DNA of 63,752 nt, counting the filler, from Choristocarpus tenellus KU-1152 (taxonomy: Eukaryota > Protista > Phaeophyceae): the NCBI GenBank assembly GCA_964200185.2. It is 11 parts of 11 records of this genome, joined end to end, with 100 filler letters (N's around TTAATTAATTAA, not from the genome) between each part and the next. Parts side by side here need not be neighbours in the genome. Positions count along the whole stretch, not along the records: positions 29,462 to 38,413 come from CAXNAD020004170.1; 10 more parts are not named here. One strand, 5' to 3'. This document shows, in pieces, positions 1 through 63,752 of this stretch. Numbering within the stretch: the stretch's first letter is position 1; every line of letters starts with the position of its first letter. Both the position numbers and the translations under genes were made by a program. Below the pieces are notes generated by a model that searched no databases, was not told the origin of the DNA, and was given only the letters and a program-made list of their open reading frames with translations.

Positions 1-58
1 GAAATCGAAAAAAGGATGAAAAACGGACGCCAACACCCCCCCCCAGATACTTTGACCC
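1..58 (+). mobile_element. Right end of shared-terminus TIR element, body type B (truncated by window edge)
   Basis: AAATCGAAAAA..G.TGAAAAACGGACGCC.ACACCCCC..AGATACTTTGACCC; same body and terminus as 40780-40835. Confidence 0.8.
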
Positions 59-60
59 AC

Positions 61-2378
61 CGTTGGAAAGGTCTAAATCAACTCATGTCCGTTTCACAAC
101 TCAAATCTCTACAAAAAGACACCAACAGGTGACTTTCGATGAACAGCATCATTCGGAGCTACACAAGCGGGGCCACTTACAAACCATTGAAGGGTTCTAT
201 GCCGTTTTCTGTCCGCTCAACCTGCCAATTTTCCGTTAGACTTATGATCTGGATGGCAATGTACACAGCTAGTCTCACAATTGGCAATACCGTTGGTCGA
301 TCCAAAACATATTCTGCTATCCAGGGTATCTACGCGATACCAACAGGTGACTTCCGCATTGGCATTCGAAATAGTCGAAACAAAACTATGTATTCACATA
401 TGTGCAACTCCTCAAGGTCAAGTGAGCACCACCACGTGCATTTCAAACACAGTCTTGTTTTATTGGCCGTGGGGTGCTTCAGGGTGCAACTGGTTATCAA
501 ACATTCACCTTTATTATATTTACAGAAACTCGTTTCTTCTTCCTTTGATCAAGTAATATTTCTGTATCTTGATTTCACCTTTATATTGTAAAGAAAAGAC
601 AGAAAATGATTTGGAATCCTTTCAACATGTCTATCTCCCATTATGTTGCTATTTATGGATGTTGCTGCTCATCTCACTTGTTTGTATCTTGTTCAGATTC
701 AAGTTACGAAATGAAAAGAAAACGCTCGGGATCCTTTGAACCCTTTTGAAAGTGCCACTGTGTAACTCTTCGCAAATACTGCTTCTCAAATCGGTCGTTG
801 GTGTCTTGTTGCAGAGTTGTGAGGTTGCAGAGACAGAAAAAAGGATTACATTTGGATTGTTCTTCCAACTCTTTCAAACCGACTCTGTCTCTCTTCTAAC
901 TGTGGATGTTGCTACTACATTCGCTTGTTGGTAGTTTGAACATGTTGCGGATGTTGCTGCTTAGTGACATAATGGCATCTTGTATATTCACTTGACAGGT
1001 GGAACGGACATCGATAGGATGTTGAAGCTCCCAAGTTCCTGTAGGAAATTGGGAATGGTTATTGAAATTGACGAATATTTAAGACTGGAAATAATTTGGG
1101 ATTCTTCAAGAGGGTTTGGAACTGCGACTCTGAAGCATACTAGTGCGAATGATTTTTCTGGTGAAGTTATCGATGGGTATCTGCTCTAGATTCTACTTGT
1201 CACAAGACATTTTTGGACCCCTTCCAACGGTTTTAACTCCCACTCCGCTATATCACTAACTCTAAACGGTATTGCTCAAGTTATATTTGAGTATCTTGAG
1301 CAGATTTGACAGATGAAATGGAAACAATTCTCTGTATCCTTGAAATAGTCAAATAACTCCGTGACCCAAAGTATCTCTGTGTGTGTGTGTGTGGGGGGGG
1401 GGAGTCTGCATCAGGTTGTTCATTTGAGCCCAAATCAGGAAATTGCATTTACATAATTCATCCGACGTATGGAACAACCAAATTACACAAAAATTGCGAC
1501 ACGAAAAAATTAACCCCAAATGGACAGCCGCCACCCTCCCCCCAGATCCTCCATATAGTTTTCTGAAATATTGGTGTTCAACTCACCTGTTCCTTTTCAA
1601 GATTTGACAGGTGAAAGAGACAGAAGGTGGTCTTGAATCTTTTTGGATTATTTTGTCACTGTATTCTGTGAGTGTGGGCAAACATTGCTTCTTAATACAC
1701 TTGTTTGCTATCTTGTTTAGATTCCTACATTATGAAAGGTACAGAAACGGGTTTGGATTCTTTTAACAGTTTTGTAATGAGAGTAAGTGCGACGGTGTGG
1801 CTAGCTGTGGGTATTCTTGGTCAAGTCGCTCGTTTGAGTCCTTTGTGGATTTGAGTTTCGAAACGGACGGAAGGTGGCTGTGGAGCCTTCGTACCCTAAA
1901 CTGTCACTACTGTTCAGGTTTATGAAATATTGTTGGTCAAGTCGCCTGCTGATATCTTACGCATATGAAAGTTTGTGAAATTGACGGGAAACATTTGTAG
2001 ATCTTTCGAACTGTTTTTTGTGCTACATATGGTACGTGATTGCCAAAGCCACGACCGCGCTCAATTCGCTTGCTATCTTACGTATTTTGGACTTCAGAAA
2101 TGGCCAAGTAAATGTTTCGGTTCCTTGCAAGGTAGTGTAACTGCCATTAGATGGCAAGTTGCGATTGATGATACTTAAAGTGACCTGCTGCTATCTTGAA
2201 CAAATTGAGGTTGTGCAAGGGAGAGGAATCGGCTTTGGATAATTTCTAACAGAAGCTGTCACTCTATGATAAGCTACAAGAGTTGCTTGTCAATTCACAT
2301 GTTGGTTTCTTGCGCAGATTTGGGGTTTTAAAACAGACAGTATATGGTAATAGGTCCTTCCAACGAAAATGTAGTGTG
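61..2378. repeat. Highly diverged ~115-125 bp tandem array with an internal strand switch
   Basis: Motif like GTCAA(G/T)TC(A/G)C.TG.TG.TATCTTG..CAGATTTG......GAAA..GAC...CCTTCCAAC recurs near 675, 790, 920, 1277, 1580, 1697, 1820, 1936, 2060, 2175 and 2290; 61-140 and 335-360 match its reverse complement. Confidence 0.65.
1363..1549 (+). mobile_element. MITE body type A (G-tract type), inserted in the satellite
   Basis: GACCCAAAGTATCT start; type-A body (TCCGACGTATG..ACCAAAT.ACACAAAAAT.GCGACA..AAAAAATT.ACCCCAAATGGACAGCCGCCACC); degenerate right terminus. Confidence 0.85.
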
Positions 2379-2611
2379 CTGTTCGATTAGACTCTTCCAA
2401 CTCTATCGGACGTTTACGGTAAAATATGTATGGAGTAAGGAACAATCAATTAGTGGTTGAGTTATCAGAACATTTTACTAGTGATTAGTTATATGAGAAA
2501 AATCTCATATAAAAAGGAATATATGTGATTTATGGGGTGCTGCATGCCCCACCTAACGTTAATCAATCACTCTACGGACACTAAGCAATCTCGCTGGGTT
2601 TATCACCTTTA

Positions 2612-2682
2612 GAGCGAAAGTATCTTAGAGGGTAGAGCCGCGTCCATTTGGGGACACAATCCAATGTTGCCATTTTGATGTA
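2612..2682 (+). mobile_element. MITE body type C, left part (contig break)
   Basis: GAGCGAAAGTATCTTAGAGGGTAGAGCCGCGTCCATTTGGGG..AATCCAATGTTG matches copies at 3358, 8451 and 43462. Confidence 0.85.
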
Positions 2683-2782
2683 NNNNNNNNNNNNNNNNNN
2701 NNNNNNNNNNNNNNNNNNNNNNNNNNTTAATTAATTAANNNNNNNNNNNNNNNNNNNNNNNNNNNNNNNNNNNNNNNNNNNN
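2683..2782. other. Artificial contig linker (also 7760-7859, 15277-15376, 21564-21663, 29362-29461, 38414-38513, 45667-45766, 49460-49559, 55445-55544, 61038-61137)
   Basis: Identical N44-TTAATTAATTAA-N44 cassette, which gives stops in all six frames, seen ten times. Confidence 0.98.
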
Positions 2783-2912
2783 ATTTTTCATGTCGCGATT
2801 TTTGGGTGATTTGGTTGCATACGTCGGATGGATAATGTAAATGCACTTTTCCTGATTTTTGTCCAAATGGACACCCTGGTGTAGACTCCCCCCCCCCTAG
2901 ATACTTTGGGCC
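2783..2912 (-). mobile_element. MITE body type A, partial (contig start)
   Basis: Reverse complement of type-A body ending in C-tract+AGATACTTTGGGCC. Confidence 0.9.
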
Positions 2913-3357
2913 TGAGTTAGGGAGAATCATTTTATTGTCAACATCATGAATAACGTGAAATAGATCGCATTTTGGATTGTGTGATGTTTCTGGGCTCGAC
3001 AAAGTGATGGCAGCAATAACGCCCATTGTTGCCTCCATAAACAACGAGTTTCCCTTGGGAGCCTTGACCTACTTGCCGCTATTTCGTAGTTGCACGTGTA
3101 TGCTAGAGGTCGGAAATATGGTGCCTTATATATTGCCGAGACATTCCTCGTGCTTTTGTTGAGCTTCTTGAAGATCAAGCATAGATTAAATATGTTGTGA
3201 AAGTTTAGATCATATTCACAAAATGCAGTTCTCTCCCCCAACAGAACATCTATTTGATAACTGCCTCTACTTGTGGTTTGTTGCAACGAGCACATTGATC
3301 CCCAACAATTTCTGACGGATCTCTCTACCAGTACCACCATGATGAGTCTATTGAACA

Positions 3358-3618
3358 AAGTAAAAGTATCTTACGGGATAGAGCCGCGTCCGTTTGGGGG
3401 GCCAAAATCCAATGTTGCAATTTTGTTGTAATTTTGGCTATCGTGTTGTCAGGACATGTCAGTATCCTTGTTCTGGATACACCTTTTCATAACATACACA
3501 TTTTACCTAACTTCGAAACATTTCGGAGTAGGAAAATGACATTAAAAATACCCGAGGGAAGCCAAGCCTCAAATGGACAAACAGGACAAAACTCGTACCC
3601 TCTAAGATACATTCACTC
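3358..3618 (+). mobile_element. MITE body type C, complete, 4-bp TSD AACA
   Basis: Termini AAGTAAAAGTATCTTACGGG / CCCTCTAAGATACATTCACTC; AACA at 3354-3357 and 3619-3622. Confidence 0.9.
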
Positions 3619-4984
3619 AACAACAGTACAGAAGTAGTTCATTAGGGCATTCTGTCCGTTCACATCAAATGGGCACAGTGTGCGGCAAACCCCAAATACA
3701 TACCTTGTATTAATTGTAAGAAGATGATGGTTGATCTTTGGCGTTGATCCTCCTTCAAATGCATGTAACAAGCAGTTAGTTCTCCATACATCAAGAGATG
3801 TCTTGTTCATCTACAATATATATATGAGTGTGTGTGTCTTATTCACGATGTTGATAATAAATCAATCCTTCCTAACTCAAAATATGCACAACAGGTCAAT
3901 CAGACACTGTTCAAAACCACTATGACCTTTGGATACAACTGACTTGCCAAATTATCCATGTAGATACCAGCCTCATCAAGCCCATTGGAAAGAAGTTGTG
4001 GACGGGAACACTCACCTATGGTGATCGAATCTAAACTTGTCAGCATCACGAGATAGTCCATACATAAACACTAAGTATGTGCAATGATGAATGAATTCAC
4101 ACTACCTCCATTTGTGGTAGTCCTGGAAAATGGACGCATTGTAATGCACAGTCACTCGACTAGGAAGTGGGCATTCTGTACCCTTTCACGTATATATCTT
4201 TGGCAGGTAGAAGTTGGGTAGTTGATGGTGTTAAAAGCTTCTCACGAGCTTACTTACCGACCGTTTTGGTGGTGTGTATCAAGTTCTTTGTTTACTTACC
4301 AGTTACCGAGGTATACAATAGTGTTTTGTACTGCAGCAGTCATACACACAACTATTGTCGTGGCGGTATTATATGGTGCTCGGAGTGTATACTATACGTA
4401 CTGTACATAATAGTGCATGTATGCATCAATATTATCATTACCTCAAGAAAAGCGTAGGAGCAGTGCAGTACAGGTACGTAAGCCCTACATCTGCTCAAGG
4501 GACACACCAACAGTAGTAGCAGTGGAATACATTTGTCCTGTCCCCACAATCAAAATACTAATTACGGAGGACATCCAGAGCTGGTAAGGCCCTGTAAGCA
4601 GGATTAATGACCACACATTACGGCCATGCCTCGAAGTACCAATCTATCCATTACGCACAGCCTGTAGAATATAACTTTGGTAGTGTTATTATTTGGCAAT
4701 GATGATAGTAGTGGTGAACTGGTGGTAGTGTTATTTCTAATACCTTTGTACGATTACCTCGTGTCTCTATGACAAGAACACTTGTACTACTAGTAGATCT
4801 TGCAGTATTATTCTGTGTTATTATGCCCATTGGCATTAGGGAAAAATAAACATGAAGTGATGGACGTATTTTGTCGCATCAGACTTATATCAAGAAAAAT
4901 GGACAGACGCAAACGAGTGTTGGAGAGACCCTATATTTTTCTTGTGCGGAACCAGTTGAAAGGTAGGCAGGTTTGAACCTTCTG

Positions 4985-5210
4985 CATTCTAAGCCACCGT
5001 TCTTACTCTGTGCGATACACTCTACTTCATTGCTTTGTTATGTGCATATCAGTGTACACAAAGTTGATACTTGCCCTTTCCACAAACAAGGTGACACCGC
5101 AATTCAGCTAAGTTTTTTTTTCAAATGATACAAATGACATCACTTCCCCCTTTCTCGGGATGCTTAAAATGCAGCCCTGCCTACCTCTCAGTGGGTTTGA
5201 CTCCTTCTTT
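4985..5210 (+). repeat. Old dispersed repeat, copy 1 of 3 (others ~12297-12510 and ~63140-63360)
   Basis: Colinear motifs TCTAAGCCA..TTCTTAC.C..TGC..TACAC.CTA..TTGAT..CAAT(T)CAG..TACAAAT..GGAT.CTT..CTGCCTACCTC..TTTG(A/G)CTC in three contigs. Confidence 0.6.
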
Positions 5211-7859
5211 TTCTTCGTAATAGGTAGGGCAAGGCGACAAGTCTATGATGCAAGCATCCATCGCCGACCCAATGTACCAGCATCATGCATCATTTCCACC
5301 CTCGTACTAAGCACTAATAGTTGTAGGATAAGAATGCACATACATGCATGTGCAACAGGTGGACTGCTGCCGCATAGACCCCATTACAATCAAGCCCCCA
5401 TACTATGAATATTACTGACTAAGTCGGTCACCACGTACAACATACTATATATGAGATGAGTTCTTTCCACACATATATCTCTGTCTGTGAACTTTTCCCC
5501 ACTTCCCCGCTTGACCTTGTCGTCGACTTGGATAGCTTTCCCTTTGGTTCTGCCCCAACACCCGTGACATCTTCGCCACCAAATTTTCATCAACCAACCC
5601 TACTTCACATGATTTACAATAGTTTATTTTTGGTGTGTATTGGTTTGGGTCTTTCGTGGCATCGGGATTGGACCCTGGAGCGGATTCTATTGCCCAGAGT
5701 TATTGAACATATGTTGTTGATCTGAGTCTGCATCAGCACTTATTTTAAGTTTTCACTCCTAAACTAGTCAGTATCGTCGCATCTCAGGCGACGGGCTTGG
5801 TGCATCGGTAAGTGCTAGAAATCGAATCGTACAAGGTTCATGCACGAATGCTCTCTTGGTCTTCTCTCCCATCGATTCTTCAATCCTTTCCCAACCGTAG
5901 TCTTTCCACACAACTCTCCCGTCCTACCATCATCGTCGAGGTACGATAATTCTTTCCTACCCTTATTGTCGTCATCCTCCACGGCAGCCTACCTTCCTCG
6001 TTTCCCCTACGTGTTCCCTATTCTCCTGGGGAAGGTTCGGTTTCGAGATTGGTGACGTAGCCTTTCGATAAGTCCACGATATCGATCTGCAATGTGGATC
6101 AAGTCCTTGATCGCAGCTCAGATTGACATCACCCCAATGCTCTCTCCTGCAAGCCCTTCCGTCGAATTTGATGTAAACCCAATTGACATCCCAATCTCAG
6201 ATATTAACTTCCATATTTGCTGCGCTGCGATACCCATTCCCTCTCACAAGGTGCTGATAACAAGGTCCTGCGGTTGTGCTATCGAGAAGAATAGAGTGTG
6301 CACTTGACAGGCATACATGGGAAGACCTCGGCACAGGTACTGTTGACTTTCAGGCAATCCCTCTGGAGAATTACTACTTGTCGTTGGATAGTGCCTTTGC
6401 TACTGAGTAGGGGTACTGTGCTGTAGTGAAGCTTGGCATCGAACCCCACTGATGCAACGCTGCTGATAAGGGCGAAGCACAGAGTCCAGTACAGCTTTTT
6501 GAAGGTTCCCAAACAGTTACAGTTCAACACGATTATCCAATGAAGTTGGTCGAAACGGGACATTCGCCGAGAGAAGTAGGCCCAGTGCTTCTGGCAGTTG
6601 TCGTCGAGGGTGGGTTGGACTGGATGGAATAGGCTAAGTTGGTGTTTCAGGTTTCACCGACGTTCTTCTGTACAGCATCCTGGGCCAGGTGCCTGCATTG
6701 TTTTAAGAAGACGAAAAATGCACGATAAACATTGCAATTTAGTGTATGCAATCGCACTAGGTATTCTGTTGCAAGCAGTTAGATGCAATGCGATCGAGAA
6801 AGTTACTCTCCTTGATTGTTGAGACTCAAACTCGTCCACCTTTCCGTTTGAATGCCAACTGACCCTCACATCACATCTCTTGTCTTGTTGGATCCTTAAG
6901 AATTTCTGTTGTTGTGAACACATGGTGTCTTCTTGCTTACCTGTGGAAGTGGCCCTCTTGCCCTTGGGAGTTGATGCCGTTGGTATGTGTTAAACTGCCC
7001 TATAGTGTATTGCTTTTCCACCGTTTGTGACAGTTAACAATACTGATGTACATGTGGTGCATAATGCATTTGCCAAACCAAGTTGGTCAATATTCTTTCC
7101 ATGGTGAGATGCTATACGTGAACTCACCGACCAGTTAACTAATACACGCACTCATCAAACAGCCCTCTCTGGAGACGTAACCCACAATTCGCCTAAGCAA
7201 ATTATCATACACCTGTACATGTATCTATCCACCCCCACGTTTTATAACACCCAAGAAACACGCAAAACAGAGACAGACAATGTGAATAATTGCTCATTCG
7301 TGTTCATCTGCCTCCCCTACCCACTTCATATTCCATGTGTTTTTCAGGCGGCGCCAGTCCTACAGTGGAGGGGCTCCTGTAATGATATTTCTGGTCTCAG
7401 CAGCGGGGTCAAATGTCTCCTTTGTTATTTCCCCTCCTCTTGCCTCTTCGAACCGGCAACCTAAAGGCCTCCTTGCCCTGGGTCTCCCCCCCCTCTCTGC
7501 CCCGAGTCCCACTTGCATAGCTTTTCCTGTCCCCACTATAGCTGCCACAGCCGCAAACCGGTGGTGGGCTGTCAGGGTTTCATTATGTGCTGGAGGCACT
7601 GTATCGCGAGGTGTGTCACTACCAGAGGAGCATTTGTCGCTGTCGTTATTGCCTGTCTTTAGGAGGCATTTATGGCGTGGGCAGAAAAAATGCGCAGGGA
7701 GGGGCTGCTGTCCTCTCCCATCAGCAGCAGGTGGGGGTGGGGAGGAGCAGAGTCTGGGGNNNNNNNNNNNNNNNNNNNNNNNNNNNNNNNNNNNNNNNNN
7801 NNNTTAATTAATTAANNNNNNNNNNNNNNNNNNNNNNNNNNNNNNNNNNNNNNNNNNNN

Positions 7860-7927
7860 CAGTCAATTTGGGGTCAAGCCCATCCTCAATGAAAAGCTCC
7901 ATCCTCAATTTTTGAAATCGGCTGTTC
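7860..7927 (+). mobile_element. Right TIR of palindromic MITE family E (contig start)
   Basis: CAGTCAATTT.GGGTCAAGCCCATCCTCAATGAAAAGCTCCATCCTCAATTTTTGAAATCGGCTGTT nearly identical to 30428-30499. Confidence 0.85.
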
Positions 7928-8450
7928 TAGCTATTGTAGGTGTCACTATGCGTGTGGGTTGGAGTTCGTGATCATCGCCATATAAATCTTAAACCAGCAC
8001 CATACATAAGGAGTACTCTGCATATTTTGTGACTGTTCCACGTGGTGCACAGGCATACCATGACTGCGTTTTCATATTCTCATGCCAATTAGTTTTAAAT
8101 CTACATTGACTTTATAACCATGCTAAATTGGGCTAGTGATAGACACACTCTGTCCATCATCTATTTGGATATACGATCGTATCGTGCTTTTCTCTTTTCA
8201 AACCCTTGACTCCAACTCTACCCTCCCTCCCTTCCGCAAAAAGGCACAATCTGACAGATTTATTGAAAGAGGGTACACGAGGCACTGACTTGGGTTAGTA
8301 TGTTGTGGTTCCATTGTTACCCAACACTGTGAAGTGCACTGTTGTACTACTACTAGAAGTACTATTAATACTGAACTGTTGTCAACCTCTATTATTCAGG
8401 ACTCACTCAGACATACACATCAGTCATATTGAAGGCTATGAATGAGCAGG

Positions 8451-8693
8451 GAGTCAAAGCATTTTAGGGCATAGAGTCGTGCCCGTTTGGTGGCCAAAAT
8501 CCAATGTTGCGATTTTAATGTAATTTTGGCTATCGTGTTTGTTAAGAATTGTCAATCCTCATTCCGGACATACACATGATACCTAATCTGAAACATTTTG
8601 GAGTAGGAAAATGTCGTTAAAAAAGACCATGGGAAACCAAGCCCCAAATGGACAAACAGGGGAAAACTCGTACCCTCTGAGATACTTTCACTC
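8451..8693 (+). mobile_element. MITE body type C, complete
   Basis: GAGTCAAAGCATTTTAGGG...CCCTCTGAGATACTTTCACTC; body colinear with 3358-3618 and 43462-43717; no clean TSD. Confidence 0.9.
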
Positions 8694-11600
8694 TTGATGA
8701 GCTTGACGCTACATACATACATGTTGTCCAAATCCTTCATTCATCGCCATGACAACTTCATCTGGTAGTAGGCATTCACCCAACCTACCAAAATGTATTG
8801 CTATACAAAAATAAAACTGCATAGTAGGAAATTTCAAGAATATTTCCTGGATATATCGCTGCCAGGAACAATTGTATCCTCAGGTTCTTGTGCAGCATGT
8901 TTTCCCAAGCATCTACAATGATGATATGGCCTTCAATCTGGCACAACATGAACTGACAGGGTCAACTCCATTCAACCAGCAGTTTAAGAAAAATAGGACT
9001 AGGTGATTTTCATCTCCACTCACACAAAAGAGCAAAAGTAGTCCGCTCCCCAGGAACAAATGTAATTGTGGCTTGCTGTGATAAAACTCCCATCGCTACA
9101 CAACATATGTAACAGTAGGGTCCCCATGAAATATGTTCAATATCCAAAGAAAAGTGTCAACCACTATACAGAATTCCTGGAGTTACAAGTTAGGGAGGAT
9201 CAAGAAAGTCTCCACCCTTCCAATCACACAACTCAATCATGGGGGCCTGAAGTCATTGACAGGCGCTGCCCTGACCCCTGTCATGAATGAATTGCCTCTG
9301 TACCTTCATTGCTGGCTGGTGATAGCAGCAGTCAGAGTATGATAAACGTAGCATGGAAAAATCCATTATGAAGCAATTCATCTTCTCAACATTGAACTGC
9401 CCCCTATACATATTGCTAACGAAATACAGGGTCTTTACATTTCCTCATCAATCAACTTACTTGTAAACTTGCTAAAGTTTGTCTCATTCCTCCAGTTTTT
9501 ATCCACAAAATTATTGTCAAATATTTCAACTAGGTGTGCCAGTCAGCTAGGAATTAATCTTTGGAAAAGCTTATCTGAAGTGTGGAGCAGGTTTCAAGAG
9601 ATTGTCACCTCTCTCTCCCTGCTGTAAGAACCAAAACACAGTATACAGAAAGAATACTACATCGTATATACTGGAGTATTAGTACTCTGTACCCTGAAGT
9701 AGTAATACACAACTAACAACATCTTGAAGAGCAGCAATTCCAAACAAGACTGCACTATCCTCCTTCTGCTGTTGATCAACACCAAGAATTGAGCACCAAA
9801 AGAAAGATATTCTCTAACCGATCATGTGCGTCATCATCTTTAGTACTGCAGCTAGTTGGCTCAGGCAGAGCAATCCACTTAAACTGGTTCATGTTGTCAC
9901 CCACTGCCAAGGTGCTATAAAGCACAACAAAGCATTCTCTTTTGTTTGAGGACCATATGCCGTCCTATCTATACCATATAGCTGCTGCCGGTAGAGGAGT
10001 CATGTCTACCTGGCAGTCTATCTGTACTCCTCCTAAAGGGGCACCTTATAGCACAGGGTAGTGGACTTTAGATGGTATGTCAATAGAGCGATGTAGCGGC
10101 ACCATGTAGGGTAGTAACTTCTACCAAGTCAGGGTCTATCCTCCTTCCTTCCACTGCCGACTCACAGAATATGGTGACGCACAAAAAATAACTGTTTTTC
10201 ACAGCACTGGAGAGTTGATTTTTTGAAGAACTCTTCAATTGTATTCTCCGTGAAGGGTTGCTCTCCTTATGTAAATCACTTAGAGTGGGTCGTTTACCCT
10301 GCTCTGGACATTTATTGCTATTTTCCTGGCATTAGAGGTTCAAATCGTTCTTGATACATTATTCATGCCTTCTAAAGTCTTACATTCAACACACTTCATT
10401 AATAGGTTTAAAGAAAAGCACCATTATATAAAATAGAATATTGTCACTCTCTGCCCTATAACGTTGCATCATCTTCCTTTGGGGTTGCAACCAGCCAGCT
10501 CAGGAGAGCAATCCTGTTCAGGTTGGCCAATGTTGCAACTGGATAGGCACAATATTCACAAGATAGCTCCTGTTCTTTGCATATTTTTTGCAGAGTGTTC
10601 TGTCTGTGTCATTATAAAAGTTGTCCGAGGATGAGCTAAGTTCACCTGGCAGTCTCCCCATAACCTTTCTCCAAACATGGTAGGTACCTTGTAGCACAGA
10701 GGAGACAGTCACATGGACTTGCATGTCCTCCAGTGACTACCATGTGGCATGAATGCTTCAAATGGTCTGTAGCCCTAAAACAAAGGACACCATTCTGTGC
10801 CATGCAATGAATGCTCTGGCGAAGGGTGTGGTGGCAGCATTGACCAGCTTGAGCAAATCACTCTCCCTCAGCTGCCCAGGTTCAGTCCCCAGGAGAGTGG
10901 CATCATTTGCCTTTTCATTTTTTTGTGGGTAATGGAAGGAGGATGGACACTGACTCAGCAGGGGTCACTGCCTGAGAAGGTGCCGCTGGACAATGTTATG
11001 TTGACATATCTCAATGTACATGATCAAAGCAGTACCTCAAAGCACAGGTCAGGGACATGTAGAGGTATATCAACCAATATAGATCGATGCCCATCAACAC
11101 CCTTTAGGGTTAGGTAGTGAATCCTCCTGAGACAGTATCCATCTTCCTTCCACTGCTGACCCACAACAAAGACTGGTATATGAAACAAATAATGTCATTC
11201 TCTGCCCCATTGTGTCACACTATTGTCCTGGGGGCCGCAGCCGGTCAGCTCAGGCAAAGCTATTAACTCAAGCCAGTTGATGCTGCCATCCCACCCCCTG
11301 CCTTGTAGGCATATAGCACAGAACAATTTCTTTTGTTTCAGGGCTACAGACCGTTTGTTCCTTCCATACCACATAGTGACTGCCAGAGGATGAGTCAATC
11401 TACTTGGCACTCTCTCAGTCTCCTTATCCTATCGTGGGACCTCTAAGCACAGAACAGAGAGATGAAGATGGGATGAATGCCAATAGAGTGATGCCCACTG
11501 CATCTTGTCGGTTAGTGACCCCTATATTGTAATGAGACAGCGTTCATCCTCTTTCTGCTGCTGACTTGCAATAAAGGATGTCAATCTCTTTTTTATCATG

Positions 11601-12628
11601 GCAGACAAAATTCTTTGGACATGTGGTCAACAAGCTCACATGCAGCAATCGGTTCAAGTTCACCGACACTATATATACGACCACTTGTGTTCCTGTCTAA
11701 TATAGTCTGGAATGGTGTCTTATTAATCATGCAGATAATTTTGAAGCTCAAGTAAACCATAGGATAATCTAATAGTGTATTTCTGTATTGGAGTTTCTTT
11801 GAAAAGTGGCAACAAGGGTTGCAAGTAAGTGTTACCAACCAAGGGCAGGTTATACTGCAAGGTCTGTTGTAGGACACAGCCCTACCTATTGATAAACTTA
11901 CGACTAACAATAATGCCGGTGGTATAGCAAACCATGGGAGAGTGGGGGTAATGCTGAATCAACAGGGCTGAGATATTTCACTTTCACCAATACTTATGAA
12001 CAAGAAAGTATATACTAAGATGATGTCATTAATATTATACTTTAAAGTACTCCATGTCTCATTCATCTATATACTCTTTTAACGATAATTTCTAAGATCT
12101 GTGTTGACATCTATGTGTTGTTTATGAATACAACCTCCCACTAACGTAACCCTTCAAGCTAAAACGAAACCTGAAAACCGTAGCACCCTATTGATGCATG
12201 GACCAAGCAAGAATGCCTTTTTAGTCAGCGCCACTGGACAGTTGATGCTCATTTTGAGTCAAGATAATTGAGATGTAGGCGGCTTTGTCCCATTTCTCAG
12301 TCTAAGCCATTTTTCTTACCCTCTGCAGTACACCCTATTTCATTGCCTTCTGTATACAATAGTGAACGCATAATTGATGTTCCGTCATTGCACGCACAAA
12401 GTAACCCCACAAATCAGTAACTCTTTCTGCAATTATACAAAATGACATCTTGTTGCCATTCCTCGTGATCCTTGACCTACTACCCTGCCTACCTCCCGAT
12501 TACTTTGGCTCTTTTGCAGATCAATTCGAAACAAATTGAATGCAACCCACGTCCAGAAAACGCGCAAACTATTGGGTAGTGAGAGACAATTGTGCCAACT
12601 CCCATCACCCTATACACAAGAATTAAAG

Positions 12629-12808
12629 GGCCCAAAGTATCTGGGGGGGGGGGGGGGGGTGTCTACACCAGAGTGTCCATTCAGGCCCTGACCAGGAAAA
12701 GTGCACTTACATTATTCATCCGACACATGCAATCAAATCACCCAAAAATCGCGACATGGAAAAATGGGGCCAAAATGGACAGCCACCACCCCCAAGATCC
12801 CTTGAGTC
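12629..12808 (+). mobile_element. MITE body type A, complete, 4-bp TSD AAAG
   Basis: GGCCCAAAGTATCT+G-run ... AGATCCCTTGAGTC; AAAG on both flanks (12625-12628 and 12809-12812). Confidence 0.9.
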
Positions 12809-13567
12809 AAAGCCCACATCCATCCGAGGCAACCTGAAAATGCAACAGAAAATTCCTTGCCCAAGGTCGAGAAGGGAGGATGAGAAAAGAATACCCACCC
12901 AAGGAAAGAGCACTTAACCAATCACTGGTCAACAAGGGGTTGAGGGGTTATTGCGATCCTGGCCATAAAGTTCAAGAATCGGGGCGCACTTGTGACCTCC
13001 ACCCCCCTGTAGAAACGATTTCTGGACGGATCTACACCCTCCATCTCCTCCAAGCCAAAAAAAAGAAAATAATACACCCTCCACAAAGTCGGAAAGGTAG
13101 GACAAGGCAAGAACACTCAACTAAACACCAATTGATGAGGGTTTTAAGGGATATTGGAATCCACGGTGTGAAGACTAGAAATGGGTCAACATTGGCGATC
13201 ATTCCAGGTAAAGATATGATGACTGGACAGATGTACACTTGTCAACCCTTTGATCTTCTCCTCCAAGTATGAAAATCTCATCTTCTCCTCTAAACTCGGA
13301 GAATGGTAGTGCCCCACCTCACAAGTTAACTCTGATCCCCACAACTTTTCGCGATCCAATTCCAAAAACTGGCTCCAAAGTGTAGAAGTCTTCACCACCC
13401 TCTCACTACAGAGTGAGAGCTAGACTCCATACCAGCTCTATTCAACATCTCTAAATTGTGCCGCACTAGAACATTCCCAGTGGAGGCTTACAGGCGCCAC
13501 CCAAATCCCTCCACTTATACGCCCACCCTTCTATTGATATCTTTTTCTAGACTAAATGGAGACTACA

Positions 13568-13594
13568 ATAATAATAATAATAATAATAATAATA
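13568..13594. repeat. (AAT)n microsatellite
   Basis: Directly visible, about 9 units. Confidence 0.95.
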
Positions 13595-15233
13595 GATATT
13601 TTGTAACTTACAGAATGAGAAAAAGAAAACAATTTCTTTCAAAACGAATGAACCAGAGGGAGGACACGTTGCATGTGGTGACTAGGTGCTAAAGATACCA
13701 AGTCCATTACCAAAGGAGGCAGAGATCTCTAACAAAAGGTTCTGCGAAGAAATTTCCTCCGTTGGAAGGGCTTTATGGGGGAGGGGAGTGATGTCTCCAG
13801 TCACTATCCCAATTTCAGACCCCATTGTCGGGTAGATTGTTTGGAGAGGGGGAATCTGTCCGGTGAGTAAGCGACAAGGTACTAATAATATTTATAATTG
13901 CAACTACTCCTTCAGTGCAAGGGTGCAGGGTGACTGAGCCCAGACAGCAAGGACTATTGAGGCTAGTCATAAAGTGAGTATATTATACACTCCATAATAG
14001 TCACATATTGTAGTAGTGCGTATTTGCCTGTCCTCTCTCACACTATTATTAATTATTTATGTACTGCATATTGGAGTTGTCTAGTGAATGATGTATGGCA
14101 TGCCAGGGGAAAGCAATAACTCATCCAAGAGAAACAAACTCATGGATTGATGAGCTCATCAAGGGATTCCATCAATTCATCCGCCCCTCTAACAGCTGTT
14201 GGTGCTCTTCTACTTTTGGTCTAGAACCATGCATCTAGTAGTAGTGAAACTCCTACTTTGTTCTATCACGGTAAGGATGACAGCAAATAATGTTCAAAAA
14301 CTAACACCATTCAGGACCAATACACAGATAGCACTTAACGCGCCTGTGAAGCAATTGACAGGGTTGATCATGTGCAGAGTCTGTCCCAGTTGACGGTCAA
14401 CAGCAGGTCCTCACACGACGACATCGTAATACAAATACAAAAATTATTCTGTATATAATACAGTGCTCTCAATGTATCAGTACAGCACCAGCAGGCAAAC
14501 ATAGCAACACCAGTCTAGAGTATCGGATTCTTGATCTTCAACAGGGGGAAGTAAGTGCTTACACATATGCACCCACTACTGAGTGAGATTCATAGCATGG
14601 TGGCCAGGAGGTACTATTCCAACGTTGGTGGACTGGTATGGGAGAGTCTCCCTGTCATGCAATGAATCACTAGTTGTATCTCTCCCAATTCCTATGACGT
14701 CACAACAGTCATATTCGAAGTACTCTTGGCACCAAACTGGTTTGCTTACAGCAAGCAGATTGGATTCAAAAAATAGGTTTCCTCCACATAGAAGAGCAAA
14801 ATGCGTCAAATCAGCATGTTGAAGAGTGACGGATAATATTTGGTGGTGCAATGTCACCAGCAATAAACATTTCGCAGCATTAACATCAGTCTGTGTGGAA
14901 CTTTCAATGCCGTCGATTGACTTCACAACACCAGCCACCACTCCGTTGAATCATCATTTTAATGAAGGAGAAATTGGATTTCACTATCATTGGTTGGCGC
15001 AGACTGGTAAGAGACCTACGCGGTATTCAAATCCAACACCAAATCACAACAAAACACAAATACTAATGGGAAAATTCCTAATTAAAAGGAGGTACACAAC
15101 AGGTGAATGAGCACTGCAAGCATCCACCATGCACACAATGTTGTTCTTCAAAGAAAATAAATAATTTTCCACCCAAAAGGTTTGGCCTACATGTAATATA
15201 TGTCTGCCTGAGAACCCTACAGTGTACCACCAC

Positions 15234-15272
<39 letters not shown>

Positions 15273-15497
15273 TCTTNNNNNNNNNNNNNNNNNNNNNNNN
15301 NNNNNNNNNNNNNNNNNNNNTTAATTAATTAANNNNNNNNNNNNNNNNNNNNNNNNNNNNNNNNNNNNNNNNNNNNTCTGAGGTAGAAGGTACATACAGC
15401 ATTCTCTTTCCGTATGGCGAGGCAGGAGATGCGCATTAACACATAAACATCATTTGAAAAGCGCTCGTAATCGTTTCCATCCTATCTATAAAGCTTA

Positions 15498-15637
15498 TGA
15501 TTGATTTCCTAGCTCACCACGATTAATGACTCGATTCCACGATTGATTTCCCAGGAATGCCACGATTGTTAGTCGATTCGACGATTGATTTCCCAGCTCA
15601 CCATAATTAATTACTCAATTCCACGATTGATTTCCCG
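15498..15637. repeat. Degenerate ~41-bp minisatellite with CCACGATTGATTTCCC core
   Basis: GATTGATTTCC recurs near 15499, 15541, 15583 and 15625. Confidence 0.75.
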
Positions 15638-18472
15638 GTTTTGTACCAAGTAGTACAAAACGATATTGTATCACATCAATTATGTACCGATTTTTTCGGG
15701 CATGCCCATGGGTGAACAAAATCGGGTAACCTACTCTGCCTCAATATAGGAGAATAGAATCATATAAATACATCGATATGTGATTCCATCTGCAACATGG
15801 GATTCTGACATCTTTTCTACTACCTCTGACATACTTTCAAGTCGATGGTTGCATGAAGAATGATACATCCTAGCGTAAATAAAGAAGATGTAGGACCAAA
15901 GAGCCAACGTAATTTCGGCAGAGAGTCAGGATCGGAAGCGCTATTCGTTGGGACAGTGGTTCTTACTCTTTTGTAAAATGTTGATATCATTCATGCATAT
16001 ATGTGCCCTATTTCTTCTATTGGTGGATAACGGCAATTTCCAATGACGTTGGTGGCATGCAAATGTCTATATGGCATCCAATCGCACCACAAAATGAGTG
16101 ACTCACATATTCCCAACAAACAACAGGTCCGAGCATATTATATCTTCCGAACAACAGTGAGTGGTTGGGATGGGTTTAGGATGTGTCTGATATGACACAT
16201 TAATGTCCTGCGAAATGTGAAAAACATTTAAATGTTATTATCAACATTTGATGACACAGGTATTTTCATCGAAGGTATGAAGGAATGAAACCTGATTAGA
16301 CAGAGATATGAGAAGGAGTGCAATACGTAACGGATGCAGACCAATATATTCTTCATATTTATGTTCGGTTAAGACTTTGTACAAAACCATTGCACATCAT
16401 CGGTATGCGTATGTACATGATACACGTATGCGAATATCTCATTGTATCAGTGTTGCATCTTATATACAACGATAGTGTGAGAGGTGAATGAAAAGCTGAC
16501 CCTATTCTGTACACGAGAAGGAGATTGCAGTGACGTCGAGACCGGAATCAACCCACCTGTGGCGACCCCTTCATCTGGACCAGTGGCTAAGCGTAAAACG
16601 TGCCTTTTCCTCCCCTATAGGTTTCTGCTGCCCACTTTGCAATGCGCCCACATCACCCCCCTGCAAAGGTCAAACACGGAAAGGCGTGCAATTGCTGGAC
16701 TTGAGGATGTCAAGAACAGCACACAAGAAGTGAGTTTGACGAAATAAATGTGGACAATACATCCAGAGCATTCAACCCAATGGCACATAAGACAAATCTC
16801 ATCCCCCACTCTCAGCAGACACCACCGCGCATGATGAACGATTTGCCTTATCAACCTCCCTATCCTAGCTTCAATGGCAAGACATGGCGTCATGCCTAAA
16901 CTCAACCATTGAGCCCCAACCCTTGGCGTTCAACTATATATTTTTCCTCCTATATGCTCCTACACACACTTCGAACCCACGCCGATTCCTCCTCATCCTA
17001 CGAACATTTAGAGGCTAAGAATATAAGGTCTGTGTACTATTTCCGAATTCGTTTCTATTAAACCAAGCATCTCATACCCGCGTGGGAACATGGATATGGG
17101 AAAGGATGATCGTTGGACATCTATCCTTGGCCTGTTGGTGTCACGCGTTCAACCCGGTATTGTATCAGATTTTACCCCCCCATCTTTCCCCCAATGCATT
17201 CAGCCGTACATTCGCAACATGTTACATAAAACCCGCCGATCACTCTATATACCAATGTTTGTTGGCCTTTCAATAGGATTGGGCAATTCTTCATCCCCAA
17301 ATAGCTCTGACTATGTTGTCCCACCTTCATTATTGAACTGTGGACATACAATATTCCAGAGGCATAGAAAACACCATAATGTACCCATCCCCCAAACGCG
17401 GCAGGGTGGCTGCACGGGGGTATAACATAACCACACACCCATCTTATTTCCCTCAACCCTATTGTACGCAACGACACCTGGACCATTGGCACACCCTCAT
17501 TTAACACACGACTAGGTTAAGAAAAATAATACCCGCATGTCAAATCGCCATATTCCTATCCAGAACACACACACACCCATCCATCATCCTGCAACCTATT
17601 TGGACGGAACACTCCATCGCACCCAGAAACCCACCGCCAAACTAGATGGTCGATGTCATCATTTCCCACATTTTGACACCATGTTCATTTGTGCAACTTG
17701 TGAAAAAAATAGGCATGCCATTGCAACCCGACCAACACCTAGACGCACTCGAAGTCGCATGTAAAGGAAATGATGAGGTCGCCATTATTTTTCAACGATT
17801 GGGATTTCAGTTTATACGCCTCTCTGGTATTGTCGATGAAGCCAGTCACCACGTGCACCAATCTCACGGCCTCTCCTCCCAAATTCCGAAACGGTGATTA
17901 AGATTGTCGAAGACCACAAAAACAGCGTTTGTGTGGTTATTCCCTGAGACCACCATGCACATTAATTACCCGTCCTTTACTACACCCTTTCTAAACGTCC
18001 ATCATCGCATTTGCGTATTTCCCCTAATTTGCATGACACCATATCCCTGGCATACACCTTGACCGACTCCACACAGTCCTGTCAGAAAATCTTGAAACAA
18101 GGTCTACAGAGTTCACAAAGTGAATTATTTATACACCGATCATACGTTCCCTCACAAACATACTTCTTAACATCGTTGCCCTAACTCTCATATCACATTC
18201 TTGGGTTGATGTACATAAGAAGCCGCTCTCCTCTTTAGCGAATTCTCTTCACTTCCCGCAGCACATCACCGCCCACATTACCTGTTTTTGTGGAAGGGAA
18301 TAGATAATCACCATCATTTTTTTTCATTGAAAAGCGTAATCGTTCCTTTCAAGTATAGCATCTCACCCATTCAGAATTTTCGGTAGCATTTTAGGATTCA
18401 CAAACAGAAGAAACCACCCTCCTTTGTAGCCAATTCTCGTCACTCACCACAGCACTTCGCTGCCCGTGTTAA

Positions 18473-18625
18473 GAGTCAAAGTATCCTAGAGGGTAGAGGT
18501 GCGTTCATTTGAGGCCAAAATCCAATATTGTGATTTTGATGTAATTTTGGCTATCGTGTTTGTTAGGAAGGGTCAATATCCTCGTTCCAGATACACTTTT
18601 TCATAACGTACACATTTTACCTACT
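18473..18625 (+). mobile_element. MITE body type C, right end missing
   Basis: GAGTCAAAGTATCCTAGAGGGTAGAG..., colinear with type C up to ACATTTTACCTACTCC. Confidence 0.85.
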
Positions 18626-18724
18626 CCAAAATCACTCTCTTCTGTAGCCAATGCTCGTTACCCACCACTTCAGTTCTTCACTGGCCACGCCACATTTTTC
18701 TTTTTGCACGACCTTTTTTTCGAA

Positions 18725-18766
18725 GGGTCAAATTATCTGGGAGGGGGTGCCGGTGTCCGTTTTTGA
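18725..18766 (-). mobile_element. Isolated terminus of type-B element
   Basis: GGGTCAAATTATCTGGGAGGGGGTGCCGGTGTCCGTTTTT is the reverse complement of the type-B end at 19-58. Confidence 0.7.
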
Positions 18767-19043
18767 CCGGAAGAAATAAAGGATCCCCACCAACCACATG
18801 CATTCGGAAGTAAATACATCATTTTCAGCAAACCACTCAATAGTCTGCTCATTCGCTAAACACTTATGACATTGTTTCATTTTCATCCCTACTTCATAAC
18901 GTTCAACAATCAACCATGTGAAACATATCAGCTTCATTCATACCTGACTGACCTCTCTTCCTAATTCCTCCTTGCGTTCGATGCGATAATTTCCCAAATC
19001 CTGAATTGCATCAAGGACCACGACCAAATCTGCTAAGAAAGAG

Positions 19044-20041
19044 TTGAACCAGAGGACAGAAATTGGTTGCATTACCCTAAGTGCGACCAAAACATTCTAC
19101 ATGGTCAGCTCTGGATTTCTATCGCAGGAATTCAACGCAAATATGCTGGATAAGGAAAGAGTCGCCTCAATGCTTAACGACCTCGCGAGGGATCCCAAAC
19201 AGACAGTGGAGCAGGTCTCAACCATCCCTAGTGCCCAGCCTTTCTCCGCGTGCCCCCGTTGGAAGACGAAAGATGAGTTAAGGGAATACATGGTGAACGA
19301 GTATGGGTTTCCCACCGGTCTTCCTTGGATGCTCTTTTCAAGAGGTACATCAGAGGTGGATTCGTGATTGCGGACAAGATGGGGATCAAGAAGAATTTCA
19401 ACGACCAAAACAACATCTTCTGCTGCCTTAACGGGAAGCACCAGGTAATGCTCCTCGGGATGCTAAAGACCATAGTCAAGAAGTAGACTCTGCCGATCAT
19501 CATCCAGGTCGCCGGGTTGATGAACAAAGATTGGACCTCGGGAGTGAACGGCCATCTACAACTCTGCTGCAAAAATAAGCTTGTATGGAAAATATTTGCG
19601 CGATGCAACAGGGAGAAGGCGGAATCCATCTCTATCGGAGAAGGCGTGGTTTCGAGCAGATCCTATGTACCCAATGCGGTGGACATCTTCCCCAGGATGG
19701 TGTCCTAGTTGTGGGCTATGAAGGACGTTCTGAGAGAATTCGGAAGGGCTGAGGCCCTCCCATGCACTTCATCGGACCTGAGCAACGACAGCGACAGGAA
19801 GATGCGAAAGGCGCTGGTCAGACTGTGTAACCAGTACTCTCTGCGACAAATCGACTTCAGGGATAGCGGCGCTGTGCTCAAGGTAGCAGCGAGGAAAACT
19901 GTTGCTGCCAGGATCATGGCATTTTTGAGGGAGGCATGGGTCGATACGAACTTGGAGAGTCTTCTCAAGAATGCCAGCCCTGGCACAGCTGCTGGATTCT
20001 ACAACGCCATCAAGTCTCTGGCGCAGATTTTTGCAGATGAA
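19044..20041 (+). pseudogene. Disrupted ~330-codon exon with a possible ParB/Srx-like motif
   Basis: Protein-like reading continues across a frameshift near 19355 and TAG stops near 19484 and 19706, ending at a G|GTAAG donor; contains IFCCLNGKHQVMLL, similar to the ParB-type hhhDGxHRh motif. Confidence 0.4.
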
Positions 20042-20871
20042 GGTAAGATTACGACCATTAATTCTCAAGTGTTTCTTCACGTCATCAGATATCAATGATT
20101 TCTCTTTTGCATTCTGGTGAACTCGAAAAACCATTCAATTGTAATATAACCACACAACTCCTTCTCTCGCTGACCTCATCACTCTGCCACCAGGAACTGA
20201 TGAGTTCGAGTACATTTTCTGCAGTGTGTGGCAGGACCACAAGAGGAGGGACACTAATGATGAAAGTGCAGTACATTTCCAAGCATGTCAGTAAAAACAA
20301 CCCAGTATACAATATTAAGAACGCGCTGTAGATGAAAAGCAGCTGCACAGTCAATGGCCCCCCATCGCACACACCGGGTGAAACAATTTATTCCCTGATA
20401 AATAGATCACAACCCCCAAAATTATTGGCTGGACATACCCTTGCCCCGATTGCGGTGAGCCAAGTCAGCTTTGCTTTCCAGAGAGGGAAGACATATCACG
20501 ATGGGTCATATCCTTTTGTATGTGGAGTGAACATCTCTGTCGTCAACCTGTCCTTTTCAATGTATAAATCGACACACGGGGTAAGTTTGATTCTAGGGCT
20601 ATACATACGTTCACTGTGCTCTGGAATGCAAACCGTGAAACCACCGTGGACTCCCTCAAGAACAGTGGCGGATTCAGCCACAGCTACAGGCTAATGATAG
20701 GTGGGACGAGTGTGTTGGTGTATCATCAGCCACAAAAGGGGTTGTCATCTTGTGCATCGACCCTCTGTAAGAATTACCATATTTGATCATTTTCAAATCC
20801 TTCTGTCTTTGCTAAGTTTTACCAGGTTCTAATGCTTTACTAGAAATAGACTGGTCAATTTGTTTGGAGTA

Positions 20872-21563
20872 CAGTGGGTTACCTGATTTTGGGCCAAATA
20901 TTATGAACCAAATGAAAAAATATGCAACTTTATACCGCTTTTTTCGACATGCCCCAAACAATAGGCTTTTGTAACCGGAATTCTCGTATTCGGGCGATTT
21001 GGCACAAAATCCCAGATATATTCACACGAGTTTGGCGCGCGCGTAAACATTTCTCGCGAAAAGTGCCTTTCTTCCTGGGTCTGCTACCATACAGCAGTAC
21101 AGTACGTTACTGGTAGGGGAATAAAGTGGAAACCATGGCTTGTGCCACAAGTAACCTCTGCAAGATGCCTTCAAACACACCGGGTCCATCTTTCTACACA
21201 ATCCACTAGCGCCGTAAGTGCGGTGGGTGCCTCCATGGTATATGTGGTGTAAGGGATCCTGAACTCGACGATGACTGCAAACGTTTGTGTGAGGGGCAGT
21301 GCTTGGCACTGCAGCAAGTCGTGGGCACTGACGGCAAGGGCGCATTGCTATCGACTTCATCGCTCCGCTTGCTGAATGGTAGCTCATCTGGTGCTGCAGC
21401 TGGCAGCTACGGGCAGAAATCTAGTGCCCCTTCCAGGAGGGGCCATGGAACAAAGCGGTCCAACTTGACACTGAACACGAAGTCAGAAGTGCTTGACCAC
21501 CTCACAAACAAGAGGCTCAAAGTCGCTTTCGTCACAGAAAAATTCAACATCGCCGAAAGGACG
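20872..21563 (+). mobile_element. 5' part of a pogo/Tigger-like DNA transposon
   Basis: TA|CAGTGGGTTACCTGATTTTG start (related motif in reverse at 15717-15735), followed by an ORF with a CENP-B-type HTH. Confidence 0.55.
21135..21563 (+). pseudogene. pogo-like transposase N-terminus: Cys/His finger plus CENP-B N-terminal HTH; one in-frame TAG (21207); truncated by contig end
   Basis: ACCATGG start; MACATSNLC...IH*RRKCGGCLHGICG...KRLCEGQC, then KRSNLTLNTKSEVLDHLTNKRLKVAFVTEKFNIAERT, which fits the KRxxLTLxxKxxhh...VxxKFxIxxxT pattern. Confidence 0.65.
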
Positions 21564-21663
21564 NNNNNNNNNNNNNNNNNNNNNNNNNNNNNNNNNNNNN
21601 NNNNNNNTTAATTAATTAANNNNNNNNNNNNNNNNNNNNNNNNNNNNNNNNNNNNNNNNNNNN

Positions 21664-21838
21664 CTCCACAAGCACCGAAATAGTTTTGAACAAAAATATA
21701 TCCCTTCAAAAAGGGGCCCTTTAAAACTGCCACAACATTTACAACAAAAAAACATAAGGGCACTTTCCCCGCACCAAGTATGGGTCACACCCATCCTCCA
21801 TAGTATGCTCCATCCTCAATTTTGCTGAGAGGCTGTTA
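21664..21838 (+). mobile_element. Diverged right end of family-E-related element; oppositely oriented relic at ~22000-22150
   Basis: GGGTCA.ACCCATCCTC.AT...GCTCCATCCTCAATTTT...GGCTGTT; AATTGAGGATGGAGC at ~22006-22020. Confidence 0.65.
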
Positions 21839-24485
21839 TAGGGTTAGAGAATAAAATAAAGAGTAGTTATGTTTAGGACATGGAAATATAATTCATACAT
21901 ACAAATATATTCAAATCTACCTTTCACATTGAATAACACAGATAGAAACAAACAATAATGTGGTATTGTGGTACCACTACTTCATAGATAAGAGTGGATT
22001 TGAAGAATTGAGGATGGAGCGGGGCTATGACGACGGTTGTTCAGCGAAAACGGTCTTGAAAAAGTGTTGAAAGCTTTTTTTTGCAATTGTTTTTGCACTT
22101 GGAAGGGTCTGGGATATGTCCTTTTATTGGAAATGTTTCGGCACTTTTTAAGGACTCGGATATGTTCAAATATTACGGTACTTTTTGTAGAGGGCATCGC
22201 TACGATTTGGAAGCGAATGTATACCACCAAATCGATTCTACTCCATGAATCACTAATCAAACTAATCTGATGTTACTTCCCACAATGCTTCCTGTTCCTG
22301 GAATCTTACATATTCTAGTTTTGGAAATCCAACGTTATCTTCTTATTCTTCCGAATACAAATACCGTCTCTTCATTATGAAATTGTTTCTTCTGCACTAT
22401 CAGTTTGTATACATGCACACACCGCATACAACGGATTCGATAGGAGTAACTGTAAACAACGTATGGTTTAAATAAACTCCAAACCACTAAAGATCGTGTT
22501 TAGGGTTTATTTAAACCATAATCATGGTCTTTATGGGTCTCAAACGTTTCAAATACAGAAACATAAGAGTCACTTCTTTATGCTACATATTATCATGTAA
22601 GACATTGTTACCCCACTTACCAGTTGGATTGTGCAGTGATGACATTTTGGGTATGAAATATTTCTTGTAGTAGTTGTGTGAAAATATAGCAGTAGCAGTA
22701 GAATAGAAAAAATCTCCCTCAATGGGTTACAATAGTTCATGTGAACATGAAAGGTATGTATGGAAGGGTGTTACATGTGAAACACAGCGATAGGAGAAAC
22801 TGCACATGAGTTGGCGGATGAATCGTTCTTAATCCTTGTGTGGAGTGATCATGATCCCTTGGCCTCTCACTCTTGAACAAATGAGCCAACCATTCAAAGT
22901 TGATGTCCTATATTGTCAGGCTAACACCATAGTTGTGCATATAGCAGCATCGGGTCCTAGACTTTCCTTTTTCCAAACCTTCCAAGTGCAAAAAACCCCC
23001 AACACACACCAATAGCTACTTAACACATAGAACAACCTGTCTAAAATGCCATACCTGCAACCCCACAGAAAGAGATCGGCGATGTTGCATTCTACCTCGA
23101 TCCTGTACCTCATTGCTATCCATGTACCAAATAAATCACACACAAATCCTCCACTATTCAAAAATAAAGTTCATCTTAAAGACTCTTGACTGTCAAGCAG
23201 AGAAGTAACAAGGAAGTTGCTTTAAGAATAGGAGCAACAAAATTTCTTAACTTCTTAACACCAAAAAATGTCGACATATGCATTACCAAAAGTGGATCAA
23301 CTCGTAGGAACACTGCATGCACTGACACCTCCATCCGGAAATATGCCCATGGTGGAAGTTCACAGTCCCCACTTGTAACCTCCCTTCTCAACTATTCCCT
23401 ACCAGAATACTGACCTCTATAGAGATTACCTCGCGTCTCTACTTTCAGCATCACCCAACCTTACACTTAAATACATAAAAAAAGGAGCAAGACTATATCA
23501 ATATCCAAAAGTTACACTCAATAAACACACATTTTACGCAAACCTACTTCCCAACCTGGAAATATTAAATATTTTCATACACATTATCTACTATTAAATC
23601 TTGACTCAACAAGCTCCGGAAATGAACCAAAAGTCCAGAACATGTATGTTGTCTCAATGGTATCCCTCAAAATCCACTCTCCCGCTAACACTTCACTGCC
23701 TTTAACCCATTAGAAGGTTTCCACGAGAGACAATGTTAACCTCAACAGTCAATCGTACCAATAAACTTCAACGGGCAGCTTGGTGACTCTTGGAGGCTGG
23801 TAATTGTTTTGATAAACACATAATTCATCCCAATGAGCTGACAACAAATGGTTCAATTTCAGCATCTATGACCTTCAATCCCTTCATAACTCTACCATAA
23901 TAACAACTATCATTGGACTCCAAGACCTTTATGTAATAAATATTTAAAATGTGTTTCTCACTGTAACCCCTACAGAAATGGAGTTAAGGGTGTAACCTCT
24001 GAACAAGCCATTGGTAGTACCGGAGAGTCACATGGCCCAAGTTTTCCAGTTGTCATTGCATCTTGTACCACTACACACTCAATCATTCCAGGCATTGCTC
24101 AATCAATCCCTGGCCATATTTTCTTGAGCTGTCATGAGGCAAAGTTCGGAAGAAATATCAGCATCGGACCAACAAAAATGTTGTGTGAGTTAAAAAAAAA
24201 AAGAGCTCACAAACAGAGATTGACAGTGTTGAGGCAAGCACTGTAAATACAGTACAGTATCACAAATCAAATACTCCCTCGTACGCCATAGATAATTATA
24301 ATTGGTAAGACCTGAAATCAAAGTAAAAGTTGAAGTCACCAAATTGGCTCTACTTTGGAGATAAATAACTACATTATTTGTATATTTTGGAGTAAAAATA
24401 ACACAGTCCCACTCCAAAATCTCTTTACATGATGATGTGGAACTTGTTGCAAAACAGCTCGAAATATTTCATGCCTCAAAAGTAA

Positions 24486-27422
24486 TCACAGATAGGAATA
24501 CAACAGATTATCTCTCTTCAGAAGAGAGATTCTTGCCTGCTCCTCCAATCGCATAAATTTGGGCCGGTCTCTCCTGTCCTGAACCCAGCACTGCTTGACA
24601 ATTTCCTCGACATGTGAATTTGTAGACGAAGTTGTAGGCAGTGGAGGGCGCTGATGTTCCTCACACACCTTCCTACGAATATGCCAGACTTTCATTCCTT
24701 TCCAAGGCTTGTCCAGGGTGATTATCTCCCACAAGACAATGGCAAAGCTGCATTAACGAGGAAAAAAGCATCAGCAAATTAACACAGAAAATACTGAACA
24801 GAATCTAACACTTTCTCGAAAGCACACAAGTGGAAGTGGAGGCGAAGCAGAGTCCATGTAAGTTCAAAATACTGACTGAAAAAAGGTTTTAAGACAGGCA
24901 AATTCACCCGCAAGCCTTTGCTTCTGACAGATGTAAAAATGGCTCTACACTCTTCTCACTCTACCTGTAAACATCACTCGCTTTGCTGTTTTGGTTATCT
25001 GCTAACACTTCTGGAGCTGCCCATGGTGCAGAACCCCCTCCTGCCTTCTCCAACATACTGCTCTTGGTGATCTCTACAACTCTTGCGAGTCCAAAGTCTG
25101 CCACCTGCAAGGTTAATAATAGGAAACATCCGTTTGACACCAGAAGGAGATGAGCATGAAGAAATAGAAATGTAGGGGTATAAAATTTCTCAATTTTACC
25201 TTATATGAAGAAATGGTCATTGATGTTGGTTTCCTCCTCGCTATCAATCCAACAATCCGCCACCGTGTCAACAGCCCCTTGGTCGAATAAATCCGATTTT
25301 GGCAGACTTCCCTCATTGTGTATTCCAAAGTCATTACTCCCTGATACAATCCAAATTTATTGTACTACCGAAATCGGCGCCACCATAACTTCTCTAAAGG
25401 AGCAGCATTGCATGCACAGTACATGCTCTTTACCCTCCTACCATCCTTTGTAAGTTCCTCTACTGTACCGTAATGCCCCCACCAGATGCTACTTTTCAAG
25501 GATGCAAAGAACCCCGTATCATTGATACTGAAATTGGTTGAATGCACATGCCACATTATGAGGTCAATATTCTACCCTTCCTCTCAGCTTCATTGAGCTT
25601 TCGAGGCGTGTCTCTCCTGTATGGGGTTAGGTTTAGCTGTTCAGCAGAATTAGGGACACACCCGAGGTTCCGATCTTGCCAATGAAATCAACAGAAGAAG
25701 AATCTGGGTATGAGGCGGCACAGAAAGACAATTTTTAGAAATGTGACTTTGGTACTGTAACCATGGTATGAACACACTCCCCATTATGGATGAGGTACAA
25801 CAATGGTTCAATGATATTATCTTGTCAAAGGCCACTGCTGTAGTTGATGCAGATCCTTAGACTTCTTACCTTTGCCCTTTTGTTGCCATCCAGAAGAATA
25901 TTAGGAGACTTGAGATCCCCATGCACGATTCCCTCCTCGTGTATATAGTTCATGCCGGCTACCACATCTAAGATTATCCTCTTTAATTCATCTGTGATTG
26001 AATCGGGCTCCAAACAATCCTTGGTCTCGTCTCTTTGCTCCCACAATTCTTTAGCATTGTTGAGCAAAGTCCGCAAGTTCCCTCCTGGCAGAAACTCAAT
26101 CACAATAATCAACTGTCATTCCAAACAAATTAACACCCACCAGGTAGAGATATGTCAGGAAGTCTTAATATTAACCCCTCAACCTCAATAATTTTCAAAC
26201 CGTAACCCTAGAACAAAACATACACACGTACAACATACTTCATGATTGAAGTATCTATTCATCATAGAAAAGAGAGGCCAACCTACTTCAGCAGTAATCA
26301 AAATGTCAGCCCCCGTTCCACTAACTTCTCACCGGCTTTGACACGCGCTGTACAACATCAAGAAGTTCAACCACATAAGGAGATGCCTTCAATTTCTTCA
26401 TGGCTTTGCACTCTGAAATAATTTTTGGTAGTTCCGTCTCAAATTCCTCATTGTGCATAGACCCAACAGAAGGGAACTTTGCAGCGGCGTTCACACCCTT
26501 GTAGTCCACAAGAAGCACCTGATGAGGTGAACAGATATTTTAGAGTGGGAGGAGCTCAACTTCCTGAGGAGCAGTCTCAGAAAAATAGTGCAACCTACGT
26601 ATGTACTGCACAACTAGCCTGCTATTAAACACCCAAACGCAACAGCTGTGATTCTAACATGATATATTCAGTACAGGAATACACAAGATGACAAGGCACT
26701 GTATATCTCACATCTGACAAAGTGTTTAGGTCAAATCATCAGTCAAGGGTTGCACACTCATTAGTGGTTTATCATGTAACTGTGACACCAAACACGCTTA
26801 GCGTCATCATCTTATACATGCTATACACAACTGCTACAAACTCTCTCCAAACCTCTCACTATCACAGCATGGCCCAAACTTGTCAAACACAGACATGGAG
26901 AAGGGATCCTTCAACATGCCCTGCCTTACCTTAGCAAACCCGCCCTCACCAAGGATGACCCCTTCATGTTCCCAATCATCGATGTCGAGAGTTGGCACAG
27001 CGACATCCTGCATGTGAATAAAAACAAGGGTGGTGATTGGCTCAGCAACATGTACAGTTTCCTCAATTTCAAACTCCCAACATCTTTGCATCATACAAAT
27101 AAATAGTTGTAACACATACCCATCCCTCATGGCAGATCTTCTTCCAGCGGCAACCTTGGCAAGCGTATCAACATGTATGTGAACAATCAGGGGTCCGTTC
27201 ACTTCATCCGTGACGTGTCCACTAGCGTTCTTAACCTTACATATCAACCACAGCACTCAACATACTTTCTTTGGAACACACACAACTCATTACTATACCC
27301 ACCTCCTGTAATCCACTAACAATGTTCTGGGCAGCAGACTTTGCCTGCGATAGTCTTTGACACCACAGCTTGGATTTTTCACACATTTTCCACCTTCTGT
27401 TCCTGTGGTAGTGCTGCATCAT
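24486..27422 (-). CDS. TKL-group protein kinase, non-RD; exons 27422-27303, 27007-26930, 26518-26333, 26112-25870, 25104-24965, 24747-(24537 or 24486); probable upstream exon near 29205-29152; 5' incomplete
   Basis: In-frame across GT-AG introns: LGEGGFAKV, AAAK, ECKAMKKL, EFLPGGNL, HGDLKSPNILL, KVADFGLAR, GSAPWAAPEVL, SDVYSFAIVLWEI, CWVQDRRDRP. Confidence 0.95.
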
Positions 27423-28522
27423 CTGGTACGAGTAGAAAGCAGTAAGACAAAAAGAAGCAAGTTAAATAACCTACCAGATCAACCATTAAACAAAAGCCTC
27501 ACAGAAGTCACAACAGTAAAATAGAAGAGACAAAACAAAGAAGAAGAAAAAGTATATCAGCTCTGACTGTGACAAAATAGCTTGTCTCAAGCACAATCAG
27601 ATTGAAAATTTGTCACACAGTTGCAAGTCACCCTCACAAGTCAACTAACAACAAACTATAATAGAGGAACAACCAATGCAATTAATGCTCTAGTCACTTA
27701 CTACATAACAACTATACTTTTAATTAACTAGAAGATGGGAGAAAAACAAAAACTCTGAGGCGTTCATCTACATTCCTGTCAACACATCTATCACACTTAT
27801 ATGAGCAGGCGGAAAAACAAAATAATGTTCACAGTTGATTTAAATCGCAAGGGAAATGATCACATACAACCCTAACCCTAACTCATATCAGAAGGCTCCC
27901 TTCAAATTGATAGAAATAAGATTCAATGCAGAGAAAGCAGGACTAAAATCAATAAAAAGAAATAGGATACAGTAACATAACAACATGTAAAGCTACAACC
28001 GCGGTTCTGACCCAATTGCTCACTAAAGGCAAGAATATATTAATAGCAAATTCCCTTACCACACATGGTACAAGGGTAATGAAAACACTAGCCCTAACCC
28101 TAATCTCAACCCTGACAGCTATTAAACAAAGAAAGTACACTTTAAACATATTACCAGGATGTCACGCGCAGAACAATCTTTACATATTTATAAATATACC
28201 ATGCTCACTCCTAAGTGCCCCCGCCTGTTACAGCTGCTACTGTTGACGTTCAAAAATGTAATTAAAGAAAACTCAACGCCAGGCAGATTCACAAGATATG
28301 AACACACAATAGCCATGCATATATTTTCTAATTCTCATGGCATGTACTTGACATAATAAGAAATGAGATTAAAGGCTTGACAGATGCATACCTCAACCCA
28401 ACAGTAAAATGTTAAAAAGTTGTCATTGCTACTGTAGTCTAGACGTAGGAATAGTTTTATCGACAATTAACTTAATTGTTAATATATTTGTATCAATTAG
28501 GTCAGTATCCATGTATGTTGGC

Positions 28523-28700
28523 TTCCTTATTTTGGTTGAAATGGACACTCCGGTGAAGCCCCTGCACTGGAGTGTCCATTTCAACCAAGATAAGGAAACA
28601 TTAACTTACATAATCCATCCAACGTATGCAACCAAATCATCCAAAAATCGGGATATAAAAAAATTCACTCTAAATAGACAGCCCCCCACCGCCCCCCCAC
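28523..28700 (+). mobile_element. Degenerate type-A MITE whose left end is replaced by a 33-bp fold-back (28523-28597)
   Basis: TTCCTTATTTTGGTTGAAATGGACACTCCGGTG / CACTGGAGTGTCCATTTCAACCAAGATAAGGAA, then type-A body. Confidence 0.75.
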
Positions 28701-30281
28701 TTCCAACAGTTAATACTAGAGCCTGCACCTAAGGTTTAGCGAAGATTACCTTTACGTAACCCTAACCTGATACAACAGCATCACTCTGCTTGCCTAACAA
28801 ATGTCTAGCAAAATTTCTACCAACAGCACAAACTTTCTTTAAATATATAGATTTAGGTCATCATCCAGATAAGTTGACTCCAGTCCAAGGAACAATCGAC
28901 AATGTAGACACCAGCGTACCCTAACTCTAACCCTAACCCTTTATCAACTTCCAAAAACATAGCTTCACTTTCATGATGTGGTAGGTAAAAGGTAAAAAAG
29001 ATAACAGGGCATGACAAAAAAAACATATCATTGTGAGGGTTGTGAATAAGGCAAAAGGGAGACATAATAAAATAAGAAATGGTATATTTCATTACGTAAC
29101 TAAAAAGGCATTCAACATTTCTAACAAACATTCCACTGACTGGAGAACTAACCTCAAGCATCATCTTCAGGCGATGATTGAGAGTAGATATCCCACCACG
29201 TACCCATCTGCATAGAACCTGTCACAAGATAATAAAATTGAAGCAAAAATACGAAAAATATGTCACTTCATCGATGCGATGATAGCAACGGAATGCATCA
29301 GTACAAAAGTGGTGGTGGTACAAAATAAACAAAGTAAGCTAAATCAAAAAGTCATTTTACANNNNNNNNNNNNNNNNNNNNNNNNNNNNNNNNNNNNNNN
29401 NNNNNTTAATTAATTAANNNNNNNNNNNNNNNNNNNNNNNNNNNNNNNNNNNNNNNNNNNNGGGACATTGGCGCAAAGCAAATTGCTTTTTGAGAAGATG
29501 CTCTGTTCTTCGTGTGGGTCCTTGTTGCAGGAGTTCACAGATTATATGTGTTTCACCGTAACCCTAGCCTTTCACCTGAATGGAGGGGAGTTGCACAACT
29601 TGGAAGGCGTGTATGTTGTGGTCAGTACCTTGATTGCTATCGCGGTTGGTTGCAACTGTGGTGATTGCTGTAGATGTATTTTCAGGGGTAGGATGAGGGT
29701 TCTTCTCTCAGATCGCAAGAAGCATAGACAGTTGAAGGGACACTCACTGGAAGGTGGATCTTAGCGTCTGTGAACATCAAATGATTTTTTTTTTTAATGC
29801 TTGCTTTCCTTGTGTGAGCTAGGTGAATGGGATTAGGGTTGTGCATCTGGGGGGCTGATGCTTGATAAATGGCAATGACTATTCTCGCCACCCTGTAAAA
29901 TGCGGACTGTCAATCCTTAACATTGATGATGACTCATTGGCAATTTTAATTCAAGAGGGAGGTGATTTGCTTCTGAAATGCACATCCGATTTGTGATGTG
30001 CAATTCCCTGCACTTAGTTCGTCCAATGTGAACTCCACCACTCCAGCGTACAGTAATGGACTTCTTTCTCACGACTCCCCGAGTAATTGGCTATTTTTAT
30101 TTTTGTGCACCAATCCTGCATCACATCACATGTGTAAATAGTGTCCGCTGCCCTTGAGGAGAGGTAGATGATCAGTGAGGGAAATTTCTTGTCTTCTTTT
30201 AGCCATCGCCTTTGTGGATGCATCCACGATTCCAGGTGATCTTTCAGTCTGGTGCCAATGTGTGGTATATGCTGCCCTCCA

Positions 30282-30499
30282 AACAGCCGATTTCAAAAAT
30301 TGAGGATGGAGCTTTTTTCATTGAGGATGATGGGCTTGACCCAAAATTGACTGGGGATAAAGTGTCGATATGTTTTGTTTTATTAATTGTCATTATTTAC
30401 AAAAATATATATATCGACACTTTATCCCAGTCAATTTTGGGTCAAGCCCATCATCCTCAATGAAAAAAGCTCCATCCTCAATTTTTGAAATCGGCTGTT
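30282..30499. mobile_element. Complete palindromic MITE family E, ~90-bp TIRs, 4-bp TSD TCCA
   Basis: AACAGCCGATTTCAAAAATTGAGGATGG...GTGTCGATAT and its near-perfect reverse complement around a ~40-nt AT-rich loop; TCCA at 30278-30281 and 30500-30503. Confidence 0.92.
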
Positions 30500-31249
30500 T
30501 CCAGAATATGGAGTATTTGACTCGAAAGAAATGCTCTGTAGCTCATCTTCGGCTCATACGTACGATGAGGTTTATTCATTATTATTCTTGTGTCAATCAG
30601 TGTCTTAGCACCAGTCTTCCCGCCTCGATTATGCAGTAAACGAGACCACAAGATTACGTTGTCAGTGACATCATTATTCCTACGGGTTTGTGTGATGTAG
30701 ACTATCTGAACGTACAGACACCATATCACCATTGCTGTCATTTGATCCAGTAGTAGTTCTAATGTAATGTTGACTCTTCTTTGTCCAAGCTTGTGTGACT
30801 GCTAGGGTTCGTTGCATCTGGTTGGTTTCTGTGGCTTGGTCTTTTGTCATTCTATCATCCTACACACACACAATGTGTTGTATGTTCAATGTATAGATGT
30901 ATAGAAGGGTGCCATTGTCAGTCATCACCTACCTGCCATTTGTCTAGTTCGACCCCAAGTTCCAAGAAAAATCTTGATTCAACCTTCATACAGGCACATG
31001 GGTACAACCTGTCTTCTGCCCTCACACTCATATAAAATGCATGTATATTATGCAGCCTCTGTTGTGGGGCTGCAGGAAAGGCTGTATTTTTTTTATCAAA
31101 GATCGGGCAAAAGGGAGGCATTGAGAGGACAAGATAGTAGCTACCTCTTCCTATCTCCTGGAAGGACATGCGTCATGTAATAGAGAGGTTGCTTGGATGT
31201 AATATTTTCATTAATGACTGATGAACAACAATATATTAATCACTAACAA

Positions 31250-31409
31250 GGGTCTACACTAGGAGGGTGTCCATTTGGTCCAAAATCAGGAAAAGTGCAT
31301 TTTCATTATCCATCCGACGTACGCAACCAAATCACACAAAATTGCGACATGAAAAAATTGACCCCAAATGGACAGCCGCCACCCCCCACCAGATACTTTA
31401 CTTTGACCC
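31250..31409 (+). mobile_element. MITE body type A lacking left TIR
   Basis: GGTCTACAC..GGGTGTCCATTTGG...CCAGATACTTTACTTTGACCC. Confidence 0.88.
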
Positions 31410-31701
31410 AACAGTAAGAGTTGCTGCTTCTATTGTTGCGGCCATGTGTGCTTTTTTTGTTATTGGCTGTCCCAGTGTCTAAGAACACCAACTATATGGA
31501 AACGGTTTTCTGCCCTCCTTGAACAGTCAGTCCCCTTCTCCCAATGCATAGTCTGCACATCATGTGCTTGAAAGTAAATTTATGCATTGTGGTTGCCTTC
31601 CGTGATTGTGCGCAGTACTGATGCTTGAATAAGTAGCTCTAGATCTGTAGGTCACAATCAGTCAAGATAATTCCCTGTAATAGCATCATGACGTAGAAGT
31701 T

Positions 31702-31735
<34 letters not shown>

Positions 31736-31764
31736 CAGTAGTAGTAGTAGTAGTAGTAATAGTA
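31702..31764. repeat. (GTA)n microsatellite
   Basis: Directly visible, about 20 units. Confidence 0.95.
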
Positions 31765-32853
31765 AAACTACAGATCTAAGTATGGATTATTAACAACCAA
31801 GCTGCTTTCGTTGTTGGCAGTTTGATTTGCAGTGTCGATATTGTTATTGTGAATCAACTTTTTGATGTAGGTAGAACAAAAATATCAATACATCAATTTA
31901 TATTGTCCTCAGTTCCACCAGTTGGAATTTACGCCTACAATATGTGGCGATGAGCACAACGAAATACAAGGAACGAAGAAAACTACAGAGAGGATAAGGG
32001 GCATTAGCGAGGTCGAATTTTGGTTAGAAGTAGTTCTCTTTTCCCATTAACATGATGCAACAATTATTTCCTGCTTGTCATATCTGAAACAGGCGCTTAA
32101 CCCACGACATTTAACGAAAAGGCTGCACATTTTTAAAAAGGATTACCTTTTCATATACCCACTCCATTTTGTGGTCACACAATACAACTGGCTATCTACA
32201 GCTATTTAGTAGCCACTATTATGCTACTCCTCCTTGACTGTCTGCCATATATATCAACCCTCATGCGGTCAGGTAGAGGTTGTATTTCCTTCTGTGCTGA
32301 AATCGGCATTTTGTTCAAGTGTACATGGATGGTGATGACGTCCTCACTTGCTGTTTCTTGAAGGCTAAGGAGCTTCTCCACGATGGCATTTGACATCATA
32401 ATCCTCAAGCCTATTACTATTGATCAAACAGCACCAGTCATATTGTCCCTCTCCTGAGACATCTGCGAAACCTCAGTAGGCAATGCTCCAGTAGTTAATA
32501 TTTCAGTTTAAAGCAAAGGGCAACACTTTTAGTGAGTTTTAGACGCGAGGAAGGACTTATCAGAAAGCAGAAGGCGAAATTATGGGATTGTTAGTAGGCG
32601 TAACAATAGGCCTTGGAATATACTTTTCTAGGTACTCTAACACACTAATTTTTTCTTAGTACAACAGATTGTCACGCTCACAAAAGAATATCAAGATCAT
32701 GTTTATTGAGGTGTTATTTGCTACAGTGAGGATAAGTACACTCACTAAAAAAAAATCAAAGTATCCTAAAGGGGGGTAGACTTCGACTGATTTGACATTT
32801 TTCAGGGCCTATAAATTTGATGCCCGACTCTCCATTCTCATTGCCCAAATCCA

Positions 32854-33021
32854 AAAGAATATAAAAGTAAAGCTCCAATATTTACAAAATTTGGTATTGA
32901 AGATCAATTAATAAAACTATACCAGCCAATAGTTCACTTACCTTCTGGTGGGTATATTGTCATAAACCCAACTGAAGCACTTATTTCTATTGATGTCAAT
33001 TCTGGCAAAGCAACTGGTGAG
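32854..33021 (+). pseudogene. rne: Internal fragment of bacterial RNase E/G, Rickettsiaceae-like
   Basis: 56 uninterrupted codons KEYKSKAPIFTKFGIEDQLIKLYQPIVHLPSGGYIVINPTEALISIDVNSGKATGE with the Rne/Rng signature LxSGGxIVIxxTEALxxIDVNSG; AT-rich; missed by the ORF track because it has no start codon. Confidence 0.88.
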
Positions 33022-33211
33022 CTGGAAAGCTAGGATATCCTCCAAATCCAACTATTATTGAAGGCTTTATCTTTAAAAATAAGATAATAGTTTTCAAACA
33101 CGATATAACTAATTGATAAACAGATTTTATTTTATTAAATAGACGAGACATTTTGATATGTAGGTTTGCAATATGAGGTATAATCGGCATCTCTTTAGTG
33201 ATATATTTTTT
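33020..33211 (-). pseudogene. murG: Internal fragment of bacterial MurG, Rickettsiaceae-like
   Basis: KKYITKEMPIIPHIANLHIKMSRLFNKIKSVYQLVISCLKTIILFLKIKPSIIVGFGGYPSFPA; KPxhhhGFGGYxSxP is the second MurG G-loop; lacks the N-terminal GGTGGH and downstream HEQN. Confidence 0.85.
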
Positions 33212-34176
33212 CCCATCAGAGGTCTGTGATAGCAGAAAAAAAGAACATGCTGATGGATGTTTTGTCATTGCATTGAAGATTTAGGAACGGAAAACGAAAA
33301 TCACAAAAGAATCACTAAGACCCTTCACAACAAAAGTCACCCCTTTAGGATACGTTGAATCAAAAGTTGCCTATATTTCCTTGGGATAGTTGTACTGACG
33401 AAATGGGTGTCAGTACATCGTAAGAAGTCGTTTTCGCCTCTCGGATTGTATCTGCTACCTATCAGATTGTATCGACCACCGTATATGGAAGGCCTGTCCG
33501 TTTTGACCCGCGTTAGGGTTGGTTTTGCTCGACGGATTGCTGGCATTGATATGCCCAACAAGTCTTCACGAGGAACCAGATGGTGAGCACCCCCCCACCT
33601 CTGATTCGTCCTGTGGTATGATACCATTTTTTTTTGTATACATCGTCACGGTTGGTAGTGTATTTTATATCCAGATGTGCTTGTTGTAAGTATTTTTTTG
33701 AACGATGAGTTGAAGATGTTTGAACTACTGGACCTTTTCCACTGGATCTAATTGTACTGTCTCTGTTCGCGCCTTGGTATTTGCGCGTGTTGGGCTTTTA
33801 GTACTCCCACCCCTCGTCGTTTCATCTTCCCTTCTCTCATGTGCCGGACCTGGGTCGATGTTGCCAACCCGACCTTGGTCCCGCGTTTTTGTGGTGTGTC
33901 AACAGATACGATACTGCTATTACATAGCAGGGTTCGTAGTAGAGTACAATCCATTGTGTTACGTTACCTCGAATCGGATCGTCGAAGCCAGATTTCTGTG
34001 GAAGAGGTCGGGCATCGATGAGGTTCGAACCCTCAATGACCATGCATAAATAACCATCTTATCAACTACGTTTTAACATAAAACTAATTCCAATCATACT
34101 CTACATTACCAAATTAGGCAGAAACATCAACTACTAACCAATCCTATCACCTCGTCCAACACTGAATTGTCTAGCC

Positions 34177-37100
34177 ATGATGTCGTCGTCGGAGAAGTGG
34201 AAGAGCTGCGACATTGCAGCTATTAGGAAAGAGATTGAAGAGTTGCGGTTGGCCCAGAAGGCCCAAGAAGAAACTGAGACTAGGCTTGTGGAAGAGTTGA
34301 AGTCTCGCTGTGAACGCCAGATCAATCTCGAGGTACAGTCCAAAGTCCTTGGCACCTCTGACGTAGATAAAAATAGTCCTGGAGTGTGATAGTACCTGCA
34401 TTTGCTTACCTGCTGAATGATTTGGTCTGCTCAAGCTCATCTCGGTACCGAACCGGTGCTGAGATGCCGTTCTCTTTCAAGAACTTGAACCAAATACTTC
34501 AAACAGGTTCAGCTTGACGAGGCACAAGCACGCGCAGATCGGCTTCAGCGTGAGAAGGCAGATGACGAAGCCCTGTCAGGCGAGCTCGCCGCTATCATGG
34601 AGGGAGTTGGAATAACAGGTGAGCCGAATGACGTAGCAAGGGTTATTGGAGACGATGCTACGTCCAGCATTCAAGTTGGGGTCGATGCTGGGAGGAGTCT
34701 CGTTCAGAGTATACCGAGGAGTGGATACGCAGGAAACACTGAGGTCAGAGGAGTGGAAGGGAAAATACTGAGTGGAGATCGAAATGCGATGGACACGGTC
34801 TCGCTCTCATCCATGACTGCCCCAGATGGTGCAAGTCAGAGGGGTCTGATGGACGAGCGAAACAGACAGATGCATAACGACTCGATGGAGGCTGCTGCAA
34901 AGAAGCATGCAAAGTCGGCTTCTCCTAGAGAGGGATCATTGAGGGCTAGGGTGGTTGAGCTGGAGCTTGCCAGAAGGGACGCTTTGGACGCGTTGAAGGC
35001 TAAGACGGACGAGTCCCTTTGCCACCAAGTTCAGGTAGCTGTCTTCAGAGTGTTACATGCTTGTCACCCACCAAACCTGTCCGTTGCCATCTTATCTCTT
35101 ACAGTAGGTGTCTCTTTCTCAATGTTCAATCCTTGTACTCGCAGAAAGGGTTTGAGTAAAAGAAGAAATGACCGATTCATAGTTTCACAAGGCCCGGACC
35201 TCACGTTCACACAAGAATTGAAATCATGGTAGAACTGGGTTGACAATGTCAGCTTCGAAAGGCATGGGTTGTGTTTGACTTGTTATCCCGCCACCATAAC
35301 CCTGAATTTTACACTTTTGGCACAGTTCGATGCTGACGACTCATTGCTGACCTAAAATGATACCTCCCTCCCAAGGTGGAGCAACTGAAGAACGTGATTG
35401 ACGCTCTCAGTCACACAACAGAAGACGTGGACGGCGATGTCTGTGAACTCCAAGAAAGATCTACGCGAAACAGCAATGGAGAGGCAAGTAGCCGTTTATC
35501 GTGATACATGCTTGTGCTTTGTACTCACATCACATTCTCGAGACCCTCACAAAATCATGTAATTCTTGACCCTTGGGCTAGTCTCCACTTGTATGTTCAG
35601 ACACCGTTGGATCTGCTGCAAATGGAACAAAGAACCTTTGAAACGATCATGTCTAGAATGGTGTCTGTGAAGAATGTTAGGAAAGGCTCCTGGCACAGAA
35701 TTATTTGTCTCTGAAGTGGAGATCTTTTCCCTCCTTCGTGTCTGAGGGTTAGGGTTAGGGTTAGGGTTAGGGTTAGGGTTAGAGCTAGTTACTGTTCAAT
35801 GCTACGTATGGCATGTAGGGGTTTTAGATAAATAAGTCAACACACGTTTTCTTTTTTTCTGAGTGGTTTTTTCTTTTTTTTTTAATATCTCAACTTCGTT
35901 TTTTTTCTGAGTAATTGTTTTTGCCGGTGATATGGAAGGTTGTGTTCACACAGAGCTCTGATATTATAGTAAATATATTGTGAAATTAGCATGCTTGTTG
36001 TTGCTGGTAGTTAGGGTTAGGCCATGTACTATGTGTCACATACTATGTGTCACATACTATGTGTCACATACTATGTATCATGTACTATGTGTCACGTACT
36101 ATGTGTCATGTACTATGTGTCATGTACTATGTGTTGCAAGGCGCTTCTTCAGGTGGAGGTAGGAGAGGGCTGTATGTGAGCTCTACCTACACTGTCCATG
36201 TGAGTAACAATAATATGATACTGACTCATTGATGACATTGCATGGAAAACAGGATCATCATGTATCAATTGCACACTCAGAGGGTTTTGTAGGGGACAAG
36301 CGTGTCTCCACTAGCTACTCCGCTGTTTGTGAGACCCCTGATGTAGACCCAACAGCCATGCTTCTTCTTCATCGAAAGCCCTGGAGTAAGGAGTTGGGAA
36401 AATACCTCAAGAAGGTAGAAGCCGTCTTCGAGTGGCAAGGTTGGGAGAGGTAAGCTTGTCGAATGCATTCCGGGTTAGGGTTAGGGTTGTTGATTGAACT
36501 GAGCGTTAGGGTTAGGGTTAGGTTTACAGAGACAGACTTTCAAGATGTAGGCCTCTCATTTGGTTACGTCCTCAACACACTGTGGGGTACTTAGGGTTAG
36601 GGTTGGGGTTAGGGTTACAGTGACAGACTTTCAAGACGTAGGCCTCTCATTTGGTTACGTCCTCAACACACTGTGGGGTACTTAGGGTTAGGGTTAGGGT
36701 AATTTTTGTGCCGTGTGTTTGATGTATATATATATATTATTTTATTGAGACTAACGTAGTTTAGGGTAAGGTATCTGGTTAGAGTTAGGGTTAGGGTTTG
36801 GCACAATTGCTACTGCCTTAGTTTAAGGAGTTAGGGTTAGGGTTAGGGTTGTGTAAGGATTGATCGGTTTAAGGGTTAGGGTTAGGGTTAGGGTTAGGGT
36901 TAGAAGAGTAGATTCTCTCCTGAATAGTCTAGGGTAGACCCCTATGTTCCCCCTTTGATAGTATGTAGTTCTAGCCCTAACCCTAAGCTCCCCGTTGCTA
37001 TATTGTACATAGTATGCAGGCGGTTTTTTGTCACACTTCATTTTATACACGCATTTGATACACTCATTTGTCACACACGTTTGATACATTCATTTGATAC

Positions 37101-38249
37101 ACGCATTTGATACACTCATTTGATACACTCATTTGATACACTCATTTGATACATTCATTTGATACACTCATTTGATACACTCATTTGATACACTCATTTG
37201 ATACACTCATTTGATACACTCATTTGATACACTCATTTGATACACGCATTTGATACACTCATTTGATACACTCATTTGATACATTCATTTGATACACTCA
37301 TTTGATACACTCATTTGATACATTCATTTGGTACACTCATTTGATACACTCATTTGATACACTCATTTGATACATTCATTTGATACACTCATTTGGTACA
37401 CTCATTTGATACACTCTTTTGACTTGAGCGAGTTAAGATAAAAGTAAACATGTTTTGTCATCATCCCAGTCTTAATACAGCAATTACACATTTTGCCAAC
37501 CTCTCTTTATCGAACCCTAACCCTAACCCTAACCAAACTCTCCACATGAACTTATTGTGTCGGTCCAGATACTTTTATTTTTATTACTACAAATATTTTT
37601 TATTTGCAAATATTCATCTTTATATTATCATTATCATTATCATTATTGTCCCTCCAAAAATCAACCTCACCTCAACTGAAGACCCCCCCACACACACACG
37701 CAATCACCATGGCCCTATACCCCCCCCTTGACACTTGCCTTGCTTATACCTCCTAAATCCAAACCCTAACCCTGTAACCCTAACCCTAACCCTAACCCTA
37801 ACCTCCTCTCCCGCAAGGTGCAAAAACACTAACCTTAAACCCCAACACTAACCCTGACCCTGTACCCCTAACCCTAACACTAACCTAGACCCTGCAACCC
37901 TAACCCTAACCTCCTCTCCCGCAAGGTGCAGAAACACTAACCTTAAACCCTAATCCCAACCCCAACCCTAACCCTAACCCTAACCCTAACCCGTCAGAAG
38001 TCGAGGGTGGACTGCAGACCCACGTAGCCTTCCACCAGAGCTTCGGGATCTTCCCGAGGCATTCAAGTCTTCCTTTGGGACACAAACGCCTTCTTGTTCT
38101 GTGGCCACTCCTGCGGCAAAGGGGACCAGGGAGGGAAACGTGGGTGTGGGCGGCCGACTGGGTATGGTCAAAGGCCGGATAGGGGGTATGGTGACAGGTC
38201 TGGTGGGCGTAGCTCCGCAGTCATTGCTGACTAACCAAGAGATGACCAG
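34177..38249 (+). CDS. Coiled-coil protein with possible DysF-like region; exons 34177-34332, 34507-35034, 35376-~35483, (36141-36158?), 36281-36449, 37998-38249; 3' incomplete
   Basis: Splice signals and frame continuity at exons 1-3 and across the 36450-37997 intron (VEAVFEWQGWER/SRGWTADP); phase between exon 3 and 36281 unresolved; DysF call is motif resemblance only. Confidence 0.65.
35745..35782 (+). repeat. Interstitial telomeric (TTAGGG)n in an intron
   Basis: About 6 perfect units. Confidence 0.95.
36024..36133. repeat. 14-bp minisatellite TACTATGTGTCA(C/T)(A/G)
   Basis: About 8 units visible. Confidence 0.92.
36471..36903 (+). repeat. Clusters of (TTAGGG)n at the intron 5' end, including a ~90-bp tandem duplication
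   Basis: GGGTTA tracts flanking ACAG.GACAGACTTTCAAGA.GTAGGCCTCTCATTTGG...GGGGTACTTAGGG twice. Confidence 0.92.
37052..37416. repeat. 13-bp minisatellite CATTTGATACACT
   Basis: More than 25 near-perfect units. Confidence 0.97.
37513..37992 (-). repeat. Clusters of (CCCTAA)n at the intron 3' end, including a ~108-bp duplication
   Basis: CCCTAA tracts run to within 6 nt of the CAG acceptor; CTCCTCTCCCGCAAGGTGCA.AAACACTAACCTTAAACCC twice. Confidence 0.92.
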
Positions 38250-38261
38250 GTTAGTGGAAGT

Positions 38262-38413
38262 AAAGGAAAGGAAAGGAAAGGAAAGGAAAGGAAAGGAAAG
38301 GAAAGGAAAGGAAAGGAAAGGAAAGGAAAGGAAAGGAAAGGAAAGGAAAGGAAAGGAAAGGAAAGGAAAGGAAAGGAAAGGAAAGGAAAGGAAAGGAAAG
38401 GAAAGGAAAGGAA
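38262..38413. repeat. (GGAAA)n microsatellite
   Basis: About 30 perfect units up to the contig end. Confidence 0.98.
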
Positions 38414-38513
38414 NNNNNNNNNNNNNNNNNNNNNNNNNNNNNNNNNNNNNNNNNNNNTTAATTAATTAANNNNNNNNNNNNNNNNNNNNNNNNNNNNNNN
38501 NNNNNNNNNNNNN

Positions 38514-38583
38514 AAAAAAGGTTGTTTGGCCGAAACGGACGCCCCCTCACAAACCACCCCCCCCCCCCAAGATACTTTGACCC
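38514..38583 (-). mobile_element. Type-B element end (contig start)
   Basis: TTGGCCGAAACGGACGCCCCCTCACAAAC.ACCCCCC..AGATACTTTGACCC is the reverse complement of 40642-40700. Confidence 0.85.
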
Positions 38584-38756
38584 ATGGTTTCAGCTTATCT
38601 GTATCGTGTAGAAGATCGTGTAGGAACGCCTGATAGACGAAGGTCTTCTCGGCCAGTTGAGCTGCACTCCACCAATCTGTTTACAATGCGGGGAAATAGC
38701 AACTGTGATCCCTTGTGTGATGCTCTGTTCTTTCCCAGCCAGTACAGATCGACCTT

Positions 38757-40466
38757 TTGAGTACTTTGCTCTCTCCCTGCATATACTCTCGTCTTCCTCA
38801 GAGCTTCAGGAAGTGTCAGCTTGTGCACGCCAGAGATGCTCGCCTCTTTGCAGTAGTCGCTGTGGTTGTCGCCCTGATCATGGCCCTGAGCTCAGCATCA
38901 TTCTGGAATACGATATCTGTTACTGGGGGCAAGTATTTTATGGCTTTTTCGTTGCTAATCCTATTCTGCAGGTTGCTTTCCACCGTGTTGTTGACGTAAG
39001 ACTGGGAAGCACGATCTTCTGATCTGCTAAAATATCTTCTGCCTAACACATGCTACTGCACTTCAGGTTGACCATGACCATTGCCTTCTCGCCACTCTCC
39101 ACTACATTCGTTTTTGCCGCCCTTTCACGTCTCCTTGTACTACTTACTACTCAGGCTCCTATTGGGTGGGAAATGCTGATGGGGTGAGTTACCTGTGTTC
39201 GTCTTGGTGCGGACATACTAATTATGTATTCCAGTAACAGCCCAACAAAGAGAGAATATCTGCTATATAACCAGCAATTGTGTGGTATCTTCAGCGATCC
39301 TCAATTGAAGTGGACACGAACCTGAACATTTATGCTGGAGTTTTAAATTTGTGTCAAGATTCTTGTGTAACCTCATTATTTCTTGAAACCCCGTTGATGT
39401 GGTTGCAGACCTGCTCCCCAAAAACCTCCCGTTTCAAGAAAATCGAAAATGGTAGTTCAGATCTAAAGAAATCACTCAAAGAGCTTGATTTTTTTTTGGC
39501 ATTTACACCCAATGGAGTTGAGTCGTAATTGTTCAACAACCAAAAAATAATCAAGGAAAACGATGAGTTTTGAACACAATTTAGAATGCAAAACAAAACT
39601 AGATATGGTGAACCACATAGAATTGGGATGTCATCTCTATAGTATGGGGTCACGAAATCAGAAACAAAAACAATTTCGGTAAATAATCAGGGTACATATA
39701 CTGATACCCCCTCATAGCATTTTGATGTTCTTTAAGAGCACAAACATCACTTCACTAATTCGACCATATAGGTCCAAGAGTAAGAAGAGAGGTAGATTTC
39801 ATGGTCCATACATGGTGCAAAAAACAATTTGGAACCATCAAAAGTATAAGTAGTTGCTGTCATTGAGCCATTAGGATGTCTGCCCTGCTACCTCTTGTCC
39901 CCCCTTCGTTATATTGCTATTATTGTTGATATTGGTAGTTTTCCCATGATGTGCCTCCAAGTGATTTGCTTTCACCTGCAACAGCTAAAGAGTTGCTTTG
40001 CATTGACCTTATTTTGAGCCCCATACGTCTTGAAAAGTAGTTATGAACATGTCTTGAACCTAACACATTATTGTACCACACGTGGACTGGTGTGGATGAT
40101 CTTTCACCATTTTCCTTGCAGAGACACACAGAGTGGATTAATATGTCTTTCTCCATAACCCAAACTTGTTGTGGGTTAATAATGGCACCAATCCTCCTCT
40201 GGATTGGACTCTTCCGGAAGAAGGAGTTGTGCAAGTGCTGTGAACTGAAGATCGTCAAAATATACTTCGTTCTTGCAGTTGTGGGGACATCAATTTACAT
40301 CTACAACTTTGCAACTTCCAGATTTGACAGCGACTCTACCAAAGACACAGCAAACCTGGTTGTCATAGAATGGTGTTCTAGATATGTTCACATTTGCCTC
40401 GACACCCTGGTGTTCTTGTCATCTGTTTGGAATTACTCACCAGCAACTCCTGTAGGGGATGGCTAA
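38757..40466 (+). CDS. Multi-pass membrane protein of unknown family, possibly a pseudogene (exons ~38757-38995, 39067-39183, ~40122-40466)
   Basis: Successive hydrophobic segments; AC|GTAAG...CAG|G keeps frame; last acceptor and 3' end are uncertain; a MITE lies at 40642. Confidence 0.4.
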
Positions 40467-40641
40467 TATTCCAGAGGGATTTCCACCAGGTTGGACAAGT
40501 GTCCTATTCGTAAGGGAGCACTTTTGTTCACCTCTTGATCTCTCTATATGTGTTTTCATGTTGGCCTTACACGATGGTTGGGTCCTACGTACTTCTGTGG
40601 CTTGCTTTGAACATTGTAATTGAAAGGGTTGAAGGTAGGGA

Positions 40642-40835
40642 GGGTCAAAGTATCTGGGGGGGGGTGGTAGTTTGTGAGGGGGCGTCCGTTTCGGCCAAAG
40701 AGCTCTTTTTATTGCTGACATTTCAAATCCGACACATGCGACNNNNNNNNNNATGCGACCAAATCACACCAAAAAAGTGAAAATCGAAAAAGGGTGAAAA
40801 ACGGACGCCGACACCCCCTTTAGATACTTTGATCC
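40642..40835 (+). mobile_element. MITE body type B, both termini (internal N gap)
   Basis: GGGTCAAAGTATCTGGGG ... CCCCTTTAGATACTTTGATCC; shares ATCCGACACATGC.ACCAAATCAC with type A. Confidence 0.88.
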
Positions 40836-42149
40836 TAGGTCTTTTTCTTGATTGTAAATATTTTTAGTACAATTTGCATTGTGAACTTCAGAAGAATATA
40901 CTCCATTTAGTACTTTTTATTTTTTGCAATTTGTTACAATTTGTAAGAGAGCTTTTCTCCAGTGGTAGGTAAGGATATATGGCATGATTATGATATCTTG
41001 TCATTTCATTTGAGAATGACCCACCAGTGGTGATTGTAATATTGACCGAGTTCCAATCAGTATGGCGATAGGTTGTACACGGTTGGACAAAATCGTGATT
41101 ATTTGGCACATATATAGGCACATGCAATTCTTTGTTGACGGGCACAGGGGAACCTCCTCTTCTTCGAGAGCCGCCACTGTAATACCTTTTTTCACTTTCT
41201 CGCACGCTTTTTCGAAAACATATCCCTAACCCTAACTTTTACGAGAAACATCCCTAAACCCATCAAGGAAACGTTCTGGGATAAGTTTCAAACCTATGTG
41301 CAGCAGTACAGTATGCATTGAGGAGCCACCACCTCTCAAGGATCCACCACTTATCTCTTTTTCACCTTTTCACACAAATATTTGAAAACTTACCCTATCT
41401 TTTAACTCTAAACCTGACCTGTGTGTGAAGAATAACCCCAACCTTCGATTGAAGAATTGAAGAAAGTGTTACAGCAATGACTGCCCAAGGCGGGAGTTCC
41501 CCCGTGCACGTCATTGTTGTTGGTGTATGAGCCTCAAATTTCCTTAATGTGGAAACAGTACATTAAAACACCATATTTTCACACTTTAACTTTGGACTTT
41601 TTCTCATATATATGATGATCTTTTCGTTCCTTATACTGGACCAAAATGGAGGTAGTATAACAGGCATTAAATTACAGAGTTGTGCATTGTGAATTGCGAT
41701 GAATAAATCTTGTCTACTTATCCAATCAAAGAATTATTGAGGTCGTGATGGAACTTTTTCGACTACTCTATTTTATTGTGCACATACCTACCCCCACACT
41801 TTCAATATATATTTTTTGATACTCGGCACTTCTCGCTCCTCGGTTCAATCGAGTTAATCGAATCATTTCGACTCGATTGATGAAGCAACTATTACGAAAT
41901 AGCGATTTCTGTTCACCACAACACAATTTCTTAATACTAGCAACCAACATTTTCCCGTAATTTATCGTGTAATACCGGAGTATTATGTATGTTCTACACA
42001 ACCCTGTGCTTCACAGAAGAAGACATTGGTGTACTTGCCACGATATGTGTACAAGTAGTATACCTTATCACACTCCAGAGTACAATGCTGCTGTCCCCCC
42101 AAAACAAAATTCTCTCCACGATGTTCAACTACCTATTGTTACCTCCATT

Positions 42150-42336
42150 GTACCAAAGTATCTTAGAGGGTACAGCCGCGTCCATTTGGGGCCAAAATCC
42201 AATGTTGTGATTTTGATGTATGTGGCTATCGTGTTTGTTAGGAAGTTTCAATATCCTTGTTCCGGACATAGCTTTTCATAACGTATATTTTGGAGTGGGA
42301 AAATGTCATAACAACCCCTCTAAGATACTTTCACTA
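42150..42336 (+). mobile_element. MITE body type C, internally deleted
   Basis: GTACCAAAGTATCTTAGAGGG ... CCCTCTAAGATACTTTCACTA; ATT on both flanks. Confidence 0.88.
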
Positions 42337-42359
42337 ATTTGCACCCACCTCAACCTGTG

Positions 42360-43090
42360 ATATCCCTATTACCAACTTTTGGCCCCTCTTGCCCACATTA
42401 TTGGTCCCGAATGCTGACATTTGATCCCTAACATCATCGTTGTTGGTCTCCAATTCAAAAGCTTGATCTCAAATCCCAATTTTGGTCTCTGTTAAGATGT
42501 TTCGATTAGAACTACTAACCTAAGCTCACGAACACCACTTTCTTCCCAGATACCAACTTTTGGTCCCTATTTCGAACGTTTGTTACCTCCAGTTGCTACT
42601 ACCAGTGTTGGACCCCTAACGAAATATTTTGGTCCCATCTACCAACGTTTGGTCCGTTATACTTGGGTACTAACATCCCTAATATCAATGTTTGGTCCCA
42701 CGTATCAACATTTGTCAGTTATAACAATGTTTGGTACCTAATACCATGGTTTGATACCAAATTCCAATTATTGGTCAGTAATTCCAACGTTTGGTCCCTA
42801 CTATCATCTTGTTGTCTCTACAGTTAGGTCCTGGTCCCTACCTAGTACAAACGTTCCTAACACTACTTTGATCTGTGATACCTATGTTTTTTGTCTACTA
42901 CCATTTTCTGCTCCCTACTACAAAGTCTTTATCACTAATAAAAAGTTTGATCCCTACTACTAAAGATCGGTCCGTTATAGGCACGTACCAACATTTCGTC
43001 CCTAAATACAACAGTTGGCCCCAAATATATAATAGCAATGATTGGTTCCCAATTTAACCGTTTGGTCCTAAAACAAATGTTTCCTTCCTA
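42360..43090. repeat. Degenerate 20-bp satellite, consensus approx. CCCTA(A/C)TACCAACGTTTGGT
   Basis: TTGGTCCC / TTTGATCC anchors recur at ~20-nt spacing over ~730 nt. Confidence 0.8.
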
Positions 43091-43461
43091 ACTACTACAA
43101 AAAATAAATTATATTATTATTTCTATAATAGTATTAACATTTAATTCATTATTTGCGGGATCCTGGACGAGTGTTTGAAAGGTAGTATAAAGAATTCAAT
43201 AAACAATCGACCAAATTAAGAAAACAAAGCAAGGACAAAGGATAGAGAAGAAAAGGAAGAATATAGCTCTTTCGAGAAAAGGAGAAAGAAAAAAAGACCA
43301 ATTGGTACAAGAAAACTGAAGAAAATACGATGAGAAAACAACAGTCAGCTCTGAAAGTGATGGTGGTTATGGTGATGTCGGGGACTTGGGCGACCTTAGC
43401 TGCTACTTTGGTGTGACGTACATTAGCTAGCATAGCTTCTTTAGTATGCTACTCTACTATG

Positions 43462-43717
43462 GAGTCAAAGCATCTCAGAGGGCAGAGCCACGTCCGTTTG
43501 GGGGCCAAAATCCAATGTTGCAAATTTGGTGTAAATTTGGCTATCGTTTTTGTTAGGAAGTGTCAATATCCTTGTTCCTGATACACCTTTTCATAACGTA
43601 TACATTTTACCTACTCCGAAACTTCGAAATAGGAAAAAGTCATAAAAAACCCTTGGGAAGTCAAGTCCCAAATGGACAAAGAGGGCAAAACTCGTAACCT
43701 TTAAGATACTTTCACTC
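43462..43717 (+). mobile_element. MITE body type C, complete
   Basis: GAGTCAAAGCATCTCAGAGGG ... CCTTTAAGATACTTTCACTC. Confidence 0.9.
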
Positions 43718-44185
43718 ATTGTTAAGCTGTCCTTGACGATCTGTTGTCCCACACAACTAGTTATATTATTGTTTATTAGCTTGTACCACAGTTTTGAGAA
43801 GAGAGTGAGATACCTTCACTAGGTGGGGCTCACCAGTCCTTACATTGAGTGACTCAGAATACCAAATGACTCAACGTTTCTCTCGTACACGTCAGAAACA
43901 CTCCGACTCTAATAGTCCGCCGATTCTTCTGGTCAAATACCCCCCCCGCCTAAACATCCCGATTTCCCGCATTATCTTCTGTGCGTACATAAAATAATAC
44001 TTCAAATCATATTCTCACAAATGGTCAAGCATAACCTTGACAACCCGTCTATGAGTAAATATCAACACAATATCCAAAGGTGAGGCAGCACACGTACACC
44101 TAAAAGGAAGGTCACAGGCATAATACCCAATTGTAATAAAAATTGCAAAATGAACCCTGCCTCGACAACACACGTCCGACCTCTA

Positions 44186-44819
44186 CTATGATATATAGGA
44201 AAGGATGTCCACGGGAGGCATGATGTCTCGGACGGATGAAGGGAGGGGGTGACACACAACTACGAATTTCGAGAAGATGGTAGTGCGTCCGACTCGCTGC
44301 AGCCTCTGTTGCATATTACGGTCATATGGGACTGGTCTCCAGAACCAGGATCTCGGCTCCGCGTTAGGCTCCGTGCTGTATTGTTGTTGAAGAAGCTGAA
44401 TATTTCGCAGCTCATCATTCTCCCATTTGACCTCATAGGGGTAGCTGAGTCGCTCCTCTCCCACTGGCTCCATATGGTAGGGCTGGTATTTGGTGACGGT
44501 TCCTCGCATCCACTGCTCGTCCATCCGAAAGTACAGTCCCCTGCCCTTGGCTCTTGAATGAAGTGTCCCTTCCCCGTCCAAAACTGGCACAACCCTCAAT
44601 GATGGTTCGAGGAGGATGTATGTCCCGGTATCCTTCTCCTCCTCTCTACGGTTCGCCTGTAGAGTCATCCGCGCCTTGCATTTGCTGGCACGCTGGGCTG
44701 CAGTCTTATCGCGGTCTCTTTTCTCCTTCTCCTTTAGTTGTTGGACCCCCTCCTCGATCTCGTCCTCTGTCATGAATGACCTCAGCTCAGGTGGCAAGGA
44801 GATCTCACCATGCACACCT
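44186..44819 (-). CDS. Terminal exon of an unknown protein with a Tudor/SH3-like aromatic pattern
   Basis: 214-codon ORF, GC-richer than flanks; charged helix then YFRMDEQWMRGTV...YEVKWENDE...L...Y...SW. Confidence 0.45.
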
Positions 44820-45346
44820 TGGTAACACACAGAGTAGATACATGTGTTGATCTATCCCACACTGGACCCGCGGCTTTTATGATGCTTAATGAAGGACAAA
44901 GAACAGCTTGGTGTAGATGAACAATGTTAGAAATACAAGGGCATTGGTCTCGATTCCGCTGACTAAGCGTGTGGGTGAGACTAGCCTTAACTACCATCAT
45001 TACTGTATAGTTTGGGGTTTGTAATCGTCCACACTAAGTTACTATGAATTACTTATTTACTTATCTTAAGTATAGGAAGTGTATCTTGAACATGATATAA
45101 ACCAATCAACACTATGAGTCAGTACATATAATATATCTGTCACTGGCTTTCTACCCTATCACATAATCCACCAGTGGTTTNNNNNNNNNNAGAATCTACT
45201 TCTCTGAAAACTTGAAGAAAAAAACAAACTTCTGCTAACTTGCTCAAAACCAAAGCCATAAATATTCCCTAATATCAATGTTGACATTGGGTCTGTGTAG
45301 GTACAAAAACTCAGTTGTCAATTCTAAACTGTCATCCTACTGCAGC

Positions 45347-45655
45347 CTCCAGTGGAAACATTGTGGGTTACTTTCTCCTTCAAGTCCTTGGCGATGTCCC
45401 ATTGCGTCTCCCACAATCCATAAAATGGCAGGGTCCTTAGCAATACATCCAGCGTCTCCTACAATCAACGAAACCTCCCTAGTACATCACTACTGCAGAT
45501 CATCAGAACACAGATCCTACCTCATATCTACTTCCCTATTGTAGTCTCCAGTGGAAACATTATGGGGTACTTTCTCCTGCAAGTCCTTAGCGATGTCCCA
45601 TTGCATCTCCTACAATCTATGAAATGGCAAGGTCCTTAGCAATAGACCCAACGTA
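45347..45655. repeat. Direct repeat of ~110 bp at 200-bp spacing
   Basis: CTCCAGTGGAAACATT.TGGG.TACTTTCTCCT.CAAGTCCTT.GCGATGTCCCATTG at 45347 and 45547. Confidence 0.88.
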
Positions 45656-45770
45656 TCTGGGAGGGGNNNNNNNNNNNNNNNNNNNNNNNNNNNNNNNNNN
45701 NNNNNNNNNNTTAATTAATTAANNNNNNNNNNNNNNNNNNNNNNNNNNNNNNNNNNNNNNNNNNNNACAA

Positions 45771-45816
45771 CCTGGTGTAGACCCCCGCCCCCCGCCCCCC
45801 CACGATACTTTAGGTC
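45771..45816 (-). mobile_element. Type-A MITE end at contig start
   Basis: CCTGGTGTAGAC+C-tract+GATACTTTAGGTC. Confidence 0.75.
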
Positions 45817-45877
45817 TCATGTACTTCAACCAAAAACACTACCGATCAACAATATTGACAAGGAAAAACAGCCTGCA

Positions 45878-48335
45878 TCACTTCGTGGTGGTATTGGAGC
45901 AGCATGGAGTGCCCGAGCTGGATGGCAACACAACATCCTTCATGGGTTCCATTGCTCTGTGCTTTCGCTCTTGACGTAGGAAGAACAGGTGTCCAGTTGT
46001 GAGGCCAGCAATAATGCAGATCAGGATGATGTATTCATAGAGCATCACCAGGAGCATAAGTGCATATGCAATTAGCATCTGCAATGCAAAACCTGCAGCT
46101 TGAGTAATGTCTTGAACCCATGGAGAAACAGTGGACGAACCTGTCAAGGCCCTCTTGGTTAATCGGTCCCGGCCATACCTGCACATGGTACATGTGAGAG
46201 GTAAAGGGGGAAGGGCGTGTTAGCAGAGCGAAACAACGTTGCATGCATTGCATGAAATGTGAACAAATGTCGCAAGATATTTGCTTATCAAACACCTCTT
46301 GGTTCAACACGAAGCGGTCACGACTGAACCCTAGTTAACTCAGAAGTCATCTGCTTGACGTAGATGTGTTCCGTAGAGAACAGGAGAGAACAGGAGAGAC
46401 GAGGACGGTTACTTTCTGAATAAAATATGCTGATCTCTAACTTCCCTTGCTTGAAAGAAACCAAGAATAAAAACACACATTCAAAAGACCCCAGAACTGG
46501 ACTTACGGAGCAGATGATCCACAACGCGTTGGTGTCTAGATGTGCACGCAAGAGTTACTAATCACAGCTACATTATGTGGGGAACCTTTGATTTGGTAGA
46601 CTGGCAACTCATAGCATATAGTTGCTCTTTCGATTTGCAAGTCATGCTATTATACATACTACTCATTCTACAGGATCATGAGTTTCACTCGCAAAATGTC
46701 TCGTAACACTATGTCAGAAAATTAGCACTTCAAGTCCGTGTGTAATGCCGAAATTCTCAGTACTCTAAAATAGAGAGTGTTATGGGTAGAAAGGTATGGT
46801 GAGTACATATTTGGTTAGCTCAACAAATTTATATGTCATCGATTAGAATTTGAACTTGTCTGCAGTGGGAGTAGCGACACAGACGGAGAGGGTAGCATAC
46901 CATGTGACAAATTCTCCAAGTATAATACCTGGATTTTCAACATCAGGTATCATTGACCCAATTTTTCATTCAAAATCATAGACCCCTACCCTGCCAGTTT
47001 CATTTTGATGAATCTAAACTGATAGCATTCAAGTTTCGGTCCAAAACATGAAGTTGATTGCCCAGCCATCTTCAGCTCATGCATCATGCTTGAGGCAAGC
47101 ACCGCCAGCGTCAGGTTCTAGGACTCAGTAGAGGGTTTGAACCGTATGTGGTGGTCAATATATATTCAGGAGGGTACTAGTGAATAATTATACTCTTCCT
47201 AGGTTATCAGGGAATGCTGACTTAGGGTGTTAATCAAAAGAGACCTCCGATACTGCACACAAAGTCTTCGTTGACTTGGCCAAAGGTTGAGAGGATACTT
47301 TCATCATCTCTTGATAGGTTGGTTCATTTCAATGTTTTCATGAATCATCAAGTTAGTGACAAGTCCCTGAAGAACAGAGAGAGCTTTGTCAAGGGTGTCC
47401 TTGTGCCCTGGACTGCAAACGCACTTCACCGTTCGGTAGTCATGCGTCGCACTTTGTTAGAAGTAGTAATTGATTAGTTCTGGTGCCTTGTAGCAGAAGG
47501 AAATTCCGTAATGCGAGGCTCAGAGAGTTGAGGGGAAGGGGGAAGGCGAGAATTACAGTTCTGGACGTCCCTTGACGTTACTCGTCAGTGATGGAACAAG
47601 TAATGATCTACTCCGGGTGGATCATTTCTGCGGCGGGTACATCAGAGGAACGCAAACACGCACATCTAAACCCGTTTTTACTTCAAGATCGTACCTGGAC
47701 CCAGACACTGGAATTCATCCCTTGCTGTCCACTTACAACGTGTAAAAACAAAATGCAATGGTCCGAGAACACAGTTGGACCGAGACAAGGGAATTTTCTT
47801 TTCTGGCGATGTTAAAGAGACCAACCTCGTGGATAAGCACAACAGACAAAGGATTCTAGACACTCACCGAATGGCCTCGTTTGCTACTCCTAGCAGGAAT
47901 ACGCCAATTAGGACGCCGATGTACTTTCCAATAGTATCGACGACAGCATTCTCGAACAAAAATAAGACACACCGTGTCTCCCCATCGAACGGACCCTGAT
48001 AAAAGTAGAAGGAAGGAACGAAATATCGAGGAAGGGTGGGTATGGAGGACGTGATTGTGCTGAGCATGATATTGATGCTTAGGTGTTTAATGGAGGGACT
48101 TGAGAGGTATAAGAGTATGGAAAATATTAATTGCATTAGCCACATGACAGTCGTGATTTTCACCCAACCAAGGGTAGGTCCACCTCACCCAAAGAGCAAG
48201 CAACTGAACGGTTTGTACCTGCCAACCGTTAAGCATCACGGCTCCATTGCCCTCGCAAAAAGAATCGCCCATGTCCATGTTCATGGTGTTACTCATGGAG
48301 TGTTCGTTCTCGGTACTGCTGTGCATGTGACTCAT
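45878..48335 (-). CDS. CTR: Ctr/COPT-family copper transporter, complete, 181 aa; exons 48335-48219, 47995-47868, 46178-45878
   Basis: His/Met-rich N-terminus (MSHMHS..EHSMSNTMNMDM), three TM segments, MLLVM (MxxxM) and GLTTG (GxxxG); exon phases join exactly (546 nt). Confidence 0.93.
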
Positions 48336-49398
48336 GGTTGTCTCTCTATCTCTCTGTCGTTTCTGAAGGCAAACTCCTGTTGTGTCTGGTGGTGCTGTCG
48401 TTTATGTGAATGAGTTGTGTTAGGGTGATCTTGGTATGTGGTTAACAAAAATCGACAATCTGTAATGTGGTCGTGTGCACAAAAATACAGTAGAGTACGT
48501 AAAATAGTCTGGGTTTTTTTCCAGGAGTTACAAATCTAATTGAATTTAGTTTAGAAGTGATACTTCAGTGTGCTCTGATTGGTCGATAATGAGGTTTGGC
48601 CTTTCGTTAAAAGATCTGCAAAATACCAAACAAATAATTGTACTATAATAATACGAGAATACAATGAATGGATAATAAACACAAATCATTCCTTCAAAAA
48701 GTGTCGTAGACCATCATCAAAAATACACGGAACGACATAAAGGTTTCGTTTGTGGGATAATCACTAAAAAATCGGATAGTAGTAGTAAGTTACAACATAT
48801 GATTGTTGATGGTGAACATTTCACTCCTCTTTCTTGTATGCTATTTCTTGTATGCTATCGCTTGTACGAGATGATATTACTATTTACATATATATTTTTG
48901 TTGATATTTATTGAATCTACGTTTTGGTGGAAACATGTCAAAGACGTCATCGTATGTACCATATCTAATGTATTTTGTAGTAGAGAATGACTTGGCACAA
49001 GGACAATCGCACACCTGTTGAAGCCGCGAGTAGTGCCGTGGTGCAACCATTTTCAACATCACTGTTCATTCCTTGTGGATTGCCTGCCCGTACGTGAGGC
49101 TTACGCAGGTCATTGGCAAGCTCGCATGTGCCATTCCAAGTAGCACAACAGATCGTAAAATTGTACTATCCTCTTCTGCTATCCCACACAAACACGCCAG
49201 ATTATGATCAAAATGGGAACTTCGGGGCAGATCCAGCAGAAGATTCCATGGAGGAGATGGACCGACGAGGGGTGGGAGTGTTGCACCTATCTTGCGAGAA
49301 GCAAGGCAGGAGCGGACAAAGTACAATTTGCCGTAGTGGAAGATTTAGTAGGTAGTATGAGAAGTAGGGCAGTGTTGTGAATCTGACCACGGGTAGGA

Positions 49399-49459
49399 GA
49401 CTCAAAGTATCTGGGGGGGGGGTGTTCGATTAGACTCTTCCAACTCTATCGGACAGTTC
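49399..49459 (+). mobile_element. Left TIR of the shared-terminus family, followed at 49423 by a second repeat
   Basis: GACTCAAAGTATCT+G-run, then TGTTCGATTAGACTCTTCCAACTCTATCGGAC, identical to 2380-2411. Confidence 0.75.
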
Positions 49460-49795
49460 NNNNNNNNNNNNNNNNNNNNNNNNNNNNNNNNNNNNNNNNN
49501 NNNTTAATTAATTAANNNNNNNNNNNNNNNNNNNNNNNNNNNNNNNNNNNNNNNNNNNNCCCCCAGATACTTTGGGTCAATTAAGAAATATTTGATATTT
49601 TTGTGGCTTGGCCAGACTGCAGCTGAAGGTGATGTTTTGGTAATGTCATGTTTAGACATAATGGCGTGGTATTGTTTTCCACCTATCTCGCGCAAAAGGT
49701 TTCCAAGCACGTGTATACACGTCCTCAGCTTTCTCATTTTATGTTGTGGAATCGCCTGTGTGCTAATGACTTAAATGACAATACATACAACAAAT

Positions 49796-49938
49796 ATTTG
49801 GGGTCCACTTTATCATGTATGTAACAATATTTGGGTGGTTTGGTTGCATGCGTCGGATGGATAATGAAACTGCAATTCTACTGGTGAGGGCCCAAATGGA
49901 CACCCTAGTGTAGACCCCCCCCCCAGATGCTTTGAACC
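49796..49938 (-). mobile_element. Type-A MITE, partial (another terminus at 49560-49578)
   Basis: Reverse-complement type-A body ending in CCCCAGATGCTTTGAACC. Confidence 0.85.
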
Positions 49939-51726
49939 AAAGGTGCCACGAAAAACCTTCAATAAACCCCACTGAAAACAACCTTCTGGAACCCCCTCTT
50001 AAAATCACTACTTTCCAAAAAAGGTTCCCAAAAAAGGTCAAGGTCCCTTCACGTTTGATGTGTATTATTCCTATTTTTGTGTTGACTAATTCCTTCTATA
50101 ATAATAGTAGTAATAATAGTGAGTTGTGAGTTGTGGTTGAAAGTAGTAGACTGACGAAGGTGTGTATCTATTTCTGATTTTAGTAAATTGTAGAAATATT
50201 CAATAAACCGAACTTTTTTTAGTTGGTTTTGATCTTATGATTATAATATGTTCAGGTTGTTTTGTCGGCTGTTCTCAATTAACTGGACTGAAGAAGAACT
50301 GAAGTTGATTGAAGTACTACTAATTGTTGTTGTTGGAATGGTCTACAACTCACAACCATCCAACAGTACAAATTTGAAAGTTGAAACCTAGAACTATAAA
50401 CTACGTACTAAAATTGAAACCAGAAGAACTAAAAATAGGTTTTTATATGTAAATTGATTTATTTCTCAAATTTCTGGAATTTCGAAGTTGGATCTCTATG
50501 AGAAAGAAGGAAAGAACTTGCACCCCCACACGCCGCCTTCTCGGTATGAACCTCGAGGAAAAAAATATATTTTCAACATGGTATAGCTACACAGTAGGAC
50601 AGAGACAGATCAAAAAAGAGAGGAGTGGAGAAAACTCACTGACCGTTGTTGCACAGATGACAGTGAGGAATATTGAAGATCGCCTGTAACGAACTACGAA
50701 CTCGTCTTAACACTTCTGTACTTCAAGAGGAAGTTGAGCGAAAGGGAAGGTTTTATTGCTCAAACCACCGCCTGAGTTGGATGGTCCGAGCACATCAGTT
50801 GTACCAGGTAGTATCTCCGCTACAGTCGTGCATCCAAACACACACTCTCTATTGGGTCCACATGCTCAGCTACCATTTCCTCATAACGGTTCAAGCTTAT
50901 CCTAGGTTAGCACACCTCGTTGTTTTCTTTGTTTCAAGTGTTGCATCGACTATTGCCTCCTTCGGCCTTGCGCAGGCCGTCCATTCCCTTGGTTCTTACA
51001 CACATTGATCTGAGGGGGAACGTGAAATCTTAAGTATGCCTATGATATACGGATCACTTATTGATGCTATGGATGCCTTGCCTCTCCCTATATTCATGAT
51101 GTCCTTCAAGTTTTGTCTCTCATTGTAAAGTTAACGGTACCGACAACGGTCAGGCACACAGTCAGACCGACAAGTATTCTCCCTTTGCTATATGAATACA
51201 TTGTTGATTGCGCCGCATAGCATAGGATTTTGGTCTACCAACTTCGATCTACGAACTTTAGAGTTGAAACCCTCAGTTCATATGTTGCGTTCTATTTACT
51301 TGCTTCTTCTGTCTCTACCAGAAACGATTGCCAACACAGTACCAGGATCTCTAGTCATATTTGTGATGGAAGGATTTCATCTGACACATTAGATTTCTCC
51401 TGAGATTTAAGATCAGTGCCATTCCAAGTTTCCTCGTTCTGGTTGTGATCGAAGCATTTTACCCGACCCACCCAGCTACAAAAGGCAATGAACATATTCA
51501 AGTCGCGTCGTTGTCAATCCCGCACTGGAAGGCCACTGGAGCTTAGTGTCCTTCGTGCAGCATCTTGTGTGGGACACTTCCTCAACATGCCGCTCGCCCC
51601 CCCTCCTTGAAAATCTCTAACCACGAAGTGAAAGTGGAGGACTCCAGCAAAGGTTCCGATGCTGCGGCTGTCACCAGTGCCCTTACCAGGGTGAGCGTGG
51701 TGGGTGACCCTGAACGGAGAGAGGGG

Positions 51727-54700
51727 ATGGCGGCCGAGCAATTGGAAGACATGTTGGAGGCAGCTGACTCAGGGGGTGATGAGGATAACCCCCCCCCCCA
51801 AAAGAAGCTCAAGGCCAGTCGGTGGAAGGCCGCCCACAAGGTGGCTCTGCTGCGGGAACTGGACGACAGAGAGACCAACCCTTTCATGATCCCTGCTAAT
51901 AGGGAGAGGACAGGACGCTGGTCCACCATTGCCCAACGTATCCGCCTGCTCAAGAAAGTGAAATACCGAACGGATGATGGAGAACGCATTGTACAAACGC
52001 CTGACTGGGACCTATTTGGGGTGAGATGTAGGTGCACATTTTGTATTCAGACACATTATACTGAGATAATTTCAAATGTATATAGACCAAAATTCCTTAT
52101 CACTGTTGGATCTTTCAGGCCACCCTCACTGCCCCCATTTTCAAACCTCTACTCCTTATCCTCCTTTCCATCCCTAGAAATTTTTGGAGAGAAGGAATAG
52201 ACATGGAGTAGTGCTTGTATAATGTTGCATACCTACTTGTATTGGAAATGTCGAAATATTGGATGGAGTTGATTTGCGAGATTATGAGGTGATACTTGCA
52301 AAATCTGTGAATCCGTGTGCTGAGTACCATCCAAGCAATGGGATTCCAATGAATATAATAGATATAGATACAAACACTAGCATGCAATGCTGTATGCCTG
52401 CCTCCCATCTACCAGTTAATATTTTTGTTGCTGTGAACGTTATTGGTTGCCTGTGCATGTCTGTTTTGTCTTATGACTGCCTGCAGTTGGATGGGGAGAA
52501 GTGCCGAGATGTCTTTAAAGCCATGCGTACTGGCTACACCAAGAGGGTCGGGGCAGAAGCAACTGTAAAGCGATCTGCAGTTCCATCTAGGGGAGGGGGT
52601 GACTCCAACGGAGAGGACTCAGAGCTGGTGAGTGACAAAAAAGGAGATCAGTTTTCTACTGTCTGGAGGCATGCGGTCAGTTGCTGTGCTCGCTGGATGG
52701 TGTGTGGGTGAGAAAGGGAAGTCTAGGTTGATGGGGGATGAAATCAATGATACAACAGTGGTGTGATTGTCAAGCGGATGATGAGTTCCATAATTATGTG
52801 AGAAAAAATAAGAGAGAAGGGTAGTTTTTGGATGTTTTGAGATGGCCCGAGTGTAAGTGAGAGTAATGGTTATAGTGGCTAGAGTGCCTTACAGTTGATT
52901 TGAGGTATGAATTGAGGCAGAAGTGACAGGATTTTTTTTGCTAGCACTACAGTGTGGTTCTCAGAGGCTACAGGTACAGGTAGAGTTGACTTGTTCGGCC
53001 TGTTCGACTGTGCTGATAATGATTGGTGTCCAGTATGTGTTTTGGTGTCGTTCGCTGAGAGTATGCAAACGATGGATTGATATGGATTGAAGCATGGTGC
53101 TTTTCTACTGCGGTCATGAGATGCACACTATCCTTCATGTCTTGATGGTTTCGAAATGTTCGAGATGCCTTGTGCTTGTCCTATTACAACATTTTGTGGA
53201 ACAATGACCTGAGCAATGATATCTCAACCTCAACCTTCAACTCCTCCACCCTACTATCTTGAATGGTTTTGTGTTGGTGTCTGATTTTGTGACCCCTCTA
53301 GTGGTGACGTGCTCAATTCCATGTGGAATTTGGGCCAACCATTTCTACTGCTTGTTTTTATCTAAATAGCCTCTACCTGCTAAAAATGCAACAACTGTGG
53401 TTTATTGCACTGATTATTCAGCAGAGTGTAGAGTGACCAATCTTCTTTGTCTTCAACTAAATTATTTTCATTCCAACCCTATGCAAAAACTTGATGCTTC
53501 TAGGAATATAGTCCTGTACAAGTGTCTGTTAGAACATTTGTCCCTACCTTCAGTTCTTGTTGAGTTGGGTGAAGAGCACAGAGGGGAGGGTGCAACAGAG
53601 GACAAAAAGGAGAGAGAGGAAGAGGAAGTTGGGTATGTTGTGTATGGCAAAGGGAATGATGAATCTAGTAGCTACAAGCTGCTCTAAAAGTATTAATGAT
53701 AAGTGACTCTTTCGGCCATATTCTGCCATTTTCAGTCTTTCTGTAGCATTCAATCTATGTCACAGATGTGATTCAGAATATAGAAAGCAGCAACAAATCA
53801 TGTATTATCTTATTGGAGTCATTAAAATGTTAAGTGGAAGCAGCTAGTGAATCAAAGAACTACCAAGGAGCAGCTTTCGCATCCCTGCTAAGACTTTTTA
53901 ATAGCCTTTAACCTGAACTCTGAATCCACGTACTCAATATCATGTCAGCGGAGCCTTACAAAGAAGGTGGTGCTCATGGTGGAGGCAATGGAGGAAGAAC
54001 GGAGCAAGATGGCTGTGAAAGGAAAACATTTTGCCGGTCCGAGCATCAGAGTGGAGAGAGAAGCCAAGGATAGTGAGGAGATTGATGTCACAACCACAGC
54101 TCCAATGGATGCTCCACAGGTTTTGGCAGCTGAAGTCCCACATGTTTCCCCCCGCCCAGACACAACCAGTGTAACATCCCAAACAGAGCGTAATGACAGC
54201 AGCAACACTGCGAAGCACCGTAGCCAGGGTAGCAGCCACATGGCCAGCCATGGAACCGGGGGAGGAAGTGGAAGCAAAGTTGGAGGAAGCATGAATGTGC
54301 ATGTGAGCAGCGGTGGTGTTGGACTATCCACAAGGCATGACAGAGTCTATGGATCTGGTGTGGGGGCTTCGCCTGCCTGGGGAGCGGGGGCACGCCAGGT
54401 TGGGGAAAGTGAGGCAGGGGTTTGGGGCGGGGTGGGATCTGGGAGCGATGCTTATCACCCCCCACCTTTCCGACAGGATAACCGTCTCATGGCAAATGAG
54501 ATTGGGGGTAGGGTCTTGGGGTCTGGGACGAGGGTTGGGCCTGGGGCTGGGATGAGTATGTGGCCTGGCCAGGGTGCAGGAGTGGGACCTAGGGGTAGAG
54601 GTAATGACTTGAGAAGGGGCAGTGGCAACCTTGCCCCACTAGATGTGGTGAGCCTGATGCAGGAGGCAGTGACCAAGGGGGGAAGTGGCACTGGGGAATG

Positions 54701-54962
54701 TGGGGAAAGCCAGGACCCAGGGCAACAACACACGATGCAGCAGCCATCGCTCAATGAGCAAATGATGCAGTTGCTGGACCACCTCTCACTTCAATTACAA
54801 GGAGTTGTATTCCAGCAGGGGCGCCAGGCCCATCAGATGCAGGTGCAGGGGCAACTGCTGCTCAAGTTCCAGGACCAGATGAAGCAACTAACAGGTATGG
54901 TTGAAGAGCAGAGGGAAGCATTGGCAAGCATGCTGCAACATCTCTCTGAAAAGGGTTCATGA
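51727..54962 (+). CDS. Myb/SANT-like (trihelix) DNA-binding protein with Gly-rich linker and Gln-rich C-terminal coiled coil; exons (51565 or 51727)-52020, 52487-52627, 53949-54962
   Basis: RWKAAHKVALLREL...RWSTIAQRI.../LDGEKCRDVFKAM pattern; two phase-0 GT-AG introns join in frame; start uncertain. Confidence 0.7.
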
Positions 54963-55554
54963 AAACAAGAGCAATCACTCCTCCCTCTCCATCCCATTCC
55001 GTAATTCTTGCCACTGTCCTTGTGGAGAATTAATTTAGGGAGGAAGCAACTGTACTACGAAAGCACTTGATTTGTTCCTATGTGATCCAGTACACCTCTG
55101 GACACTGTTTTATTGCTTGTGAGTTGTCGGAATTTGATTTCGTTGCAACACCAAACTGAACGTAGAGATAGGGCTGGGGATTTTACAGAGTGGAATCACA
55201 GCTGGCAGTTACATGTACAAGAGTACCAATAACAATTGTTGGGCGGAAAGGATAACCACAGTGGTGATAAAAACTACATAGGATTGTCAACGGTCATACC
55301 AATTAAACTGTTGTTTGTTGTGTACATGTACCAAGGTATTGTGGCTGGTGTGGTGTACATATGTACATATGGGGATAGGTTGAGGGGGGGTGACATTTTT
55401 TCTCAAACTCCCAGGTTGTGGATATCCCCCTCCCCCCCTCTGTCNNNNNNNNNNNNNNNNNNNNNNNNNNNNNNNNNNNNNNNNNNNNTTAATTAATTAA
55501 NNNNNNNNNNNNNNNNNNNNNNNNNNNNNNNNNNNNNNNNNNNNAGGGAGGTCA

Positions 55555-55725
55555 GGGGGGGGGCGGGGGGGGGGGGGGGGTCTACACCAGGGTGTCCATT
55601 CAGGCCCTGACTAGGAGACGTGAACTGACATTATCCATCCAAAACATGCAACCAAAACACCCAAAAATCGCGACATGGAAAGATTAATGCACCGCCGCCA
55701 CCCACCCACCCAGATACTTTGAGCC
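55555..55725 (+). mobile_element. Type-A MITE (contig start)
   Basis: G-run+GTCTACACCAGGGTGTCCATTCAGG...CCCAGATACTTTGAGCC. Confidence 0.88.
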
Positions 55726-56215
55726 AAAAGGAGGGTGCGCGTAAACGAGAGAGTAAGGCTGAGAGGATATATCGCATCCTGAGCCATACTGTATTGTATC
55801 TCCTTAGAGCTCTACATCCCTCATCCTGGCATTAGCACGCACACGTGTGTGTGTGTGTGTGTATATGTTGAAACTTCGAAAGAGGATAAAAATGAGACCT
55901 AAAAGGAGCTCAAACAAAAATTCAAATATAACTCATTATGGTCTCATGCCCTGCCCCAACCTCTCGCTTTTCCTTAGACCAAAACTCTTGATAGATTAAT
56001 CAACAAAGTTGGACAGCACCATGTAATGGCTGATGCATGATCTAGCAAAAGCACCACGCCATACATCAATAAACCCTTCATCTGTTGACCAATTTTCTTG
56101 TGGTGCCTGCCAAAAACACAGCATAATGAAGACTTCCCACTAAGATCTCAGTCTAACACAATTACACACGACAAACTTATCATCGACAATTTGATAAGCA
56201 GCTCAAGACTCGGCT

Positions 56216-59200
56216 TCATGGATCACTTAAGCACTCAGTCGTCCTCACCTGATCATGACTGGACTCCCCTAGCTCGTTGCCATCGTCCATGAAGAACTGG
56301 GCAACTGCTGCATCTAATGGGCCTCCTCCAACACCACCCCAATCCACTGTATCAGGGTCTGCATTATCGCCAACCTCCACTGCCACCTCTGCCACACCTT
56401 CATCTCTGGCTCCTGCCACGCCTCCAACTCCCGCCCCTACTCCTAGCCCAACCCCTGGTTCCAAAAGTCCACGCAAATCTCTGAGAAGGTCCTTTGACGA
56501 TCCCATGTTTCTGCTGTTCCTGTCCCCTACGCCAATGCCGCCAGTTTCGAAACGAGGTCTGGCACCAATACTGTTTGTGTATGGTTCAGAATGGAGCAGG
56601 GAATGTAAATTCTACTACTGGGAGTCAGTTTCAGCTGCAATAGCTATACTACTACTACTATTAATAGTAAGTGCATTAAACTAATTAAGACTTCTGGTTG
56701 TGAAGTTCGGGATTATGCTTGTAGAGCTACGTAAATTATATCATGATCTTCTGGAAAATTGAATGTGTTGATCAGTTATCACTACATGGGGGGAGGTTTG
56801 GCATTAATTGTCGAATGTAGGGAGTAACAAATACTCTATATATTATCATGTCCGACATTTTGCAGATGGGTCGGGAGGGGGTGGGAAACCGAGACCAAGA
56901 CTCTGTGATAAGGACTAGTGTATTCTTAGAAGTATAAGACTGTAACTAAGGAGTGTGAGAGTTCCCTGGAAGTAAAATTACTACTACATATATCGATTTT
57001 TCTGGTGCGTGTTTTGAATATTGTAATGTTGACCCACGTGGTTGGCATCGTGTTTAATTAGATGGGGTACGGTTTATTAAATAAGGAGCAATTATAGTAG
57101 TGCGCAGAACAGTATGGATACGAAATGAACAGTTCAGAGTATAAATTCAGTATCAAACGATGTAGAGGTGGAAAGTTTTGGGCGACTCGGTAGGCAAGTG
57201 GAATTTTTTCTGGATGAGTTGGCTACGCACATGTGGTAGGGGGAAGAGGGGCAGGAGGCTATAGCAGGAAAGGGGCTATCAAATCCCGTCTACAACATAT
57301 CGTATCTGTCACAACATGAGTAGCTATATCTAGACGTGTCATGCGTTTTAAGCTGGAGACGCCTGGGAGATGGGCAAGGGGGGGCTTGTTAGATTCTTGG
57401 GATGCTTCCCTAGCTCCTCACATTGGGTTGCAGGACTAAGCTAGGTTGGAGGCACAGAAGGGCAACCATGTAGCATAGCTGTTAGTAAAATAGTAAATAG
57501 AAAAATGCCTTCCACACTTACGAAAACTGTTACTTTCTTAGAGGTTATTCTGATATTTGAATGGTTTTCCATTTGTTTTCCCCCTGATACATCTGTAAAA
57601 ATAGTAATAATATCAGAGGGCATAATAATACAAATGAAGAAGTCATCACCAATATTCTAACGGAAGATGTAAAAAAAAACGTAATCGCTTGGCCCTAAAA
57701 CGGCCCCTGTTTGTGTGAAGAAATTGGGAATTTTCCCGATCAGTATGTGACCCACGTCAAAACACCCTCTGCTTACACAACAAGCCCTGATTTAAAACAG
57801 GCAGGTCTTGTGGGTCTGCTCTAGGTAAAAAGTAAACTCAGGAATCTGTCAATCTACTCACAGCATCGGATACTTTTCATAACCTGGGGTGAGTTTTCAA
57901 TGCATTAATTAATCACATTTATGTAGTCTGTCTCAAATAGTTATTTCTCCAGTTAAAATAATAAGATAGTTTTCCATTGGCTTAAAGTATCTGGGAGGGG
58001 TGGTGGCTGTCCATTTGGGGTCAATTTTTTGTTGTCGCGATTTTTGTGTGATTTGGTTGCATACGTCGGATGGATAATGTAAATACACCTTTCCTGATTT
58101 TGGTCCAAATGGACACCCTGGTGTAGATCCCCTCCCCACACACAGATACTTCGGGTCATTACATTTTACTCCTACTACTTCAAAATGTTTTTAACAAAGA
58201 ACAACATGAGATACTGGCTACACGGAAGTATGCACCCTGCACATATATGGCCACTGCTATGAACGCAAGTCTTGTCGAGGTATGATGTGGGGATGGCATG
58301 TATTTCAAGGTTTTGCATCTCCCAGGGCGTTGGAAACCCCACTATATGAGATCGCACATTAGGCTGAGGTGGAGATGCAGAAAGAGAAGTGCCTTCTCTG
58401 GACTCTCTACACACTCAATGTTACCCTACAATATATCAACCCACACCTTCGCGTCCATTTCACTCTGCATGCCACAAAGTACTGAACTTCAAACTATTCA
58501 TATGGTAATCAATACAGAATTGGCAGGTATGTAAGACAGAACGATATAATCCGCGAGCCTCTTCCTGTGCTTTCAAGCAGTGATCAATTTTGAACATTAA
58601 ACTGGCACCTATAAAAAAAAAATGGTAGCAGTATATACTGCATCACAGTATATATATATATCGCAGGATGTAGGACATATATCAGCAGAGAAGGTCCCTA
58701 AGGACTTCCTTCACAATTTTCTTACCGGTAGCCCCCATCCATTAAAGCAGTGTGTCGAGGCAGGTTCAGCGAAGCTGGTCGAGAAACACCGAGCTGCCTT
58801 AAATGCGACATGGGTGCTATAGATTCTTCACCGGGAAGGTGAGTCTGTGCTACATCCATCCAGCCGCGCCTGCTCAAAGAGGGATCATGGAAATAATATT
58901 GGAGAGGAGGATTGAGTGCTTAAAATAGGGCTGTTCATGAATGCAGATTTAGGAACACAAAGTGGGTCTAAAACTGCATGGGACGCCCATTATTGCGAAA
59001 AAATGGAATATCTCACAAACAAATATAGGAGGGCTGACAGGTCGATATTAGGTGTAAGTTATCGCTGACGGCATGGGCTAATCAAACCTACCACCGTCGG
59101 CTTCTTTCACAGCCATAATGTATCGCCAAACTAAACCTCAACCCCATTTACATCTCTGGGAAACATGCCGATCAATACAAGAAATACCGTATTTCCACGT

Positions 59201-60712
59201 ACTAAGAAATCTTTAATGGTTGGCGGAGCTGTATGTTCATACGATATTTCCTGCTGTCTGAAGTTATTTAACACAGCATACCGTCAACAGTCTCCTGTGT
59301 CGTCATACCATACTATTGACTAAACAATCACAAGTAGTATGTCAATGAATGATGTCTACAGTATATATCCAAAGTTGTCTCTACCTCACAAGCGACATTA
59401 CGAAAAAAGATACAGTAATATCATTAACCCACAGTTACTAATGGCTTCCTCCTCATATTGCCTTATCATTAATAATGAGAATGTAATCACATGGATCGAT
59501 CACAAACGGTGAGAAGGTGTGCTCTGTAAGATGGGGGAAGTGAGGGTTGACAGGGTCATGAGAGGATTAAGGTATTTTTCGAGATATATATTACCTGTTC
59601 ACCAGGAATATACAACATGCGCGTAGTTCATATATCAAAACATCTATCTTTGCATATTCAACCCAACTTTACATGGGGAAGAAAAACACTCCCTTCAGGT
59701 TATCATAATCCCATCCACTTGCAGATCATCAATCAAGGTCCTCACCTCAGCTGGGCTGCCGCCTCTTCACCAGCCTTGGAGCGGTACTTGTCAAGTTGCT
59801 GTTGGAACTTCCTGGCCTGGATCATATCCTTAGACCAAAAAGAGTTCTCCGATTTTATCTGAAAGACAATTATATAAATATATATTCACACATACGCAAT
59901 GTGAGGTGTAGAACAGAAAAGCACAATGCGAAGGGTAGTTAAAGGGAATTGTGAACAGGTGGGGAGGAAGGGATGCAATAATCTACTTTTTTGATGGGCC
60001 TGCAGATATGACTTGTTTACTGTCTATGAATGTTTGCCCGATTGCTACCAGAGATCTTTGCTCAGCAAGAAGTAGAGCTAATGGGCATCTACAGCATTGA
60101 GCAGCGGTGTGTGTGAAACAAAACAATGGAAAGGAAGCATCATGAATGAAAGTCGAGCGAAACCAGAGCCCCAACTCTATCCCAAATCACCAACAAACCA
60201 AAACCTGTTACAATACCCCACCCCCCATCGTAAATTGTCAGCATACAGCACCACACGCAACTAAAAACTGATTATACTACTAGTAACTAGAGTACAGTAT
60301 ATCGTGAGGAAAACCTCAAGTCGATTAGTCTAAATATTGTGATGACATCAGAGACGAAAAAAATCCATAATTGGATTGTTAGTTTATCATAGTAAGCGAC
60401 ACAAGAACAAAAATGAAACGATGACCCTTACCACCTATGATAAAAGCAACACAAAAAGACATTTTTTTCACCAAACCTACAAGCAACAAGGTAACACCTA
60501 CACCCACTGCGGCAAAACCATGCATCACAAGGAAGAGAGGTCAGAAATACTCTGGATTACAATCCATATTTTGGTACGTTATCAAAGGAGGAGGCACTTG
60601 CCGGCACAACTTCCTTCAGCCAGAACAGGAGGACGCCAGATATGTAGATGCTGACAATGTTCACAAGCGTAAGGGCCATGCTGAACGCACCCGTCTCCCA
60701 GAAAAAGTTGGT
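56216..60712 (-). CDS. DUF389-like membrane protein, C-terminal part; exons 60712-60602, 59858-59746, 58869-58726, 56570-(56249 or 56216)
   Basis: Spliced frame GAFSMALTLVNIVSIYISGVLLFWLKEVVP/IKSENSFWSKDMIQAR resembles the LTxVNIhxI...KEVxP...FWxxD...R tail of eukaryotic DUF389 proteins; intron phases 0, 2, 2 are consistent. Confidence 0.75.
57979..58157 (-). mobile_element. Type-A MITE, complete, intronic
   Basis: GGCTTAAAGTATCTGGG ... CAGATACTTCGGGTC; ATT on both flanks. Confidence 0.92.
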
Positions 60713-62411
60713 CTTCACAGGTTATTCGAACACCAGTGATATAAAAGGCACGGCGAATGATCAAGAACAAGAAACAAAGAGCGGCCCATGGGAAGAGAAA
60801 AATTGCAGGGTGAGAGGGGTGAGGATGGGGGAAAGATTAGGATTGACTTGATACTCTCACATAGATGTAGTCCTGAAAAACGTGGTAATCAATAGTTGAG
60901 TCAATGCTCATTGTGGGAACGGAGTAATTTGCTTGCAAGCAGTTGCAACTTGTGATGAGAGGGGCTTGGCCTTTTTCGAGACAAGTCTATATCCTAATGG
61001 TTATCAGGCCATTCTGTGTCAAAGTGTCTGGGGGGGGNNNNNNNNNNNNNNNNNNNNNNNNNNNNNNNNNNNNNNNNNNNNTTAATTAATTAANNNNNNN
61101 NNNNNNNNNNNNNNNNNNNNNNNNNNNNNNNNNNNNNGTTGTTTTGTTTTGGTGGGGGGGGTAGGTTGGTTTTTTTGGGGGGTGTGGGGGGGGGGGGGGG
61201 GGGGGGGGGGGGCAAAGCCTAGTTTACGGTAGAGATGGCGAAAAGACTTGGCCTGTGAAGGCAAAACGTGTTCGAAAGGAAGGTACTGGGTGCTTTACAA
61301 GGTGTTTGTCTTCCTGATGCTGTGGAAAAATCTTGTTTGGGTGTGTTATCGATCCATCTCCACGTTCTCTTGATGTGTATGTTTTGGGTATTGGTTCCTA
61401 GTGAGTCGGTTCCTTGCCTCATTTCCTCATGTGGAAAAAAACGGAGTGTCAGGGGAGGGCCACTCCTGTCATCAAACTATTTTTTGAGGATTCGCTTTAT
61501 ATTTTTTCTCAGGCGGTTACGTAAGCGGTTACGTAAGACCCTGCGCCAGGTCCCTGAGTACGGTAACGCTGCCACTCTTTTTCGTGTCGAGAAGCGTTTT
61601 TTTTTTTTATTAGCCTTGTGAAAAGAAAAAATAAATGAACACAACATATTTTTGTGCCAGCTGTGGCAAGGAGGGGTCAAGCAGGAAGAAGCCTACCTGA
61701 GGCTTCTATTGCACCTGTTTCCTTCTCAACGGGAGTGCATCGGCTTATGTGCTGTTATTCACCAATACCGTAAGGCACAAAAGTGATTGCATGACCTCTA
61801 GAAACCACAGTGGTCGCACAAGACAATGGTGTGTAGTTCACCATGGCCATGGGTGACTGGATGGAACCATGCGAGGGATGTAGAGCCGTATTTCTTGGGG
61901 CTGATACTGCAAGATGGGAGAACATTTTTTCAGTTTTTTTTTTTTTTTTTTAAACGTATGACCTTTCAAATCAAGGAGTTGTTTGTGTAGAAGTCTCGAT
62001 GACGCCTTCATCTACACCACAGCTGCTCGTGGCAACATGCTGCCTTCTTAGAATTTTCTTGCTCTTTTTGCTTTGGCTCGTACATTTCCTCTTCAATCTT
62101 AGGAACTGCTTCCTGCCTTGATATGCTGATGAAGATAGTATAATGATATTTTTTCGATATTGAAAGAGTTGATTCTATCTGATGGAGGATTTTGTACACC
62201 CAGTGTATTCTTTTGGCTGATTGTGGCATCTGTGCTATTCTTAACCCATGACTCAGACCTTTCCCTCTCAATCTCATCTCTTTAATCTCCTTTTGTTCTT
62301 GGTATAATACATCTTATTTCTAAATTGGCATGTACTCCTCCCTTTGTACATATCACTGACCAGAGCCTTGAAACTGCTCTCTCCGTGGAACCCTTGTTTG
62401 GCCCTCACCAG

Positions 62412-62670
62412 CTACTGGACATTTGTGCTGATGAGCCTCCTACGAGACTACAAGGGAGACCTCTCTATCCGCGATATGAGCAACATGACTGCAATAAAGA
62501 CAGAGGACATCATCAGCACCCTCCAGTCGCTCAACCTAATCAAGTACTGGAAGGGGCAGCACATCATTGCTGTGTCCAAAAAGACGATTGAAGAATGCCT
62601 CAATGGCAACAACAACAACCGCTTGAAGCTCTGCAAGCCAGAGTGCTTGACCTGGCCTGTTGAACGATGA
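62412..62670 (+). CDS. MYST-family histone acetyltransferase (MOF/Esa1/Tip60-like), last exon
   Basis: After a CAG acceptor: (S)[10 protein letters not shown]...[36 protein letters not shown]...CLTWP, the conserved MYST C-terminus. Confidence 0.92.
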
Positions 62671-63710
62671 CTTGGTATAAACAGCAGCATGATCCCTATC
62701 GCACAAATCTCTGTTTATTTTCATGATTCATATTTCATGCGTTGCCGGAGAAGAGTCCGTTGAACACAACCTCGAGGGCTAGAGTGTCTTTTGCTGGAAA
62801 TATGGAGTGGGTGACTCGTTTTTGTGCCCCTTACTATGATATGATAGTCCATTTGTTGTATAAGGGCTACCCTGTCGTTTTGATTACTTATCCTTGGCAA
62901 AGTTTCTTCTGCTCATAACACAGCATGTCACGCTATTTTTCATTTTTGGGTATCAGCCTTTCTCTTAGTAAGAGGGTAGGGACATGCCAGTTACAATCTG
63001 CTGGCAACCTTTCTTGCACAAGATAAGAGCTCGAGTCCTCTTTGCTTGTGAAATGCACTACTCAAATGTCTTTGACATTCTTCAAACATGAATCTTTTTG
63101 AGCCAAACCAATTGAGAGATAGACTGGTTTGGACCCTTTGCATTCCAAGTAATTTTTTTTTTTCTGACCCCGTGCAAAACACTCTACCATTGTTTAATGT
63201 CCAAAATAGTGTATGCAAAATTGATATGCCAACTTTCTATGCACAAAAAGTGACGCACAATTCAGCAAAGGCTCGTTCTCAAATTGTACAAATCTTTTTT
63301 CCCTTACTTGGGATCCTTAATATGCAAGCGGCTCTGCCTACCTCTAGTTGGTTTGACTCTTTTGTCGTGCAAGTAGGCCTTCCTCAAGTCAATTGATAAT
63401 CTCAAGAGAATGTGGATCCTTAAGCAAGCATTCTTTCACTTGACCCATGCAGAGTACTGGGGTGAGCACTAGGTGCTCAGAGGAATGCCTCCTGTCATCA
63501 ACGCTTCTGGTGACAGAGAGGATATACTATCATTGCATAGATGTCACATATGACCTAAATTACGCATCAGGATTTCCATTCCACTGTTCAACTGGAACAT
63601 AACAATACTGATAACAATACAGAGATTCTTGGGATGCTTCCCTAGGACCTCACTCTGGGGTACAGGAATAGGTTTCAGACACAGGAAGGCAGTAATACAA
63701 CATTGATAGT

Positions 63711-63752
63711 GTCTCAAAGTATCTGGGAGGGGGTAGCGGCTGTCCAATTGGG
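63711..63752 (-). mobile_element. Type-A MITE end at window edge (bare termini also at 45645-45666 and 61016-61037)
   Basis: GTCTCAAAGTATCTGGGAGGGGGT.GCGGCTGTCCA.TTGGG matches 57979-58020. Confidence 0.85.

Follow-up and report, generated by a model that had tools for sequence, protein, structure and literature searches.

A probable recent insertion of Rickettsiaceae gene fragments between short inverted repeats in the nuclear genome of Choristocarpus tenellus

Fragments of organelle genomes enter nuclear DNA as filler that is captured by end joining at double-strand breaks (NUMT- and NUPT-type insertions), and this ligation of filler at breaks, established for organelle DNA, is also assumed for nuclear insertions of Wolbachia. 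Among the Rickettsiaceae, a transfer is described from Volvox carteri, whose nuclear genome carries about 9 kb of Rickettsiaceae DNA (PMC4324946). Non-transposon sequence between transposon ends is the hallmark of Pack-TIR elements, and in animals, those present as a single copy form when breaks inside transposons are filled in, without any transposition (Tan et al., 2021; PMC8277862). Such elements are recognized by i) two terminal repeats from the same annotated TIR transposon, each matching the consensus terminus over 10 bp or more, and ii) an internal non-transposon sequence of 100–5000 bp with an unambiguous parental copy of at least 90% identity (PMC8277862). Here, we compare these systems with a locus of Choristocarpus tenellus KU-1152 in which two bacterial gene fragments lie between short inverted repeats. 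Our data are most readily understood as a recent, one-off and immobile insertion of bacterial DNA by break repair, possibly inside an old small TIR element, and we regard this reading as probable.

The window, meaning the whole stretch of DNA that was analysed, comprises 63,752 nucleotides from 11 joined records of the assembly GCA_964200185.2, and the locus is situated in the piece of about 9 kb at positions 29,462 to 38,413 (CAXNAD020004170.1). The initial annotation had proposed a possible Pack-type capture of symbiont DNA between the two TIRs of a host transposon. The unit is composed of the following features:

32756–32774, plus strand: left terminal inverted repeat, 19 nt, 95% complementary to 33340–33358
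32775–32852, no strand: left arm interior, no match in Pfam, in 80 bacterial loci or in the rest of the piece
32853–33020, plus strand: RNase E/G (rne) fragment, 168 bp, frame intact, PF10150 E = 9.6e-18
33021–33211, minus strand: murG fragment, about 190 bp, frame intact, TIGR01133 E = 1.3e-6, PF03033
33212–33339, no strand: right arm interior, no match in Pfam, in the bacterial loci or in the rest of the piece
33340–33358, minus strand: right terminal inverted repeat, 19 nt, 18/19 partner of 32756–32774

The bacterial nature of the cargo, as initially annotated, was borne out by profile searches, which assign the plus-strand fragment to RNase E/G (PF10150, E = 1e-17; TIGR00757, E = 3e-19) and the minus-strand fragment to murG (TIGR01133, E = 1e-6). 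The rne fragment covers approximately codons 335–390 of a 686-codon gene (56 of 686 codons), and its translation in the plus frame (32866–33024) reads SKAPIFTKFGIEDQLIKLYQPIVHLPSGGYIVINPTEALISIDVNSGKATGEL. In a protein scan of one genome per bacterial species, the best match was JALZUG010000071.1 (“MAG: Rickettsiaceae bacterium g1_MAG_00005”) with 100% protein identity (52/52 amino acids), and the next-best matches were other Rickettsiaceae and Rickettsiales with 79–90%. At the DNA level, 166 of 168 positions (98.8%) are identical between 32853–33020 and positions 2113–2280 of this contig, and both differences are synonymous and affect third codon positions. The contig is a normal bacterial one, with a full 686-codon rne, densely packed ORFs and a GC content of 0.31. 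Homology breaks off sharply at 32853 and 33020, in the middle of the gene, where the bacterial contigs go on with different sequence. A 3381-bp contig from a marine metagenome run (X3) also has two differences over exactly 32853–33020 and other sequence on both sides; it comes from a donor-like lineage living as a bacterium. When the whole 9-kb piece was compared with the 80 bacterial loci by tblastx, the rne fragment was the sole match.

The second fragment represents part of the N-terminal domain of glycosyltransferase family 28 (about residues 44–107, or some 64 of about 355 codons). A minus-strand ORF of 90 codons (32996–33268) includes the murG piece ending ...KPSIIVGFGGYPSFPA. Searched exhaustively with HMMER, 1.84 billion representatives yielded 33 relatives, the best of which, on a Tara Oceans scaffold, shares 60% of the amino acids and is 69% identical at the DNA level. 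According to tblastn with all 33 relatives, homology extends over 33020–33211 and a few of them reach 33238; the fragment measures about 190–215 bp and the whole cargo about 360–385 bp, and the first 25 bp or so of the right arm may be decayed murG. The rne fragment ends at 33020 and murG starts, on the opposite strand, within 1–2 bases of 33021, and no more than two bases at the join are uncertain. Since murG was located within 10 kb of rne in none of 80 alphaproteobacterial loci, the cargo is a mosaic of two unlinked fragments. Both presumably stem from a common donor; from its sequence, the murG half may also derive from a second donor or an older event, as its best relative shares just 60% of the amino acids.

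Contigs from two runs of the same organism and the same study (X1 and X2), built independently and placed at ≥80% likeness, connect this cargo to the host. The first X1 record (4034 bp, depth 21) spans 32300–33800 unbroken with three differences, and the X2 records over the element have a depth of 4–6 and 0–1 differences. Sequence of bacterial origin is joined to host sequence on both sides at host depth, which is the property that characterizes nuclear endosymbiont (nuwt-like) insertions. The rne contig of the bacterium residing in these samples reaches a depth of 2978 (X1) and 1924 (X2) and matches 32854–33011 only, where 23 of 158 positions differ. Misassembly with symbiont reads can be excluded, because the chimera is present at host depth and the abundant bacterium is only 85% identical. 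A real nuclear insertion of Rickettsiaceae DNA is, in our judgement, very likely.

The resident, abundant bacterium is a Rickettsiaceae-like symbiont and not the donor, which is a sister lineage of the resident still present in marine metagenomes. The variant letters of the resident matched none of the species representatives fetched. Its rne is about 85% identical to the insert, and it exceeds the host depth about 140-fold in X1 and 300- to 450-fold in X2. A third bacterium, represented by a 57.9-kb contig with a depth of 176, matches part of rne. A separate murG contig (4005 bp in X1; depth 17 in X1 and 8 in X2) is 80% identical to 33048–33210; its depth is near that of the host and not that of the abundant bacterium, and the contig may represent another nuclear insert or a rare bacterium.

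Concerning the boundaries, an inverted-repeat search delimited a 603-bp unit (32756–33358) that is closed at both ends by a 19-nt inverted repeat with 18 of 19 positions complementary (left TCAAAGTATCCTAAAGGGG, right CCCCTTTAGGATACGTTGA, one mismatch; terminus motif TCAAMGTATCCTAAAGGGG). Taking 300 bp on each side of the cargo and preserving dinucleotide content, an inverted repeat of at least 19 nt with at most one mismatch appeared in 0 of 2000 shuffles, the longest being 17 nt, and the pair is therefore not a product of chance. Imperfect inverted repeats of about 28 bp had originally been reported to bracket the chimera; the 19-nt pair in them is real, but the gapped extension to about 28 nt is not significant alone (p=0.45). 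The arm sizes given at that time (about 100 and 150 bp, and about 250 bp for the element minus the insert) agree with our measurements of 97 bp (32756–32852) and 147 bp (33212–33358) including the repeats, together about 244 bp. The AAAA flanks do not provide a target-site duplication: the left flank carries A9 (AAAAAAAAA) and the right flank reads ATCAAAAG. A search at both repeat flanks yielded no convincing target-site duplication of the kind that marks Pack-TIRs and MITEs; a 3-bp AAT match emerges only with an 18-nt reading of the repeat and is not significant in A-rich sequence.

Inside the repeats, the ORFs of the arms had no match in Pfam. Past the 19 nt, neither arm is an inverted copy of the other, as judged by local alignment against shuffles. 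An impression of long sub-terminal inverted similarity, gained from translations, was discarded, as the local alignment scored 12 against a shuffle mean of 14.8. The GC content is 0.43 in the left arm (32756–32852) and 0.385 in the right arm (33212–33358), compared with 0.315 in the rne fragment, 0.274 in the murG fragment and 0.37 and 0.47 in the flanks, the left arm being nearer to the flanks than to the cargo. Judged by base composition, the arms look like host sequence rather than donor sequence.

The element was found once: at ≥95% likeness, X1 contains one record, with a contig unbroken through the element. The right arm (33218–33370) has a depth of 21, corresponding to a single copy, and the outer 50 bp of the left arm (32759–32809) a depth of 32, a small excess. 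X1 contigs of at least 80% identity covering the right arm likewise have single-copy depth and reveal no further copies. The insertion is very probably single-copy, an estimate drawn from contigs of two small runs of one study, from which the window itself may have been assembled; rare variants can go unseen in contigs. No joints that skip the cargo were accepted in the X1 and X2 contigs. Ten joints considered as empty sites (e.g. 32757 to 33563) were rejected as repeat noise, having short sides of 21–32 nt, being mutually inconsistent and lying in the repeated flanks.

The search for a family gave a similar picture. No terminus with up to three mismatches occurs elsewhere in the 9-kb piece, and the 14-nt core of the terminus is absent from the 80 bacterial loci. 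In JGI metagenomes, the 19-mer has three isolated matches, none with a partner repeat, which is about the number expected by chance (a handful by rough estimate); one of them lies inside a UDP-GlcNAc 2-epimerase-like ORF. Many copies of similar size that share arms and termini, as expected of a MITE family, were absent from the X1 contigs and the 9-kb piece; members with nothing but the terminus in common may exist elsewhere in the genome. Three ORFs, the chimera ORF of 90 aa, one of 96 aa in the right flank and a host ORF of 211 aa, had neither exact nor similar gene calls in the protein collections, and Rfam and tRNA scans detected nothing at the element. The “family terminus” and the “same size as its relatives” of the initial annotation have no counterpart in a piece without a second terminus and in arms that are single-copy on the right and in slight excess on the left. 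Nor did the predicted further loci with the same cargo, which would be expected of a multicopy Pack element, or the predicted empty elements turn up in the contigs (X1 for the cargo, X1 and X2 for empty elements). Of the suggested Pack-type capture and spread, the form holds, i.e. bacterial fragments between terminal inverted repeats as in a Pack-TIR; the spread is not supported, as the cargo is single-copy, which the initial annotation had named as part of the evidence against it, and no empty or differently loaded relatives were found in these contigs. A long hairpin as source of symbiont-matching small RNAs is not indicated either, because the predicted RNA fold is closed by the 19-bp stem alone and contains no long double-stranded region.

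Both flanks of the element consist of host repeats, with a depth of up to 620 at 33473–33676 (about 30 copies) and of 50–112 at 32504–32758, where single-copy sequence has a depth of 21. At 30281–30500, a near-perfect palindrome of 220 bp has arms of 75 nt (30281–30355 and 30426–30500) that are 100% complementary and an inner inverted repeat of 34 nt. This palindrome resembles a foldback or MITE-like element of young age and has termini with no relation to the 19-nt repeat; its matches to several MIR hairpin models from plants, all scoring under the gathering cutoff, reflect the long hairpin only. Telomere-type TTAGGG arrays occupy 35745–37992 in both orientations (GGGTTA runs at 35745–36903, CCCTAA runs at 37491–37992), among which lie a 91-bp repeat, a 14-mer array (36026–36134) and a 13-mer satellite with 30 units (37033–37422); this region is subtelomere-like or interstitial telomeric DNA. 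Microsatellites are found at 38258–38413, up to the end of the piece, (AAGGA)31, and at 31693–31764, (GTA)24.

How the fragments came to lie between the repeats can be explained in several ways. The alternative that the initial annotation had called simpler, a single repair event that placed the insert in an element already present, agrees best with the data, and we consider it somewhat favoured that the insert lies inside a former TIR element. It is unlikely, though worth serious consideration, that the 19-nt repeat is no transposon end at all, but a local feature, left for example by a fragile site that formed hairpins or by the repair itself, in which case the bacterial DNA would sit in ordinary non-coding DNA and the locus would have no Pack-type aspect. 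This would agree with the lack of a target-site duplication, a right arm at single-copy depth and a left arm in slight excess, arms that are unrelated past the 19 nt, and a terminus that is found nowhere else in the 9-kb piece and at chance level in the JGI metagenomes. However, no shuffle reproduced an 18/19 pair within 100–150 bp on each side of the insert, and the same terminus had been claimed for other elements of this genome. A true Pack-type capture followed by transposition, by which a host TIR family spreads symbiont DNA and perhaps feeds small RNAs, has in its favour that Pack elements are recognized by just this arrangement, a cargo enclosed by inverted repeats, and that multicopy Pack-TIRs exist in animals (PMC8277862). 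It is nevertheless very improbable, given a cargo and a chimera present once, no empty element or second locus, a chimera ORF for which the protein collections hold no identical or similar call, and an RNA fold with nothing but the short stem.

Two further readings, taken together, are similarly improbable. One is that the whole 603-bp unit with its repeats comes from the donor, as a degenerate insertion sequence or MITE-like element, and entered the host in one piece; the other is an assembly error that joined symbiont reads to the region. Mobile elements can be abundant in Rickettsiales genomes, and a Rickettsiaceae-like bacterium is extremely abundant in the runs of the host. Yet the arms have a higher GC content (0.43 and 0.385) than the cargo (0.27–0.31) and the donor contig (0.31), the core of the repeat is missing from the 80 bacterial loci, bacterial contigs depart from the window sequence exactly at 32853 and 33020, the spanning contig is at host depth, and the abundant bacterium is only 85% identical. 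A broader scenario, in which a host TIR family repeatedly takes up Rickettsiaceae symbiont DNA at internal breaks and sometimes mobilises the loaded copies, can be given very little credence. If it were true, repeated uptake would amount to a dispersed, datable archive of past infections that possibly feeds small-RNA pathways, and the locus at 32756–33358 would be the first loaded member seen.

Based on the favoured reading, a single repair event, the locus could have formed as follows. Two pieces from unlinked places in a Rickettsiaceae genome, 168 bp of rne and about 190–215 bp of murG, would have been ligated in opposite orientation as filler into a chromosomal double-strand break, the likely route being non-homologous end joining or gap filling as for NUMTs and nuclear Wolbachia insertions. 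The break would have occurred inside a stretch of about 245 bp bounded by the 19-nt repeat, for which a small TIR (MITE-like) element, old and decayed, is the simplest interpretation; as the arms share nothing past the 19 nt, this old MITE is something we infer rather than read directly. The product would be a single copy in the shape of a Pack-TIR made without transposition. Non-contiguous pieces in opposite orientation that abut each other, breakpoints in the middle of genes, a single copy and the lack of a target-site duplication together form the signature of filler DNA. Both frames are still open in DNA of 27–31% GC, which points to a recent insertion. Where functional lateral gene transfer calls for a complete or expressed coding sequence, this locus has partial rne and murG on opposite strands; judged by its sequence, the insert appears to be without function, and fragments too short to encode anything would persist as neutral relics.

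The locus shares with NUMT and NUPT filler the non-contiguous donor fragments, their mixed orientation, the abutting joins and the absence of function, with the difference that the donor is a bacterium and not an organelle. Nuclear Wolbachia transfers of arthropods and nematodes are likewise short, non-functional fragments of an intracellular alphaproteobacterium in nuclear DNA. With Pack-MULEs and multicopy Pack-TIRs, it has in common fused gene fragments between transposon-like ends; those elements, however, were amplified by transposition and have target-site duplications, in contrast to one copy and no clear duplication here. The single-copy Pack-TIRs of animals come closer in having foreign sequence of 100–5000 bp between terminal repeats, a single copy and an internal break (PMC8277862). 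Their cargo is host DNA, mostly from less than 15 kb away on the same chromosome (PMC8277862). In Choristocarpus, it is bacterial and consists of two pieces, the repeats could be assigned to no annotated transposon family, and a target-site duplication is lacking. Measured against the definition of a Pack-TIR, the 18/19 repeat pair is present and neither a family consensus nor a second member was found; the rne half has a parent with 98.8% identity that is bacterial and not from the host, and the murG half has a best relative with 60% amino acid identity. Provided that the repeat pair is what remains of a small, old TIR element, the locus is a gap-filled Pack-TIR with bacterial filler, and should the repeats prove to be transposon ends, it would be a Pack-TIR with bacterial cargo for which our limited literature comparison found no earlier case.

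The comparison with Volvox carteri is the most direct one. In both hosts, the donor lineage differs from the present symbiont, and the host transposon at the Volvox locus (PMC4324946) is matched by a candidate TIR element here. In contrast to the approximately 9 kb in Volvox (PMC4324946), the insert described here has about 360–385 bp, is a mosaic of two unlinked pieces and resides in a marine host. With 98.8% identity to a living lineage, it is a clean case, and a very young one, of a marine eukaryote having received bacterial DNA in its nuclear genome. The insert is a trace of contact with a Rickettsiaceae lineage that differs from the one dominating the runs of the host today. Because these two lineages differ, the locus is a useful marker of symbiont turnover and of break repair with foreign filler, and it represents a further case of Rickettsiaceae DNA in a eukaryotic nucleus, as in Volvox carteri.

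Follow-up and report, generated by a model that had tools for sequence, protein, structure and literature searches.

We found in the window, by which we mean the whole stretch of DNA analysed (63,752 nt), a bacterial insert of 359 nt that is very likely recent, heritable and non-functional symbiont DNA inserted into the nuclear genome of a eukaryote, presumably by end joining. The insert consists of a piece of rne and a piece of murG placed tail to tail (convergent), each gapless and without stops or frameshifts. Judged by sequence similarity, the donor was a marine Rickettsiaceae of the Megaira group (Megaera_A / Ca. Penulousia). The linkage evidence comes from the assembled contigs of X1 and X2, two samples of one organism from one study, in which most of the window is represented. 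The parts of the insert are as follows.

32853..33020, plus strand: internal fragment of rne (RNase E), codons 338-393; Pfam, NCBIfam and donor DNA match
33020..33211, minus strand: internal fragment of murG, nt 130-321, codons 44-107 of 361; NCBIfam and donor DNA match
32852..32853, no strand: left host/bacterial junction, abrupt end of the donor match; X1 record 8, X2 record 12
33020..33020, no strand: rne/murG joint, tail to tail with one shared base (A); spanned in X1 record 8, X2 record 13
33211..33212, no strand: right bacterial/host junction, end of the donor match; X1 record 8, X2 record 13
33145..33145, plus strand: polymorphic site, murG Gly66 to Arg; derived in the window and X2, donor base in X1

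The RNase E piece matched RNase_E_G in Pfam (E=8e-19) and TIGR00757 in NCBIfam (E=5e-21). Its closest DNA match was the Rickettsiaceae MAG g1_MAG_00005, identical at 166 of 168 nt (98.8%) and ending exactly at 32853 and 33020, while the second-best genome reached 83.5%. At each end of 32853-33020 the donor match broke off sharply. The piece corresponds to codons 338-393 of a 686 aa donor product, numbered from the preceding stop, and its two differences from the MAG (32925 and 33006) are both in synonymous third positions. In a scan of GTDB genomes the rne peptide had 100% amino acid identity to g1_MAG_00005, 82-95% to other Rickettsiaceae (Ca. Megaera venefica among them), and at most 69% outside Rickettsiaceae. 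A tree built from the 168 nt of rne paired the window with g1_MAG_00005 (support 92/87) over a poorly resolved backbone. About 4-8 kb downstream of rne on donor contig L086, a phage head/tail-like cluster (capsid, prohead protease, connector and head-closure genes, 7584-11883) was observed, which is probably a gene transfer agent. The 2,061-nt rne was also identical in the Puget Sound kelp MAG and in a contig labelled as a Tara sample (L001, L086, L087, L088), reflecting either a widespread clone or a labelling issue.

The MurG piece matched TIGR01133 murG in NCBIfam (E=1e-6). Its donor was reached only by a profile search followed by local BLAST, which recovered MurG proteins 95% identical to the fragment, the best of them encoded by g1_MAG_00005. 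Only distant matches (44-55%) were obtained among JGI metagenome contigs, and the best match among 50% representatives was 60%. The MAG was identical at 179 of 192 nt (93.2%), without gaps and over exactly 33020-33211, and the 13 differences comprised 10 synonymous and 3 non-synonymous changes. Sister strain L094, from Ocean Sampling Day metagenomes, was closer than the MAG (185 of 192 nt, 96.4%). The initial annotation had recognised 168 nt of RNase E on the plus strand converging with about 190 nt of MurG on the minus strand, and Pfam, NCBIfam and the donor DNA bear this out with coordinates within 1 nt. Its description of both as mid-gene pieces free of stops and frameshifts also holds in six-frame translation and in the gapless donor alignments.

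Both pieces trace to g1_MAG_00005, the two genes occupying separate contigs there (JALZUG010000071 and JALZUG010000059). The ENA assembly of the kelp sample likewise places rne and murG apart; murG sits inside a 155-kb scaffold of its own, over 70 kb from each end, so the two pieces are not neighbours in the donor. The MAG came from bull kelp blades at Squaxin Island and belongs to GTDB genus GCA-2402195 (PMC9238374 supplements). This genus is Megaera_A / Ca. Penulousia, one half of the Megaira group, for which a dictyochophyte, Bryopsis, Ectocarpus, a diplonemid and a kinetoplastid have been reported or inferred as hosts (10.64898/2026.03.27.714854). With DNA identities to Megaira-group Rickettsiaceae of 98.8% (rne) and 93-96% (murG), the insert nests in a known endosymbiont lineage. 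The Rickettsia-group donor proposed at the outset is supported, as Rickettsiaceae, and narrowed to Megaera_A / Ca. Penulousia. An organelle origin was ruled out, since both pieces match Rickettsiaceae almost exactly. Run X8 (2024, a second organism) contained a 4.7-kb bacterial rne contig, 3 bases from the insert and at depth 2.5; this organism may currently harbour a sister strain.

The rne match ends and the murG match starts at A33020, an overlap of 1 nt. The initial annotation had both pieces share AG at 33020-33021. The rne donor has GAA where the window has GAG, and the murG donor differs at 33019, so by the nearest donors the overlap is A33020 only. An AG overlap of 2 nt requires a synonymous GAG in the true donor, a codon present in 4 of 14 relatives. 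Being 1 nt by the closest donor and uninformative, the AG microhomology was rejected as a sign of mechanism. An overlap of 0-2 nt is at chance level; it is compatible with end joining and by itself no proof of it. A 1-nt overlap between pieces from separate scaffolds also fits an end-joined, numt-like insertion, but is again compatible and not diagnostic.

The coding content amounts to 56 of 686 rne codons and 64 of 361 murG codons in convergent orientation. There is no start, promoter or complete domain in the insert, which does not look like a functional acquired gene. A functional fusion protein was considered and rejected: the 90-codon minus-strand frame at 32996-33268 is made up of the murG piece, host sequence and antisense-rne sequence. 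The insert is not expected to yield a product, almost certainly has no function and is best seen as an inert relic. Neither the insert nor its flanks matched any entry in plasmid and phage collections.

In X1 a single contig of 4,034 bp and depth 21 runs from 31776 past 35700 and spans all three junctions. In X2 one contig (32211-32915) spans the left junction with 642 and 63 letters on its two sides, and another (32953-33420) covers both the internal junction and the right one, reaching 259 and 209 letters to either side of the latter; these bridging contigs thus extend at least 63 letters on each side of the junctions. The proposed check for sequence across the junctions was run on contigs, and all three are bridged in two host samples, both from one study, with X1 possibly related to the source of the window. 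The proposed comparison of coverage placed the insert at the depth of single-copy host DNA. At contig level, nearby single-copy contigs of X1 had depths of 17.9-20, and the flanks 17.9-21, against 21 over the insert, so the insert behaves as host single-copy DNA and not as DNA at symbiont depth. In both runs the host contigs by themselves account for the whole binned depth across the insert, so no free bacterial contig is apparent there. No free symbiont contig was seen among the X1 and X2 contigs, which is weak as evidence of absence, since X4, where rne was present, showed no murG. In X4 (a marine metagenome) and X8, true bacterial contigs match exactly 32853-33020 and then run on as rne.

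These data bear directly on whether the insert is an assembly or library chimera of host DNA with a co-sequenced symbiont or contaminant. Such an artefact might be suspected from the 98.8% identity between the rne piece and an extant bacterium, and because the piece is a contig of short-read size that could be checked on contigs only. However, the same three junctions occur in the window and in two samples, with different alleles nearby. Scattered single-base differences between the window, X1 and X2 show that the three do not derive from a single data set. Overlaps of 0-1 nt would leave a k-mer assembler nothing on which to mis-join. Depth over the insert is flat and single-copy, with no free bacterial contig seen, and a derived non-synonymous allele varies among the host samples. 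We regard a chimera as largely refuted and very improbable.

That allele also bears on the age of the insert. Of the 15 positions at which the two pieces depart from the MAG, 12 are synonymous, whereas change without selection would give about 25% (p ~1e-5); this indicates that the bacterium had already acquired most of the differences and that the insert is young. Only two murG bases, 33145 and 33055, are private to the window when compared with five relatives, and both change an amino acid. Gly66, which is replaced at 33145, is present in all close relatives. The change at 33145 is best read as a mutation in the host after insertion that still varies there. With two private non-synonymous differences, one of them polymorphic among host samples, post-transfer changes are too few for measuring decay; roughly, the insert has accumulated about 1% change or less. 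The recent date suggested in the initial annotation is therefore supported both by the near-identity to the donor and by the substitution pattern.

We suggest that a Ca. Penulousia-like bacterium would have lived inside cells of the host lineage, and that its lysis or digestion would have freed fragments of its chromosome. Non-homologous end joining may then have linked two such fragments and sealed them into a double-strand break of a chromosome, and the inserted piece would now be drifting neutrally. End joining is the accepted route for complex organelle insertions (PMC6215612). Of the endosymbiont-to-nucleus transfer by end joining that had been proposed, the transfer itself is supported, while end joining is what we infer as its route.

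Alternatively, two Megaira-group strains may each have supplied one piece, whether together or in separate events, or the donor may have been taken up as food or attached to the host instead of living inside its cells. The differences from the MAG are unevenly spread (2 of 168 in rne and 13 of 192 in murG; Fisher p=0.008), the nearest murG belongs to another strain (L094), and X4 and X8 have rne while no murG was seen there at 90%. However, murG varies by 7-13% over the whole gene among these sister strains, so one unsampled or recombinant donor is enough to explain the difference. A single event is also the simpler account of two directly fused pieces whose age is similar, and the known members of the Ca. 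Penulousia genus are endosymbionts (10.64898/2026.03.27.714854). We consider these departures from a single intracellular donor rather unlikely as a group.

The surroundings of the insert, from 29462 to 38413, are eukaryote-like, with a GC content of 0.43, TTAGGG tracts, microsatellites and minisatellites. GC is 0.32 in the rne piece and 0.27 in the murG piece, compared with 0.39 and 0.42 in the flanking 500 nt. The following features lie beside the insert.

32756..32774, plus strand: left arm of a 19-nt imperfect inverted repeat; relation to the insert putative
33340..33358, minus strand: right arm of the same repeat; relation to the insert putative
34177..35503: predicted single-copy spliced host gene, exons 34177-34332, 34507-35034 and from 35376, two in-phase GT..AG introns; coiled-coil-like

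The predicted gene begins about 1 kb to the right of the insert. Searched exon by exon, it gave no homologue, the exon at 34507-35031 included; nor was one found for the frame at 36214-36450. Ten other frames had no Pfam match, and a tRNA search returned nothing. Product records contained no exact match, Atlas matches were uninformative, and there was no sign of human DNA. The host context first described, spliced genes and host repeats around the insert, is confirmed by the GC contrast, the TTAGGG tracts, the microsatellites and a very high-copy inverted-repeat element; its spliced gene stands as a model only.

Several other repeats were observed in this region. A MITE-like element at 31262-31380 has terminal inverted repeats of 17 nt and a summed contig depth of about 7e5, against 21 for single-copy sequence, which makes it a member of a very high-copy family. 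At 30281-30500 a perfect inverted repeat of 75 nt with a partly paired centre of 70 nt forms a long hairpin; it gave only sub-threshold miRNA matches in Rfam and is probably a foldback or MITE element. Interspersed TTAGGG tracts at 35745-37992 switch strand across a 13-nt minisatellite (37033-37422), accompanied by duplications of 91 nt and 108 nt, and look like head-to-head subtelomere-like repeats.

The 19-nt inverted repeat raises the question of whether a host terminal-inverted-repeat transposon took up the bacterial DNA, as filler or as cargo, in the manner of a Pack-type element or through gap repair after excision. The repeat (18 of 19 paired) flanks the insert, its score was reached by 2 of 1000 shuffles, and both arms fall in bins of raised depth. 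Three short contig joints link a repeat block ending at about 32648 to one starting at about 33482, and one such joint occurs in both samples, as if other copies existed without the 833 nt between. These thin data hint that a low-copy repeat may be interrupted by the 833 nt (32649-33481) holding the bacterial DNA. However, no target-site duplication is visible beside the arms, whose flanks differ from each other, the insert is present once, and the short sides of the joints are 21-25 letters long, a range often repeat-derived. The homology does not extend inwards (875 of 2000 shuffles equal it), and long degenerate terminal inverted repeats were rejected. We consider capture by a transposon unlikely, somewhat more so than the donor alternatives above. 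If it were true, this would still be a real nuclear insertion, but a transposon would have set its site and might move it. Equally doubtful is a bolder reading, in which the insert would name the natural eukaryotic host of a widespread but host-less marine Ca. Penulousia lineage, found in metagenomes from kelp surfaces, Tara and Ocean Sampling Day. This host would belong to a group from which Rickettsiaceae are not known, and the capture would have been by one of its inverted-repeat transposons that collects symbiont DNA.

Insertion by end joining, the reading we prefer, has close precedents. In the nucleus of Volvox carteri, Rickettsiaceae gene pieces occur in symbiont-free strains, and a truncated 16S piece adjoins a truncated murB that is unlinked to it in the symbiont (Kawafune et al. 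2015, PMC4324946). The present insert resembles that case in its Rickettsiaceae donor from a lineage of algal and ciliate symbionts, in its truncated genes without stops or frameshifts, in the fusion of unlinked pieces and in the adjacent host repeats. It differs in being 359 nt long, compared with several kb in V. carteri, in having both pieces internal and convergent, in its marine Megaera_A / Ca. Penulousia donor and in a host with TTAGGG tracts. The phenomenon, fused unlinked pieces included, has thus already been published for V. carteri (PMC4324946), and there is no new mechanism here.

As in complex or mosaic numts and nupts, fragments of distant donor loci are concatenated at one nuclear site; in those insertions blunt or very short overlaps are ascribed to non-homologous end joining (PMC6215612). 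Unlike them, the donor here is a facultative bacterial symbiont and not an organelle. Nuclear transfers of Wolbachia DNA, which are common and known from insects and nematodes (e.g. PMC3998919, PMC4299567), likewise represent Rickettsiales DNA inherited in a host chromosome and usually non-functional. These examples are reported to be far larger and come from Anaplasmataceae, whereas the donor here is a Rickettsiaceae. The mitogenome of a fern, Haplopteris ensiformis, also carries short fragments of intracellular-alphaproteobacterial genes at host-level depth, some of them very recent (PMC10027690). Those Rickettsiales and Holosporales inserts are mitochondrial, with mostly Caedimonas-like donors, whereas the present insert is nuclear. 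No nuclear insert from Megaera_A / Ca. Penulousia was found in a literature search of partial coverage.

The insert is a clean and very young record of symbiont-to-nucleus transfer, with junctions precise to the base, a donor identified almost at strain level and a mutation that still varies. Its donor lineage is known mostly from host-less metagenome bins, and documented hosts of Rickettsiaceae among ochrophytes or other marine organisms are few (10.64898/2026.03.27.714854). The insert would tie this orphan lineage of marine symbionts to a host, in which the symbiont and further inserts would then be straightforward to seek.
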